Shown here: piece after piece, positions 1-64,000 of the stretch | Layout: the number at the start of each line of letters is the position of its first letter | How positions within the stretch are numbered: the first letter of the stretch is position 1 | NCBI GenBank assembly: GCA_963790475.1 | Contig: CAWBOS010000013.1 | Span: 416,001 to 480,000 of the forward strand | From: an uncultured delta proteobacterium | GTDB taxonomy: Bacteria; Desulfobacterota; RBG-13-43-22 | Direction of reading: 5' to 3' | Length of the DNA: 64,000 nt | Notes under the pieces: generated by a model | What the model saw: only the letters and a program-made list of their open reading frames with translations | Told to the model about the DNA's origin: nothing | The model's database searches: none | Made by a program: the position numbers and the translations under genes

Positions 1-91
1 CAGATACCCGATGCGGATGATAATAGTCTTTGTTGGAATCTTTCATCCCCTATCGGGTATCCTGGATCAGGGTTCCGGCATCCGGCATCCT
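1..91. repeat. Heptamer inverted-arm cassette (GGATGCC/GCATCCG type), cut by the window start
   Basis: cagatac-ccgatgc-ggatga ... gtatcct-ggatcag-ggttccg-gcatccg-gcatcct. Confidence 0.55.
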
Positions 92-108
92 TCATTTTCG
101 AGGCTTCG

Positions 109-975
109 ATGGAGATCATCATCTACGGCATCATTAATAGTGTAACCCTGGCCTTGATGGCCCTGGGTTTTACCTTGGTCTATGGCATTTCCGGCTTGCC
201 CAATTTCGCCCATGGGGCTCTGTATATCGTTACCGGATTTATCGCCTGGAGTTTTATCCACACCCTTAAGCTAAATTTTCTCCTGGCCATGTTTTTATCT
301 TTAATAGTCACCGGCCTGATCGGTGCGGCCATTTATCGGCTGCTATTAATCCGCGTCCGGGGGATGGCCACCTCAGAAATCATTGCTTCCTATGCCATCG
401 GCTTAGCGATCCTGGAGGGTCTTCGCTGGGGGGGCTTTAAAGGGATGACCTACACTCTCCCGGTATTTATTGAAGGGAGCGTGGAATTGTTTGGGGTTCA
501 GGTCGACATCCAACGGATCATGGTGGTCGGTTTCGGGGGTGTGGTCATGGGCTTGCTCTGGCTGTTTACCCATTACAACCGCATTGGATTGGCCTTGAGG
601 GCCATGGCCCAGGATGAACGAGCGGCCATGATGCTGGGCATTGATTCCGACCGGATGGCCGTAGCCGCCATGTTTTTAGGCTCCTTTTTGGCTGGGCTGG
701 CAGCCGTGGTCTTACTCCCTTTAGGCAATATCGTGGTCGAAGCCGGCTATAACGTTTTGATTATGGCCATTGCGGTTTGTATTGTCGGAGGACTGGGCAG
801 TTGGATCGGGGCCATCCTGGCTGCGTTTTTGATCGGCTTTGTCCAGATCCTGACTGTGGTCTATGTTGAATCCCATTTTCAAACCGTCGTGGCCCTGTTG
901 GCCATTATCGTCACCCTGATTTTAAAGCCCTCGGGATTATTTGGCAGACAAAAAGAACTTGAGGAGCGGGTATGA
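109..975 (+). CDS. livH: Branched-chain amino acid-type ABC transporter permease (LivH-like)
   Basis: Hydrophobic ORF with ALGFTLVYG..NFAHG, RAMAQD...A..GI and C-terminal KPSGLFG motifs. Confidence 0.9.
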   Translation: MEIIIYGIINSVTLALMALGFTLVYGISGLPNFAHGALYIVTGFIAWSFIHTLKLNFLLAMFLSLIVTGLIGAAIYRLLLIRVRGMATSEIIASYAIGLAILEGLRWGGFKGMTYTLPVFIEGSVELFGVQVDIQRIMVVGFGGVVMGLLWLFTHYNRIGLALRAMAQDERAAMMLGIDSDRMAVAAMFLGSFLAGLAAVVLLPLGNIVVEAGYNVLIMAIAVCIVGGLGSWIGAILAAFLIGFVQILTVVYVESHFQTVVALLAIIVTLILKPSGLFGRQKELEERV

Positions 976-1991
976 CCTTAAGCGGTGGCGATGTTCGCAA
1001 AGAACGAATCGATCGCGGGATCAAGGTCCGGACCAGCGGTATTTATGCCATTTCTTCCTGGAAAGAAATCAGCTATCTATTGATCCCTCGAATGATTTTG
1101 ATCGTCGGGATCCTTATTCTGCCTTTCGCGGTTACCAATATGTATTGGCAGCGGGTCATTTCCATTGTCGGTATTTATGCCATGCTCTCTTTGAGTTTTG
1201 ATTTTCTGACCCATTTCGTCGGATTGGTTTCCCTGGGCGGGGCTTTTTATGTGGGGGTCGGCGGTTATATGGCCGCGATCTTGAATACCAAACTCGGTTT
1301 GTCCCCCCTTCTTACCATCCCTTTGGCCACTTTGGGCGGGGGGGCGATCTGCACCTTGCTCTTGCTCCCCTGTCTGCCTTTGAGAGGGGTATATTTTTCC
1401 ATAGTTACCCTTATGTATCCCTTAGTTACGGCCAGAATCATTGAAGCTTTGAATATCCTGGGTGGAACGGACGGCATTGTCGGGGTAGCCAGTTTTCCCA
1501 ATCGCTGGGTGGAACAATATTCTCTGTTCAGCTTGTTGCTTTTGATCTTGTTCAGCTTGCGCCGTCTGGTCAATATGGACATCGGTCTGGTTTTTCGTGG
1601 GATCAAGGATAATGACCAGGCCGTCAAGGCCTCGGGAATTAATATTACCCATTATAAAGCGGCGGCGGTCTTTATCTCCTCCGCTATGGGGTGTTTGGGA
1701 GGAGCCTATCTGGTCCATATTTACATGTGGTCCGGTATTTCTCAGTTAGCGTTGGATTTTTCCATCATACCCATCGCCTCGACTGTTATCGGAGGCGGAG
1801 GGACCCTGGTGGGTCCGTTGCTGGGTGCTTTTATACTGGTGCCGATTTCCGAATTGCTCCGGGCCTTCGGGACCTTGCGGATTGTTTTTTATTCCCTGAT
1901 CCTGATGGCTTTTATCATCTTCCGCAGTGAAGGCCTTATGGTCTATGCTCAACGGAAATACCATCAATTTGAGAGGTGGGTCAAGGTATGA
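972..1991 (+). CDS. livM: Branched-chain amino acid-type ABC transporter permease (LivM-like)
   Basis: LRGVYFSIVTL, GGTDGI, GGGGTLVGP..GA motifs; ATGA overlap with livH. Confidence 0.88.
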   Translation: MTLSGGDVRKERIDRGIKVRTSGIYAISSWKEISYLLIPRMILIVGILILPFAVTNMYWQRVISIVGIYAMLSLSFDFLTHFVGLVSLGGAFYVGVGGYMAAILNTKLGLSPLLTIPLATLGGGAICTLLLLPCLPLRGVYFSIVTLMYPLVTARIIEALNILGGTDGIVGVASFPNRWVEQYSLFSLLLLILFSLRRLVNMDIGLVFRGIKDNDQAVKASGINITHYKAAAVFISSAMGCLGGAYLVHIYMWSGISQLALDFSIIPIASTVIGGGGTLVGPLLGAFILVPISELLRAFGTLRIVFYSLILMAFIIFRSEGLMVYAQRKYHQFERWVKV

Positions 1992-2767
1992 CCTCGGAAA
2001 CGATTCTGGAAGTCCGGGAGGTCAGCAAGGCTTTTGGGGGAATCCAGGCCTTGTCTGATGTCAGCTTCAGGCTGAATCAGGGGGAGATCTTGGGGATCAT
2101 CGGACCTAACGGCTCGGGGAAAACTACCTTGATCAATTGCATAACCGGTTTTGTGCATACCGGCTCGGGGAAGATCTTTTTTAACCAAAAAGATATTACT
2201 AGTTGGCCCCCCCATAAGATCGCCCATCTTGGGGTCACCAGGACCTTCCAGGTCATGAGACCCTACTACAGCTTACCGGCCTACAAGAATCTGATCATCC
2301 CTTTGTTTTCTCCCAGGGCCAGGAAGTACGGAGGCTGGCGGGGGGGAGGAAAATTAGGGGACCGCAACACCGTGGCCATCGATATCCTGGAAGAAATCGG
2401 GTTTGAGCGGGATTCTTTTGTTCCCTATAAGATGGCTTCCGCCTTGCCCACCGGTTATTTAAAACGCCTGGAACTGGCCCGCTGCCTGGCTTTAAAACCC
2501 GAGGTCATCCTTTGTGATGAAGTGTTCTCCGGGTTAAGCGCCAGTGAAATCGCCAGTATGATCCCCCTGATTGAAAGGCTTCAGATGGAAGGAATCACCA
2601 TAGTCATGATCGAACACCGTTTAAAAGAGCTGTTCCGGGTGGCCAATCGGGTTGTGGTTCTGAATTTTGGAAAGAAACTTACCGAAGGGATTCCGGAAGC
2701 GGTCATGGAGGACGAAAGAGTGAAAGAGGCCTATCTGGGATCGGAGGATTTATCCGATTATGTTTGA
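1988..2767 (+). CDS. livG: ABC transporter ATP-binding protein (LivG-like)
   Basis: GPNGSGKTT Walker A, RTFQ, V..AYLG tail; ATG at 1988 overlaps the livM stop. Confidence 0.88.
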   Translation: MTSETILEVREVSKAFGGIQALSDVSFRLNQGEILGIIGPNGSGKTTLINCITGFVHTGSGKIFFNQKDITSWPPHKIAHLGVTRTFQVMRPYYSLPAYKNLIIPLFSPRARKYGGWRGGGKLGDRNTVAIDILEEIGFERDSFVPYKMASALPTGYLKRLELARCLALKPEVILCDEVFSGLSASEIASMIPLIERLQMEGITIVMIEHRLKELFRVANRVVVLNFGKKLTEGIPEAVMEDERVKEAYLGSEDLSDYV

Positions 2768-3506
2768 AGCAAAAGGGCTGATGGTCTTCTATGAAAATAT
2801 GCTGGCCCTGAACAATATCAGTATCCGCTGTCAGGAAGGCCAGATCGTCGGGGTCTTTGGGGCCAACAGCGCCGGCAAGTCCACTTTGATGTATACCCTG
2901 TCAGGCATCATGCAGGACATCAAGAAAAAGGAAGAGATGGCCGGGGGAGAACGTATCACCCTTATGGGGGAGGTCTTTTACCGGGGCACTGACATCATGG
3001 CCTTAAAACCCAGTCAGCGAGCCAGGCAAGGGATCATTCTCTGCCCGGAACGCCGGCGGATTTTCCCGGAAAGCACGGTCTTGGAGAACCTTAAGATAGG
3101 GGGCTACTTAGCCAATTCAACCCAGATTAAAGAAACCCTGGAGTATGTTTTTAAAATTTTTCCGGCCCTGATTCCTTTAATAAAGAGGGAAGGGGGATTC
3201 TTGAGCGGCGGAGAACAACAGATGCTGGCCATCGGCCGGGCCCTGATGGCCCAGCCAAAAATTTTGTTGCTCGACGAACCCCTTATGGGTCTCAGCCCAT
3301 TGGTCCAGGCCTTATTGGTCCGTTCGATCAAGAATATTCGGGATGATCGAGGGGTTTCCGTTATCGTCTCCGAGCAATATGCCCGTCCTCTTTTGCCCAT
3401 CGTCGACTATGCCTATATCTTGGAAAACGGGGCCGCGGTCATGGAAGGAACAAAAACGGAATTGATGGATAATCCGGATGTGCGGGCGGCCTATTTTGGA
3501 ATATAA
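2760..3506 (+). CDS. livF: ABC transporter ATP-binding protein (LivF-like)
   Basis: GANSAGKST, PERRRIF, LSGGEQQMLAIGRALM, LLLDEP. Confidence 0.9.
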   Translation: MFEAKGLMVFYENMLALNNISIRCQEGQIVGVFGANSAGKSTLMYTLSGIMQDIKKKEEMAGGERITLMGEVFYRGTDIMALKPSQRARQGIILCPERRRIFPESTVLENLKIGGYLANSTQIKETLEYVFKIFPALIPLIKREGGFLSGGEQQMLAIGRALMAQPKILLLDEPLMGLSPLVQALLVRSIKNIRDDRGVSVIVSEQYARPLLPIVDYAYILENGAAVMEGTKTELMDNPDVRAAYFGI

Positions 3507-3511
3507 GTTGG

Positions 3512-5215
3512 ATGTCTAAAAAGGCAGAGAAAAAGGATGAGCCAAAAAAAATCATGAGCGTGAACGAGAAAGATCTTAGTCCCGGGGAAGAACTGGTTTT
3601 TTCTCGTTTTGAGCGGATGGTCCAAAAATACCCCCATAAAACAGCGGTCATTTTCTTGGGAGAAAAATATTCCTATGCCCGGCTGATGAATCTGATCGAC
3701 CGCTTTGCCGCCGGATTGTCCGGCCAAGGGGTTAAACAGGGCGATCGCGTCATACTCTACCTCTCCAACTGTATTCAATGGGTGGTGGCCTTCTTCGGGA
3801 TTCAAAAACTGGGGGCCGCGGTCGTCCCGGTGTCTCCGATCTATACCTCTCATGAGGTCAGTTATATGATTAAGGATTCCGGGGCCCAAACCATCATCTG
3901 CCATGATACCAATTTCGGATATGTAAAGGAGACCTTTGAAAGTACCGAGTTGAAGAAGGCCATTGTTACCAACTTGGTGGATTTGCTCCCTCTTCCCAAA
4001 AGAACGCTCGGTTTTCTTTTCGATAAGATTCCCCACGGCGTAGTAGAAAAGAGCGAAAAAGTCCTTTTTTTTAAGGAATTATTGAAGTCCCCGCCGACAC
4101 CTCCCACGGTCAAAATTGATCCATTGAAGGATCTGGCCTATATCCTCTATACCGGCGGAACCACCGGGTTTCCCAAAGGGGTACCAGGCAACCATGCGGG
4201 CATGACCTCTTATGTAAACGACCTGATGGAAGACGTTCTTAAGGGGTATATCAAAGAAGGGGAAGACACCTATATCGCCATTAATCCCCTGTTTCACATC
4301 ATGGCCTTGGGGTTTTTTGTGGCCGCCGGACTGAATTCCGGCAATACCACCATTCTCATGCCCCAGCCGCAGATTGACGCCATCCTGGAGGCCATTGAAA
4401 AATACAAAGTCCGCTGGATGCTCGGTGTGCCGACCCTTTACCGGATGATTCTGGAAAATGATCGTCTGGAACAATACCGGCTCGACACGTTGCGCTATTG
4501 TTATTGCGGGGGCGATGTACTGCCATTGGAGGTGTTTAACCGCTGGAAGGAAAAAATAGGCGTACCCATCTACCAGGTCTATGGATCGACCGAAGTGGGA
4601 CATATCACCTACAGCCGTCTGGACCATGAACCGGACCCCCTTTCCATCGGGTTGCCCTTGAAATCACGAAGGTGTAAAGTAGTTAATCCGGAAACCCTTG
4701 AGCCCATGCCTCTGGGGGAAACGGGCGAGTTGATGGTTACTTCCGATTTCACTCTAAAACATTATTTGAATAAACCGGAGGAGACCGCCCGTTCTTATAT
4801 AACCGTGGGAGGTCAAATCTACTACCGGATGGGGGATTTTGTCAGCCAGAATGAGCAGGGGGAATTGGTTTATGTGGAACGCCTGGCGGACATCATAAAA
4901 TACAAAGGCTACCGGGTTTCGGCCTCGGAGATCGAAGCGGTCCTCCAGGACCATCCCACGGTTATCGGTGCTTGTGTGGTCGGTATCCCGGACCCCAAGG
5001 TAGGGGAACGGATCAAAGGGATCGTGGTTTTAAAGTCCGGATCCAAAGGGGTCGGGGCCAATGAATTAATCCGCTTTTGCAGGGAACGGCTGGCCCCTTA
5101 CAAGGTCCCCCAATATATCGAATTCCGCGACATGCTTCCCAAATCCAAGGTGGGCAAACTGCTTAGACGGGAAATACGGGATGAGGAAAAAAGAAAAATA
5201 GAAAAAAAGAAATAA
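3512..5215 (+). CDS. AMP-binding acyl-CoA synthetase / long-chain fatty acid-CoA ligase
   Basis: YTGGTTGFPKG, YGSTE, GD..R..D.IK and PKSKVGK adenylate-forming motifs. Confidence 0.9.
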   Translation: MSKKAEKKDEPKKIMSVNEKDLSPGEELVFSRFERMVQKYPHKTAVIFLGEKYSYARLMNLIDRFAAGLSGQGVKQGDRVILYLSNCIQWVVAFFGIQKLGAAVVPVSPIYTSHEVSYMIKDSGAQTIICHDTNFGYVKETFESTELKKAIVTNLVDLLPLPKRTLGFLFDKIPHGVVEKSEKVLFFKELLKSPPTPPTVKIDPLKDLAYILYTGGTTGFPKGVPGNHAGMTSYVNDLMEDVLKGYIKEGEDTYIAINPLFHIMALGFFVAAGLNSGNTTILMPQPQIDAILEAIEKYKVRWMLGVPTLYRMILENDRLEQYRLDTLRYCYCGGDVLPLEVFNRWKEKIGVPIYQVYGSTEVGHITYSRLDHEPDPLSIGLPLKSRRCKVVNPETLEPMPLGETGELMVTSDFTLKHYLNKPEETARSYITVGGQIYYRMGDFVSQNEQGELVYVERLADIIKYKGYRVSASEIEAVLQDHPTVIGACVVGIPDPKVGERIKGIVVLKSGSKGVGANELIRFCRERLAPYKVPQYIEFRDMLPKSKVGKLLRREIRDEEKRKIEKKK

Positions 5216-5249
5216 AATTACCTTATAATTTTTTGTAACTTTTTCCCTC

Positions 5250-6062
5250 TTACCGATACCTATTGATTTCATCCCTGAGTTGGAGGGCCGCGGTTCTGGC
5301 GGCTTGGGCGAAGTCTCTTCCCTTACCGGCATAGATGATCCCCCGGGAGGAATTGATGATCATCCCGGTCCCCTTTTCGTCCTTGCCGTTTACCACCGCC
5401 TTCCCAATATCGCCCCCTTGGGCCCCGATGCCCGGCACCAGCAAAGGCATGTTCCCTACTAGGGACCGGATCTCCCCAAGTTCTTGCGGGTAGGTGGCCC
5501 CCACAACCAAAAGGACATTGCCGTTGCGGTTCCATTCCCTGGCGGCTTTTTGGGCAACGATCCGATAGAGTTTCTCCCCGTTTAATTCCAAATCCTGAAT
5601 ATCGATTGCCCCCGGATTGGAAGTCCGGCAAAGGATAATGACCCCTTTGTCGCTCCGGTCGAGAAAAGGTTCGAGCGCATCGCCTCCCAGGTAAGGGTTG
5701 ACAGTAACCGCATCCGCCTCATAGCGGTCGAAGGCCTCTTGGGCATACAGCTTAGCCGTCGATCCGACATCCCCCCGCTTGGCATCCAGGATAACCGGGA
5801 TATAGGGAAAATTCTTGTGGATATAGGCTATGGTAAGCTCCAGATCCCGTTCCAAACCTGATGCGGCATAGTAGGCTATCTGAGGTTTGAAGGCACAGAC
5901 CAGGTCGAATGTACTTTCGATGATTGCCCGGTTGAACTCAAAAAGTGGCTCTTTGGCAGATCGAAGATAGCTTGGAATTTTTTCTAAATCCGGGTCAAGC
6001 CCGATGCAAACCAATGAGTTGTTTCTGTTCCAGGCCGCATTCAGGGCTTCCATGAAATTCAC
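5250..6062 (-). CDS. pyrF: Orotidine 5'-phosphate decarboxylase (type 2)
   Basis: CIGLDP, FKPQIAYY, LDAKRGDVGST, PGIGAQGG, NSSRGII; GTG start chosen after an AAGGAGA RBS. Confidence 0.95.
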   Translation of the reverse strand: MNFMEALNAAWNRNNSLVCIGLDPDLEKIPSYLRSAKEPLFEFNRAIIESTFDLVCAFKPQIAYYAASGLERDLELTIAYIHKNFPYIPVILDAKRGDVGSTAKLYAQEAFDRYEADAVTVNPYLGGDALEPFLDRSDKGVIILCRTSNPGAIDIQDLELNGEKLYRIVAQKAAREWNRNGNVLLVVGATYPQELGEIRSLVGNMPLLVPGIGAQGGDIGKAVVNGKDEKGTGMIINSSRGIIYAGKGRDFAQAARTAALQLRDEINRYR

Positions 6063-6375
6063 GGGCAAAATCTCTCCTTTTTTTATAATTTTTTTCATCT
6101 TAACAAGAATAAGGGAAAATAGCAAAAAATTTGAAGAGTTGCCCCTTCATTCTCTCAAGGATTAAAAACTGAAAACCAAATATTAGGCTGAGGTCGGCAA
6201 AATAAGGCCATGAAGTAGGAAAAACCATACAAGAGATTGATGTACCCTAGACTCGCTTAAACTCAAAAAAATATTATCATAATGATATCAATACCATAAT
6301 AAAATTAGACATCCGGCATTAAAATTGCTTTATGATTCGTGTACATAAATTTTACCTAAAGATAGGAGAAAAAGG

Positions 6376-7173
6376 ATGATTTATAAAATGATGGGGGGAC
6401 TTGCTGTTTTATTGCTTTTGATCGGATGCGGCGGAGAGGTCAAACAGCTTCAAATGCGGGATACATCCCTTAACGCCACAGACTCCAGCCAAGGCATGAA
6501 ACCGGTTGAATTCCCCAAAGGAACGTGGACCGGTGCGGCCTCGACCAAGCAGGCCAGCACTCTGGCCGAACTCTTTGTGAATTCCCACAACATGGCCATG
6601 GCCCAATTTTCGAAACTTCAGGATTCCCAGGATTCCATGAAAACTGCCCAGGAGGCCTTGAAGAATTCCACTCAGCGCCTGGAAGAAACCAACCGACTTA
6701 TCTTGGAGTCTGCCCAGAAAAATCAGGAAACTGCGCAGAAAACTTTGGAAAAAATTGAAGAAATTTCCAGGGAACAGGGTACTGGCCAGATCACTCTGTT
6801 CTTCCCGGTGGGGGTCAAAAGGTTGAAGGAAAACTCCTTGGAATATGAACGATTAATACGATTCGTCGATTTCCTTTCCCGGGAAGGCAAAGGCCGAAAG
6901 GTTTTATTTATCAGTATCGGTAGTGCCTCAGCCTTTGGCCCTCCAAAGGTCAATATGAAGCTGGCTAAGGCCCGGGCCGATTTCCCTAAAGGCATTATCG
7001 ACAAATACCTGGTCAATTCGGCCCATGAATTTTACAAGGTGTATGGGACAGGCGATTTATACAGCCCTAAGGGGGTCTCCAAAAAGGAGCACGACCGCTA
7101 CCAGCATACCCGCCTGATTGCCCTGTACGAGACAGACAAGGCCCCTGCGCTGCCGGAGGAACCTGGAAAATAA
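6376..7173 (+). CDS. Lipoprotein with coiled-coil and divergent OmpA/Pal-like C-terminal domain
   Basis: Lipobox LIG-C, AGGAG RBS, coiled-coil midsection, GSASAFG....N.KLA..RA resembling the OmpA_C motif. Confidence 0.55.
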   Translation: MIYKMMGGLAVLLLLIGCGGEVKQLQMRDTSLNATDSSQGMKPVEFPKGTWTGAASTKQASTLAELFVNSHNMAMAQFSKLQDSQDSMKTAQEALKNSTQRLEETNRLILESAQKNQETAQKTLEKIEEISREQGTGQITLFFPVGVKRLKENSLEYERLIRFVDFLSREGKGRKVLFISIGSASAFGPPKVNMKLAKARADFPKGIIDKYLVNSAHEFYKVYGTGDLYSPKGVSKKEHDRYQHTRLIALYETDKAPALPEEPGK

Positions 7174-7185
7174 TCAGAAGACGAT

Positions 7186-7229
7186 AAAAGAGAGGCGGAA
7201 CCATTAGCGTTCCGCCTCTCTTTTTTTTT
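7186..7229 (+). terminator. Rho-independent terminator
   Basis: GAGAGGCGGAAC-cattagc-GTTCCGCCTCTC stem followed by T9. Confidence 0.9.
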
Positions 7230-7407
7230 AAATTAAGAGCATGGCTGCATTCAGACCCCCCTTAGCGGACGGTTTGAAGGATTAAATCCCTACCGGCCTA
7301 CCTCCCCTCCTACTCCTGACTCATAATCAAAATAAAAAGATATCAGATCCCGAATAGATAGACTGGTCCTTTCCGGTCCGGCCCTTAAAAGCCGCCCCGA
7401 CCCCTCC

Positions 7408-7436
7408 TTGACAAATAGGGGTGAAATGGTTAATTT
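7408..7436 (+). promoter_or_regulatory. Putative sigma70 promoter of clpB
   Basis: TTGACA-N17-TAATTT. Confidence 0.55.
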
Positions 7437-7508
7437 TCTAGTAAATTTACCTTCCAGAATAAATAAGCCTAAAAAAATATATTTACTGGATCAGCTTGGA
7501 GGAAAACC

Positions 7509-10100
7509 ATGCGTTTTGATAAATTTACCATCAAGGTTCAAGAGGCCATTCAATCGGCCCAATCTATGGCCGACGGTATGGGACATCAGCAGATCGAACC
7601 CGAACATCTGTTAACCGCCCTTTTGAATCAGCCCGATAATATTATTTTGCCCCTGGTACAGAAACTGGGGATCAACCCCAACCAGGTTAAGAATATTCTG
7701 AAGAATCAATTGGATAATATCCCCAGAGTTACGGGGTCGGGGAAAGGCCAGAGTTATATTTCCCCCAGACTCAACACCGCCCTGGACGCCTCATTCAAAG
7801 AAGCCTCCCAAATGCGGGATGACTATGTCAGTATGGAGCACATCCTGATCGCCCTTATGGATCAGAAGGGCGATCCCTTGTCGCAGGCGTTACTTTCGTT
7901 GGGATTGAACCGGGAAAGTATCTTGAAATCCCTCAAAGATATCCGGGGCAGCCAGCGGGTCACCGACCCCAATCCGGAAGATAAATACCGCCCCCTGGAG
8001 AAATTTGCCCGGGACCTGACCGATCTGGCCCGTGAAGGGAAACTGGACCCGGTCATCGGACGGGACGACGAAGTCCGCCGGGTCATCCAGGTCCTGTCCC
8101 GGAGGACCAAAAACAACCCGGTCCTGATTGGAGAACCCGGTGTGGGAAAAACAGCCATTGTCGAGGGGTTGGCCCAACGCATCATTCATGGGGATGTGCC
8201 GGAAGGTCTGAAAAATAAACGCGTCGTCGCCCTGGATATGGGGGCCTTGATCGCCGGTGCCAAATACCGGGGGGAATTTGAGGACAGGCTTAAGGCCGTG
8301 CTCAAAGAGGTGACCGAGGCCCAGGGGCAGATCATTCTGTTTATTGACGAACTTCATACCCTGGTCGGGGCCGGGAAGGCCGAAGGTTCAATGGATGCCG
8401 GCAATATGCTTAAACCGGCCCTGGCCCGGGGGGAATTGCGTTGCGTCGGGGCCACCACCATCAATGAATATCGTAAATATGTGGAAAAAGATGCCGCCCT
8501 GGAACGGCGTTTCCAGCCGGTACTGGTCAATGAACCCACGGTAGAAGATACCATTGCCATCTTAAGAGGATTAAAAGAAAAATACGAAGTCCACCACGGG
8601 GTCCGTATCAAAGATTCGGGCATTGTAGCCGCGGCCACCTTATCCCATCGCTATATCACCGACCGCTTTCTGCCTGACAAGGCCATTGACCTTATCGATG
8701 AAGCCGCATCCAAACTGAGGATCGAGATTGACAGTCTCCCTCAGGAGATCGATGAACTGGAACGGAAGATCCTCCAGATGGAGATTGAGAAAGAGGCCCT
8801 GAAAAAAGAGGTGGACCCGGCCTCCAAAGACCGTATGAATAAGATTGAAAAAGAACTGGTGGAACTCAAAGCCCAAAGCGGGGTGATGAAGGCCCATTGG
8901 CAGAAGGAAAAAGAAGCCATCCAAAAGATCAGGCAAGTCAAAGAAGAAATCGAAAACAAAAAGACCGAGGCCGCCAATGCCGAACGGCAGGGAGACCTGA
9001 CCCGGGCGGCGGAAATCCGCTACGGGGTGCTCTTGAACATGAATAAACAATTGGAGGAAGATAACCAGCAATTGGAAATCCTTCAACAGGATCAGAAAAT
9101 GTTGAAGGAAGAAGTGGATGACGAGGACATCGCCGAAGTGGTGGCTAAATGGACCGGCATCCCGGTAGCCCGGATGATGGAAGGGGAAAAACAAAAGTTA
9201 ATCACAATGGAAAAACGGATCTCGGACCGGGTTATCGGCCAGGAAGAGGCCATTCGGGCCGTAGCCAATGCCGTGCGCCGGGCCCGGTCAGGACTGCAGG
9301 ACCCCAATCGTCCGGTAGGGTCTTTTATTTTCATGGGTCCCACCGGTGTGGGCAAAACCGAACTGGCCAAGGCCCTGGCCGAATTTCTCTTTGATGATGA
9401 ACAGGCCATGGTCCGGGTCGACATGTCCGAATATATGGAAAGACACTCGGTCTCCCGTTTGATCGGTGCCCCACCGGGTTATGTGGGTTATGAAGAGGGA
9501 GGATACTTAACCGAAGCCGTACGGCGAAAGCCCTATTCGGTGGTGCTTTTTGACGAGATCGAAAAGGCCCATCCCGAGGTCTTCAACGCTTTGTTGCAGA
9601 TACTGGATGACGGCCGGATGACCGACGGCCAGGGAAGGACGGTGGACTTCACCAACACCCTGGTCATCATGACCTCCAACATCGGTAGTCAATTCATCCA
9701 GGACCTGACCGAACGGGAACGGGAGGAGATGATCCGGAGGGTCATGGAGGCCCTGCGGGCTCATTTCAAACCTGAGTTCTTGAACCGGATCGACGAAATC
9801 GTTATTTTCCATGCCCTCAATCGCGATCAGATCAAGGCCATCGTCGATATCCAGGTCCGTTTGCTGCAAAAACGCCTGGCGGAAAAACACCTTGAAATTC
9901 AATTGACCGATAAGGCCCGGGATCAGATCTCCCAGGAGGGTTTTGATCCGGTCTATGGTGCCCGTCCTTTAAAACGGGTGATCCAGCATCGTATTCAGGA
10001 TGCCCTGGCCTTAAAAATATTGGAAGGAGAATTTAAAGAAGGGGAAAAAATTATTCTGGATGCCGGTCCGAAAGGAGAGATCCTCTTTAGGAAAGGATAA
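7509..10100 (+). CDS. clpB: ATP-dependent chaperone ClpB
   Basis: Two AAA+ modules ([16 protein letters not shown]), coiled-coil M domain, GARPL; 863 aa. Confidence 0.98.
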
Positions 10101-10153
10101 TCACCTGGTTTTGCTTGACAGAGGGGTTAAGTATAGTAACATATTTAAATGAC

Positions 10154-10225
10154 GGATACAGGTTACGAGGTACGGGTTTCTGAACGAGTGTTTTTTTCAT
10201 AACCTGCCAACTCGTAACCCGCGAC
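10154..10225. repeat. Heptamer inverted-arm cassette in the htpX leader
   Basis: ggataca-ggttacg-aggtacg-ggtttct ... aacctgc-caactcg-taacccg. Confidence 0.55.
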
Positions 10226-10249
10226 AGATAAAAGAAGGAGTTGATTTTT

Positions 10250-11107
10250 ATGTTTTCTAATACCGTGAAAACGACCTTGTTATTAGGACTGATGACCGTC
10301 CTGATTATTTTTGTCGGTGGAGCCGTTGGGGGACAGAACGGGATGATCATGGCTTTTTTTCTGGCCGGGATCATGAACCTGGGGAGCTACTGGTTTTCGG
10401 ATAAGATCGTTTTGGCCATGTACCGGGCTCAGGAGATCCCCCCGCAAAGTCATCCCCAAATCCACCAAATAGTGCAGGAACTGGCCCAGCAGGCCGGTCT
10501 TCCCAAACCAAGGATATTCCTGATCGAAGACGATTCACCCAATGCCTTTGCCACCGGAAGGAATCCGGACCATGCCGTTATAGCCGTTACTTCCGGTATC
10601 CTGCGTATCCTCTCCCTTCAGGAACTGAAAGGGGTCCTGGCCCACGAATTGGCCCATGTCAAGAACCGGGATATCCTGGTTGGGTCCATTGCCGCCACCA
10701 TGGCCGGGGCCATCATGATCCTGGCCAGGATGGCCAGTTGGGCGACCATCTTCGGCGGGAGCCGGGATTCGGAAGAAGGCGGGGGCGGCGGAGGGATCAT
10801 CAGTCTTCTGGTCATGATCATTGTGGCCCCGATTGCCGCCTTGCTGATACAGATGGCCATCTCCCGTTCCCGGGAATATCAGGCCGATGCCTCCGGGGCC
10901 CAGTTTTCAGGCAACCCTTTAGGATTGGCCGGGGCACTGGAAAAACTGGAAACGGCCTCCAAAAGGATTCCCATGGATGATCCGAAACCGGCCACGGCCC
11001 ATATGTTCATCGTGAACCCCTTATCGGGACGCAGCCTGCTCAATTTGTTCTCCACTCACCCGCCCATCGAAGAACGCATCGCCCGGCTGAGGTCAATGAG
11101 GTTTTAA
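10250..11107 (+). CDS. htpX: Zinc metalloprotease HtpX
   Basis: PNAFATG, HELAH, SRSREY.AD, STHP; TTGACA-N16-TAACAT promoter near 10115. Confidence 0.95.
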
Positions 11108-11274
11108 TAAGCGCAGGCTTCTAGGGGTCAAGGGTTCCGGAATTTGAGAAAAATTGATTAAGCCACATCAATGACTGCTGGATGTCAAACCCCAATGGTC
11201 CAGTAATTGGTTGACATTTATCACCCATTAGCATAAAAACCCCCTATATTCTTAAATCAGTGGAAAAGGAGTAA

Positions 11275-12570
<1,296 letters not shown>

Positions 12571-12690
12571 ACAAATTATAGATCGAAGTTTCAAACTCTT
12601 TTTCTGGATAGCCCCTAATATCGTCGAGAATGGGAATCTGAATTTCGATCATCGTTGAAGAATTCGTTTTAACCGGGAAAGGCCTCCCTC

Positions 12691-12719
12691 TTGACTTTAA
12701 AGGAAAGAATAAGTATATT
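12691..12719 (+). promoter_or_regulatory. Putative sigma70 promoter of tRNA-Leu/tig operon
   Basis: TTGACT-N17-TATATT. Confidence 0.6.
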
Positions 12720-12758
12720 TAAGCATTGAAAAAATACTCCTCGCGCCTATGGGAAAGG

Positions 12759-12846
12759 GCGAGAGTGGCGGAATTTGGTAGACGCACTGGACTTAGGATC
12801 CAGCCCTGGAAACAGGGTGGGGGTTCAAATCCCCCCTCTCGCACCA
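12759..12846 (+). tRNA. tRNA-Leu (anticodon TAG)
   Basis: GCGAGAG/CTCTCGC acceptor stem plus ACCA, anticodon arm CTGGA-CTTAGGA-TCCAG, long variable arm, GTTCAAATC T-loop; usual position before tig. Confidence 0.96.
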
Positions 12847-12992
12847 ACGAAAGACCAAATCGCAAGCAGGTCGGAGTAATGGGTGATGGTTTTGAAAAAA
12901 TAAATGCTCCAACATCCCATCAACTCCGGAAGCCAATTTTCAAAAACCACTAGAATCATTTTGGAAAGAATAAATAGATCCTGAAGGAATAA

Positions 12993-14282
12993 ATGACCAT
13001 GAAAGTACAGTTGGAAGACGTCTCTCCGATCAAGAAAAAGCTTACCGTTGAAGTGGAACCGGAACAGATCAGGAAGGAATGGGAATCAGTAGTAAAAGAG
13101 TTCAATAAAAAAGTTAAGTTAAAAGGGTTTCGGACCGGGAAGATTCCGGTTACCGTCCTGATAAAATACTACGGGCCCCAAATAGAAGAAGAAGTGGTTT
13201 CCCAGGTAATCAACCGCACCTATCCGGATGCCCTGAAAGAGACCGGGATCATCCCGATCACCCTGCCGGAGTTGGATTATCCTTCAGTAGATAAAGAAGC
13301 CCCTTTCATATATCGGGCCACGGTTGAACTCAAACCGGATATACCCATTTCCGAATACAAAGGTTTGGAAGTTAAAAAATTAGTGGTCAATATTACTGAA
13401 GACGATATTGAGAAGAGGCTTACCGCCATCCAGACCAACCATGGCGAGCTGGCTTCACTCGACGAGGACCGTCCGCTGAGAAAAGGAGATTTTGGAGTCA
13501 TTGATTATAAATCCTTTATGGATGGAGAAGAAGTGCCCGGTGGCTCGGCCAAAAACTTCGACCTCGAGGTGGGGGCCGGGTATTTCAATACCGAGTTTGA
13601 AAAAGAGTTGGAGGGGATGAGAAAAGGGGAAGAGAAAAACTTTGATATCGATTTTACGGAGGATTATGGAAATTCTTCTTTGGCCGGGAAAAAGGTTCAC
13701 TATGAAGTCCTACTCCGAGAGATCAAGACCAGAAACCTTCCGGAACTGAACGATTCCTTTGCCCAAAGCCTGGGGAAGGATTTTTCCTCTCTGGAAGATT
13801 TACGAAAGAAGATCCGCAACGACCTGGAACAAGAGGAAATTCGCAAGGCCGACTTGAAATTAAAAGAAGACCTGACCGATGGTCTGATTGCCAAAGCCGA
13901 ATTTGAGATTCCAGAAGCCTTGGTTAATCAGGAAATCCGCCAGATGATGATTCGGATAGAACAAGATTTGAGCCGTCAAGGACTTTCCTGGGAAAAAGCC
14001 GGACTTGAACCCAACAGCCTTATGGAAAGGTTTCGTCCTCCGGCCCAAAAACTGGCCCGAAAAAAATTGATCCTGGAGAAGGTTGCCCAATTGGAGTCTA
14101 TAACCGTCAGCCCGGAAGAGATCAATGAAGAACTCCAGCGGATCGCCCAAAACGTTAACCAGTCGGTAACCCTGGTTCGAGAAATATATAATAAAAATAA
14201 CTTAATGCCGGAATTGAACCAGCAGCTCCTTGAGGAAAAGACCTTGAATTTCCTTCAGGAGCATGCTACGATTCAAACCTAA
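12993..14282 (+). CDS. tig: Trigger factor
   Basis: GFRTGKIP ribosome-binding motif, FKBP domain, tig-clpP-clpX synteny. Confidence 0.96.
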
Positions 14283-14296
14283 AGAAGGATTTAAAA

Positions 14297-14905
14297 ATGA
14301 CTTTAATACCCATCGTAGTTGAGCAGGATACCCGTGGCGAACGGGCCTATGATATCTATTCACGCCTGCTGAAAGACCGAATCATTTTTCTGGGGGCCCC
14401 CATAGATGATTATGTGGCCAACCTGATGATCGCCCAACTCCTTTTTCTTGAAGGCGATGACCCGGATAAAGATATCCATATGTACATCAATTCTCCGGGC
14501 GGTGTCGTTTCTTCCGGGTTGGCGATCTATGATACTATGGAATACATAAAACCGAACATTTCCACCCTCTGTCTGGGACAGGCCTCCAGTATGGCCGCTT
14601 TGTTATTGGCTGCCGGGACCAAAGGGATGCGCTATGCCCTGCCCCACTCCCGGATTCTCATCCATCAACCTTTAGGCGGGGTTCAAGGCCAGGCCACGGA
14701 TGTAGGCATTCAGGCCCGGGAAATGCTGCGGATCAAGGAGGAATTGAATCAAGTTTTGGTGGATCATACCGGCCAGCCTTATGATAAAATTGAAAAAGAC
14801 ACTGACCGGGATTTTTACATGACCGGTGCCCAGGCCAAAGATTATGGTATTGTCGACTATGTCATTTCCAAAAGAGAAGAAATAACGGGTTTAATCAAAC
14901 CATAA
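14297..14905 (+). CDS. clpP: ATP-dependent Clp protease proteolytic subunit
   Basis: [24 protein letters not shown]. Confidence 0.98.
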
Positions 14906-14964
14906 TGAACGTTTAAGATGTCCACCCCATAATCACCATTAATTAATTTTGAGGTAACCTATAA

Positions 14965-16224
14965 ATGAACAAAAGAGGAGACGGTAAAGGAAAGGGGAGC
15001 GACTTGTTGTGCTCCTTTTGTGGCAAGAGTCAGGATGAAGTAAAAAAACTTATTGCCGGACCATCGGTTTATATCTGTGATGAATGTATCGGCCTTTGTA
15101 ATGAAATCATTGCCGAAGAATATGAAAAGGAAGAGGCCCATCTCGGAGAGAAGATTCCCCGGCCGGCGGATATTAAAGGAATTTTAGATAATTATGTGAT
15201 CGAGCAGGAAAAGGCCAAAAAAATTCTTTCCGTGGCCGTTCATAATCATTTCCGGAGGCTCGACAACAAAATAGATTTGGAAGGGGTCGAGTTGCAGAAA
15301 AGCAACATCCTTTTGATCGGCCCTACCGGGTCAGGGAAAACGCTTCTGGCCCAAACCCTGGCTAAAATTTTGAAAGTCCCTTTTACCATAGCCGACGCGA
15401 CCACCTTGACCGAGGCCGGATATGTGGGAGAGGATGTGGAGAACATCATCCTTAATTTGCTTCAAGCGGCCGATTACGATGTGGAACGGGCCTGCCGGGG
15501 GATCGTCTACATAGATGAAATCGATAAGATAGCACGAAAATCAGAAAACCCCTCCATCACCCGTGACGTCTCCGGAGAAGGGGTCCAACAGGCCTTGTTA
15601 AAAATCATCGAAGGGACCCTGGCCAGCGTCCCCCCTAAAGGAGGCCGTAAGCATCCTCAACAGGAATTTGTCAAGGTGGATACTACCAACATCCTTTTTA
15701 TATGCGGCGGGGCCTTTAATGGGCTGGATAAGATTGTTCAGACTCGAAGCGGGGCTAAGGTCATGGGATTTGGGGCCGATATTCGCAAGCAATCGGAAAA
15801 GAAACGCCTAGGTGAAATACTGGATGAGGTCCAACCCCAAGATCTCCTCCGTTTCGGTCTGATCCCTGAATTTATTGGGCGATTGCCGGTCATCGCCACC
15901 TTGGACGAATTAAGCGAAGAAGCCCTGGTTCGCATCCTGACTGAACCTAAGAATGCCATCGTCCGTCAATATCAAAAACTTTTTGAAATGCAGCGGGTGG
16001 ATTTAAAATTTACCGATGGAGCCATCAAGGCCGTCGCCCGGGAAGCCCTGAAAAGAAAATCCGGAGCCAGGGGACTTCGTTCCATCCTGGAAAAAGCCAT
16101 GCTGGATATCATGTTTGAAATCCCCTCCTTGAAAAATGTTCAGGAATGCGTGATTAGTGAAGAAGTCATTCTTCATAATGAATCCCCCATTCTTTTATTT
16201 GAAAATCAGGCCGAATCGGCCTAG
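14965..16224 (+). CDS. clpX: ATP-dependent Clp protease ATP-binding subunit ClpX
   Basis: CSFCGK zinc finger, [14 protein letters not shown]. Confidence 0.98.
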
Positions 16225-16391
16225 GAACAAGTCGGGCCGGAGATTAACGACCGGCGAGGGAATAATTCCCTGATCCACTAAATTTTTTCTTAAAGAATCG
16301 CTCATCCGAACCGAAAACAAGAAGGAAGTGAAACTTTCAGACGAGCGATAGATATATATAATCTATTTTTTATTAAAAGGAACAAATTAAA

Positions 16392-18839
16392 ATGGCCGTA
16401 TTTTCTAAAAGCGAAGAAAGAGGAGAAGGCGATGGCTTAACCCAGGTCATCCCCGTACTCCCCTTAAGAGATATTGTTGTTTTTCCAGGTATGGTAGCTC
16501 CTTTATTCGTAGGTCGGGAAAAATCTATTCAGGCCCTCGAATACAGTATGTCTCTGGAAAAGGATATCCTTTTATTAACCCAACGCAACGCCAAGGTGGA
16601 CGAACCTTCGGAGAGAGATCTCTATCAGATCGGGACGGCAGGAAGTATCCTGCAGATGCTGCGTCTTCCTGACGGAACCGTCAAGGTCCTGATCGAAGGA
16701 CGGTTTCGAGCCAAAGTGGGGCGATACCTCCCCAACCGAGCCTTTTATCTGGCTGAGGTGGAAAAGATACAGGATACCATCCCCAACCCTTTTGAACTGG
16801 AGGCCCTGATCCGCACCGTCAAACAAAGCTTTGAGGCCTATCAGAAATTGAATAAGAAAATCCCCCAGGAATTGGTCCAGACGATCAATGGGCTGGAAGA
16901 CCCGGTGCGCCTAGTGGATTCCATTGCTCCCCATCTGGGTGCTAAAATCGAACAGAAGCAAGAACTTCTGGAATTGAACCAGATGAATCGAAAACTGGAA
17001 AAACTCTATGAATTTATGCGCGGGGAAATGGAAATCCTGGAAATTGAACAGCGCATCAAGGGACGGGTCAAAAAGCAGATGGAAAAGACCCAAAAAGACT
17101 ATTACCTCAATGAGCAGATCCGGGCCATTCAGAAAGAAATGGGCGAGCAGGATGATTTCAAAAGTGAAATCCAGGAACTGGAAAAAAAGATCAAACAGAA
17201 GAGGATGTCCAGAGAAGCCACCACCAAAGTTCGAGCGGAGTTGAAAAAACTGAAAATGATGTCCCCCATGTCCGCCGAAGCCACAGTGGTCCGAAATTAT
17301 ATCGACTGGATTATTGGCCTGCCCTGGTTTAATCGGACCAAGGATAAACTGGATATTGATGCCGCGGAAAAAATCCTTAATGAAGACCATTACGGACTGG
17401 AAAAACCCAAGGAAAGAATACTGGAATACCTGGCCGTTCAAAGCCTGGTAAAAAAAATAAAAGGGCCCATCCTTTGTTTCGTCGGACCTCCGGGCGTGGG
17501 CAAAACCTCGGTGGCCAAATCCATCGCCCGGGCCACAGGGAGGAATTTTATTCGGGTTTCCTTAGGTGGGGTCAGGGATGAAGCCGAAATCCGCGGACAC
17601 CGCCGGACCTATATCGGGGCCTTGCCGGGAAAAATAATTCAATCCCTGAAAAAAGCCAAAACGAACAATCCGGTCTTCTGCCTGGATGAAGTGGATAAGA
17701 TGAGCACCGACTTCCGGGGAGATCCTTCGGCCGCTTTGCTGGAGGTCCTTGACCCGGAACAGAATTTTGCCTTTAGTGATCATTACCTGGATATGGATTA
17801 CGATCTTTCCGAGGTCTTCTTTATCACCACCGCCAATACCCTTTATTCCATTCCCCTGCCCTTGCAGGATCGGATGGAGATCATCCGCCTTCCCGGATAT
17901 ACCGAACCGGAAAAACTGCAGATCGCCCGTCAGTTCCTGATCAAAAAGCAGGAGGAGGCCAACGGGTTGACTTCAGAGAACATTCATTTCACTGACAATG
18001 CCTTGTTGACGGTTATACGGCTGTACACCAGGGAATCCGGGGTCCGAAACCTGGAGCGGGAAATAGCGACCTTATGTCGCAAGGTGGCTAAAGAAGTCGT
18101 TCGCCGGGGCAAAGAAACCCGCGTAGAAATCAATTCCAATAAGGTACAAAAATATTTAGGGGTCCCCAAATTCCGTTACGGGGAGACCGAAGAAAAAGAT
18201 GAGATAGGGATCACTACCGGCCTGGCCTGGACTGAGGTAGGCGGCGAATTGCTACTTACCGAGGTCGTTTTGATGCCCGGAAAAGGCAAATTGATCATTA
18301 GTGGAAGATTGGGAGAGGTCATGCAGGAATCGGCCCAGGCCGCCTTAAGCTATGTCCGTTCCCGGGCCGAACGTTTGAACCTGCCAAGAAATTTTTATAA
18401 TAAGATGGATATCCATATCCATATCCCGGAGGGAGCCACTCCCAAAGACGGGCCGTCGGCCGGCATTACCATTGCGACTTCAATCGTTTCCGCCTTGCTC
18501 CGCAAACCCGTTAAGAGAAAAACGGCCATGACCGGCGAAATCACCTTGCGCGGCCGGGTACTGCCCATCGGGGGACTGAAAGAAAAGATTATTGCCGCCC
18601 ATCGAGGCAAAGTCCAAACGGTGATCATCCCCAAAGAAAATGAGAAAGATCTGAAAGAAATCCCACCTCGGATTTTAAAGGCTTTGGAAATTATTTCCGT
18701 GGAACATATGGATGAGGTATTGAAATCGGCCCTGGTGGTTGATGATCCGGAACTCTTATTCAAAGAAACAACGGAGGAGACCACGCCTCCCTTCTTCCAC
18801 GAAGAAGCCCCGGTCCTTCCGGAAATGACCGCCCATTGA
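16392..18839 (+). CDS. lon: Endopeptidase La (Lon)
   Basis: LPLRD N-domain, [16 protein letters not shown] catalytic Ser. Confidence 0.98.
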
Positions 18840-18910
18840 AATCAAGGGCCCTGGCACCTCCCCGTCAGGAAAGGAGAGTTTATACCCCAGGCAAGGGGGT
18901 ATAAACTCTT

Positions 18911-19618
18911 ATGAAAAAAACAATAGGGATCAGTGTCCTTTTTTTAATCTTTTTTGGTCTGGCCCTTTACCTACTGGTTTTCCACAGCGACGTCTATCTT
19001 ACCTTTTTGGACCGGAAACGGTTAGCCGAATTTGTCAAATCCTACGGAAGTTTTTCACCCCTAATCTTTGTGTCCCTCCAAATTTTTCAAGTCCTGTTTG
19101 CTCCCATCCCCGGTGAGGTCACCGGATTTATCGGCGGATTTCTTTATGGGAATTTTTTCGGGATCCTGTATTCGACCATCGGGTTGGGCGTGGGTTCCTG
19201 GCTGGCTTTTATTTTCGCCCGCTGGGCCGGACAACCCCTGGTAGAACGGATAGTCAGCTATAAGACTATCCAGCGCTATGATTATCTGATGGCCCATCAG
19301 GGGGCCTGGATCGCCTTTTTACTTTTTCTAATTCCCGGCTTTCCCAAAGACTATTTGTGTTACATCTTGGGATTGGGACACATGGGTCTGAGGACCTTCC
19401 TGGTCATATCCACGGCCGGACGTTTTTTAGGGACCGTTATGCTGACCTTTCAAGGGCATTTAGTTCGGGAAAAAAATTATTGGGTCTTGGGAATTTTCAT
19501 TGGACTTTCGCTTCTTGCAGTATTGATCGCCTACTTGCTCAGGGGGAAATTAGAGGCCTATTTTAAAAAACATCGGAAACCGCTAATCCATCCCAAGATC
19601 CGATCTCCGAGGATTTAG
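18911..19618 (+). CDS. TVP38/TMEM64 (VTT/DedA-like) membrane protein
   Basis: LQ...APIPG..GF.YG and LIPGFPKD...Y..G patterns. Confidence 0.8.
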   Translation: MKKTIGISVLFLIFFGLALYLLVFHSDVYLTFLDRKRLAEFVKSYGSFSPLIFVSLQIFQVLFAPIPGEVTGFIGGFLYGNFFGILYSTIGLGVGSWLAFIFARWAGQPLVERIVSYKTIQRYDYLMAHQGAWIAFLLFLIPGFPKDYLCYILGLGHMGLRTFLVISTAGRFLGTVMLTFQGHLVREKNYWVLGIFIGLSLLAVLIAYLLRGKLEAYFKKHRKPLIHPKIRSPRI

Positions 19619-20331
19619 ATCCAGTCCCTTTTTTTCTCCTCCACTTTGCTTAAAAAGATCAATTGCCTTTCCTGCTCCAAAAAAGGCAGCATCAAAACAA
19701 TCGGTTTTTCTATTCGAAATCCTCTTTCCTGGATCTGTGATCTTAAAAGGGAAATCTCTTCAGACCCTTGCCGGCCTTTCATCAATAATAACCTCCCCCC
19801 GTAAGGCAGGTAAGGATACACCCGGGATAACAGGTCGACCAAATTCCCGACAGCCCTGGCAACGATTACCTCGAAAGAGTCGCTATCCAATAATTTTGGG
19901 GGGCCTTGCCCCAGATAGGTCTGATAGATAGAAATGGAGTTCAGCCCCAAATGACGGGCCGCTTCTTTTAGAAAACTGACTTTTTTGGCCGAGGCCTCGA
20001 TTAAGGTTACTGGTTGAGTCGGACGGACGATCTTGATCGGCAGGCCCGGGAATCCGGCCCCTGATCCCAGGTCTAATAGCCGCGTTTTTTCGGAAAAATA
20101 GGGTATGGGGGTAAGGGAATCCAAAAAATGCTTGATAATAATCTCTCGACAGGACCTAAGCCCTGTCAGATTGATATGCCGGTTCCATTTGTCCAATAAA
20201 GTCAGGTAAGACATGAACTGATCCACCTGGTAAAGGGATAAGGATAAGCCTAAGGCCTCTGCTCCCTGTACCAGCAAAGGTTTGGCTTCCTCTGGGCTGA
20301 TGTCTTTTTGGATGGCGGACTTTTGAATCAT
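19615..20331 (-). CDS. rsmG: 16S rRNA m7G527 methyltransferase RsmG
   Basis: WN..INLT, HFLDSL, DLGSGAGFPG; start overlaps the mnmE stop (ATGA). Confidence 0.95.
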   Translation of the reverse strand: MIQKSAIQKDISPEEAKPLLVQGAEALGLSLSLYQVDQFMSYLTLLDKWNRHINLTGLRSCREIIIKHFLDSLTPIPYFSEKTRLLDLGSGAGFPGLPIKIVRPTQPVTLIEASAKKVSFLKEAARHLGLNSISIYQTYLGQGPPKLLDSDSFEVIVARAVGNLVDLLSRVYPYLPYGGRLLLMKGRQGSEEISLLRSQIQERGFRIEKPIVLMLPFLEQERQLIFLSKVEEKKRDWI

Positions 20332-21710
20332 TTCCCGATACAAAAACGGCTGAAGACCCGGTCCAGCACATCTTCGCTGGTAGTTGTTCCGATCAATGGA
20401 CCTAGTTCCTCCAGGGCTTTTTGAAGATCGAGGGCGATAAATTCAGGGGACAGGTTTTGTTCACTCAGTTGATAGGCCCTGGATAAGGAAACCACCATCT
20501 GTTCGAAAATTTGTTTTTGTCTGAGAGTGGGCATGAGGTCAGGCAAGGTCTCAGGGGCATGCGTTTGGAGAAAGAGTTCATGAAGCTTCTCTTGCAATGT
20601 TTCGATCCCTTGACCATAACGGGCCGAGATGGAAACCGTCTCCCGACCCGGGAATCTATTCTGGATGTCTTCTGAAGAGACTACCGAAGGGAGGTCCATT
20701 TTATTGAGCACGACCAACAACGGTTTATCCCCGATTTCTTGAAAGATGGCCCGGTCTTCCTCTTCGAGCAAACGGGAGGTATCAACCAAAAATAAAACGA
20801 TCTGGGCCTCTCTGACTTTTCCCCTGGTCCGCTGGATCCCGGCCTCTTCCACTTCATCCCTGGCCCGCCGAATCCCGGCGGTATCCACCAGGCGGAATGC
20901 CAGGCCCTGGAGAAGGATGGTTTCCTCAATGGTATCCCGCGTGGTCCCCGGGATGGGTGTGACAATGGCCCGCTCTTCTTTTAGAAGTTTATTCAACAGG
21001 CTGGATTTCCCGACATTAGGTTTGCCGACAATGACCAGGGAAAGCCCTTCTCGAAAGGGGCGTCCATCTTCGTAAGCCTGGATAAGTTGTGTTAACGGCC
21101 TTAAGACCCGGTCTTGAAGGTGCCGATTCCATTCTTCGCGATCCAAGATTTCCAGTTCCTCTTCAGGAAAATCGATTGCCGCCTCCAGTTGGGCCAACAA
21201 AGACAAGAGTTCTTCCTGGACACCTTTTAAAAGTTGTCGTAAATCTCCCTGGAGAAGCTTGTTGGCCTTCTCCAAAGCCTGGTCGGTTTGGGCCTGAATC
21301 AGTTCAATGATACCTTCGGCTTGGGTCAGATCGATCCGTCCATTTAAGAAAGCCCTCAGGGTGAACTCCCCGGGTTCGGCCAGACGGGCACCTCGCCCCA
21401 AGATCAGTTCCAGGACCTTTTTCAGGACTAACGGTCCGCTGTGGCAGTTAATTTCGATTATATCTTCCCGGGTGTAGGTTTGGGGGGCCTTCATATAGGT
21501 CACCAGGGTTTGATCCACAACCGTTCCTCTAACAGGATCGATGATGTTCCCCAGAGTCAGATGATGAGACGGAAAGGCCTCCCAGGAAGAGACAGAGGGG
21601 AAAAGGGGTTGGACAATGGCCACTGCCCGGGGACCGCTGATCCGGATGATTCCGATACCCCCTACTCCCACCGGGGTGGAGATTGCGGCAATGGTGTCAT
21701 GATTGGACAT
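20328..21710 (-). CDS. mnmE: tRNA modification GTPase MnmE (TrmE)
   Basis: DTIAAISTP, GKPNVGKSS, DTAG, C-terminal FCIGK. Confidence 0.98.
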   Translation of the reverse strand: MSNHDTIAAISTPVGVGGIGIIRISGPRAVAIVQPLFPSVSSWEAFPSHHLTLGNIIDPVRGTVVDQTLVTYMKAPQTYTREDIIEINCHSGPLVLKKVLELILGRGARLAEPGEFTLRAFLNGRIDLTQAEGIIELIQAQTDQALEKANKLLQGDLRQLLKGVQEELLSLLAQLEAAIDFPEEELEILDREEWNRHLQDRVLRPLTQLIQAYEDGRPFREGLSLVIVGKPNVGKSSLLNKLLKEERAIVTPIPGTTRDTIEETILLQGLAFRLVDTAGIRRARDEVEEAGIQRTRGKVREAQIVLFLVDTSRLLEEEDRAIFQEIGDKPLLVVLNKMDLPSVVSSEDIQNRFPGRETVSISARYGQGIETLQEKLHELFLQTHAPETLPDLMPTLRQKQIFEQMVVSLSRAYQLSEQNLSPEFIALDLQKALEELGPLIGTTTSEDVLDRVFSRFCIGK

Positions 21711-21720
21711 CTTTGAAACA

Positions 21721-21876
21721 AAGGTTCAAGGTATAAGGTGAAAGGTTTACGGTTTAAGGAAAAAAGTCTGATATCAAGATTGTCAGGATTATTAGAAAAA
21801 CTTTGCGTTTTGCACTTTGAATTTTATATTTTGAATTTGAAATCTTGAACCCTATACCTTGGACCTTATACCGTTT
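21721..21876. repeat. Heptamer inverted-arm cassette (AGGTNNA/CTTNNAC) between jag and mnmE, with a nested ANTTTGN array
   Basis: aggttca-aggtata-aggtgaa-aggttta-cggttta ... cttgaac-cctatac-cttggac-cttatac. Confidence 0.75.
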
Positions 21877-22615
21877 ATATTTCCGGTTCGGGGATGGGTT
21901 CTTCGGAACGATCTTTCTTAACCGCAAAAATGACCATTTTTTTCAATTGCCCCTCTCCCCGGCTAATGGTTTTGAGACTCTTATCTTTTTCCAGGGTCAA
22001 ATGAACGATGCGACGATCATGGGCATTTAAAGGACTTATAACCACCGGTTTGCCGGTCAGCTTGGCTTTGGCAGCCATCTTAAGGGCCACTTCCTCCAGA
22101 TAGCTCTTCCGGCGGCTCCGGTAGTCCCCGCTATCCAGAACGACTTTTGTTTTATCAGGGCCTTTTCGATTCAAGATCCGGGTGATTAAATACTGCAGGG
22201 CATCCAGGTTTTGCCCTCTTCGACCGATCAGGAGCCCACTGGCCTCCCCCTCGATCTTGATGTGAATGGTTTCCCTTTCTTTTTCGACCTGAAGGGTGGC
22301 TTCTAATCCCATCAGTTTCAGAAGGTCTTGAGTCAGGGTTTTAGCTTCTTCAACCCTATCAACTTCAGACGGCAAAACAGACAAAGAATCAGACATGATT
22401 GGGGTGGGGGGTTGGGTTTCGGGAACTATCTCCAGCAAATCTTTTTTAATCGTGGCCCGAACCCTGGCCTTTTTGGAACCCATGAGGCCGAAGATTCCGG
22501 TGGAGCCGGAATTGAGGACTTCTATCTCTAATTTTTCTCTGGGAACATTCAATTGATTACAGGCTGCCTCAACCGCCTCTTCGACGGATTTTCCTTCTGT
22601 TTCAAGGGATGCCAT
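21875..22615 (-). CDS. jag: RNA-binding protein Jag/KhpB (EloR)
   Basis: Jag_N, KH (LIGRRGQNLDALQYL) and R3H (RRIVH) domains. Confidence 0.93.
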   Translation of the reverse strand: MASLETEGKSVEEAVEAACNQLNVPREKLEIEVLNSGSTGIFGLMGSKKARVRATIKKDLLEIVPETQPPTPIMSDSLSVLPSEVDRVEEAKTLTQDLLKLMGLEATLQVEKERETIHIKIEGEASGLLIGRRGQNLDALQYLITRILNRKGPDKTKVVLDSGDYRSRRKSYLEEVALKMAAKAKLTGKPVVISPLNAHDRRIVHLTLEKDKSLKTISRGEGQLKKMVIFAVKKDRSEEPIPEPEI

Positions 22616-22637
22616 GAGTCATCACCTCCGCTTTTGA

Positions 22638-24290
22638 TCAGTTGACATACTTGTTGATATAATATTGTTGCCCGATAGAAAGGACATTATTGACCAACCA
22701 ATATAAGACCAGACCGGCAGCAAAATTAATAAACATAAAAGTGAAAATAACCGGCAAAAAAAGCATCATCTTAGCTTGGGTCGGATCGCCCGTGGTCGGG
22801 GTCATCTTTTGCTGAATAAACATCGAAGCCCCCATGAGTAAAGTTAAAACCGGTATTCCATTGCCGACGTAAGGAATTGGGATTCCTATTGATAAGCGGT
22901 CCGGGGCCGAAAGATCATTTATCCACAGAAAAAACGGGGCATGCCGGAGTTCAATGGCATAGCCCAATAAACTATAAAGGGCGAAAAAAACCGGAATCTG
23001 AATGATCATCGGCAGACACCCCCCCAGGGGGTTGACCTTGTAGGTTTTATAAAGGGCCATCGTCTCCTGATTCAGTTTTTCCTTATTATCTTTATATTTT
23101 TCCCTTAGCTTGGCTATTTTCGGTTGAATTTTTTGCATGTCCTTCATGGACTTGTAGCTTTTATGGGTCAAAGGCCAAAATAGAATTTTGACCAGTATGG
23201 TCAGGAGGATAATTGACCAGCCGTAATTGTGCAGAAATCCATTAAAAAAACGTAATACCCATAATAACGGCTTGGAGACAATGTCGAAAAAGCCGAAATT
23301 GACCGCTTTTTCCAGATCCAATCCCAAAGGTTGCAATATCTGGGTGTCTCTTGGCCCGAAATACACCGCGTACCGAATCCGTTTTTGTTCTTTGGGAGCC
23401 AAAGTCCAGGGTGGAGCCACAAAGGTCATTTTTAAAAATTCCGGGGCCGGTTTGGAAATTTTGAGACTGACAATCTGTTGCTCTTCCAGGGGAGCTATTG
23501 CCCCCATGAAATAAGTGTCGGCCAGGGCACCCCATTTGATCTTTCCGGTCAGCACCTCTTCTTTGTCGATCTTCCCCAAAGGTGTTTGTTTGTATTTATC
23601 GTCAATGAACCGCAAAGCCCCATGAAAAGCGCGTGAATTGTCGGATGAAGGGGGAAACCGGTTTTCCAGCACCAGGGCCAGATTATCGTCCAGAGGCTGA
23701 GCGGTGTTATTGATCACCTGAACATCCAAATCGATCCGGTAGGAATCGTTGGACAGGGTATAATTCTTAATGATGGTCAGACCCTGCTTGGAAGTCCAGC
23801 GAAAAGACAACGTGCCTTTAGGTTGTTCGGGACTTAGAATCAGCGAGTCTTTGTTGGCCGCAAACAGGGCCTGGGTGATTTCCGGCTGAGATTTTTTTAT
23901 CCACTCCAATTGCAAGGGGGAGGATGCCGGTTGATCGGCATGAATCAATTCTTTGGGATCTTTTTCTCCCAATTTTTCTTTGTAAGCAGTCAATTTGAGG
24001 CTTTTTAAAACGGCGCCTTCTTCTGAAAAAATGGCTTCAAACCATTTGGTCTTAACAACGATATCCCTGCCTATTTTTTCAGGGAGAGCCGTCTTCACCT
24101 CAGCAGGGGTAGCCGGTGTCTCAGTCGCCGAAGAAGGCTGCTGGATCGTGGGAGATTCCTTCTGAGCTGGAACCGTTTGAACGCCCTGATCCTTTGGGGG
24201 CCTTATCGGCTCCTTAGGACTGAAAAACAGGAAGTAGGCGCCAAAAACCGCCATAGATAGTAAAAAAGCTATAATTGCATTTTTTTCCAT
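22638..24290 (-). CDS. yidC: Membrane protein insertase YidC
   Basis: NPLGGCLP, PFFLWINDLS, LYWLVNN. Confidence 0.97.
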   Translation of the reverse strand: MEKNAIIAFLLSMAVFGAYFLFFSPKEPIRPPKDQGVQTVPAQKESPTIQQPSSATETPATPAEVKTALPEKIGRDIVVKTKWFEAIFSEEGAVLKSLKLTAYKEKLGEKDPKELIHADQPASSPLQLEWIKKSQPEITQALFAANKDSLILSPEQPKGTLSFRWTSKQGLTIIKNYTLSNDSYRIDLDVQVINNTAQPLDDNLALVLENRFPPSSDNSRAFHGALRFIDDKYKQTPLGKIDKEEVLTGKIKWGALADTYFMGAIAPLEEQQIVSLKISKPAPEFLKMTFVAPPWTLAPKEQKRIRYAVYFGPRDTQILQPLGLDLEKAVNFGFFDIVSKPLLWVLRFFNGFLHNYGWSIILLTILVKILFWPLTHKSYKSMKDMQKIQPKIAKLREKYKDNKEKLNQETMALYKTYKVNPLGGCLPMIIQIPVFFALYSLLGYAIELRHAPFFLWINDLSAPDRLSIGIPIPYVGNGIPVLTLLMGASMFIQQKMTPTTGDPTQAKMMLFLPVIFTFMFINFAAGLVLYWLVNNVLSIGQQYYINKYVN

Positions 24291-24320
24291 AAAAACTCCA
24301 AAAAATAGAGAGAAATGTCC

Positions 24321-24554
24321 TTAGGGTAATGGATCCAATCCGCCCGAACAGAAAGGATGGCATCTCCCAATCCTTTTCAAGGACAGAAATAATCCCTTGA
24401 TTAACCCATATGTTTGAATAGCCTGGAAAGAGTATTCAGAACAGGTGGGGTAAAACCGGCAGGAAGACGGAAAAAGGGGGGATAGGATTTTTTGATACAC
24501 CCGTATCCCGCATAAAAAAAATCCCTGAAGGACATGGACCAAGAGTCCCATCAA
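24321..24554 (-). CDS. yidD: Membrane protein insertion efficiency factor YidD
   Basis: CRFYPTCSEY, RCHPF..GG.DP. Confidence 0.95.
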   Translation of the reverse strand: MMGLLVHVLQGFFLCGIRVYQKILSPLFPSSCRFYPTCSEYSFQAIQTYGLIKGLFLSLKRIGRCHPFCSGGLDPLP

Positions 24555-24883
24555 ACCAGCAGGGGGGTCAACTCTTCGAAAACCTGACGATATGTTAATG
24601 GGTCTGATCCTTTTAAGGCAATGATAATGATATCCCGGGAAGAAGGAAACTTATTATGGGACCGTCTAAAAAATTCTCGCAAAAGACGTTTGATGCGGTT
24701 TCGCCGGACCGCTCCCCCGGTATTTTTCCCGACCGTCAAACCCAAACGGGTTCGTCCAAGATGATTGGGTTTTATGATCACCACGAAATGGGGAAAAGCA
24801 ATTTTTCGATCCGTTTTGGATCTCCGAAGAAAATCGCTCCGTTTCAGTATCCTTACTTCTTTGGGAAAAAGAAACGGTTTCAT
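24551..24883 (-). CDS. rnpA: Ribonuclease P protein component
   Basis: RLGLTV.K..G.AVRRNRIKR motif. Confidence 0.95.
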   Translation of the reverse strand: MKPFLFPKEVRILKRSDFLRRSKTDRKIAFPHFVVIIKPNHLGRTRLGLTVGKNTGGAVRRNRIKRLLREFFRRSHNKFPSSRDIIIIALKGSDPLTYRQVFEELTPLLV

Positions 24884-24915
24884 CGAATTGATAAAAAAGG
24901 GGCCTTCCCTGGTTC

Positions 24916-25050
24916 TCAGACCGATAGCCTTTTTCTTCCCTTGGCCCGCCTTCTTTTAATTACCTTACGCCCCCCGGCAGTGCTCATTCGGACTAAGAAC
25001 CCGTGTGTCCTGGATCGTTTCAGGTTGCTGGGTTGAAATGTTCTTTTCAT
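24916..25050 (-). CDS. rpmH: 50S ribosomal protein L34 (absent from the ORF track)
   Basis: Manual translation [44 protein letters not shown], 44 aa. Confidence 0.98.
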
Positions 25051-25317
25051 AAATACCACATCCCCTCAAATTGAAGATAAACTTAATTTAAACCATAGGT
25101 TGTATTTATTGTCAAGCTTTATTTAACATTCCTTTTAATCTCTGTTCGAGAGACCGATCGGTCAATTCAACCAGTACGGTCAATAAATCAGTCGGTTGCC
25201 TCCTACAGGTCGGCCATGGGATGGCCTCTAATGGCTATGCTCCTTTCCCCTGCCCTCTAAGTCATATAGAACAGAGGCTTGTTCTGTTATCTCCGGAGGG
25301 GAGATCTACTTTGATGT

Positions 25318-27045
25318 TTATTTTCCTGAAGAAACTGAAGAGGAAACCTTGATATCTTTGATCCGTAATTCAAGTCTGGGGGTGGAATTATATTCGGATA
25401 TAAAAGGGGTATAGGCCAGGTCGATAATGTCGCCGGGTTTCAGCTTTGTATCTCCCAGTCCGAACCCGATGCCTTCAATCAAGATCCCTTTATGCTCCAG
25501 CTTTAACCGAAGATGTCCCTTGCCGACCAGTCGGAAGGATTTGACCCCGACTTGCCGGGTTGCCAGGAGGGGTTCAGGATTTTTTGATCCAAATGGCCCC
25601 AATTTCGATAGAAAGGGGACAATTTCTTTTACCAAATCGGGAAAATCTATCTCTCCTTCAATGGTGAGTGCTGGAATGAACGCGATTTCTGATACCGAAC
25701 TTTTAACCAGGTCTTCAAAAACCTGCTCAAATACTTTAAGATCCTTAATCATTAAGGAGGCCCCGGCCGCCGCCGCATGACCCCCGAAGCCTAAGAGATA
25801 TTCTTCCAAGACTTCCAGCCCCTTAAACAAATGGAATCCTTCAACGCTACGGCCTGATCCATGAGCGATCTCCCCTTCCATGGAAAATAAAAAAACCGGT
25901 TTCGACAACCGCTCCACTAATCTCGAAGCCACCAATCCCAAGATACCTCGATGCCAGGTCTCTGACCCCAACACCAGACTTTTTCTTTGTTCCAATCCAT
26001 CTTTGGCCTGCAGGAGTTCATCAATCTCCTTGAGCATGCCTTGCTCCATGATCTGACGACGGCTGTTTTCCTGATTCATTAACCGGGCCAGTTCTCCGGC
26101 AACTGTTTCATCATCCGTGGTCAATAAACGAACTCCTCCCTCGGCCTCCAGCACCCGGCCCAGAGCATTAATTCGCGGGGCCAGGCGAAAGGCGATATCA
26201 AAAGCTGAAAGCCTTCTTTCAGGTGGAATTCCGCAAACTTCTTTTAAAGCCGTCAACCCGACCTGCGGAGTTCGGGCCAAGACCTCCAAACCCTCTCGAA
26301 CCAAAATACGATTGACCCCCAGCAAGGGAACCACATCGGCCACTGTGCCCAAGGCAACCAAATCAAGATAAGCCCTCAGGTTGGGTTTTCCCTTTGGAAA
26401 AAAACCCTGCAAATCCAACGCCTGGCGCAGTGCAATAATCAGATAAAAAGCGACCCCCACTCCGGCCAGTTCTTTAAAAGGAAAGTCGCAGCCTTCCTGT
26501 TTGGGATTGAGAACGGCAACGGCCGAAGGGATTCCTTTCTTAGAAATCTGGTGATGATCGGTCACGATGACATCCAGACCCTGATTCTTGGCCCATTCCA
26601 GTTCCTGATGATTGGTAATGCCGCAATCCACGGTGATGATCAAGGAAACCCCTTGTTCTTTTAACCGGGTGATCCCGGGGATCGAAAGGCCGTATCCTTC
26701 GCGGACGCGGTGAGGGATATAGAAAAGAATTTCCGAAAAAAAGGAATTTAAGAAATGGATCAAAAGGGCCGTGGCCGTCACCCCATCGGCATCATAATCC
26801 CCGAAGACGGCTATGTGTTCCCGCCGCTGGATGGCTTTCAGAATACGATTAACGGCCTTATTCATATCTTTCATCAGGGCCGGATCAGGAAGGTGCAGTA
26901 AAGCCGGAGAGAGGAAATCCCTGGCCTGATCGGTCAGATACAAACCCCGGTTGATCAAAAGCTGGGCCACTATTAAAGGGAGGTTTAGTGCCTTGGCTAA
27001 AGGTTCGGCATGATGGGAATCAAAAGGGATAACGTTCCATTCCAT
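25318..27045 (-). CDS. recJ: ssDNA-specific exonuclease RecJ
   Basis: GDYDADG, ITVDCG, TDHH, GSGRS, GGH..AAG (DHH family). Confidence 0.96.
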   Translation of the reverse strand: MEWNVIPFDSHHAEPLAKALNLPLIVAQLLINRGLYLTDQARDFLSPALLHLPDPALMKDMNKAVNRILKAIQRREHIAVFGDYDADGVTATALLIHFLNSFFSEILFYIPHRVREGYGLSIPGITRLKEQGVSLIITVDCGITNHQELEWAKNQGLDVIVTDHHQISKKGIPSAVAVLNPKQEGCDFPFKELAGVGVAFYLIIALRQALDLQGFFPKGKPNLRAYLDLVALGTVADVVPLLGVNRILVREGLEVLARTPQVGLTALKEVCGIPPERRLSAFDIAFRLAPRINALGRVLEAEGGVRLLTTDDETVAGELARLMNQENSRRQIMEQGMLKEIDELLQAKDGLEQRKSLVLGSETWHRGILGLVASRLVERLSKPVFLFSMEGEIAHGSGRSVEGFHLFKGLEVLEEYLLGFGGHAAAAGASLMIKDLKVFEQVFEDLVKSSVSEIAFIPALTIEGEIDFPDLVKEIVPFLSKLGPFGSKNPEPLLATRQVGVKSFRLVGKGHLRLKLEHKGILIEGIGFGLGDTKLKPGDIIDLAYTPFISEYNSTPRLELRIKDIKVSSSVSSGK

Positions 27046-27280
27046 GGACCTACCTTACTTCAGCTTTCCTGGAGGTTCAAGAGAGAATTGATTTTTCATT
27101 GTCAACTCATTTTAAATACAATATAATTTTTTTTCCGACTCTGACTTAAAGATATCCGAATTTAGGGATGGTCTTAAAGGGCCTTGCTTGGGGAGATTGT
27201 CAACCCCTATGCCCCTTGCATAAAATGTTAGAGCAAAAACCTCAGGCAACAAATTGCAGAAATCTAAAAGAGGGAACGCC

Positions 27281-28682
27281 ATGAACTCCGATCATTCCTC
27301 AATACTCAAAAAAATACCTTCAATGACCCTGCTTGTGGAAGAACCGGAGTTTGAAAAATTGCTGTCCCAGGCTTCCCGAAAGTACCTGGTGGAAGTGATT
27401 CGCGAGGTCTTGGCGGAAAAAAGAAAATTAATCCTTTCGGGTCATGAACCGGATCTCGACCTGCCTACCCTGTGGAGAGAAGTCGAGATCAAATTAGAGG
27501 CCAAGGGCGCCTATCACCTGCGCCGGGTAATCAATGGAACCGGAGTTGTTATTCATACCAATCTGGGACGGTCGTTGCTGGCCGCTCAAGCCCTGGAGCA
27601 GATCCAAATGACGGCTCAATTTTATTCCAATCTGGAATTCGACCTGGAAGCCGGTCAACGGGGCAGCCGTTACAGTCACGTGGAAGATCTTCTGATCGAA
27701 CTCACCGGGGCCGAGGCCGCCCTGGTGGTCAATAATAACGCGGCCGCCGTTTTATTATCCTTGGACACTCTCGGCTAAGGGAAAAGAGGTTATTGTCTCC
27801 CGCGGGCAATTAGTGGAAATTGGAGGATCTTTCCGTATTCCCGAGGTCATGAGCCCGCAGTGGAGCCTTCTTGCGGGAAGTGGGAACGACCAATAAGACC
27901 CATCTGCGGGATTATGAAGCCGTTTTATCGGAACAGACCGCCCTGTTGCTCAAGGTCCATACCAGTAACTATCGAATCGTGGGCTTCACGGCCGAGGTCC
28001 CGCTGGAAGACCTGGTGGCCCTGGGACAACGTCACAACATACCCGTCATGGAAGATTTAGGCAGCGGGAGTTTTGTCGATGTCTCCAGGTTCGGTCTGGA
28101 AAAGGAACCCACCGTTGTTGAAGTGGTCCGGGCTGGTGCCGATGTGGTTACCTTCAGTGGAGACAAACTTTTAGGCGGACCCCAGGCCGGTATTATTGTC
28201 GGCCGGAAGAATTATATTCAGGCCTTGCGCAGCAACCCCTTGAACCGGGCCTTGCGAATCGACAAACTGACCCTGGCGGCCCTGGAAGCCACGTTAAAAT
28301 TATATCGAAACGAAGAACAAGCCTTACGAGACATACCTACACTGGCTCGATTGAGTATTTCCCTGCGCGAACTTCATGAACGGGCCAAAAGCCTCCATCG
28401 TCTCCTTAAAAAAAATCTCGTTTCAGGAATGAGCATAACAATCATTCCCACAACCTCCCAGGTGGGAGGCGGGGCGCTCCCCTTATCTTATATGAATTCT
28501 TATGCCCTGTCCTTCTCTTCGGAGGGGAGTCCATTTCTGAACTGGAAAATAAGTTTCGCTCCTTTTCCCCGCCCATTATCGGACGGATCGAGAAAGAACG
28601 TTTCCTTCTGGACGTCCGCACGCTGCAGAAGGAGGATTTTCAGCCTATCGCCCGATGCTTGAAGCAATGCCTGAATTCTTAA
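27281..28682 (+). pseudogene. selA: L-seryl-tRNA(Sec) selenium transferase with three apparent frameshifts (pseudogene or assembly errors)
   Basis: [37 protein letters not shown] (shifted frame), [17 protein letters not shown]; frame changes near 27773, 27855 and 28527. Confidence 0.88.
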
Positions 28683-28755
28683 TTAGTTTCACCCAGAGGA
28701 TTTTTCCTCTTTTTCCCTTTATCAATGGTGATGGATCTGTAAAAAATCGTCACCC

Positions 28756-29047
28756 CATCTATGTTGAAAAGCAAGTCTTTTTAAATCAATCTTCTATTAA
28801 CAGACGATATCTCCGAATGGATAGCTGCATTACTTTGATTATATTTTAAAGCGTGGGCACGAAGTCTGGCGAAGAGCAGACATGCATCTGACGATACGCT
28901 GCAGGGGGTGACCAGCGTTTCCCACGAAACCGATTTATCGGATTGGTTGCAGCCGCAGTCCGGTCATTATTGAACCGCACCCGGAACATATTCCGTTTGG
29001 TTCTTTAATACATAACGAATGCGGTTCAGGAGTCTTCGGGCGATCAT
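28756..29047 (-). mobile_element. IS110-family remnant: last 26 codons of the transposase, downstream non-coding RNA region and element end
   Basis: 28967-29047(-) encodes MIARRLLNRIRYVLKNQTEYVPGAVQ, nearly identical to the C-terminus at 63312; colinear with 62881-62905 and 63133-63390. Confidence 0.9.
28785..28960 (-). ncRNA. Putative orphan bridge/seek RNA
   Basis: Same two-loop scaffold as 63133-63300 (CGTGGG..CCCACG and AATCAA..TTGATT stems) with altered loop sequences. Confidence 0.6.
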
Positions 29048-29092
29048 GACGACAATTGGGGGATGTCAAGAAGGAACTTCTCCAATTTCCCC

Positions 29093-29854
29093 CTATTTTA
29101 TCCACAGGGATAATAACATCACCCCTGCCATTATAATAACTGGAATCAAATGAAGAAAGGGTATTTTAGATAGGCGGGAAGGCAGGTTATGGTTCTCCTG
29201 ATATCCTCTGGCCACCAGAGCGAAAGTCACCTCTTCCACATCGAGAATGGACCGGCGCAGAATAGGCAGGGCCATAAATTTTGCTTTCCGAAAGGGATTG
29301 TGGTTTCGATCCCCCAGGCGCGCCAGGTGAGCTGCCCTGACTTCATCGACCTGGTCCATTATCCGCGAAAAGAATCTTAAGGTCAGGGAAACCATCAGAC
29401 CAATTCGGCGCTCAGGCAAAAAAGGAATAGGCTTCAAGATCCAAACCAAGGCCTCGCCTAAATCTCGCGGGCGGGTGACCGCAGTAAAAAGAACGGCATA
29501 ACCGATCATCAGCCCCATTCGCCAGGAGGTCAGTCCTCCCTGAAGGAGACCTTTCTTACTAACGGGCAGCCAGGGGAAAAAAGAATATCGATCTCCGGGG
29601 GTCAGAAAAATCTGAAAAAGAAAGAGGGCCAGAAGAAAAATCGCCCAGAATCTTAAATCCTTAAAGAATAATCCGAAAGGCAAGCGGGAAAGAAAAAAGA
29701 GAGCCAATATAAGAATCGAATCAATCAGGAACCAAAAAATCGAGGTTTGAATCAGGGTGCCGGTAACCAGCAATAGTCCGAAAAATTTGCAGCGGGCATC
29801 CCAACCATGAAGCAAGGAGTCTCCCGGAAGATAGTGAAAAGCTATTCGAGCCAA
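29093..29854 (-). CDS. ECF transporter transmembrane component T (BioN/CbiQ-like)
   Basis: S.LH..DAR.K N-terminus, ARLG and ARGY motifs; TTG start after GGAGGTGG. Confidence 0.85.
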   Translation of the reverse strand: MARIAFHYLPGDSLLHGWDARCKFFGLLLVTGTLIQTSIFWFLIDSILILALFFLSRLPFGLFFKDLRFWAIFLLALFLFQIFLTPGDRYSFFPWLPVSKKGLLQGGLTSWRMGLMIGYAVLFTAVTRPRDLGEALVWILKPIPFLPERRIGLMVSLTLRFFSRIMDQVDEVRAAHLARLGDRNHNPFRKAKFMALPILRRSILDVEEVTFALVARGYQENHNLPSRLSKIPFLHLIPVIIMAGVMLLSLWIK

Positions 29855-30585
29855 GAAAGTTTTCCACCTCCCATCAATACGTGGCACGGGGGTCTGACCC
29901 CAAAGCGAGCTAATTCCCTAAAAAGGTCCTCGGGATTTCCCGACAGTTTGATCTCTCCGTCTTGAAGGACGGCGATCCTATCCACATGGGCGCTCACCTT
30001 TTCGACATCGTGAGTGGTCACAATCAAGGTATGGCCTTCTCGATGCCATTGAATCATATACGATAATATTTCCCGTATCCCCTGGTAATCAAGGTTGGCA
30101 AAGGGTTCATCGAAGAGGATCACCTGGGGTTTCATGACCATCACTCCGGCCAGGGCCAGCCGCCTTTTCTCCCCTCCGGAAAGCAGATAGCATGGTTTTT
30201 CAGCCAGGTTTTCAATCCCCATTTTATGAAGGACCCAATTGACCCGATCCTCGATTTCCCTTGGGGAGAGCCCTAAATTTTCAGGCCCGAAAGCCACATC
30301 CTCCCTGACCGTCTCCCCGACGATCTGACTGTCCGGATCCTGAAAAACAATGCCCATCATCGTTCTTATTTCCCGAGAATGACGGATGGAATCCAGGCCG
30401 TTAATGTGAATTGATCCCGAGGTGGGTTTCAGAAGACCGCTTAAGGTTTTTAGCAAGGTGGTTTTCCCGCTGCCGTTCGGTCCGCAAATAAGGAGAAATT
30501 CTCCGCGGGAGATATGAAGACCGAGGCCCTTCAGGGCGCAGGTGCCATCAGGATATCTTAGATAAAGGTCTTGGATACGGATCAT
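29842..30585 (-). CDS. ECF transporter ATPase (BioM/CbiO-like)
   Basis: GPNGSGKTT, FQDPDSQ..DVAFGPEN, LSGGEKRR. Confidence 0.9.
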   Translation of the reverse strand: MIRIQDLYLRYPDGTCALKGLGLHISRGEFLLICGPNGSGKTTLLKTLSGLLKPTSGSIHINGLDSIRHSREIRTMMGIVFQDPDSQIVGETVREDVAFGPENLGLSPREIEDRVNWVLHKMGIENLAEKPCYLLSGGEKRRLALAGVMVMKPQVILFDEPFANLDYQGIREILSYMIQWHREGHTLIVTTHDVEKVSAHVDRIAVLQDGEIKLSGNPEDLFRELARFGVRPPCHVLMGGGKLSWLE

Positions 30586-30610
30586 TTCTGTTTTTAAGCC
30601 ACCTTGGGGA

Positions 30611-31159
30611 TCATTCGGATACAGACAGGTTTTGCCGGTCCAACATCGGTTTTAGGGAACGAAACAGGATAACCGCGGAGACCGCTTTCAGAACATCCCC
30701 GGGGAGAAAGGGAACCATCCCGACCATCCAGGCTTTATTCCAGGTCATATTGGTGATGGCCTTCAGCCAGGGGACCCCCAGCCCATAAATGACCAGCGAT
30801 CCGAAAATGACGCCAAACACACTTCCAATGATAGATCGGCGAAAGCACCCGGAGATGAAACCGGTTATCCAGGCGGACAAAACAAATCCGAAAAGATAAC
30901 CGCCCGTAGGTCCGAAGAGATGGGCCAGTCCTCCCCTGCCCCCGGAGAAGACCGGCAAACCAATGGCCCCGACCAATAGATAGAGAGCCGCACTGGAGGC
31001 CCCCCAAAGGGCTCCCAGGAGGAGTCCGGCAAGGAGGACGAAGAGGTTGGTCAGGACAATGGGGACCGGCCCGATGGGAACCTGGATAAAAGCGCCGGCG
31101 GCCATCAGGCCGGCCATGAGGGAACAAAGCACCACGGATCTCATTTTTTCAACAGACAT
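30611..31159 (-). CDS. bioY: Biotin transporter BioY
   Basis: PVP, GAIGLPVF, GPTGGYL.GF, PFLPGD..K. Confidence 0.93.
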   Translation of the reverse strand: MSVEKMRSVVLCSLMAGLMAAGAFIQVPIGPVPIVLTNLFVLLAGLLLGALWGASSAALYLLVGAIGLPVFSGGRGGLAHLFGPTGGYLFGFVLSAWITGFISGCFRRSIIGSVFGVIFGSLVIYGLGVPWLKAITNMTWNKAWMVGMVPFLPGDVLKAVSAVILFRSLKPMLDRQNLSVSE

Positions 31160-31173
31160 GGAACCTCTTTTAA

Positions 31174-31205
31174 TTGTTAACCATTTATTTGTTGAAGGTT
31201 AACAA
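31174..31205. promoter_or_regulatory. BirA operator upstream of bioY
   Basis: Perfect TTGTTAACC-N14-GGTTAACAA palindrome just upstream of the bioY start; TTGACA(-) at 31219-31224. Confidence 0.85.
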
Positions 31206-31468
31206 ATTAAGTTGGACCTGTCAATCTCAATCCTTGTTAATTATTAATGTCTTGTCACCTGGAAGCCGGCAGGATAAGGAAGACGGTTCGAGTTTAGATG
31301 GTCTCCAGTTCCGTCCACCTACATACTCTGGGATTAAAAAATACAGTAAGGTGATTATTTACTTGATCCTCAATTCGTTTACACTATCTCACAATCAATA
31401 TTGGAATTTCCTTGTTGATGCCAACAGGGTTATCCAATTCTGCAATAAAAACCAAGGAGGAAAATTTT

Positions 31469-31948
31469 ATGGCGACTTCAGTCAAACCGATTCCGGAAGG
31501 GTATCACACCGTTAATACCTACTTGACCGTCCATGACGGCCGAAAAGCAATTGAGTTTTACAAAAGGGCCTTCGGGGCCCAGGAAATGTTTCTCATGGAG
31601 GGTCCTCCGGGAAAGATCGGACACGCTGAACTCAAGGTCGGTGACTCGAGGATTATGCTGTCCGACGAGATGCCGGGGGGCATCTGCCGTTCTCCACAAT
31701 CTTTGGGGGGTACGACCATCACCCTGTTTTTGTATATCGAAGACGTCGATCGGACCTTCAACCAGGCTGTTGCTGCGGGTGCCCAAGTGGTCAGGCCGGT
31801 TGAAGATATGTTTTGGGGGGATCGTTATGGAGAGGTTAAGGACCCCTTTGGTCATGCCTGGGGGCTAGCCACCCATAAAGAAGATCTGAATCCCGAAGAA
31901 CTTCAAGAAAGGGCCAAGAAGGCCATGGCCGAAATGGGCCTGGGATAG
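31469..31948 (+). CDS. VOC/glyoxalase (PhnB-like) family protein
   Basis: AIEFY..AFGA, HAEL..GDS, FWGDRYG.V.DPFGH.W; AAGGAGG RBS. Confidence 0.9.
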   Translation: MATSVKPIPEGYHTVNTYLTVHDGRKAIEFYKRAFGAQEMFLMEGPPGKIGHAELKVGDSRIMLSDEMPGGICRSPQSLGGTTITLFLYIEDVDRTFNQAVAAGAQVVRPVEDMFWGDRYGEVKDPFGHAWGLATHKEDLNPEELQERAKKAMAEMGLG

Positions 31949-32131
31949 AGAGTAGGTCGGATTGTATGCCCGGAGAGGATCAGATCAAAATACTGTCTTT
32001 TTCGATTGAAAATACTGATTCGCTATTATTCCTTTCCGGGTTCAGGTAAGATAATTTACTTGCTCACAAGGGGGAGAATCAAGCGAGGAGTGAGCAATAA
32101 TGATTTGATTATTCGTTGTCTACGAGGAAGG

Positions 32132-32392
32132 ATGATGGATAACTCGAAGAAAATTTTACATATCGATCCCGATTTTAACGTCACTTATTTCCTAATTCGT
32201 CCGGGAGCTACCATCAAATCCTCCATCTCACTCCAGCATGCTATACAGATTCTAAAAAAAGAAAAACTCGACTTGATCCTTTCGGAACCGCACAATAAGG
32301 CAATTCATACCTCTCAGAATCTTTCCGAGGAAGTGGATTGGAAATCCGTGTATCAAGATATTATGGAGGTTCGAAATGGCCGTGTCAGGTAA
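32132..32392 (+). CDS. Hypothetical small protein with receiver-like start
   Basis: GAGGAAGG RBS; KKILHID...AIQIL.KEKLDLILSE resembles a truncated REC domain. Confidence 0.5.
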   Translation: MMDNSKKILHIDPDFNVTYFLIRPGATIKSSISLQHAIQILKKEKLDLILSEPHNKAIHTSQNLSEEVDWKSVYQDIMEVRNGRVR

Positions 32393-32591
32393 ATATGGTC
32401 AGGTGAATATACCCAAGGTCGGATTGAATGAGCCCATTTTTATTCTCCGCGCGCAGGACAAGCTGGCGGTGGCGGCGTTGGAAATGTACCGGGCCTTGGT
32501 CCAGTCCCACGGGTCCCCTTTGGCCGCTAAAATTAAAAAAGAAATCGATCGCTTTGAAAGATGGGAAGGCTCCAAAAAGATACCTGATTAA
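32376..32591 (+). CDS. Small hypothetical protein (EPIFILRAQD motif)
   Basis: GGAGG RBS, 71 aa, overlaps the previous ORF. Confidence 0.65.
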   Translation: MAVSGKYGQVNIPKVGLNEPIFILRAQDKLAVAALEMYRALVQSHGSPLAAKIKKEIDRFERWEGSKKIPD

Positions 32592-32699
32592 ATCCCGCTA
32601 TTTAAACGGTGCAAAGGGACTTCCGGACAATTGAACGGGAATCGTCTTGCGTTTAGGGCTTTTCAATTTTTGAGGGAAAACTATCGGAGGTGAAATTCA

Positions 32700-32837
32700 A
32701 TGGAACACCTAAAAATATTTGAAACTATAAATTCACCATTAATGAATCCGGAGGAAATCAATTTTATTTTATTGGAGCCACCCAGGGATGAAATTTTTTC
32801 TCCTCATCAAAAACAGGGTACCGGATCCGAGTCATGA
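32700..32837 (+). CDS. Putative 45-aa protein (absent from the ORF track)
   Basis: GGAGGTG RBS; MEHLKIFETINSPLMNPEEINFILLEPPRDEIFSPHQKQGTGSES. Confidence 0.4.
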   Translation: MEHLKIFETINSPLMNPEEINFILLEPPRDEIFSPHQKQGTGSES

Positions 32838-32985
32838 ATCCGACACGGAACCCTTTTATTGCCCTTTATACAAACTGGAAATAGATGAAGGGGTACCGAT
32901 ATATTTTTCTTCGAAAATGACCTTGGCCTCATCGATTTTTTGAAATAGGGGCCTCTCGAACAGAAAAAACCCGGATCAGGTTACC

Positions 32986-33642
32986 TCATTTCTCGATTAG
33001 TCCCTTCTCTATGGCATAGGTAGTCAGCGCCGAAGCCGAGTGCAGGTTTAATTTCTCCATGAGATTGGAACGGTGCTTTTCGACGGTATTAGGACTGATG
33101 AACAGGTAATCGGCTATTTCCTTATTTTTATACCCTTCCCCGATTAATTTAAGTATCTCCCGTTCCCGGTGGGTTAAGGTGTCCCAGGGCGACAGTGGTT
33201 GCTGTATTTTTTTCCCTTCCAGATAGCCCTCAATCACCTTTTCCGAAACGCTTGGACTAAGTACCCGTTTTCCGGAGAGAATATTCCTGATGGCTTGAAG
33301 CAGTTCCGCATGGGTGGAATCCTTTAAGATATAACCATCCGCGCCGGCCTTCAGAGCAGCTAAGATGTATTCCTCACTATCGTTCACGGTCAAGACCAGA
33401 ATTTTATTTTTCGGCTGTCTTTTTTTAATCTCGCGGATCGCTTCTATCCCGCCCATCCGAGGCATGGAAAGATCCATCAGTATCAGGTCGGGAAGGAGTT
33501 TTTCGGCGATTCGGACGGCTTCCATACCGTTATCGGCCTCACCAGCGACCTCCAGGTCCTGATGGGAGGAAAGGAGAGATCGCAAGCCCTCCCTGAGAAT
33601 CGTATGGTCTTCGACGATAAGAATACGTTGTTTTGCAGCCAT
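32986..33642 (-). CDS. NarL/FixJ-family response regulator (REC + LuxR HTH)
   Basis: ILIVEDH, LMDLSMP, LT.RE.EIL, TVEKHRSNLMEKL; no adjacent kinase gene. Confidence 0.93.
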   Translation of the reverse strand: MAAKQRILIVEDHTILREGLRSLLSSHQDLEVAGEADNGMEAVRIAEKLLPDLILMDLSMPRMGGIEAIREIKKRQPKNKILVLTVNDSEEYILAALKAGADGYILKDSTHAELLQAIRNILSGKRVLSPSVSEKVIEGYLEGKKIQQPLSPWDTLTHREREILKLIGEGYKNKEIADYLFISPNTVEKHRSNLMEKLNLHSASALTTYAIEKGLIEK

Positions 33643-33881
33643 GGCACCGATCTCCTTTTTCTTTTTATGCAGGTTTCAATTTCCGGTCCGAAATCAAATG
33701 GGCCAGGAGTTCTTGATGGCTATTCTCTCTTATACCCCGGGGCGGGTCAAGTCCTTTTTTTCACATCCTTATTGAAGCCCCGGCAGCCTGCCCCGGTAGA
33801 CAGAAAAGTATCGGGGGAGACTGTTTTCCAAAAAACCGCTTTGAATTCCTTAAATAAGCTTATGGTGCCTTTGTAAAATGA

Positions 33882-34577
33882 TCAGCCTTGGTGACTTAGG
33901 GTTTGAAGAAAATATTCGATCGCTTGGTTGACCTCCTGGGGTTTTTCGGCGAATACCATATGGGTGCCTCCCTTAATGATAACCACCTTGGCATCAGGCA
34001 TGTGGTCGGCCAGATATTGAGAATATTTAGGCGGGGTCATTACATCCTGATCCCCGCACAGGGCCAGGGTGGGAACATTGATTTGAGCAATTTGGTCCAT
34101 GATGTCGAATCGATCGCAGGCCTTCATATCGTTGAGCGCTGCGGCCGGTCCGTTTTCCGCCAACCGGCGTTTGAGAACCGAGGCCAATTCAGGGTCGATA
34201 TAGTCAAAGGCGGTATTCATTGGGTTTTCAGACCCGGAATCTTTAGTTGCCTTTTCAAGCGCTTCCAGGAACAGGGGATGGACCCGGAGCCGCCCCCCGC
34301 TGCCTACGGTTATTATACCCGCCAAATCCTGCGGATACTTTAAGGCATACAACAAGGCGATCCCCCCGCCCAGGGAATGTCCCACCAGGACGACCTGCCG
34401 ATATCCCGCCTCCTGAACAGTCTTATGAAGCCACTCGACATAGCCTTCTATGGTCGGGTATAATTTTCCAAGGGGATGGCCCGGAAGGTCCAGGGCAATG
34501 CTGCCCTTGAAGTATCGGGTCTGGTAAAACCATGATTCTTTACTGCCACCCCCACCATGAATAAATATCAGTTGCAT
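33882..34577 (-). CDS. Alpha/beta fold hydrolase
   Basis: FIHGGGG, DLPGH, GHSLGG nucleophile elbow, G..D, TH. Confidence 0.9.
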   Translation of the reverse strand: MQLIFIHGGGGSKESWFYQTRYFKGSIALDLPGHPLGKLYPTIEGYVEWLHKTVQEAGYRQVVLVGHSLGGGIALLYALKYPQDLAGIITVGSGGRLRVHPLFLEALEKATKDSGSENPMNTAFDYIDPELASVLKRRLAENGPAAALNDMKACDRFDIMDQIAQINVPTLALCGDQDVMTPPKYSQYLADHMPDAKVVIIKGGTHMVFAEKPQEVNQAIEYFLQTLSHQG

Positions 34578-34635
34578 AAAAATTTTCTCCTGTTTTTCTC
34601 ACCCTTCGGCTTTCATCGGCCTGAGATTATTATGG

Positions 34636-35508
34636 CTATTCCCACCTGACCTTGATCGGTTGTCCGAGGCACGGTTTTCAGGAATTTAAACTTGGGGTAA
34701 CCCAGGATCAGGGTATCAAAGACCTTATGATCGGGCGGAAGATTAAGTTCCTCCCTTAAGGGGGGATAATATTCTGCGGCCACTTCCAGCAACCCTATGT
34801 AGCAGGATTCCAAGCCCATGGTTCGGGCGGTCAGGGCCATGGTGTGAGCGACCAAGACCGCGTTGTCTTTAGGGGCACTGGTAGGGGCAATGGAATGAAA
34901 GATCATCAGGACGGGCGCTTTATGAAATATCGGGTCCCGTCCCGATTCTTTGTCTTTAGTCATCCTTTCACCAAGACCGAGCGAACGATAGGTCATCTGA
35001 TAATCCAGGGTATCCTGCTTGTCCTTCCGACTCCAGCCTGGAGATTTTATTCTTTACCCGTTCCCCGATCCAGATAAAATAATCGATGGCCAAATCCGAT
35101 AATTTCGAGATCTTCACCGGGTCAGTGTAAACGAAGACCTCCACATTCTGGACATTGCTTCCCGTCGGCGCCCAGCGGCCGGCTTCCATCAGAAGTTCGA
35201 GGTCTTTTCGGGGGACCTTTTTATCCAGAAAATGCCTGTGGCTTCGACGTTCCTTCAGAAAAGTCTATAAACGTCGCTGTTTCAAAATTAACCCCCCGGT
35301 CGATTTCCACAAAATCATTGCTCTTCAATTTCGAATGGGTGATGGCCCCGGTCGGGCAAAGGGAGACGCAGTGGCCGCAGAGGATGCATTTCTCCTCATT
35401 GGAATCGGTCAGGATTTCCCCTTCATGGTCGGTGAAACACCTGGGACATCGGGTGGCGCAGATGGCGCATCCCGTACATTTTTCTTCATCGATCATAACC
35501 CAGCTCAT
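34636..35508 (-). pseudogene. Nitroreductase with N-terminal 2x[4Fe-4S] ferredoxin domain, three apparent frameshifts
   Basis: CTGCAICATRC and CILCGHCVSLCP, then ERRSHR.F, WAPTGSNVQ, GLESCYIG, LGYP and QPIKVRWE-stop across successive frames. Confidence 0.82.
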
Positions 35509-35576
35509 ATCTGCTCCCCATTAGCAATTTATTTTTTTCAATATTGACAAAAGAGCCAAGAACTCAGACGAGTTAG

Positions 35577-35634
35577 ACGGTACAAGGTCTAAGGTGCACG
35601 GCATATGGTTTTTTCTTGAACCTTAAACCCTTAT
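35577..35634. repeat. Heptamer inverted-arm cassette (AGGT type)
   Basis: cggtaca-aggtcta-aggtgca-cggcata ... cttgaac-cttaaac. Confidence 0.6.
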
Positions 35635-36200
35635 CCCAACCCAATCTCCTCGGCCACTTCCCGCATGCCCAGGATCACATCCTGAATGAGTTCCTCCAAA
35701 CCAACCCCCAGCATTTGCAGGCCTTTTTCAATGACTTCCCGGTTGACCCCGGCGGCGAAATTTTTCTGTTTCCATTTCTTCAAAACCGATTTGGCCTCCA
35801 GATCCAGCACACTTCTGGAAGGACGGACCAAAGCGGCGGCCGTTACCAGTCCGGTTAATTCATCAATGGTATACAAATATTTTTCCAATTCCGTTTTCGG
35901 TTCCACATCGTTGCATAAGCCCCACCCATGAGAGATCACCGCCCGGATATAATCTTCCGGCCAGCCCTGTTCCTCCAGAATGGTTTTGGTTTTATGACAA
36001 TGTTGTTCGGGAAATTTTTCGTAATCCAGATCGTGGATCAGGCCGATGATCCCCCAGAGCTCTTCATCTGCGCCCCTTTTGCGGGCCAAAAAACGCATGA
36101 CCGCTTCCACGGCCAGGGCATGATGGATCAAGGCCTCATTTTGGTTGTATTGTCCGAGTAGAGCCAGGGCCTCATCCCTGGTAGGGGAGTTAGGATTCAT
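35631..36200 (-). CDS. HD/HDIG-domain hydrolase
   Basis: H..AVEA.M, GLIHDLDYE, AVISH, DELTGL. Confidence 0.85.
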   Translation of the reverse strand: MNPNSPTRDEALALLGQYNQNEALIHHALAVEAVMRFLARKRGADEELWGIIGLIHDLDYEKFPEQHCHKTKTILEEQGWPEDYIRAVISHGWGLCNDVEPKTELEKYLYTIDELTGLVTAAALVRPSRSVLDLEAKSVLKKWKQKNFAAGVNREVIEKGLQMLGVGLEELIQDVILGMREVAEEIGLG

Positions 36201-36325
36201 CCTTTCGGTCCTTTCGTGCGAAAACATAAATATCGAACGTTAAACATAAGGTGGTAATGTCCAATACCTTCAGGCCCTGAAGGGGTCCGGCCATTAGCAA
36301 CACTCCTTTTTTCTTTCAAAAAAGC

Positions 36326-37330
36326 TTATATGGAAATCCCGAATTTCTTTTCCAGGCGACTCAGGTTTCCCCGGTCTCCCAGGGCGACCAATATGTCCCC
36401 CACCTGAATCTTGGCCTGAGGAGAAGGATTAAAAATCATCTCCCCGGTTCCTTTTTTGATGGCCACCACAATCAGGTCAAAATCTTTACGAATGGCCGAT
36501 TCCATCAGGGTGAGGTCTTTGATTTCCGATTGTTTCCCAACCATCAATTCTTCCATCTGCAGATCAAGACTGCGATTGTGCATGGCCAGTTCAATGAAGT
36601 CAATGACGGTCGGCCGCAGGATGGTGTTGGCCATACTGCGGGCCCCGATGTCATAAGGGGAGACGACCTTGTCGGCCCCGGCCCGGGTCAATTTTATAAT
36701 CGAAGATTCTTCCGCAGCCCGGGCCAAAATAAATAATCCGGGGTTTAATCCCCGGGCCGTCAAGGTAATATAAACATTATCCGCATCAGACGAGGCTGCC
36801 GCCACCAGCCCCTTGGCCCTTAGAATACCCGCCTTGAGCAGAAATTCTTCCGAGGTGGCCTCTCCCAGGACATATAGAATATTTTTTTCCTGAAAAAGGG
36901 GGATGCATCCGGGGTCTTTTTCAATAACAACCACTTCTATCGGTTTCTCCCTCAGGAGCTGGCTTACGGTCCGGCCTATACGGCCGAAGCCGCAAACAAT
37001 ATAGTGCCCTTCGATTTGGTTGATCTTTTTTTCCAACTTCCTCCTCCCAAAGACATCTTTCAGAGTTCCCTCGATCATCATCCCGGTGATACTGCTTAGG
37101 AAATATAAGATAAATCCCACTCCGAAGACGATCAGGAACATGGTAAAAATTTTTCCGGCCCGGCTTAAGGGGTGGACTTCCTGAAACCCCACCGTAGTGA
37201 CGGTTATGACCGTCATATACAAGGCCTCCAGCATATCCCAGCCCTCGATGACGATAAACCCGATACAGCCCCCGATAAGGATTAAGAAAAAAATGAAAAG
37301 GTCAAGAATAAAATGGGTAGTGAATCTCAT
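36326..37330 (-). CDS. Potassium channel protein with TrkA-N/TrkA-C (RCK) domains
   Basis: TVTTVGF filter-like motif, VCGFGRIG, RAGADKVVSP. Confidence 0.9.
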   Translation of the reverse strand: MRFTTHFILDLFIFFLILIGGCIGFIVIEGWDMLEALYMTVITVTTVGFQEVHPLSRAGKIFTMFLIVFGVGFILYFLSSITGMMIEGTLKDVFGRRKLEKKINQIEGHYIVCGFGRIGRTVSQLLREKPIEVVVIEKDPGCIPLFQEKNILYVLGEATSEEFLLKAGILRAKGLVAAASSDADNVYITLTARGLNPGLFILARAAEESSIIKLTRAGADKVVSPYDIGARSMANTILRPTVIDFIELAMHNRSLDLQMEELMVGKQSEIKDLTLMESAIRKDFDLIVVAIKKGTGEMIFNPSPQAKIQVGDILVALGDRGNLSRLEKKFGISI

Positions 37331-38128
37331 CTAACCTAAAAATAAGGTGCGGTAAGCGGTAGATTGAACCTTTTGGGAACCGACTACCTCAATGGAGACC
37401 TGGGTTGAACCAGGGGGCAGCGGCGGAAAAATGATCATAAAGGGAAGCGTTTTCCCAGGTAAGATTCGGTTATTCATTGAAAACCGGTCGGGTTGAGCCG
37501 TTTGAAGCCGACTGATTTCTTCAATGGAAAGGGTATCCAATTCTTCAGAGGTCAGAGTCCACCCGGCATAGACATCACGATTTAAAGCAACTTTATTTCC
37601 GGCCTTCATTAACGAGGCGCGAATTTTAATCTTTTCTCGAATGGTGGGATAACCGTTTTTGATATCCCCTTCGATGACCAAAAATTGGCCTATTTTTTCA
37701 GTCTCTTTAAAATATTTTTTGATGTTGATCAGACTTATTTTTTGGTTTCCTTCCGGGTCCACGGGGAGAAAAAAGACCTTGGACCAGGTATCGGCCATAC
37801 TCCAATTAGGGTGGCGATACTGGACGTAGAAAAAACGGGCGGTCAAGGCTATCAGAATTAACACTCCAACGGTTACCAAAGTCCAAAGGATTCTTCTGGG
37901 CGGCCGCATTTGCAGGGCCGCCTCTTCCACTTCTTCTGAAAAGGGAAGTAATGACTCAGGGTTGGGAATCGATTTCTGGAGGGCGGGGGCTTCTGAAATG
38001 GAAAAAGAAGGGGGTTCAACCCAAAAAACATGGCCGCAACGGGTGCAGCGAACCTTGGACCCAAACGGTTCAATGTGCTTTTGATCTAAGTGATAGGTGG
38101 TAGCACAATTCTCACAGCGGATTATCAA
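37331..38128 (-). CDS. Zinc-ribbon (MJ0042-type) membrane protein, DUF3426-like
   Basis: CENC...KVRCTRCGHVF, one transmembrane helix, PG...PF.I.F C-terminus. Confidence 0.75.
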   Translation of the reverse strand: MIIRCENCATTYHLDQKHIEPFGSKVRCTRCGHVFWVEPPSFSISEAPALQKSIPNPESLLPFSEEVEEAALQMRPPRRILWTLVTVGVLILIALTARFFYVQYRHPNWSMADTWSKVFFLPVDPEGNQKISLINIKKYFKETEKIGQFLVIEGDIKNGYPTIREKIKIRASLMKAGNKVALNRDVYAGWTLTSEELDTLSIEEISRLQTAQPDRFSMNNRILPGKTLPFMIIFPPLPPGSTQVSIEVVGSQKVQSTAYRTLFLG

Positions 38129-38163
38129 GGGGGACTCCTTCTTTAATTGAAAATAGCCACAGA

Positions 38164-38691
38164 TTAAAAATGCAGATGATAAAGCCCCGGGAGGTGTCGA
38201 TATTGTTCATCAAAGTCCAACCCGTAACCGACAATAAATCCTTTGGGGATCGAAAACCCGCAATAATCGACAGTGATCGGGACTTCCCTCCGCTCGGTTT
38301 TGTCAATCAAGGCACAAATACGAACCGATTTGGGATTTTCTTTGTTCAGGAATTCTTGAAGGAACTTCAGGGTCAGCCCGCTGTCTACGATGTCTTCGAC
38401 CACCAGAATGTGTTTATCTCTGATCGGGAGTTCAATGGCTTTGGTAAAGCGAATTTTCCCCTGTCTTTTACTCTGGCTGCCGTAGCTGGCCAGACGGACA
38501 AAATCAAGTTTAACGGGGATGGAGAGATTTCTGGCCAGATCGGCCATGAACACAAAGGCCCCTTTCAAAACCCCGATCAGGATCAACTCCTCCTTTTCGT
38601 AATCTTTTGAAATAGAGCCGGCCAGTTCTTTGACCCTTTTCTGTATCTCTCTCTGGGAGTATAGCCGTTCTTTTTTGGCTGGAAATGGCAT
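38164..38691 (-). CDS. hpt: Hypoxanthine phosphoribosyltransferase
   Basis: GVLKGA..F, VVEDIVDSGLTL, FIVGYGLD. Confidence 0.96.
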   Translation of the reverse strand: MPFPAKKERLYSQREIQKRVKELAGSISKDYEKEELILIGVLKGAFVFMADLARNLSIPVKLDFVRLASYGSQSKRQGKIRFTKAIELPIRDKHILVVEDIVDSGLTLKFLQEFLNKENPKSVRICALIDKTERREVPITVDYCGFSIPKGFIVGYGLDFDEQYRHLPGLYHLHF

Positions 38692-38966
38692 GGCTTTTCT
38701 TCCTTTTTCGAAAAAACATAGTCCAAAGATTTAAAAAAGTCAATGATCACTGATCGTTTTTTCTTGAAATGCGAAAAATTTACCCTTATATATGATGGAC
38801 TCGTAAAAATTAGACCTGCCCATTATCCCTGCTGCCTGGGCCTGACTTACGGTTTGGTTTATCTGCCGGGAGCGAGGGATCGGATTGGATGAAAAAAAAT
38901 AGGTTTTCAAAAAACTTTTTAAATCTCAATCATAAATAACATAGCCTCTTCAAGGAGACCATTTCT

Positions 38967-39908
38967 ATGAATTCTTACGCCTTTTTGTTTCCCGGGCAGG
39001 CCTCCCAGTATGTTGGAATGGGAAAAGATATCCACGACTTGTATCCTTCGGCCCGGGAAATATTTGACAAAGCGGAAGACCTGACCGGAATGCCTTTGAG
39101 AAAATTATGTTTTGAAGGACCGATGGAAGATCTAACGCTGACCGCCAACTTACAACCGGCCGTAACCACAGTTAATCTGGCGGTTCTGGCCTGCCTGGAA
39201 GAAAAAGGGGTGAAACCGGGTTGGGTGGCCGGACACAGCCTGGGAGAATATTCGGCCCTATATGCCGCCGGGGTGCTTAGCCTGGAGGATACCTTAAGGC
39301 TGGTCAAGACCCGGGGGGCCTTAATGGATCAGGCGGCCCGGAAAAACCCCGGGGCAATGGCCGCGATTATGGGCCTGGCTCCTGAAACGTTGAAGAAAAT
39401 TCTTCTGGTACTGGGACAGGAAGGGGCCATTGGAGCCGCCAATTATAATACCCCGGACCAGACCGTCATCTCCGGAACAAAGGCACTGATAGACAAAGCC
39501 TCCCAACAAGTGACCCAGGCCGGCGGCAAGGCCGTTCCTCTGGCGGTCAGCGGGGCCTGGCACAGCCCTTTGATGGAGGAAGCCTTGGAAGGTTTTAAGA
39601 AAGTCCTTGCTTCCGTTCAATTTAATTCTCCAATCTGTTCCCTATTGTTAAATGTGACCGGAAAACCGGAAAATGACCCTTTGAAGATAAAAGAAATCAT
39701 GAGTCAACAAATCGGACAGTCGGTTCGTTGGACAGAAGTTATTAATAACCTGATGACCCAAGGGGTATCCCGTTTTGTCGAGGTGGGTCCCAAAAAAGTT
39801 TTGCTCGGTTTAGTGCGAAAATCCCTGCCCAAGGATTATCCTTATCAGGCCTATAATGTGGAAGACCTGAAATCCTTGGATGCTTTTTTAGCCGCCGAAA
39901 AAAATTAG
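38967..39908 (+). CDS. fabD: Malonyl-CoA:ACP transacylase
   Basis: FPGQASQ, GHSLGEY, VSGAWHS, EVGP. Confidence 0.95.
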   Translation: MNSYAFLFPGQASQYVGMGKDIHDLYPSAREIFDKAEDLTGMPLRKLCFEGPMEDLTLTANLQPAVTTVNLAVLACLEEKGVKPGWVAGHSLGEYSALYAAGVLSLEDTLRLVKTRGALMDQAARKNPGAMAAIMGLAPETLKKILLVLGQEGAIGAANYNTPDQTVISGTKALIDKASQQVTQAGGKAVPLAVSGAWHSPLMEEALEGFKKVLASVQFNSPICSLLLNVTGKPENDPLKIKEIMSQQIGQSVRWTEVINNLMTQGVSRFVEVGPKKVLLGLVRKSLPKDYPYQAYNVEDLKSLDAFLAAEKN

Positions 39909-40069
39909 ATAAGCGATAAAACGTTAGGTGTTTGAAAAGTTCTTGTTCACCGCAAAGCTTGCTATATTTTAGAAAGTAGTTAAGCCGTACAAAAAAGGCT
40001 ATACTCTTTCTTGATTTGAGGTCCAATTTGCAAGTTGGTTAAACCCAAACCAAGGAAAGGAGTATAGCC

Positions 40070-41329
40070 ATGAATAAGATTGAAACAAAAAAACTTAAGA
40101 AGGTCAATGAAAAAACCCTTATCGGTACCGTGGACATAGGCAAAACGACCAATATGGGATATGGCCGCTGTCCAGACCGGACGGAAATCAAACCTTTTGA
40201 GTTTTTCAATAATGATCAAGGATTTACGAAATTTTGGAATCGGATGGTTGAGGCCAAAGAGGCCAATCACTTGGAAGAAATCGTGGTTGGTTTTGAATCC
40301 ACCGGGTCTTATGGAGAACCCTTGCAACATTTTCTGATGAAACGGCCGGTGACACTGGTTCAGGTTAATCCTATGCATACGAAGAAGTTGAAGGAAGTCC
40401 AGGGTAACTCGCCCAATAAGACGGATAGGAAAGATCCCAAAGTCATTGCGGATATTATTGAGCTGGGTCATGCCCTTACCGTGGTCATTCCCGAAGGCGC
40501 GGCAGCTGAACTTCGCCGACTGACCCATGCCAGGGAGAGAGCCATACGAAGACGAACGGGCCTTTTGAACCAGATTCAGGATTTGGTCTTTATTGTCTTC
40601 CCCGAGTTTCTGCAAGTGATGAAGAATATTAAAACCCGCAGTGCCCAATATCTGTTGCGGCATTATCCGTGCCCGGAAGATATTATCCAATGTGGTCTTG
40701 GGACCTTGAGGGCCACGCTGAGACGGGTTAGCCGAGGGAAGCTGGATAAAGAGCGAGCCCCGGCCCTTTATGCGGCCGCTGGCCATTCCGTAGGTCTTCA
40801 AGAAGGCCGCAAGGCGATTCTTTTTGAGATACGAGAACTTCTTTCTGAGATTGAATCTTCTGACCAGTTTATTGAGAAGGCGGAACAGGAGATGGCGGCC
40901 CTTCTTCCCGAGATCCCCTATAGTCATTCGATTCTGTCCTTGAAAGGGATAGGAGAGGTTACCACCGCCGGACTGATTGGAGAAGTCGGGGATTTTCGTA
41001 AATTTCATACGCTGGCTGAAGTCCTGAAGTTGGCCGGACTGAACCTCTTTGAAATCAGTTCTGGAAGGCACCAAGGGAATCGTCATATATCCAAAAGAGG
41101 CCGGTCGCTTCTTAGGAAAATCCTCTTTTTTGCCGCTATCAATACGGTTCGAAAAGGGGGAGTGATGCATACGGCCTATCAAAGGCATCTGGATCAAGGA
41201 ATGCCCAAGATCAAGGCCCTGGTAGCCATTGCCCGGAAGCTTCTCGGTGTTATTTTTGCCTTGGTGCGTGATCATAACGAATATATGGAAAATTATTCAA
41301 AAGGAGCAACGTTAAAACTGGCTGCTTAG
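40070..41329 (+). CDS. IS110-family transposase/recombinase
   Basis: DEDD RuvC-like motifs (VDIGK, FESTG, KTDRKD), LKGIG HhH, SSG serine motif, ISKRG, VAIARKL. Confidence 0.95.
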   Translation: MNKIETKKLKKVNEKTLIGTVDIGKTTNMGYGRCPDRTEIKPFEFFNNDQGFTKFWNRMVEAKEANHLEEIVVGFESTGSYGEPLQHFLMKRPVTLVQVNPMHTKKLKEVQGNSPNKTDRKDPKVIADIIELGHALTVVIPEGAAAELRRLTHARERAIRRRTGLLNQIQDLVFIVFPEFLQVMKNIKTRSAQYLLRHYPCPEDIIQCGLGTLRATLRRVSRGKLDKERAPALYAAAGHSVGLQEGRKAILFEIRELLSEIESSDQFIEKAEQEMAALLPEIPYSHSILSLKGIGEVTTAGLIGEVGDFRKFHTLAEVLKLAGLNLFEISSGRHQGNRHISKRGRSLLRKILFFAAINTVRKGGVMHTAYQRHLDQGMPKIKALVAIARKLLGVIFALVRDHNEYMENYSKGATLKLAA

Positions 41330-41340
41330 ACCTTCTTAGC

Positions 41341-41485
41341 GTGTAAGCGGAGAGATTATCGTTTGCGGCATCTAAGGCGACTAAGTCGACCTTCTCGCAG
41401 AGCTTAAATAACTCTCCGCTTGCACCTTAACCCCAATAAAGCAAGGTTAGAGCTCTGTTGAGACTCTCAAATTACCAGAGTTGGG
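41341..41485 (+). ncRNA. Putative bridge/seek RNA of the IS110
   Basis: 14-bp stem 41341-54/41412-25 around an internal loop with CT/AG; second stem CCCAAT/GTTGGG enclosing AGCAAG and ACCAG, which match the element's two ends. Confidence 0.65.
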
Positions 41486-41813
41486 CAAGGTGTCACTCTA
41501 AGATAGTTACCAGTTTGTTTAATAATATTTAAAAAACTCTTGACAACAATAAACCAGACGCAAAGGACGCAGAGAGAATCATTTTTATTCAATCCCGTGA
41601 GAGGCGGGATTGAATAAACCTGCTCTGGCCTCCGGCAAATAAAAACCCGGAGGGTTGTGAAGCTTTTCGATTATCCCGCCAAGGCCAAGGCGGGAAATCG
41701 AAGTATTTCTTTGCGCTCTTTGCGCCTTTGCGGTGAAATCAGTCATTTCAAAAAGCTAAATTGATACGATAGCCGGAAATTCCGAAATCAGAAATAGATA
41801 GGGGATTTTTATT

Positions 41814-42017
41814 ATGACAAAAGTTATCTTCCAGGAAGAACGGTGCAAGGGGTGCGGACTGTGTGTCCTGGCCTGTCCAAAAAAAAATATAATTATCAGC
41901 GAAAAACTCAATAACCAGGGTTTTACCGTGGCCTCCATGACCGACGAAGAACGCTGTAATAGCTGCGCCCTTTGCGCTGAAATGTGCCCGGATGTGGTTA
42001 TTGAAGTCTGGAAATAG
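41814..42017 (+). CDS. 2x[4Fe-4S] ferredoxin subunit (delta) of 2-oxoacid oxidoreductase
   Basis: CKGCGLC..ACP and CNSCALCAEMCPD. Confidence 0.93.
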   Translation: MTKVIFQEERCKGCGLCVLACPKKNIIISEKLNNQGFTVASMTDEERCNSCALCAEMCPDVVIEVWK

Positions 42018-42022
42018 AATTT

Positions 42023-42098
42023 AGGCTGAAGGCTGAAGGTTGAAGGATTAAAAGAAAGCATTTTCTACTTTCAGCTATAAGCTATAAGCTATGAGCTA
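42023..42098. repeat. Heptamer cassette (AGGCTGA / AGCTATA) inside the oxidoreductase operon; related units at about 43190 and 43976-44008
   Basis: aggctga-aggctga-aggttga ... agctata-agctata-agctatg-agcta. Confidence 0.65.
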
Positions 42099-42113
42099 AT
42101 ATTAGGAGTTGTT

Positions 42114-43163
42114 ATGACAAAACCCAAAATGGAATTGGTGAATGGGAACGAGGCGATTGCCCGGGGGGCTTTAGCCGCCGGCTGCAAATTTTATTTCGGA
42201 TATCCCATTACCCCTCAAAATGAGATCCCCGAATATTTGTCCAAACATATGCCGGAGGTGGAGGGGACCTTTATTCAGGCCGAAAGTGAAATAGCCTCTA
42301 TCAATATGCTCCTGGGAGCCGGAGCTACCGGGGCCAGGGCCATGACCTCGTCTTCCAGTCCCGGAATTTCCTTAAAACAGGAAGGCATTTCTTATATGGC
42401 CGGGTGCGAGATTCCCGGAGTCATCGTCAACATGAGTCGCAGCGGCCCTGGATTAGGAGGCATTTCCCCATCTCAAGGGGATTATTTTCAGGCCACCCGG
42501 GGAGGAGGACACGGAGATTACCGGACTATCGTCCTGGCCCCTTTTTCCATCCAGGAAAATTATGATCTGACCATAACCGCCTTTGATCTGGCCGAAAAGT
42601 ATCGTAACCCGGTGATGGTTCTTGGAGATGCCCTGCTTGGCCAGATGAAGGAACCCATCCTCTTACGGCCCTACAAGCCCATGAAATTCGATAAGTCCTG
42701 GGCTTTGACCGGGGCCAAGGGGCGCAAACCCAGATTTTTAAAAAGCCTCTATTTGAACGAAGGGGACCTGACCCAACATAACTGGAAGTTATTCCAAAAA
42801 TATCAACAAATGAAGGCTGAAATTGCCTATGATACCTATCAAATTGAAGATGCCGATATGGTCGTGGTTTCGTTTGGGTCCGTGGCCCGGATCATCAAAT
42901 CTTCCATAAAGATGGCCCGGGATCAGGGGATGAAAATCGGGCTTTTTCGACCAATAACCTTATACCCTTATCCCGAAGACATGGTTAGGCAGCTATCCCA
43001 GAAAGTAAATCATTTTTTTGTGGTGGAATTAAATACCGGCCAGATGGTTGAGGACGTGAAGTTGTCGGTCGATAAAGGGGCCAGGGTGGATTTTTACGGC
43101 CGGCCTCCCGGCTCGATTCCCACCCCCAATGAACTGTTTGACGAGATCGGGAAGGTCTATTAG
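42114..43163 (+). CDS. 2-oxoacid:ferredoxin oxidoreductase alpha subunit (VorB-like)
   Basis: GNEAIA, GYPITPQNE, QAESE, TSSSSPG, R.GPGLG. Confidence 0.92.
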   Translation: MTKPKMELVNGNEAIARGALAAGCKFYFGYPITPQNEIPEYLSKHMPEVEGTFIQAESEIASINMLLGAGATGARAMTSSSSPGISLKQEGISYMAGCEIPGVIVNMSRSGPGLGGISPSQGDYFQATRGGGHGDYRTIVLAPFSIQENYDLTITAFDLAEKYRNPVMVLGDALLGQMKEPILLRPYKPMKFDKSWALTGAKGRKPRFLKSLYLNEGDLTQHNWKLFQKYQQMKAEIAYDTYQIEDADMVVVSFGSVARIIKSSIKMARDQGMKIGLFRPITLYPYPEDMVRQLSQKVNHFFVVELNTGQMVEDVKLSVDKGARVDFYGRPPGSIPTPNELFDEIGKVY

Positions 43164-43217
43164 CAAAATTTTGAAAAACCATTTTCTGCAAGCTGATCAG
43201 CTTGCCGGTGAGGATGT

Positions 43218-43967
43218 ATGAAACAGGTATTTACGCGTCCCAAGAGTTTGAAAGATGTTCCTTTTCATTTTTGTCCCGGATGCCATCATGGGATCATTCA
43301 TCGGCTGGTGGCCGAATGTATAGATGCCTATGATCTTCGGGAGAAGACCGTCTGCGCCGCTTCGGTGGGTTGTTCGGTCTTTATGTATGACTATTTTGAC
43401 ATCGATGTCTGTGAGTCCCCCCATGGACGGGCGGCGGCAGTGGCTACCGGGATAAAAAGGGCCTTGCCGGAATGCTTTGTGTTTACTTACCAGGGTGACG
43501 GAGACTTGGCCGCCCTGGGCCTTGCCGAAGGCATCCATGCTGCCAACCGCGGAGAAAACATCACCATCGTCTTTGTCAACAACACCGTTTATGGTATGAC
43601 CGGGGGACAGATGGCCCCGACCACGATGTTAGGACAGACTACGACTACTTCCCCTTTTGGCCGGGATTCCCGGAGGGAAGGATATCCAATCCGGATGGCT
43701 GAACTCCTGTCCATGACCGAGGGAACGGCCTTTTCCGCCCGGGTGGCCGTCAATACACCCAAGAATCTTATGCAGGCCAAGAAGGTCTTGAAAAAAGCCT
43801 TTGAGGTCCAGATCCGGAATCAGGGTTTTTCTTTTGTGGAATTTCTGTCCAGTTGTCCCACCAACTGGAAGATGACCGTGGAACAGGCCAACCAACGAAT
43901 CCACGACGAAATGATCCCCTATTTTCCCTTGGGGATTTATAAAGACAAGACGATAGCGGAACATTAA
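43218..43967 (+). CDS. 2-oxoacid:ferredoxin oxidoreductase beta (TPP-binding) subunit
   Basis: [21 protein letters not shown]. Confidence 0.93.
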
Positions 43968-44020
43968 TATTTAAAGCCAAAAGCTGATCGCTGAAAGCTG
44001 ACTGCTATAGGAGTTTCATA

Positions 44021-44572
44021 ATGTACTTCGACATCATCATTGCCGGTTTCGGCGGACAGGGGGTCCTGTTACTGGGTAATCTTCTAACTTATGGGGCCAT
44101 GGAAGAAGGCCGCCATGTCACTTACATGCCTGTTTATGGGGTGGAGATGCGCGGCGGAACCGCCAACTGTACCGTGGTCATATCCGATCAGGATATCGGT
44201 TCCCCGGTCATCCATCATCCGGTGACCGCGGTGGTCATGAATAAGCCGTCCCTATTAAGATTCGGGCCGATGGTCCAACCGGGGGGTTGGCTTTTTGTCA
44301 ATTCTTCTTTGATCGATGCCCGGGAAGAAGATTATCCGGAAACCAAAATGATTATGGTTCCCACTATTGAATTAGCCGCCAAAGCCGGGGATCAACGATT
44401 GGCCAACATGACTATGCTGGGGGCCGTGATTGAAGAAACAAAGGCCATCAGCCAGGAGGCCGTGATCAAGGCCTTTAAACGGGCTATGGATAAACGCTAC
44501 CATAAAATGATTCCCATCAATACCACTGCCCTCGAAGAAGGCGCCAGGTTTATCCGGGAAGGAAGAAAATAA
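44021..44572 (+). CDS. 2-oxoacid:ferredoxin oxidoreductase gamma subunit
   Basis: AGFGGQG, YG.EMRGG. Confidence 0.93.
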   Translation: MYFDIIIAGFGGQGVLLLGNLLTYGAMEEGRHVTYMPVYGVEMRGGTANCTVVISDQDIGSPVIHHPVTAVVMNKPSLLRFGPMVQPGGWLFVNSSLIDAREEDYPETKMIMVPTIELAAKAGDQRLANMTMLGAVIEETKAISQEAVIKAFKRAMDKRYHKMIPINTTALEEGARFIREGRK

Positions 44573-44697
44573 GTTTTCGGTATAAATCAAAAAAGTGTTC
44601 CCCTCCCCCCAACTTCCAGGGGTTCTTATCCTAAATGTTGCAAAAGCCGGGAATGCCGCAGATCTGAGGCGGCAAGGGTGATTATACAAAGTTTAGG

Positions 44698-46410
44698 TTA
44701 TTGTAGCTTGATCTTCAGACTCCGCAGACGATTGACAGCCCCCGCGATTTCAAAGATCCGGGGCTTGGTAAGATTCCCTACCTTATAAGGCATCAGAACA
44801 TCCAACCCTTTCTCCTCGATTTCAGCCATCGCCTTTTCCAGACCTTCTGTGAGGCAGGAACTATTTTCTAAATACCGGGTGGCATAGAGGTGAATCAACC
44901 GGCCGATGGCCCGGGTCTGTCCGGTTTCCACTAATTGTTCCAGGAAAGACAGGTCAATGGACTGTTCCCCGTAAAGGAGTGTCCCCAGGCCTTTGGCATC
45001 GATGCGGACCTCCCGGTTCCCCCGGCTGGGATCAAAGCTGTCCGGCTTGGGTTGACGAGCGGTAATTTCTCCAAAGCCTTCTCCTCCTTCGGCAAGCCGA
45101 TGAACCGGGAATCTCTGGGCAATCTCCCGGGCTTGCCCGGTTACAATAAAGGGACGGTAGTTATTCATCCAGATCACAGTGTCGGCCTCTTCAAAATAAT
45201 CCCCGGACCCTCCCATGACCAGAATGGTTGAAACTCCCGTATCCTGATAAAGTTGCCGGACCTTGTCGATGAACGGAGTAATCGGCTCATGGGCCTTTTG
45301 TACCAGCTCCTGCATACGGCGGTCCCTGATCATGAAATTGGTGGCCGAGGTGTCTTCATCGATCAGCAAAACCCCGGCCCCCATTTCCAGGGCTTCCATG
45401 ATATTGGTGGCCTGGGAGGTGCTGCCGCTGGCATTGTCGGTGCTGAAATGCAATGTATCCCGAAGCAAAGGAAGGGATTTGATGAAGGGACTGATATTGA
45501 CCTTCTCTACAAAGCGACCGTCTTCAGCCCTGATTTTGACCGCTTTCGGATCGGTGGCCACATATTCCCGGCCGTCCCCGGGGATGTGGCTGTAGACCCC
45601 CAATTCCAGGGCCCGGAGAAGGGTTGATTTGCCATGAAAACCTCCACCGACGATCAGGGTCACCCCTTTGGGGAGCCCAAGACCGTTAATCGTTCCTTTG
45701 TGGGGGAGTTGAAATGACACCGATAATTCCTGGGGGGGATAAAAAGGAACGCTTCCCATGGCCAGTGGCCGGGAGCTGATGCCGCTCTCCCTGGGCAGGA
45801 CCGCTCCTTCAGGGACAAAGGCCGCCAATCCTTTGCTTTCCAGGGCCCTCCGCAGCCATTCCTGGTCTTCATGGGCATCTACAAAATGCTTAACCGTAAG
45901 ACCCATATTGGGAAATTGAAAAACGCCCTGCTGGACGACCTTAGGCAGGTCTTCGAAAAAAATGGAAACGGCCTCCATCCCCTGAATGGTCCTTCCGGCA
46001 GCCGGCAGATCAACCGTCAGACGCAGCTCCAGAGTTTCTCCCTGGATCACCACCGCCGACCGTTCCAGGATTTCCGGCCCCCCGGCCTCGATGTTGATCT
46101 GGTCTCGATTTCCGGCTCCGCGGGGTTTTGAAGAAAGGTTTCGAATGGCCTGGTGGACCTTTCGGCCGAGAAAATCGCAAAAGGCGATGCGGCGGGTCTT
46201 GTTTTCCCAGAGATCGGAAAAAATTTTCCATTTCTTTAAGGAGATAAGGGCACGGACCCGGGACGGTGGGGCATAGGGGTCGGCCTGTACCCGATCGATA
46301 GACAGTTCATACTGGGAAAAGAGATAAAGGCCTTCTATATCCTGATAGGCCTTGTAGCCTTTATCGTGAATACGGAACAAGGTCTTTTTTAAGTCATCGG
46401 CTGATTTCAT
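44698..46410 (-). CDS. Predicted ATPase of the ABC class (ABC_ATPase domain protein)
   Basis: VQADPYAPPS, GGGFHGKSTLL, ASGSTSQA, LIDEDTSATNFM.RD. Confidence 0.85.
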   Translation of the reverse strand: MKSADDLKKTLFRIHDKGYKAYQDIEGLYLFSQYELSIDRVQADPYAPPSRVRALISLKKWKIFSDLWENKTRRIAFCDFLGRKVHQAIRNLSSKPRGAGNRDQINIEAGGPEILERSAVVIQGETLELRLTVDLPAAGRTIQGMEAVSIFFEDLPKVVQQGVFQFPNMGLTVKHFVDAHEDQEWLRRALESKGLAAFVPEGAVLPRESGISSRPLAMGSVPFYPPQELSVSFQLPHKGTINGLGLPKGVTLIVGGGFHGKSTLLRALELGVYSHIPGDGREYVATDPKAVKIRAEDGRFVEKVNISPFIKSLPLLRDTLHFSTDNASGSTSQATNIMEALEMGAGVLLIDEDTSATNFMIRDRRMQELVQKAHEPITPFIDKVRQLYQDTGVSTILVMGGSGDYFEEADTVIWMNNYRPFIVTGQAREIAQRFPVHRLAEGGEGFGEITARQPKPDSFDPSRGNREVRIDAKGLGTLLYGEQSIDLSFLEQLVETGQTRAIGRLIHLYATRYLENSSCLTEGLEKAMAEIEEKGLDVLMPYKVGNLTKPRIFEIAGAVNRLRSLKIKLQ

Positions 46411-46807
46411 CCCATTACTCCCCCAGAGTTATTTTTAGAAAAATATCAAAATTTCCCTCTGGTGTCATTAAAGAAATGGTTCTCGGTTGAGGGAGGAAAA
46501 GAATCGAATAGATTTTAAAAAATACTTAACCGTTTAATACTTCATGTAAAAACCACATTCGCGATTATTTGTCAATGATTTTTTCAATCGGTTAGGGGCC
46601 TTTATTAAAGTAAGGTTGATTAATTTATATCACTAATAAATAATATAATAATTATTAATTGGACAAATGATTATCGTTTCCTTATTCTTTACCGAAGATA
46701 ATTCGAAAAGGAATTAAGTTTTCTCAGACAAAGACTTTTTATTTGATCTTGAATTAAAGAAAGGGTTCTGTTAGAAATTCACCAACCAATAAAATCTACT
46801 CAAGGTT

Positions 46808-47719
46808 ATGAACAAGCCCTTGGAAAAAATCGCCTCCATTGATATCGGCTCCAATACCTTACGTTTATTAATCGCTGAGAGAAGGGAAACAGGATTTTGT
46901 CCATTGTTCCGGGATCGGGAGATTGTCCGGCTGGGACGGAATTTTTATCCGAACTGCCTCCTGACTTCACCGGCCATGGAAGCCGCTGTAAAGGTATTGA
47001 GACGATTTAAAATCAAGGCCGAAGAAGAAGAGGTAGCCCAAGTACAGGCCGTCGGCACCGGGGTGCTTCGAGAGTCCCGGAACGTCCTGTTTTTTTTAGA
47101 GAGAATTAAAGAGGAAACGGGCCTTTCGGTGGAAATTATCAATGGGATCGAAGAAGCCGGCCTAATGGCTAAGGGAGTTCTTTCCCTCTTTCCTGCAACT
47201 CATGGAAAAGCCATTATTTTTGATATTGGCGGCGGGAGTACTGAGTTTGTTTTTATAGACAATGGGCAGATGGAAGACAGGGTCAGTATGCCTCTTGGGG
47301 TTGTGGGACTCACCGAAAAATTTTTGCAAACCGATCCTCCGAAATCCAATGAATTGGATTTACTTAAAGTCCATTGTCGAAATATTTTGAGGAAAAATTC
47401 GGCAAACGATGATAAGGTGACTACATTAATCGGCACGGCAGGTACGGTCACCACTTTGGCCGCTATGATAAAAAACCTTTTTGAATATGACCCGGATCAG
47501 ATCAACGGAACGGTCCTGACCGTTGAAAATCTTCTTGAATTATCTGAAAAAATCTTGGCCGTGACTTTTGACCGCCGGTCAACATTAACCGGATTGGAAC
47601 CGGGAAGGGCCGATATCATCAGCGCCGGAATTCTTCTGGTTTTAGAGATCATGGATCATTTTTCCCAAAAGGCGCTGCTGGTCAGCGATGCCGGGCTTTT
47701 GGAAGGGTTGATCCTATGA
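46808..47719 (+). CDS. ppx: Ppx/GppA family phosphatase
   Basis: IDIGSNT.RL, EEA, DIGGGSTE, RADII.AG, GLLEG. Confidence 0.9.
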   Translation: MNKPLEKIASIDIGSNTLRLLIAERRETGFCPLFRDREIVRLGRNFYPNCLLTSPAMEAAVKVLRRFKIKAEEEEVAQVQAVGTGVLRESRNVLFFLERIKEETGLSVEIINGIEEAGLMAKGVLSLFPATHGKAIIFDIGGGSTEFVFIDNGQMEDRVSMPLGVVGLTEKFLQTDPPKSNELDLLKVHCRNILRKNSANDDKVTTLIGTAGTVTTLAAMIKNLFEYDPDQINGTVLTVENLLELSEKILAVTFDRRSTLTGLEPGRADIISAGILLVLEIMDHFSQKALLVSDAGLLEGLIL

Positions 47720-47722
47720 AAA

Positions 47723-49345
<1,623 letters not shown>

Positions 49346-49351
49346 AAAAGA

Positions 49352-49949
49352 CGTTCGTTGTAAATCGTTTGTCGTTCAGCGATATTAACTATTAAATGAT
49401 TAGTTCGGAGTAATTAGTTCGGAGTTCGGAGTTCGGAGTAAAAAAATTAAAAATATTTGGAGTTGGGAGTTTATAGAGGGGATCGGAAAGTGGATGGGGA
49501 AAAGTTTGATTTTGAGGGTCTGATTGTTTATCAAAAAGGGTTGGAATATGTTGATTTTGTCTATGCGATTACTAAAATTTTCCCTAAATCCGAAATCTTT
49601 TCTTTGACGGATCAATTTCGAAGAGCCTCTTCCTCTATATGTTTCAATATTGCCGAAGGAAGTGGCGGGAGCAAAGCAGAATTCAAACAATTTCTTAAAA
49701 TTGCCAGAAGGTCGGCAAGAGAATGCGTGGCTATAACGGAAGTTTCCTTTCGACAAAAATATATTACCCAGGAACAAAAAAATAGGTCCAGAAAATATTG
49801 TCTGGAACTTTCAAAAATGTTAAATGGGTTGATAAAATCCATCAAGTAATTTCTTTGAATTCAACAGGTATTTCAGAAAAAAGGACTTAATCCGAACTCC
49901 GATCTGAAAATCGGTCAAGGTTTTACTCCGAACTCTGAACTCCGAACTA
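49352..49949. repeat. GTTCGGA/TCCGAAC heptamer arms enclosing the four-helix-bundle gene
   Basis: Left arm 49402-49439 (ttcggag x4); right arms 49891-49905 and 49925-49949 (actccga-actctga-actccga). Confidence 0.85.
49490..49849 (+). CDS. Four-helix bundle protein (23S rRNA IVP / Avd-like family)
   Basis: FE.L.VYQK, FP..E.F.LTDQ.RRA..SI..NIAEG, FL.IAR.S..E; AT-rich; start may be 49457 or 49490. Confidence 0.92.
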   Translation: MDGEKFDFEGLIVYQKGLEYVDFVYAITKIFPKSEIFSLTDQFRRASSSICFNIAEGSGGSKAEFKQFLKIARRSARECVAITEVSFRQKYITQEQKNRSRKYCLELSKMLNGLIKSIK

Positions 49950-50014
49950 TATTCGGTAACGGTGATAAATCTCTAAATCTAAAATTTAAATTGTACGCAA
50001 CAGAGGAACCCCGA

Positions 50015-51574
50015 GTGGACATCCACAGTCAAAAAGTTTTGATCCTGGATTTCGGTTCCCAGACCACCCAGCTTATTGCCCGGCGGGTCCGGGAGGCCAG
50101 GGTGTATTGCGAGATCCATCCCTTTAACTGGTCTCTGGAAAAAATCAAGGCCTTTGATCCCCAGGGGATTATCCTTTCGGGAAGTCCCGCCAGTGTCTAC
50201 GATTCCAAGGCCCCGCTTCCGGATCCCAAGATTTTGAATTTAGGGGTGCCGGTATTGGGGATTTGTTATGGGATGCAATGGATAACCCATCAATTAAAAG
50301 GTCAGGTGGGCCGCTCCGGCAAAAGGGAATACGGCCGGGTGGAACTCGAGTTTCTGGATTTTCAGGATCTTTTTTCCGGGCTCGACAAAGGGGATAAAAA
50401 CCGGGGCCGGATCGTCTGGATGAGTCATGGGGACCGGATCGAACGCCTCCCCAAGGGATTTACGGCCATCGCTCAAAGCTCCAATGCCCCGGTAGCCGCC
50501 ATGCGTAATTCCGAGAGGACGGTTTTCGGAGTTCAATTTCACCCGGAAGTAGTCCATACCCCGGCCGGACATCGTATCCTGAAAAATTTCCTGTTCAAGG
50601 TCTGTAAACTGAAACCGCTATGGACCCCCAGTTCCTTTATCAAGCAGACCATTGCCTCGGTTCAACAACAGGTAGGAAAGGAGAAAGTTATCTGTGGTCT
50701 TTCCGGCGGGGTGGATTCCTCGGTAGTAGCCGTACTGCTCCATCAGGCTATTGGGAAGCAGTTGACCTGCATTTTTGTCAACAACGGGGTGTTGCGAAGT
50801 GGAGAGGCCGAAAAAGTGATCCGGCTCTTCCGGGGTCATTACCGTATCCCCTTGATTTATGTGGATGCCTCTCAATCTTTCCTCAAGAAACTGAAGGGGG
50901 TGGTTGACCCGGAAAAAAAACGGACTATTATCGGTCATGAATTTATCCGTATTTTTGATGCCGAAGCTAAAAGGATCGGACCAGTCCGTTTCCTGGCCCA
51001 GGGGACCCTCTACCCCGACGTGATTGAATCGGTATCCTTTAAAGGCCCTTCGGCCACCATCAAGACCCACCATAATGTGGGCGGCCTTCCGGCCCGAATG
51101 AAATTAAAACTGATAGAACCTCTGCGGGAATTATTTAAGGATGAAGGCCGGGAAGTGGGACGAAATCTTGGGTTGCCCGAGGAGATCGTCAGCCGCCAGC
51201 CTTTTCCGGGTCCCGGGTTGGCCATTCGCATCCTGGGCGAGGTGACCGAAGTCCGGTTAAACATCCTCCGTCAGGCCGATACCATTGTCTGGGAGGAAAT
51301 GCGGAAGGCCGATTTATATACCAGGGTCTGGCAGTCCTTTGCCGTTTTGCTGCCTATAAAAACCGTGGGGGTCATGGGAGACGAGCGGACTTACGAAAAT
51401 GTCATAGCCCTCCGCATCGTGGACAGCCTGGATGCCATGACAGCGGACTGGAGCCGTATTCCTTATGACCTTCTGGGCCACATGTCCAACCGGATCATCA
51501 ATGAAGTCAAAGGGGTCAATCGGGTCGTCTTTGATATTTCTTCCAAACCACCCAGCACCATTGAGTGGGAATGA
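50015..51574 (+). CDS. guaA: GMP synthase (glutamine-hydrolysing)
   Basis: ILDFGSQ, GICYGMQ, QFHPE, SGGVDS, KPP.TIEWE. Confidence 0.98.
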
Positions 51575-51585
51575 AAAAAGAACAA

Positions 51586-51720
51586 GTTCTGAGTTCGGAG
51601 TTATTAGTTCGTAGTGAAAATCAGATAATCTAAAGATATCTCTCTCCGAACTCCGAACTCCGAACTAATTTCGTTGAACGGTTAACACTTTTTTGAACTT
51701 TGAACCTTGAACTTTGAACG
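51586..51720. repeat. GTTCGGA/TCCGAAC cassette plus TTGAAC(T/C) x4 between guaA and dnaE
   Basis: agttctg-agttcgg-agttatt-agttcgt ... ctccgaa x3; ttgaact-ttgaacc-ttgaact-ttgaacg. Confidence 0.82.
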
Positions 51721-51726
51721 GTTTTT

Positions 51727-54700
51727 ATGCCCCACGCACCTTTTGTACATCTTCATCTCCACACCCAGTATAGCCTGCTGGATGGAGAGATTCGCCTTAA
51801 AGGGTTGTTTGAAAAGGCCCAGGCCTTCAAACTGCCGGCTATTGCCATGACCGATCACGGCAACCTCTTCGGTATGGTGGATTTTTATAAACAGGCTCAA
51901 AAACATGGGTTGAAACCCATTATCGGCTGCGAAGTCTATGTAGCTCCGGGAAGCCGGCTGCAAAAAGAGACCCATCCCCATCAGGAAAATGCCTTCCACT
52001 TGGTCCTGCTTTGCAAGAACGAAAAAGGCTATCGCAATCTGGTCAAATTAGTCACCCAAGCCTATTTTGAAGGTTTTTACTACAAGCCCCGGATCGACCG
52101 GGAGCTGTTGAGGGAACATCACAAAGGCCTGATCGCCATGACCGCTTGCCTGCATGGAGAGATCCCCCATTATCTTCTCCAAGGTGATTTTGACCGGGCC
52201 TTGAAAACCACGCGGGAGCTGGCCGAGATATTCGACCAGGATCGGCTTTACCTGGAACTCCAAAAGAACGATATCCCCGAGCAGGAAATCGTCAACAAAG
52301 GCCTGCTGGAAATCCATCGTCAATTGGGCCTCCCCATTGTAGCCACGAATGATTGCCATTACCTGACTCAGGAAGAGTCCAAGGCCCACGATGTCTTACT
52401 TTGTATCCAGACCGGAAAGACGGTGGACGACCCCAACCGGCTGCGCTTTTCCACCAATCAACTCTATTTCAAGTCCCCGGAAGAGATGTCCCTGCTCTTT
52501 GCCGACCTGCCCGAGGCCCTGGAAAATACGGTGCGCATCGCCGATCGATGCAATCTGGAATTGACTTTCGGCCAATCCTTTCTCCCCCGTTACGCCCTGC
52601 CTCCGGAAGAAACCATGGATGGGCGTCTCAAAAATGAGGCCCGGGCCGGTTTGCGAAGAGCGGCTGGCCGTCAAAGAACAGCTGAATCCGGCCTTCCCTC
52701 CTTCCCGGCACAAAGAATATCAGGACCGTCTGGAAAGGGAACTGACGGTAATCACTTCAACCGGATTTTCCGGGTATTTCCTGGTGGTTTCCGATTATGT
52801 GCGTTTTGCCAAAGAGAAGGGGATCCCGGTCGGGCCGGGCCGGGGTTCCGGAGCCGGGAGTCTGGTAGCCTACGCCTTAAAGATTACCGATATCGACCCC
52901 CTGGATTACGGGTTGATCTTTGAGCGGTTCCTGAATGTGGAACGAAAAGAACTGCCGGATATCGATGTTGATTTCTGTGTGGAACGCCGGGATGAGGTCT
53001 TAAAATATATCGCCGAGAAATACGGCCAGGAGTATGTGGCCCAGATCATCACCTTTGGTAAGATGCAGGCCCGGGCCGTCATTCGCGACGTGGGCCGGGC
53101 TTTGAACATCCCCTACGGAGAAGTGGATAAGATCGCCAAACTGATCCCTACAGTATTGAACATTACCTTGAGCGAGGCCCTGGAAATGGAACCCCGGCTC
53201 AAGGAACTGAAAGAGTCGGACCCGACCATAAAAGAATTGCTGACCATCGCCGAAGCCCTGGAAGGCCTCCCCCGTCATGCCTCCACCCACGCCGCAGGCA
53301 TAATTATTTCCCCACATCCCATAACCGATACCGTCCCCTTATATAAAGGTCCCAAGGGAGAAACCCTGACCCAGTACGAAATGAAATCGGTCCAGGAAAT
53401 GGGGTTGATCAAGTTTGATCTCCTGGGCCTGAACAACCTGACCATTATTCAGTATGCCTTAAGAACTATTGAACGGACTCACAGTCAATTAATTGATTTG
53501 ACCCGGATCCCTCTCGATGATCCGGCTACTTATGAACTGCTGGGCCGGGGAGATACCAACGGTGTGTTTCAATTGGAAAGTTCGGGGATGAAAGAATTGT
53601 TGATCAGGATGAAGCCCCAAAATTTTGAGGACCTCATTGCCATCAATGCCCTTTACCGGCCCGGGCCTTTGAAAAGTGGTATGGTCGATGATTTTGTCCG
53701 GAGAAAACACGGGGAAGTGCCGGTCGAGTATCCCCATCCGCTCCTGGAAGGGGTCTTGAAAGAAACCATGGGGATCATTGTTTACCAGGAACAGGTCATG
53801 CAGATCGGTGCATTATTGGCCGATTATTCCATGGGAGAGGCCGACACCTTACGAAAGGCCATGGGCAAAAAGATTCCCGAGGTCATGGCCCAGCAACGGA
53901 CCCGCTTTCTGGAAGGGACCAAGAAAAAAAGGATCGACCAGAAGAAGGCCGACGACATTTTTGACAAAATGGAAACCTTCGGCGGCTACGGGTTTAACAA
54001 GTCTCACAGTGCCGCCTATGCCTTGATCACCTACCAGACCGCTTATCTGAAGGCCCATTATCCCCTCGATTTCATGGTAGCCCTGATGACCAGTAAAATG
54101 GGCAATTCCGCGGAAGTGACCAAGTGCATTGCTGAATGCCGGGAAAAAGGGATTGTGGTCCTGCCCCCGGATGTGAACCTGAGTCACCTGGATTTTACGG
54201 TCGTGGAAGACAAAATCCGTTTCGGGCTGGCGGCGGTAAAAAATGTCGGGGCCGGGGCCATAGAGTCCATCCTGGAGGCCAGGAATAATAGGGGAGAATT
54301 TAAATCTCTGATCGATTTTTGTCGTCGGGTGGATCTGCGCCGGGTGAACCGCAGGGTGGCGGAGAGTCTGATCAAGTGCGGGGCTTTCGATTCCCTGGGG
54401 GTGGCCCGTTCCCGGCTGATGGCCTTTTTGCCCGAAGCCCTGGACATAGGCCAACAACGTCAAAAAGAAGAGTCTGAAAACCAGTTCAGTCTTTTTTCCA
54501 TGGGAGGAGATTCGGGGTTAACCCGGCCCGATATTGATCCTCCTATGGTCGAGGAATGGCGGGAGAGCCAAAAACTTTCTTTTGAAAAAGAAATATTGGG
54601 TTTTTATATTACCGGTCATCCCTTGACCCGCTACGCGGAAAGCCTGCAAGACCTGAAAACCATGGACATCCAATCCTTGTCCGAACTGGAAGATAAAGAA

Positions 54701-55249
54701 AATGTGCGATTGGCCGGGATGGTGGCCGCCCTGAAAGAGATTAACAGTAAAAAAGGGGAGCGGATGGCATTTGCCACGATTGAGGACCTGACCGGCTCTT
54801 GTGAAGTTATCATTTTCTCCGATATTTTTCGAAAATGTTCCCAGGTGTTAAAAGAAGAAGGGCCGCTATGGGTCACCGGTATCACGACCAAAGATGAAAA
54901 AGGGATTAAAGTCATTGCCAACGATATACTCCCTTTGACTGAGGTCGAAGAAAAAATGGCCCTGCAGGCCGTTCTCAAATTGCAGGTCAACGGCTTGACC
55001 CGGACTCAACTTTCAGAATTGAAGGATTTTTTAAAAAATCATACCGGCTCCTGCCCGGTCCGGATTTGCGCCTGCCTTCCGGATAAAAGCCAGGTCGTCT
55101 TGAGTCTTCCGGAAACTTTGACTATCCGGCCTTCGGTTCGGATGCGACGCGAAATGAAGGGGCTTTCCTGCAAACCCTTTCTGGAAGTGGTTTACCCCGA
55201 TTTTGCAAAAGCCGAGGGCAATGGGGATCAGAGGCGGCGGGGACAATAA
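51727..55249 (+). CDS. dnaE: DNA polymerase III alpha subunit, split by one extra base near 52654
   Basis: PHP domain (HLHLHTQYSLLDG) in 51727-52923; GRGSGAGS, PDIDVDF and YGFNKSH in 52619-55249; removing C52654 gives EARAGL-EERL. Confidence 0.95.
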
Positions 55250-55253
55250 AAAC

Positions 55254-55532
55254 AAGGTGCAAGGTTTTAGGTAGTAATAGTTCGGAGTTTGGTGTTCGGA
55301 GTCCGGAAAAACCTTTGAGTTTTGGTTGAAAAGAATGGCGGAAAAAGTGGAGGGTCTTATAGGTCTTGATACCTCCCGGTTATAATGGTCACCCATGGAC
55401 AACGGGTTTTCTAATCTTTTACCTTGAACCCTGAACCTCGAACCTTGAACCCTGAACCTCGAACCTTGAACCCTGAACCTCGAACCTTGAACCTTAGACC
55501 ATGAACCTTAAACCTTATACCTCAAACCTGAA
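55254..55532. repeat. Nested heptamer cassette with a 16-unit ACCNNNN array (55421-55532)
   Basis: (accttga-accctga-acctcga) x3 then seven degenerate units; AGGT-type and TTCGGAG-type arms at 55254-55305. Confidence 0.88.
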
Positions 55533-55538
55533 TTTATT

Positions 55539-56267
55539 ATGCCAGAATATCAGGAGCGATTCTACCGCAGCAAAATCAATTCTCCGGACTGGGTCTCTTT
55601 TACCATCCAGGTCAAGGAAAGCGACCTCTGGGTGCGGGCCAGGAAAGATCTTTCGGCTGAAGGCTATGAACGGGTTTTTCAGTACCGTCATTCCCTGGAA
55701 ATCTATATTCAACAACACCCCGAATTCAAAGAATCCTTACAGCCCCTTGAATTAGATTCTCTGGCCCCGCCCATTGTGCAAGCCATGCTGCAGGCCGCTA
55801 AGACCGCCGGGGTCGGTCCCATGGCCGCGGTGGCCGGGGCTATCGCCATGTTTGTCGGGCAGGATCTGCTGGCCTTTTCCCCGGATGTTATTATTGAAAA
55901 CGGTGGGGATTTATTTATCGCCTGCCACGAGCCCCTGACCGTTGGAATCTACGCCGGAGAGTCATCTTTGAGCGGAAGGTTGGGAATTCAGTTGGCCCCT
56001 TCCGGCAGGCCGGTAGGGTTGTGCACTTCTTCCGGGACCGTGGGCCATTCCTTGAGCTTTGGCCGGGCCGATGCCGTGACTATTTTTTCTCCGTCGGCCA
56101 CCCTTTCCGACGCCGTGGCCACCGCTGTGGGCAACCGGGTACAAACTAAAAACGATATCCAACCGGCCCTGGAATGGGCCCAACAGATTCCGGAGGTCGA
56201 GGGGGTTTTGATTATTGTTGGAGATCAGGTCGGGGTTTGGGGGGAGTTGGAGTTGGTGACCTTGTAG
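55539..56267 (+). CDS. UPF0280 family protein (ApbE-like)
   Basis: GVGPMAAVAGA, ENGGD, CTSSGTVGHS.SFG.ADA. Confidence 0.88.
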   Translation: MPEYQERFYRSKINSPDWVSFTIQVKESDLWVRARKDLSAEGYERVFQYRHSLEIYIQQHPEFKESLQPLELDSLAPPIVQAMLQAAKTAGVGPMAAVAGAIAMFVGQDLLAFSPDVIIENGGDLFIACHEPLTVGIYAGESSLSGRLGIQLAPSGRPVGLCTSSGTVGHSLSFGRADAVTIFSPSATLSDAVATAVGNRVQTKNDIQPALEWAQQIPEVEGVLIIVGDQVGVWGELELVTL

Positions 56268-56275
56268 AGCGATTA

Positions 56276-56348
56276 GTTCGGAGTTCGGAGTTCGGAGTAG
56301 AAACTCAACGTGCAGGATCGCTAACTCCGAACTCTGAACTCCGAACTA
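56276..56348. repeat. GTTCGGA/TCCGAAC cassette between the UPF0280 and patatin genes
   Basis: agttcgg x3 ... actccga-actctga-actccga. Confidence 0.85.
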
Positions 56349-56377
56349 TATTTTTATTATAGAAGAGGTACTTCATT

Positions 56378-57250
56378 ATGAAGCTCAGTAGATTTTTCTT
56401 TTTGTCAGTGATTATTATTCTCGCTGGTGTTTGGGGCTGTGGGACGGCTCCGGTGGCCAAAGAACGCAAGGGCCCACCAAAGATTGCCCTGGTCCTGGGG
56501 GGTGGGGCAGCCCGGGGATTTGCCCACGTGGGAGTCATACGGGCTCTGGAGCAGGAAAAGATTCCCATCAGTATGATCGTCGGGACCAGTGTGGGCAGCC
56601 TGATTGGAGCCCTTTATGCCTCCGATCCTAACAGCTTCAATCTGGAATGGTTGTCCTTCACCATAGAAAAAGAGGATATCTTCGATTATTCCGTGATTTA
56701 TTCCAAGATGGGACCGGTGCAGGGCGAAAGGCTGGAGAAATTTGTTCAAACCAAGGTCAAAGCGAAAACCATGGAACAGATGAAGATTCCTTTTTATGCC
56801 GTAGCCACGGATCTCAACGAAGGAAACACCTGGGTCTTTGAAAAGGGTTCGGTGGCCAAAGCCGTACGGGCCAGCTCTTCCATTCCGGGGATTTTCCAAC
56901 CGCTCGAATTGGGAGGTAAAATGTATGTGGATGGCGGAGTGACCGACAATTTGCCGGTGGATGTGGCCCGGGCCAAAGGGGCCGATATTATCATCGCCGT
57001 CAATATCTCCAAAAATATCCGGAACCCTCAAATCAACACTTTGATCGATGTCATTATGCAGTCCATCAATATCATGGGCCGGGAACTGTGTACCTACAAG
57101 TCAAGGGGGTATGATGTGCTCATTGAACCCAATGTGGGGGACGTGGGCATGACCGATTTTACCCAAAAGAAGCGTTTAATGGATGCCGGTATCCAGGCCG
57201 CCAAACAGGCCATGCCCCGGATTAAGAAATTAATTGAAGAAAAATCTTGA
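56378..57250 (+). CDS. Patatin-like phospholipase, probable lipoprotein
   Basis: LGGGAARG, GTSVG, DGG; signal peptide ending VWG-C. Confidence 0.9.
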   Translation: MKLSRFFFLSVIIILAGVWGCGTAPVAKERKGPPKIALVLGGGAARGFAHVGVIRALEQEKIPISMIVGTSVGSLIGALYASDPNSFNLEWLSFTIEKEDIFDYSVIYSKMGPVQGERLEKFVQTKVKAKTMEQMKIPFYAVATDLNEGNTWVFEKGSVAKAVRASSSIPGIFQPLELGGKMYVDGGVTDNLPVDVARAKGADIIIAVNISKNIRNPQINTLIDVIMQSINIMGRELCTYKSRGYDVLIEPNVGDVGMTDFTQKKRLMDAGIQAAKQAMPRIKKLIEEKS

Positions 57251-57834
57251 TTCAATTGCGGAGTTCGGATTGCAGATTATGGAGTATGCATTCCAATCTA
57301 CCAAGAAGAATATCAATAATAAGAAAAGGGCGAGACCTATAGTCCCGCCCTTCAGAGCTTTTATTAATATCCTGCCTATCTAAAAAATATAAGGATAGGT
57401 ATTGGTCCTATTGGGGTCATTCTGCCGGATTATTTACCTGACCTCCAGAAGTAACCGTTATCTGTTTTCCACCGCCTATCACTTCCCCTATGACCAGTCC
57501 GGGACTAATCGAAATCTCCCGTTTCGGGGCTAGAATAATTCCATTTACCATTGTATCGGGGACCCCATTTGTGGTTCCTCCGCTTCTGCGTACCTTCACA
57601 GGGGAAACCCTGCCTGGCCCATAAGGCCGACGAAGTACTGATTGACAACCCTTTAAACTGGAGCTTTCTTTAACCTGGGTCGTCAATCAGAACCTATCCT
57701 TCTGTCTGTTTCTGTCTGCCTTGTCCGTGGCAAAATAAAGAAATTTTCCCTTTTTTCAAAGAGCTAAATTGATACCGTAAAAAAAGATTGACCCTACACT
57801 AACAGTTGTGTTAAGAATTGTGTGGAGGTTCAAC

Positions 57835-58035
57835 ATGGCTACCAATCTGGCAATTGACGATAAACTCATCATAGAGGCCCAATTAATCGGAGGAACAAAG
57901 ACCAAAAAGGCCGCCGTTACCGAAGCCCTGGAGGAGTACATTCAAAGAAGAAAGCAGCTTCAACTCACTTCCCTGTTTGGGAAAATTGAATACGACCCCA
58001 AATACGATTATAAAAAAACCCGAACACGGAAATGA
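57835..58035 (+). CDS. Type II TA antitoxin, VapB-like
   Basis: MATNLAIDD.L..EA...GG..TKK.AV..AL.EY; ATGA overlap with the PIN gene. Confidence 0.85.
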   Translation: MATNLAIDDKLIIEAQLIGGTKTKKAAVTEALEEYIQRRKQLQLTSLFGKIEYDPKYDYKKTRTRK

Positions 58036-58463
58036 AAGTACTCGTTGATACACCGGTTTGGTCCTTGGCTTTGAGACGATCCGCTTCCCGGTCCCCGGAA
58101 GATCGAATTCTGGTAGATGAATTTTATGAACTGATCAATGAGACCCGGGTTGTCCTCATTGGTCCTGTTCGGCAAGAGTTGCTGTCCGGCATTCCTAATT
58201 ACAACCAATTTACTATTTTAAAAGAAAAGTTGCAGGCCTTTGAAGACTTGTCTCTTAAACGGGAGGCCTATGAAATGGCCGCAGAATTTTACAACACCTG
58301 CCGGAAAGCAGGGGTCCAAGGCTCACAGATTGATTTCCTAATATGTTCTGCCAGCGTGAGCGCCGGGATCCCGATTTTTACTACCGATAAAGATTTTTCC
58401 CTCTACGCCAAACACATCAAGTTATCGCTCTACCATCCACGTAAGACCAAAGCTGAACATTAA
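58032..58463 (+). CDS. PIN-domain toxin, VapC-like
   Basis: VLVDT.VW, QELL.G, IDFLI, FTTDKDF. Confidence 0.9.
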   Translation: MKVLVDTPVWSLALRRSASRSPEDRILVDEFYELINETRVVLIGPVRQELLSGIPNYNQFTILKEKLQAFEDLSLKREAYEMAAEFYNTCRKAGVQGSQIDFLICSASVSAGIPIFTTDKDFSLYAKHIKLSLYHPRKTKAEH

Positions 58464-58519
58464 TGGATGGATTTGAATTTCCATAACCTTCAATAGGTTG
58501 TGGAATTGCCTTAGAAACT

Positions 58520-59431
58520 ATGAAAAAAGGATTTCACCTCTGGATAGGTCTCGCCTGCCTGTTGATTTTTCAAACCGCCCTGGTTCTCAGGATCGAACCG
58601 GTGACCACCTATTTTTATTCCCTGATCTGGTGGTCCTATATTGTCGTTATCGACGGGTTGGTTTTTCGTCTCCGCGGGAATTCCCTGATCGTCAATCAGA
58701 CCAGAAAGTTTTTTCTCTTAATCCCCTGGTCGGTAGCCATTTGGCTGATCTTTGAAGGATTCAATCTGGTTTTGAAAAACTGGCATTATGTCGGTGTGAC
58801 GAAAGAGATAATGATCCGCTGGCCGGGATATTTTGTAGCCTTTGGTACGGTCCTGCCGGCCATCCTGGAAACGAAAGACTTTTTATCTGCTTTGGGAATT
58901 TTTGAGAAAAGTCAAGTGACCCCCATTCCGGTTCAGGCCTCCTGGTACAAGCCTTTGATTATTACCGGGTCCTTGTGCCTGATACTCCCTTTGCTTTTAC
59001 CGCAATTTTGTTTTCCTCTGGTGTGGGTGGGTTTTGTTTTTCTCCTGGAGCCTTCCAATCATCGCGCCGGGAGACAATCCCTGTTAAGGGATCTGCAAGA
59101 GGGGAAGTCCGGAAACCTGTTTCAACTTCTAATGTCCGGCATGATCTGCGGACTGCTTTGGGAATTCTGGAATTTCTGGGCCGTGTCCAAATGGATCTAT
59201 GCCGTCCCTTTCGTGGGACAAATCAAACTTTTCGAAATGCCGGTCCTGGGCTTTTTCGGATTTCCACCCTTTGCCCTGGATTGTTTTGTCATGGTCCATT
59301 TCCTGCGATTACTGGAATCCCGATCGGACGGGAAGCAGAAATTTATCTGGCAGGCCATCCCTTTATGGTTGTTCTTATACGGGGTCATGTTTTCAGCAAT
59401 TGATTTGTACACGGTCAAATCTTTCGGATGA
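58520..59431 (+). CDS. Uncharacterised multi-pass membrane protein
   Basis: Many hydrophobic helices; W..FE..N..L.NW.Y, LWEFWNFWA..KW.Y and FEMP.LG..GFPPF motifs. Confidence 0.7.
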   Translation: MKKGFHLWIGLACLLIFQTALVLRIEPVTTYFYSLIWWSYIVVIDGLVFRLRGNSLIVNQTRKFFLLIPWSVAIWLIFEGFNLVLKNWHYVGVTKEIMIRWPGYFVAFGTVLPAILETKDFLSALGIFEKSQVTPIPVQASWYKPLIITGSLCLILPLLLPQFCFPLVWVGFVFLLEPSNHRAGRQSLLRDLQEGKSGNLFQLLMSGMICGLLWEFWNFWAVSKWIYAVPFVGQIKLFEMPVLGFFGFPPFALDCFVMVHFLRLLESRSDGKQKFIWQAIPLWLFLYGVMFSAIDLYTVKSFG

Positions 59432-59521
59432 TCCTTAATCCGCACGACTTTGGAAAAAGGATTATTCTCAGCAAAGGACTCGGAGATATCAGTCTGTCTA
59501 TTTGAAAAGGGGAAAAAGTAA

Positions 59522-59708
59522 TTCACCACTGAGACACGGAGGACGCAGAGAATTTCTCTTTTTCTTTGGCGGGAGGTACCGCCAAAGAAAAGCCAACCTG
59601 TCGCTTCGCGAACAAGAGGTTCACAAAGTGCCATCGGCAGTCAGGTTTTCAAAAATCGGCACCTCCCGATTTTTGAAAAAATAAATATCTCTGTGGCTCT
59701 GTGGTGAA
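59522..59708. repeat. Second multi-hairpin element with 9-nt periodic inverted ends
   Basis: TTCACCACTGAGACACGGAGGACGCAGAG ... CTCTGTGGCTCTGTGGTGAA enclosing 13-bp and 14-bp perfect hairpins. Confidence 0.78.
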
Positions 59709-59720
59709 AAAGAGTGTCCT

Positions 59721-61058
59721 ATGGGGAAAAAAGTCTATTTTATCAGCCTGGGCTGTGCCAAGAACCAAGTGGACAGTGAAGTGATGCTTCATCAACTATC
59801 GTCCGCAGGGTTTTCCATCACCCAGGAACCTGAGGAAGCCGAAGTAGTGGTCATCAATACCTGCAGCTTCATCGAATCGGCCACCCAGGAGAGCATCGAA
59901 ACCATTCTGGAAGCCGCCCGTTTAAAAAAGGAAGGGGCCTGTCAGGTCCTGGCGGTTACCGGATGTTTCCCCCAACGATATAAAAATCTATTAGTAGAGC
60001 AGATGCCGGAGGTGGACCTTTTCCTGGGGACTGAATCCTTTTTAGGATTGGCCGAGCACATTTCCACCCTCTTGTCCGGGGGAAAAATCCCCAGGATGAT
60101 CGTTAATCCTCAACCCGGACTCTGGCAAGAACCTTATCACCGCCTTCTGACTACCACCCCGGGAACAGCTTATCTAAAAATCGCCGAAGGGTGTTCGAAT
60201 CACTGTGCTTACTGCACCATCCCTTTTATTCGGGGACCTTTTCGCAGCCGGGACCCAAAGGTCTTAATCCGGGAAGTCCTGGCCTTATCTGAGCAGAGGG
60301 TCCGTGAGCTCATCTTGATCGGCCAGGATACCACGGCTTACGGGACCGACCTTGAACAACCGATTTCCTTAATCGAATTGATCCAACAATTGCTGAAGAT
60401 CGATTCTTTTGAGTGGCTGCGTCTGCTCTATTTGCGCCCGGAAAGGATTACCCCGGATCTCCTGGATTTGATCGCCGGAGAAGAAAGGATATGTCCCTAT
60501 CTCGATATCCCGATCCAGCATGTCAGTGACCGAATTTTGAAAGCCATGAACCGTCCCTGCGGCCAAAAGTTGTTGCGGGATTTGATCCAAAGGATTAAAA
60601 AAGTTGTGCCTCAGGCGGCCCTGCGGACCACTCTCATGGTGGGTTTCCCGGGTGAGAAGGACAAGGACTTTCAAGAGTTGATGCGGTTTGTTTCGGAAGT
60701 GGAATTCGATCACCTGGGCGTTTTCAGGTATTCCCCTGAAGAAGGGACCCCGGCTGCCGGTTTTCCCGACCAGGTCTCGGAAGAGATCAGTCATCGTCGG
60801 ATGGAACTCTTGATGTCCAGGCAGAAAGAAATCTCTTTAAAAAAGAATCAAAGCCGGATCGGTTTCTTAGAACCGGTACTGATAACCGGCATCAGTCCGG
60901 AAAGCGAGTTGTTGATTCAGGGTCGGACCCGCTTCCAGGCGCCGGAGGTGGATGGGGTGGTCTTTATTACCGACGGGGAACCGAAAATCGGTGAGATTGT
61001 TAAGGTGAAAATCACCGAAGCCCATCCCTATGATCTGGTGGGGGTAGCGGTCGAGTGA
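59721..61058 (+). CDS. rimO: Ribosomal protein S12 methylthiotransferase RimO
   Basis: SLGCAKN.VDSE, NTCSFI, EGCSNHCAYC.IP, APEVDG (TRAM domain). Confidence 0.95.
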   Translation: MGKKVYFISLGCAKNQVDSEVMLHQLSSAGFSITQEPEEAEVVVINTCSFIESATQESIETILEAARLKKEGACQVLAVTGCFPQRYKNLLVEQMPEVDLFLGTESFLGLAEHISTLLSGGKIPRMIVNPQPGLWQEPYHRLLTTTPGTAYLKIAEGCSNHCAYCTIPFIRGPFRSRDPKVLIREVLALSEQRVRELILIGQDTTAYGTDLEQPISLIELIQQLLKIDSFEWLRLLYLRPERITPDLLDLIAGEERICPYLDIPIQHVSDRILKAMNRPCGQKLLRDLIQRIKKVVPQAALRTTLMVGFPGEKDKDFQELMRFVSEVEFDHLGVFRYSPEEGTPAAGFPDQVSEEISHRRMELLMSRQKEISLKKNQSRIGFLEPVLITGISPESELLIQGRTRFQAPEVDGVVFITDGEPKIGEIVKVKITEAHPYDLVGVAVE

Positions 61059-61221
61059 TTAATCTTCAAGCCGGTTCTGGTCAGAGGAGGCTACGGCTGG
61101 CAGCAAAAATAATCCAAAGGAAAGAAGCGGACCTTGACCCTTATGGCGGCGCCATCGACCTATTGGCCAATACATCCGCAAGCCATTTTCAAAATATATT
61201 CTAGGTGTGAGGAGGAAGATA

Positions 61222-62772
61222 ATGAGTAAACAGGCAGCCCTTCATGAGTTGAAGAGGCGAAAGGAAGTAACTCAGGCCTTAGGCGGACCAAAGGCCATTG
61301 AGAGGCATAGAAAAAGAGGACATCTGACCGCCAGGGAGCGGCTTGATAAATTGCTGGATGAGGGATCATGGCGGGAGATAGGAGAACTTGAGCAGTTTAT
61401 CGGACCCGACGGCCGGGAATATCATGTCAACAAAATTCACGGATACGGCAAAATAAACGGCCGAACCGTCATTGTCCAGACCGATGACAGCACTATTCTG
61501 GCAGGAACCGGGGGCCGTAGTGTTTCAGGACTGGCGCGGAGGAAGGGGCTTCACGAGGATTTGCTGCCTGAAAGAAACTTCCCTTACATCAGGCTCGGCG
61601 AGAGCGGCGGCGTGCATCTGCAAAGCGTCATGGGGTCCACCGGCGTCCTGGCCGTAACCTATCCGGCCACGAGGTTGCTCAATCCGCGACGCGTACCCCG
61701 GGTAACCGGTATTATGGGCCTTTGTTTTGGTGATCCGACTTGGCAGGCCTCCATATCCGACTTCGTGGTGCAGGTAAAAGGGACCTGCATGGCTGTTTCC
61801 GGTCCGCGCGTGCTGGAAGTAGCCCTCAGCGAAAAGATCTCCCCCGAAGAATTGGGCGGTTGGAAATTGCATGCGGAAGTGACCGGACAGGTTGATGCCT
61901 TTGCTGAGGATGACGAACACTGTATGCGGATCATTCGTGAATACCTATCCTACATGCCGTCCCACTGCGACGAGGAGCCGCCCTATATGGCCACGAAGGA
62001 CCTCCCTGACCGCAAGACTAATAAATTGATGGATATCATTCCCGACGTGTCCACCAGGGCTTACGACATGACCAGGGTCATCAAGGACATAGTGGATGAG
62101 GGGAAAATGTTTATCCTGAAGCCCTTTTTCGGCAAAGCCCTGATCACTTGTCTGGGCCGCCTGAACGGTCGAGTGGTGGGCTTTATTGCCAACCAGGTCC
62201 TTTATAACGTAGGAGCGGCCGGGGCCCAGGAATGTGAAAAGGCGACCAGTTTTATTGTCCTTTGCGATTCCTTCAATATCCCGATCATCAATTTGGCAGA
62301 CACCCCCGGTTTGTTAGTCGGCAAGGAAGCCGAAACCAAAAAAATTCCCTCCAAGATTATGAACTGGATGGAAGCCCTGGCCCTGGCCACCGTGCCCAAG
62401 ATTACCGTAATTATTCGCAAGGCCTACGGTATGGCTATTTCCAATATGGGAGGTCCGAATTGCGGGACTGATTTTATCGCCGCCTTGACAACGGCTGAAA
62501 TAAGTTTCATGTCTCCCGAAGCGGCGGCCAACGTGGTTTGGGCTCAAAAAATCGCCGAAGCCGAAGATCCGGAAGCCGAAAGAAAAAGACTGATCGAAGA
62601 AATGCAGTACGGAAGCGCCCCCTGGCAGGCCGCCGCTGACGGCTGGCTGGATGAAGTCTTGGACCCCAGAGATTTGAGAACCTGGGTAATCGAGCGGCTG
62701 GAAATCATGCACAGCCGCAAAAATGGTTTTATGAGCCTGAAAAAATTGCAGGACTGGCCGACCGGTTATTAA
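61222..62772 (+). CDS. Acyl-CoA carboxylase carboxyltransferase subunit (PccB/MmdA-like, divergent)
   Basis: G.LTARERL..LLD, E.LGG...H, CDSFNIP...ADTPG, RKAYG. Confidence 0.85.
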   Translation: MSKQAALHELKRRKEVTQALGGPKAIERHRKRGHLTARERLDKLLDEGSWREIGELEQFIGPDGREYHVNKIHGYGKINGRTVIVQTDDSTILAGTGGRSVSGLARRKGLHEDLLPERNFPYIRLGESGGVHLQSVMGSTGVLAVTYPATRLLNPRRVPRVTGIMGLCFGDPTWQASISDFVVQVKGTCMAVSGPRVLEVALSEKISPEELGGWKLHAEVTGQVDAFAEDDEHCMRIIREYLSYMPSHCDEEPPYMATKDLPDRKTNKLMDIIPDVSTRAYDMTRVIKDIVDEGKMFILKPFFGKALITCLGRLNGRVVGFIANQVLYNVGAAGAQECEKATSFIVLCDSFNIPIINLADTPGLLVGKEAETKKIPSKIMNWMEALALATVPKITVIIRKAYGMAISNMGGPNCGTDFIAALTTAEISFMSPEAAANVVWAQKIAEAEDPEAERKRLIEEMQYGSAPWQAAADGWLDEVLDPRDLRTWVIERLEIMHSRKNGFMSLKKLQDWPTGY

Positions 62773-63132
62773 TGGTATTACTCCGGTAAATAAAGTCTTA
62801 GATAAGTTCGGATCGAAACTTTGAGAATTTTAATTTCGTGATTACGTTGTTACTGATAATCTCCTAATGTGTCGTCACCCCTTCTATGTTGAAAAGCAAG
62901 TCTTTTTTATTAGAGAATGACTTTTTTTTGGTTTTTAAGGTTTTTAAGATAAACCTCTTCACGGACGGCTGCCTGGATGATCTCCTGAGGAGGCTGAACT
63001 ACCTGCGATAGAAACAGGCGACCATCCGTGAAGAGGTCACTTTTGGCAATTCCTTTTTAACCGCAGGAGATAGCCAAGGAAGCCGATCCGTCGATTAATT
63101 GATACCAAACTTGAGGGCTGGACCAATCTTTC

Positions 63133-63300
63133 AAATCAACCTTCTATCAGCAGACATATCTTGATGGATCGCTGCAGAATCTTGATAATGTTAAAATCGT
63201 GGGCACGGAGTCTAGTGAAGAGCAGGCATCATCTGCCGATGAGCTGCAGGGGTGACGGACCGTTTATGCCCACGAGCCGATTTATCGGATTGGAAGCACC
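63133..63300 (-). ncRNA. Putative bridge RNA (target loop then donor loop)
   Basis: Stem TCGTGGGCAT/GTGCCCACGA with loop strand CGTCACCCCT identical to flank 62873-82; second stem ATCAA/TTGAT with ATAGAAG complementary to the element end CTTCTAT. Confidence 0.75.
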
Positions 63301-63311
63301 TCTTCGGGTTA

Positions 63312-64000
63312 TTATTGAACTACACCAGGCACATATTCCACCTGGTTCTTTAACACATAACGAATGCGGTTGAGCAGTTTCCGGGCGATCTTGATAATGG
63401 CCCTGGTTTTCTTCATCCGTTGGCAATATTCATTAAAGGCCAAAAGCAGGACCGGGTCCTTGCGGGCCGCCACCCAGGCGGCTTCGATGAGCAAAGCCCT
63501 TAATTGGGGGTTTCGCCGGTGGGTTAAGTTTTTTATATGTTCGGTCTCCCCACTGGATTCGACATCGGGGATTAATCCGACATAACTGGCCAACTTGTCG
63601 AGGGAGACAAAGCGGGCCAACTCACCCAGCTCGGTCAGGAAAATCATGGCCGCCAGGGTACTGATCCCCGGGATCGTTTTTAACAACCGGACCCTTTCGC
63701 GATATTCTGCTTCCCGGGCCAGCAAAATGATGGACCGGTTTAAAGAAGCGATGATCCGTTTCAGATGATGGAGTTCGTCTAAGTGGGCCTTGAGGGCCAT
63801 ATCGCCACTGGTCCGCTCCATACGAAGATTTTCGAGACAGCCAAGAAATTTTTGAGACCAATGGCGGTCAACAACTTCTTCGGGCAGAGTAATCCCATAG
63901 AAGTAAAGGAGCGCCTTAATTTGATTTTTACACCGGGTTTGCTTTCTCACCATACTTTGGCGGGTTCGAACCAGACTGCGATCCTCCAGCTTCGGACGGC
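63312..64000 (-). CDS. IS110-family transposase, 5' part outside the window
   Basis: TIPGI HhH, SYVGLIP..ESSG, LR..LIEAAW, IARKL. Confidence 0.92.
   Translation of the reverse strand, partial: RPKLEDRSLVRTRQSMVRKQTRCKNQIKALLYFYGITLPEEVVDRHWSQKFLGCLENLRMERTSGDMALKAHLDELHHLKRIIASLNRSIILLAREAEYRERVRLLKTIPGISTLAAMIFLTELGELARFVSLDKLASYVGLIPDVESSGETEHIKNLTHRRNPQLRALLIEAAWVAARKDPVLLLAFNEYCQRMKKTRAIIKIARKLLNRIRYVLKNQVEYVPGVVQ

Follow-up and report, generated by a model that had tools for sequence, protein, structure and literature searches.

An intact IS110-family insertion sequence with a predicted downstream guide RNA inside a host palindromic repeat of an uncultured delta proteobacterium

A 64,000-nucleotide stretch of DNA from an uncultured delta proteobacterium (the window in the following) carries, at 39958-41555 on the + strand, what is very probably an intact and recently active IS110-family insertion sequence that moves by RNA-guided recombination. 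Movement, circle and RNA of the element are read indirectly here, from the sequence. The evidence consists of ten genomic copies at one type of target, the domains of the encoded protein, the structure of the region downstream of the gene and the way in which one loop of this structure changes together with the insertion sites of relatives. The following features, given in window coordinates, are used throughout.

39948-39957, + strand: left target CACCGCAA with core AG (39956-57); same flank type in 10/10 copies, uninterrupted form at 4 sites
39958-41555, + strand: insertion sequence proper, 1598 bp; 10 copies of equal length, ends conserved in relatives
39963-39968, + strand: TATATT, putative -10 half of a junction promoter formed only when the circle is joined; present in 65 of 77 distinct junctions of relatives, located with fuzzy patterns that contain such hexamers
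39997-40069, + strand: leader box GGCTATACTC with its predicted pairing partner at the ribosome-binding site; conserved in 15/15 aligned relatives
40070-41329, + strand: transposase/recombinase gene, 419 aa, stop codon at 41327-29; PF01548, PF02371, NF033542
41346-41420, + strand: target-binding stem-loop, outer helix 41346-59/41408-20, inner hairpin 41374-93 (consensus fold, pair counts)
41362-41369, + strand: right-target guide TTTGCGG+C; fixed-register pairing over 84 events, permutation 0/20000 with the independence of the relatives overstated
41396-41402, + strand: left-target guide CGCAG+AG; fixed-register pairing over 89 events, permutation 0/20000 with the same overstatement
41422-41493, + strand: donor-binding stem-loop, outer helix 41422-35/41481-93, inner hairpin 41450-66
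41540-41545, + strand: TTGACA behind an A-rich tract, putative -35 half of the junction promoter
41556-41565, + strand: core AG (41556-57) with right target ACGCAAAG; AGACGCA[A/G]AG in 10/10 copies
41556-41759, no strand assigned: rest of the host palindromic repeat (about 205 bp); 57 genome matches, and an uninterrupted copy folds with z = -8.6

The element runs from CTTGC to AAACC and is flanked by an AG core on both sides. The left junction reads CACCGCAA-AG followed by CTTGC (AG at 39956-57, element start at 39958), the right junction AAACC followed by AG-ACGCAAAG (element end at 41555, AG at 41556-57). These boundaries are not guessed, because all ten copies in the genome share 1598 bp between identical ends. 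The copies are spread over five contigs, each in a flanking context of its own, show one SNP in total, which is specific to a single copy, and keep the open frame at full length (428 codons from stop to stop). In 10/10 cases the left flank is of the CCGCA(A/G)AG type and the right flank reads AGACGCA(A/G)AG, and uninterrupted sites of the form CCGCA[AG]AGACGCA[AG]AG occur four times in the genome, each with a single AG. The ten copies and the four empty sites thus reveal insertion without target duplication and with a core dinucleotide shared by both junctions, as is typical of the IS110 family. An earlier note on this DNA had described a complete IS110-family element with these ends and had proposed to look for further copies between CGCA(A/G)AG and ACGC; all its sequence statements were found at the places it gave, and the ten copies agree with it in ends and target. 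The source genome was binned from a metagenome, its record giving 9.68% contamination, and 96% of the words sampled from the element were present in an independent run. In contigs of four sequencing runs, neither a circle joint nor an empty allele of the element locus was seen.

The element sits inside the left arm of the host palindromic repeat, the first unit of this arm being the left target (39948-39957). As one arm of a repeat of about 205 bp harbours the preferred site, many sites are on offer in the genome. No Rfam family matched the repeat. The uninterrupted form of the preferred site can be written as CCGCAAAG directly followed by ACGCAAAG.

The 419-aa open reading frame matched PF01548 (DEDD_Tnp_IS110; E 2.5e-24, 86 bits, cut-off 29) and PF02371 (Transposase_20; E 5.7e-20, 72 bits, cut-off 21.3), the domain pair of the IS110 family, and reached 216 bits with NF033542, ‘IS110 family RNA-guided transposase’ (cut-off 140). 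The assignment to the IS110 family in the earlier note held up. Its best relatives of solved structure are the recombinase chains of IS621 (E 4e-8) and ISCro4 (E 1e-5). By position in the sequence the residues of interest are D22, E76, D119, D122 and S330-S331-G332. In the alignment with the IS621 chain, its E, D, D and SG, presumably the catalytic residues, stand opposite E76, D119, D122 and S331-G332; D22 falls outside the printed alignment. The other IS110-family genes of the same genome belong to different lineages. The left end before the gene measures 112 bp and is devoid of guide-like loops. It contains a box, GGCTATACTC (39997-40009), whose complement spans the ribosome-binding site and the bases up to the ATG (40057-40069), the two forming an inverted repeat; this box is a possible candidate for a translational brake, and the 15 aligned relatives showed no compensatory change for a leader hairpin over the ribosome-binding site.

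When right and left ends are joined, TTGACA (41540-45) and TATATT (39963-68) come to lie 17 nt apart (10+2+5). The joined ends would make a sigma-70-type promoter, active by analogy with studied elements. This arrangement, already pointed out in the earlier note, can be read directly in the sequence and is conserved in relatives: among their 77 distinct junctions TTGACA was found in 56 and TTGACT in 19, the ends having been located with fuzzy patterns that themselves contain these hexamers. The end motifs AG followed by CTTGCTATATT and TTGACAnnAAtAAACC followed by AG were present in 39 and 37 of 44 sources, respectively. A simple scan of the + strand of the linear copy returned no sigma-70-like site inside the element and, on the same strand, no T-run terminator after the 3′ structure, and the two promoter-like sites on the - strand are within shuffle expectation. 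The best terminal inverted match of the window copy has 8 matches as compared with a shuffle mean of 7.6 and is no better than shuffles. The former statement that obvious subterminal inverted repeats are missing is therefore essentially right; it overlooked a short imperfect repeat, a weak one with 7 of 10 positions (39963-72 and 41544-53), which several relatives have at an identical offset. The IS1111 group is marked by subterminal inverted repeats of 7-17 bp, and these were not found.

The non-coding region downstream of the gene (41346-41493, about 150 nt) comprises two stem-loops that both open into a large internal loop. Its single-sequence fold reached z = -4.8, with none of 200 shuffles folding as well. 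The consensus structure of 22 relatives has 39 pairs, 25 of them with compensatory change, and 98.3% of the cells are paired, as compared with 35-49% in a slid-partner control. None of 500 shuffles reached the observed pairing, compensatory-pair count or covariation score, and 20 of 500 reached the count of further pair types. In the first stem-loop the strands CGTTTGCGGCATCT (41360-73) and CTCGCAGAGCTTAA (41394-41407) are enclosed by the helix 41346-41359/41408-41420. In the second, donor-binding loop, AGCAAG (41440-45) is the complement of left-end CTTGCT, and ACCAG (41474-78) equals right-end ACC plus AG. The letters of both motifs are invariant in 22/22 aligned relatives, and so are the element ends. 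Because the ends never vary, covariation offers no test of the donor loop. The 14-bp stem with two loop strands and the second loop with AGCAAG and ACCAG, as described previously, were recovered at 41346-41420, 41440-45 and 41474-78. The accompanying caveat that the two target-loop strands may pair with each other applies to the single-sequence fold but not to the family consensus, in which both are unpaired.

An Rfam search of 39000-42500 with E up to 1 gave no guide-RNA match, the one hit being a chance match outside the element, to the model of a human lncRNA. No second related guide RNA that could act in trans was found in the genome, where only the ten copies carry the scaffold and the other seven pattern matches are without AG. 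One RNA library (a metatranscriptome) gave contigs over 41339-41575, which stem from relatives (5 to 11 differences), hardly touch the gene and possibly reflect DNA carry-over; such contigs cannot show transcription.

The earlier proposal that the first loop reads the target and the second loop the element ends agrees with the sequences of about 120 relatives: over their 97 distinct insertion events, ends and second loop are constant and the first loop varies in both strands together with the flanks. In the fixed register, the right guide pairs in 67-86% of 84 events at right-flank positions 1-7, in 92% at the core G and in 14% at position 8. Per position, 12 to 28 of the 84 events are mismatched at right-flank positions 1-7, in part owing to some relatives whose register is displaced by one base. 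The left guide, over 89 events, pairs in 88-100% at seven positions (left flank -5 to -1 plus AG) and in 48% at the eighth; it has the same sense as left flank and core and would thus be able to pair with the bottom strand. For 22 representatives, own-target matches were 4.90/7 versus 2.27 for cross-matches and 4.47/5 versus 1.70, and 0/20000 permutations reached either value, although these tests overstate independence as the relatives are phylogenetically related.

Single cases illustrate the same behaviour. The closest relative with DNA, L054 (88% aa identity), agrees with the window copy in scaffold and left guide, and its TCTGTGT right guide goes with an ACACAGA right flank. Four of eight guide positions differ between L054 and the window copy, with few scattered changes elsewhere, two of them compensated in helix 1. 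In a genome of the same genus, guide TTGAATC-CT meets the flank AG-GATTCAA at three of four copies and AG-GGTTCAA at the fourth. Unrelated targets among the 97 events include GGGAGGG, GATTCAA, GGTCTGTGA and TATCAGGT, and the protein-coding and scaffold parts stay similar. Structure, target-loop covariation and the invariant donor loop and ends thus reveal the non-coding RNA with target loop and joined-ends loop that marks the IS110 family, and, judged from this covariation, the downstream RNA is a bridge/seek RNA with IS1111-type strand order.

One position departs from this pairing. G41368 of the right-target guide faces A41558, and the mismatch recurs at all ten insertions; the earlier view of the target strands as partial matches narrows to this one real right-flank mismatch in the family register. 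At 50 uninterrupted look-alike sites the first right-flank base is A in 4 and C, which would pair perfectly, in 24. Of these C sites, 21 match the whole guide (CGCA[AG]AG-C-CGCAAA), and all 21 are empty; none of the 46 look-alike sites with a base other than A is occupied (Fisher p about 1e-8). Three alternative registers were tried for the A/G mismatch, namely a one-base shift as in guides of the L060/L079 type, a 5′ strand that pairs with the left half-site, and a bulge in the target, and each misfits the family pattern for the window copy. It is possible, if rather doubtful, that the element discriminates the base adjoining the core by means other than Watson-Crick pairing with the guide. 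The protein itself might read this base, or recognition might involve contact between G and A or a bulge in the register (UCU with AGA, as suggested earlier). Alternatively, perfect sites might be used but re-excised efficiently, so that copies pile up in slightly mismatched ‘sink’ sites. If true, such sinks would be a natural readout of the balance between insertion and excision, and occupied mismatched versus empty perfect sites, if real, would provide a genomic handle on this balance, which has so far been studied for IS621 only.

Altogether, the following cycle can be proposed. The element would excise as a circle, its right and left ends being joined through the shared AG core to create the TTGACA-17 nt-TATATT promoter. 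From there a short leader, the gene for the 419-aa DEDD/Ser recombinase and then, as the 3′ part of the transcript, the guide RNA of about 150 nt would be transcribed. With its two stem-loops and their large internal loops, the guide RNA would recognise the element’s own joined ends in the second (donor) loop via AGCAAG and ACCAG. The recombinase would exchange strands at the AG core, leaving the inserted element flanked by AG on both sides without true duplication. That the circle forms, that its promoter is active, that the RNA is co-transcribed, processed and bound by the protein, and by what chemistry strands are exchanged, is presumed by analogy; IS621, ISEc11 and ISEc21 are the models for the steps from circle to strand exchange (PMC11208160, PMC11187229, PMC13626964).

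The ten nearly identical copies could also be inactive remnants, or result from a repeat that collapsed in the assembly, given that the genome is a metagenome bin and that consensus polishing can yield identical repeats. In view of the different contexts on five contigs, the full-length open frames, the copy-specific SNP, the existence of empty paralogous sites and the independent run, this is very improbable. That the 3′ structure merely stabilises or terminates the transcript, the protein alone picking the site and the loop-flank matches being a by-product of repeats, is hardly credible: the loop strands change with the flanks in 97 events with many unrelated targets, the consensus leaves both target-loop strands unpaired and a T-run terminator is missing after the structure on the + strand, even though a repetitive target makes short matches easy in the window copy and the two loop strands are able to pair together in its single-sequence fold. 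RNA-guided recombination by an intact element is the reading kept here.

The mechanism would be the same if the element were an IS1111-group member with decayed subterminal inverted repeats instead of an IS110-type lineage with a downstream guide. Its right-end guide RNA, located after the stop codon (41327-29), and the top-strand match 5′ of the bottom-strand match are IS1111-type traits (Siddiquee et al.), and the imperfect repeat TATATTnnAG versus the right-end complement keeps its offset in several relatives, with one paired G/C change in the L039-41 lineage. We nevertheless regard this filing as unlikely. The protein has 419 aa, as compared with 330-350 aa given for IS1111-type transposases. 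Matches to a plasmid protein annotated as ISEc32 family and to unnamed IS110-family proteins of enterobacterial plasmids cover residues 265-409 only, whereas the full-length matches are ISBth13-like and IS110-like proteins. In addition, the terminal repeat of the window copy is at shuffle level, and Siddiquee et al. also note IS110-type elements with a downstream non-coding region. The trait of the narrow IS110 group (IS621, ISEc21, IS110), an upstream left-end guide with the bottom-strand match first, was not found either, the window guide being downstream with the top-strand match first. The combination of IS1111-like RNA layout, IS110-like protein length and near-absent terminal repeats bears on the relation of both groups.

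The element is a clear new example of the RNA-guided mechanism described in 2024 and adds no new mechanism. For annotation the gene, already named by NCBIfam, is an ordinary finding, and the RNA alone would go unannotated. A literature search on IS1111/IS110 bridge RNA, seekRNA and downstream-guide clades found no paper naming the clade of the element. A 2026 preprint (10.64898/2026.10.21.760802) has clustered 181,180 IS110-adjacent intergenic sequences, and its clusters may well contain the clade. Bridge/seek RNA recombinases are under development as programmable genome-rearrangement tools, and the studied examples are a few enterobacterial elements. The clade described here is widespread in sediment and soil genomes of the Desulfobacterota and Nitrospirota type and offers a compact downstream guide of about 150 nt, a longer recombinase and fixed donor ends, and roughly a hundred natural retargeting events define its 7+1 / 5+2 guide code.

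The closest element found with an ISfinder-type name is ISBth13, whose transposase is 27.5% identical over 92% of the query. As a relative in layout it was rejected: the copy on a Bacillus thuringiensis plasmid has its long non-coding region upstream (437 bp before the gene, 122 bp after), i.e. the opposite layout, and contains none of the end and scaffold motifs. A Lachnospira relative (35.6%) with a similar left-end motif was likewise set aside, as it has no recognisable scaffold.

Like the window element, ISPpu9 and ISPpu10 of Pseudomonas putida (PMC12288879) belong to the IS110 family, reside in repetitive extragenic palindromes and recombine at an invariant AG. ISPpu9 has an upstream guide, a strong native promoter and no useful junction promoter (PMC12288879), in contrast to the downstream guide and the linear copy without an internal promoter in our scan. 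The seekRNA elements ISEc11, ISKpn4 and ISPa11 of the IS1111 type (PMC11187229) share with the window element the guide from a downstream non-coding region, the top-strand match 5′ of the bottom-strand match, the junction promoter and a site without duplication. They differ in having clear subterminal inverted repeats and transposases of 330-350 aa, as opposed to a weak 7-of-10 repeat and 419 aa here.

In comparison with IS621 and ISCro4 of the IS110 group (PMC11208160, PMC11208158, PMC13626964), the RNA is found after instead of before the gene, the protein is about 90 residues longer and matches in sequence only with E 4e-8, and the core is AG in the sense of the gene, whereas that of IS621 is CT. 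As in IS621 and ISCro4, the DEDD/Ser recombinase has this pair of Pfam domains, a single RNA combines an internal loop for the target with one for the donor, and the core dinucleotide occurs in target and donor and, after insertion, on both sides. A promoter across the circle junction (here known from sequence) and insertion into host palindromic repeats are further common features.

The element is a complete, RNA-guided insertion sequence whose guide lies downstream of its gene. The features discussed below are as follows.

39924-39957 and 41556-41759: host repeat, interrupted by the element (uninterrupted copy at 30-250 of locus L136)
40070-41329, + strand: transposase ORF of 419 aa, the only long ORF of the region
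41346-41420, + strand: first stem-loop, from the consensus fold mapped to the window
41422-41493, + strand: second stem-loop, mapped likewise

Ten full-query matches to the element were found in the genome from which the window comes, which spans 6.34 Mb in 20 contigs. All ten covered the same 1598 bp from CTTGC... to ...AAACC, and a single SNP in one copy was the sole difference among them; judging by this near-identity, the element appears to have been active recently. The left flanks were CACCGCAAAG (four copies), CACCGCAGAG (two), TACCGCAGAG, CACCGCGGAG, CACCACAAAG and ATACACAGAG, and the right flanks AGACGCAAAG (nine) and AGACGCAGAG (one), in agreement with the CGCA(A/G)AG-ACGC-type site at which an earlier note, made from the sequence, had expected other copies. 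One AG was present at each of four uninterrupted CCGCA[AG]AGACGCA[AG]AG sites of this genome. Together with the constant 1598 bp, this places the element at 39958-41555, with one copy of the AG core at 39956-57 and another at 41556-57, and confirms the ends and cores proposed in that note.

Nine of the ten insertion sites were located inside a single arm of a ~205-bp host repeat, which had 57 matches in the genome and none in Rfam. The uninterrupted repeat folds as a long hairpin enclosing three inner hairpins (single-stranded DNA, z = -8.6), its outer arms consisting of CGCA(A/G)AG units at 8-9 nt spacing. The tenth site (locus L010) had the same half-sites in surroundings unrelated to the repeat. 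In other bins the element's relatives are inserted beside the same TTCACCGCAGAG motif, and the host repeat family therefore seems widespread.

Both IS110-family transposase domains were detected in the 419-aa ORF (PF01548, E 2.5e-24; PF02371, E 5.7e-20). The protein family is already named by NCBI, whose model 'IS110 family RNA-guided transposase' gave 216 bits (cut-off 140). The best solved relatives were the IS621 and ISCro4 recombinases (E 4e-8 and 1e-5), with whose Glu, Asp-x-x-Asp and Ser-Gly residues E76, D119/D122 and S331-G332 align. When 8000 candidates from environmental data were scored, 3967 relatives were found at E <= 0.001; identity was 69-93% in the best 120 of these, and the few source-named ones among the 120 were 'IS110 family transposase' from Desulfobacterales or Deltaproteobacteria bins.

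Relatives' loci came from a genome collection (43), metagenomes (80) and the same bacterial family (6 useful). Ends were set without any motif, by comparing copies within five genomes holding 2 to 7 copies each. In these genomes the left end was always AG-CTTGCTAT(A/G)TT and the right end TTGACAnnAA(T/C)AAACC-AG, and the flanks differed genome by genome. Of 44 sources scanned, 39 yielded the left-end motif and 37 the right-end one, those lacking a motif being mostly loci cut by contig ends. Left and right half-sites were alike in many relatives (L013, L021, L032, L044, L054, L085, L096, L115): in L085 they form a palindrome, and elsewhere direct repeats of 8-9 nt, for example CACGAAG/AACACGAAG. 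Short host repeats of a periodic or palindromic kind thus seem to be the speciality of these relatives.

Directly 3' of the stop codon, all relatives shared a scaffold containing two short variable stretches. The RNAalifold consensus of 22 representatives consisted of two stem-loops, both of which contain an inner hairpin and a large internal loop; the stretches that vary form the two sides of the first of these loops. Standard pairs occupied 98.3% of 844 cells of this alignment, and both sides had changed at 25 of 39 consensus pairs. The observed pairing, compensatory-pair count and covariation score were matched by 0 of 500 shuffles, the count of further pair types by 20 of 500, and pairing fell to 35-49% when partners were slid by 1-3 columns. 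The caveat that the two target-loop strands can pair with each other held for the minimum-energy fold of the window copy alone; in the family consensus both strands were unpaired. No Rfam model covers this RNA.

First-loop strands were extracted with scaffold anchors from 109 of 124 sources and, with the mis-anchored L049, L052, L070 and L086 left out, represented 97 distinct insertion events. Among the 22 representatives the 5' strand matched its own right flank at 4.90 of 7 positions, as against 2.27 for other elements' flanks, and the 3' strand its own left flank at 4.47 of 5, as against 1.70; none of 20000 permutations reached the own-flank value for either strand. In a fixed register, agreement of the 3' strand with the sense of AG and the five left-flank bases was 88-100% across 89 events, and 48% at the next base out. 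The 5' strand, in 84 events, paired at 67-86% with right-flank positions 1-7 and at 92% with the core G, but at only 26% with the core A and 14% with right-flank position 8; the lower right-flank figures arise partly because the register of some relatives is shifted by one base. The structure and the covariation of the first loop with the flanks uphold the earlier reading of a downstream guide RNA with a target-matching loop. In the second loop, AGCAAG complements the CTTGCT of the left end, whereas ACCAG equals right-end ACC plus AG; loop and ends were invariant (22/22), which demonstrates constancy, not covariation.

Natural retargeting is visible between close relatives. In L054 (88% aa identity) left guide and left flank were identical to those of the window copy, but the right guide was TCTGTGT and the right flank ACACAGA. 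In a same-genus genome with guide TTGAATC-CT, the flank was AG-GATTCAA at three of four copies and AG-GGTTCAA at the fourth.

One odd feature of the element, worth a bench test, is a mismatch beside the core. G41368 faces the first right-flank position, which was A in 10/10 insertions. At 50 uninterrupted CGCRRAG-N-CGCRRA sites, N was C in 24, G in 15, T in 7 and A in 4; 21 of these sites would match both guides perfectly, yet none of the 21 was occupied. The bias towards A at occupied sites gave a Fisher p of 1.3e-8 (2.6e-7 with only the eight occupied sites fitting the same left pattern). The genome contains no further guide RNA of this kind. The relative L063, with the same right flank, has U at the equivalent guide position. 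In another genome seven copies occupied perfectly matching sites; a build-up of copies at mismatched ones therefore does not hold generally. In one Nitrospiraceae bin (L023-L026) the right guide was perfect at one of four sites (TATCAGGT) and had two mismatches at the other three (TAGAAGGT), a further case of copies at imperfect sites. The preference for A may stem from copies being excised again where the match is perfect, from a contact that is bulged or non-canonical, or from readout by the protein.

Joining the ends creates TTGACA, 17 nt and TATATT, as the earlier note had described. In 77 distinct relative junctions, whose ends were located by patterns containing the hexamers, the -35 was TTGACA in 56 and TTGACT in 19, and the -10 TATATT in 65 and TATAAT in 5. 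Neither hexamer falls within the few bases that the second loop reads, a position that argues for a promoter role. A simple scan found no + strand promoter in the linear copy, so basal expression would need read-through, possibly from the same-strand ORF ending at 39908; PMC13626964 describes read-through for IS621. Contigs of one soil metatranscriptome covered 41339-41575 with 5 to 11 differences and hardly touched the gene; such contigs cannot show transcription. A leader box (39997-40009) is complementary to 40057-40069, a segment that spans the ribosome-binding site and continues to the ATG; the box was invariant in 15/15 aligned relatives, hence without covariation, and the pairing is putative. 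By their translations, the neighbouring ORFs at 38967-39908 (+), 38164-38691 (-) and 41814-43163 (+) look like ordinary housekeeping genes: one resembles an acyltransferase and contains GHSLGE, one resembles a phosphoribosyltransferase, and a small ORF of ferredoxin type precedes a larger one.

Two further IS110-family lineages occur in the genome. A second, unrelated transposase gene lies at 63339-64000 (- strand) and runs past the window end (NF033542, 198.6 bits; 381-codon open frame; two copies); the third lineage, elsewhere, has 401 codons and three copies.

According to Siddiquee et al. (PMC11187229), IS1111-type elements have a downstream RNA and a match order opposite to that of the IS110 type, a layout shared by our element. 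Their transposases measure 330-350 aa in the same paper, as against 419 aa here. An ISEc32-family-annotated plasmid match and unnamed IS110-family matches from enterobacterial plasmids covered only the last 145 residues, and the full-length matches were ISBth13-like and IS110-like proteins (25-28%). The earlier note saw no obvious subterminal inverted repeats; this stands for the window copy, in which no terminal inverted repeat exceeded shuffle level. A weak one, in which TATATTTTAG matches the complement of 41544-53 at 7 of 10 positions, recurs at the same offset in relatives, with one paired change in the L039-41 lineage. This weak repeat resembles the short ATA/TAT signal around IS110 donors (Durrant et al.). 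Apart from layout, the element does not look like the IS1111 group in protein length, in its partial matches or in its terminal repeats. Siddiquee et al. also refer to IS110-type elements whose non-coding region is downstream, so the combination is not unheard of. The RNA-guided mechanism has been known since 2024, and a 2026 preprint that clusters IS110-adjacent intergenic sequences at scale probably includes this RNA. ISPpu9, too, uses AG for recombination and is found within palindromic repeats (PMC12288879).
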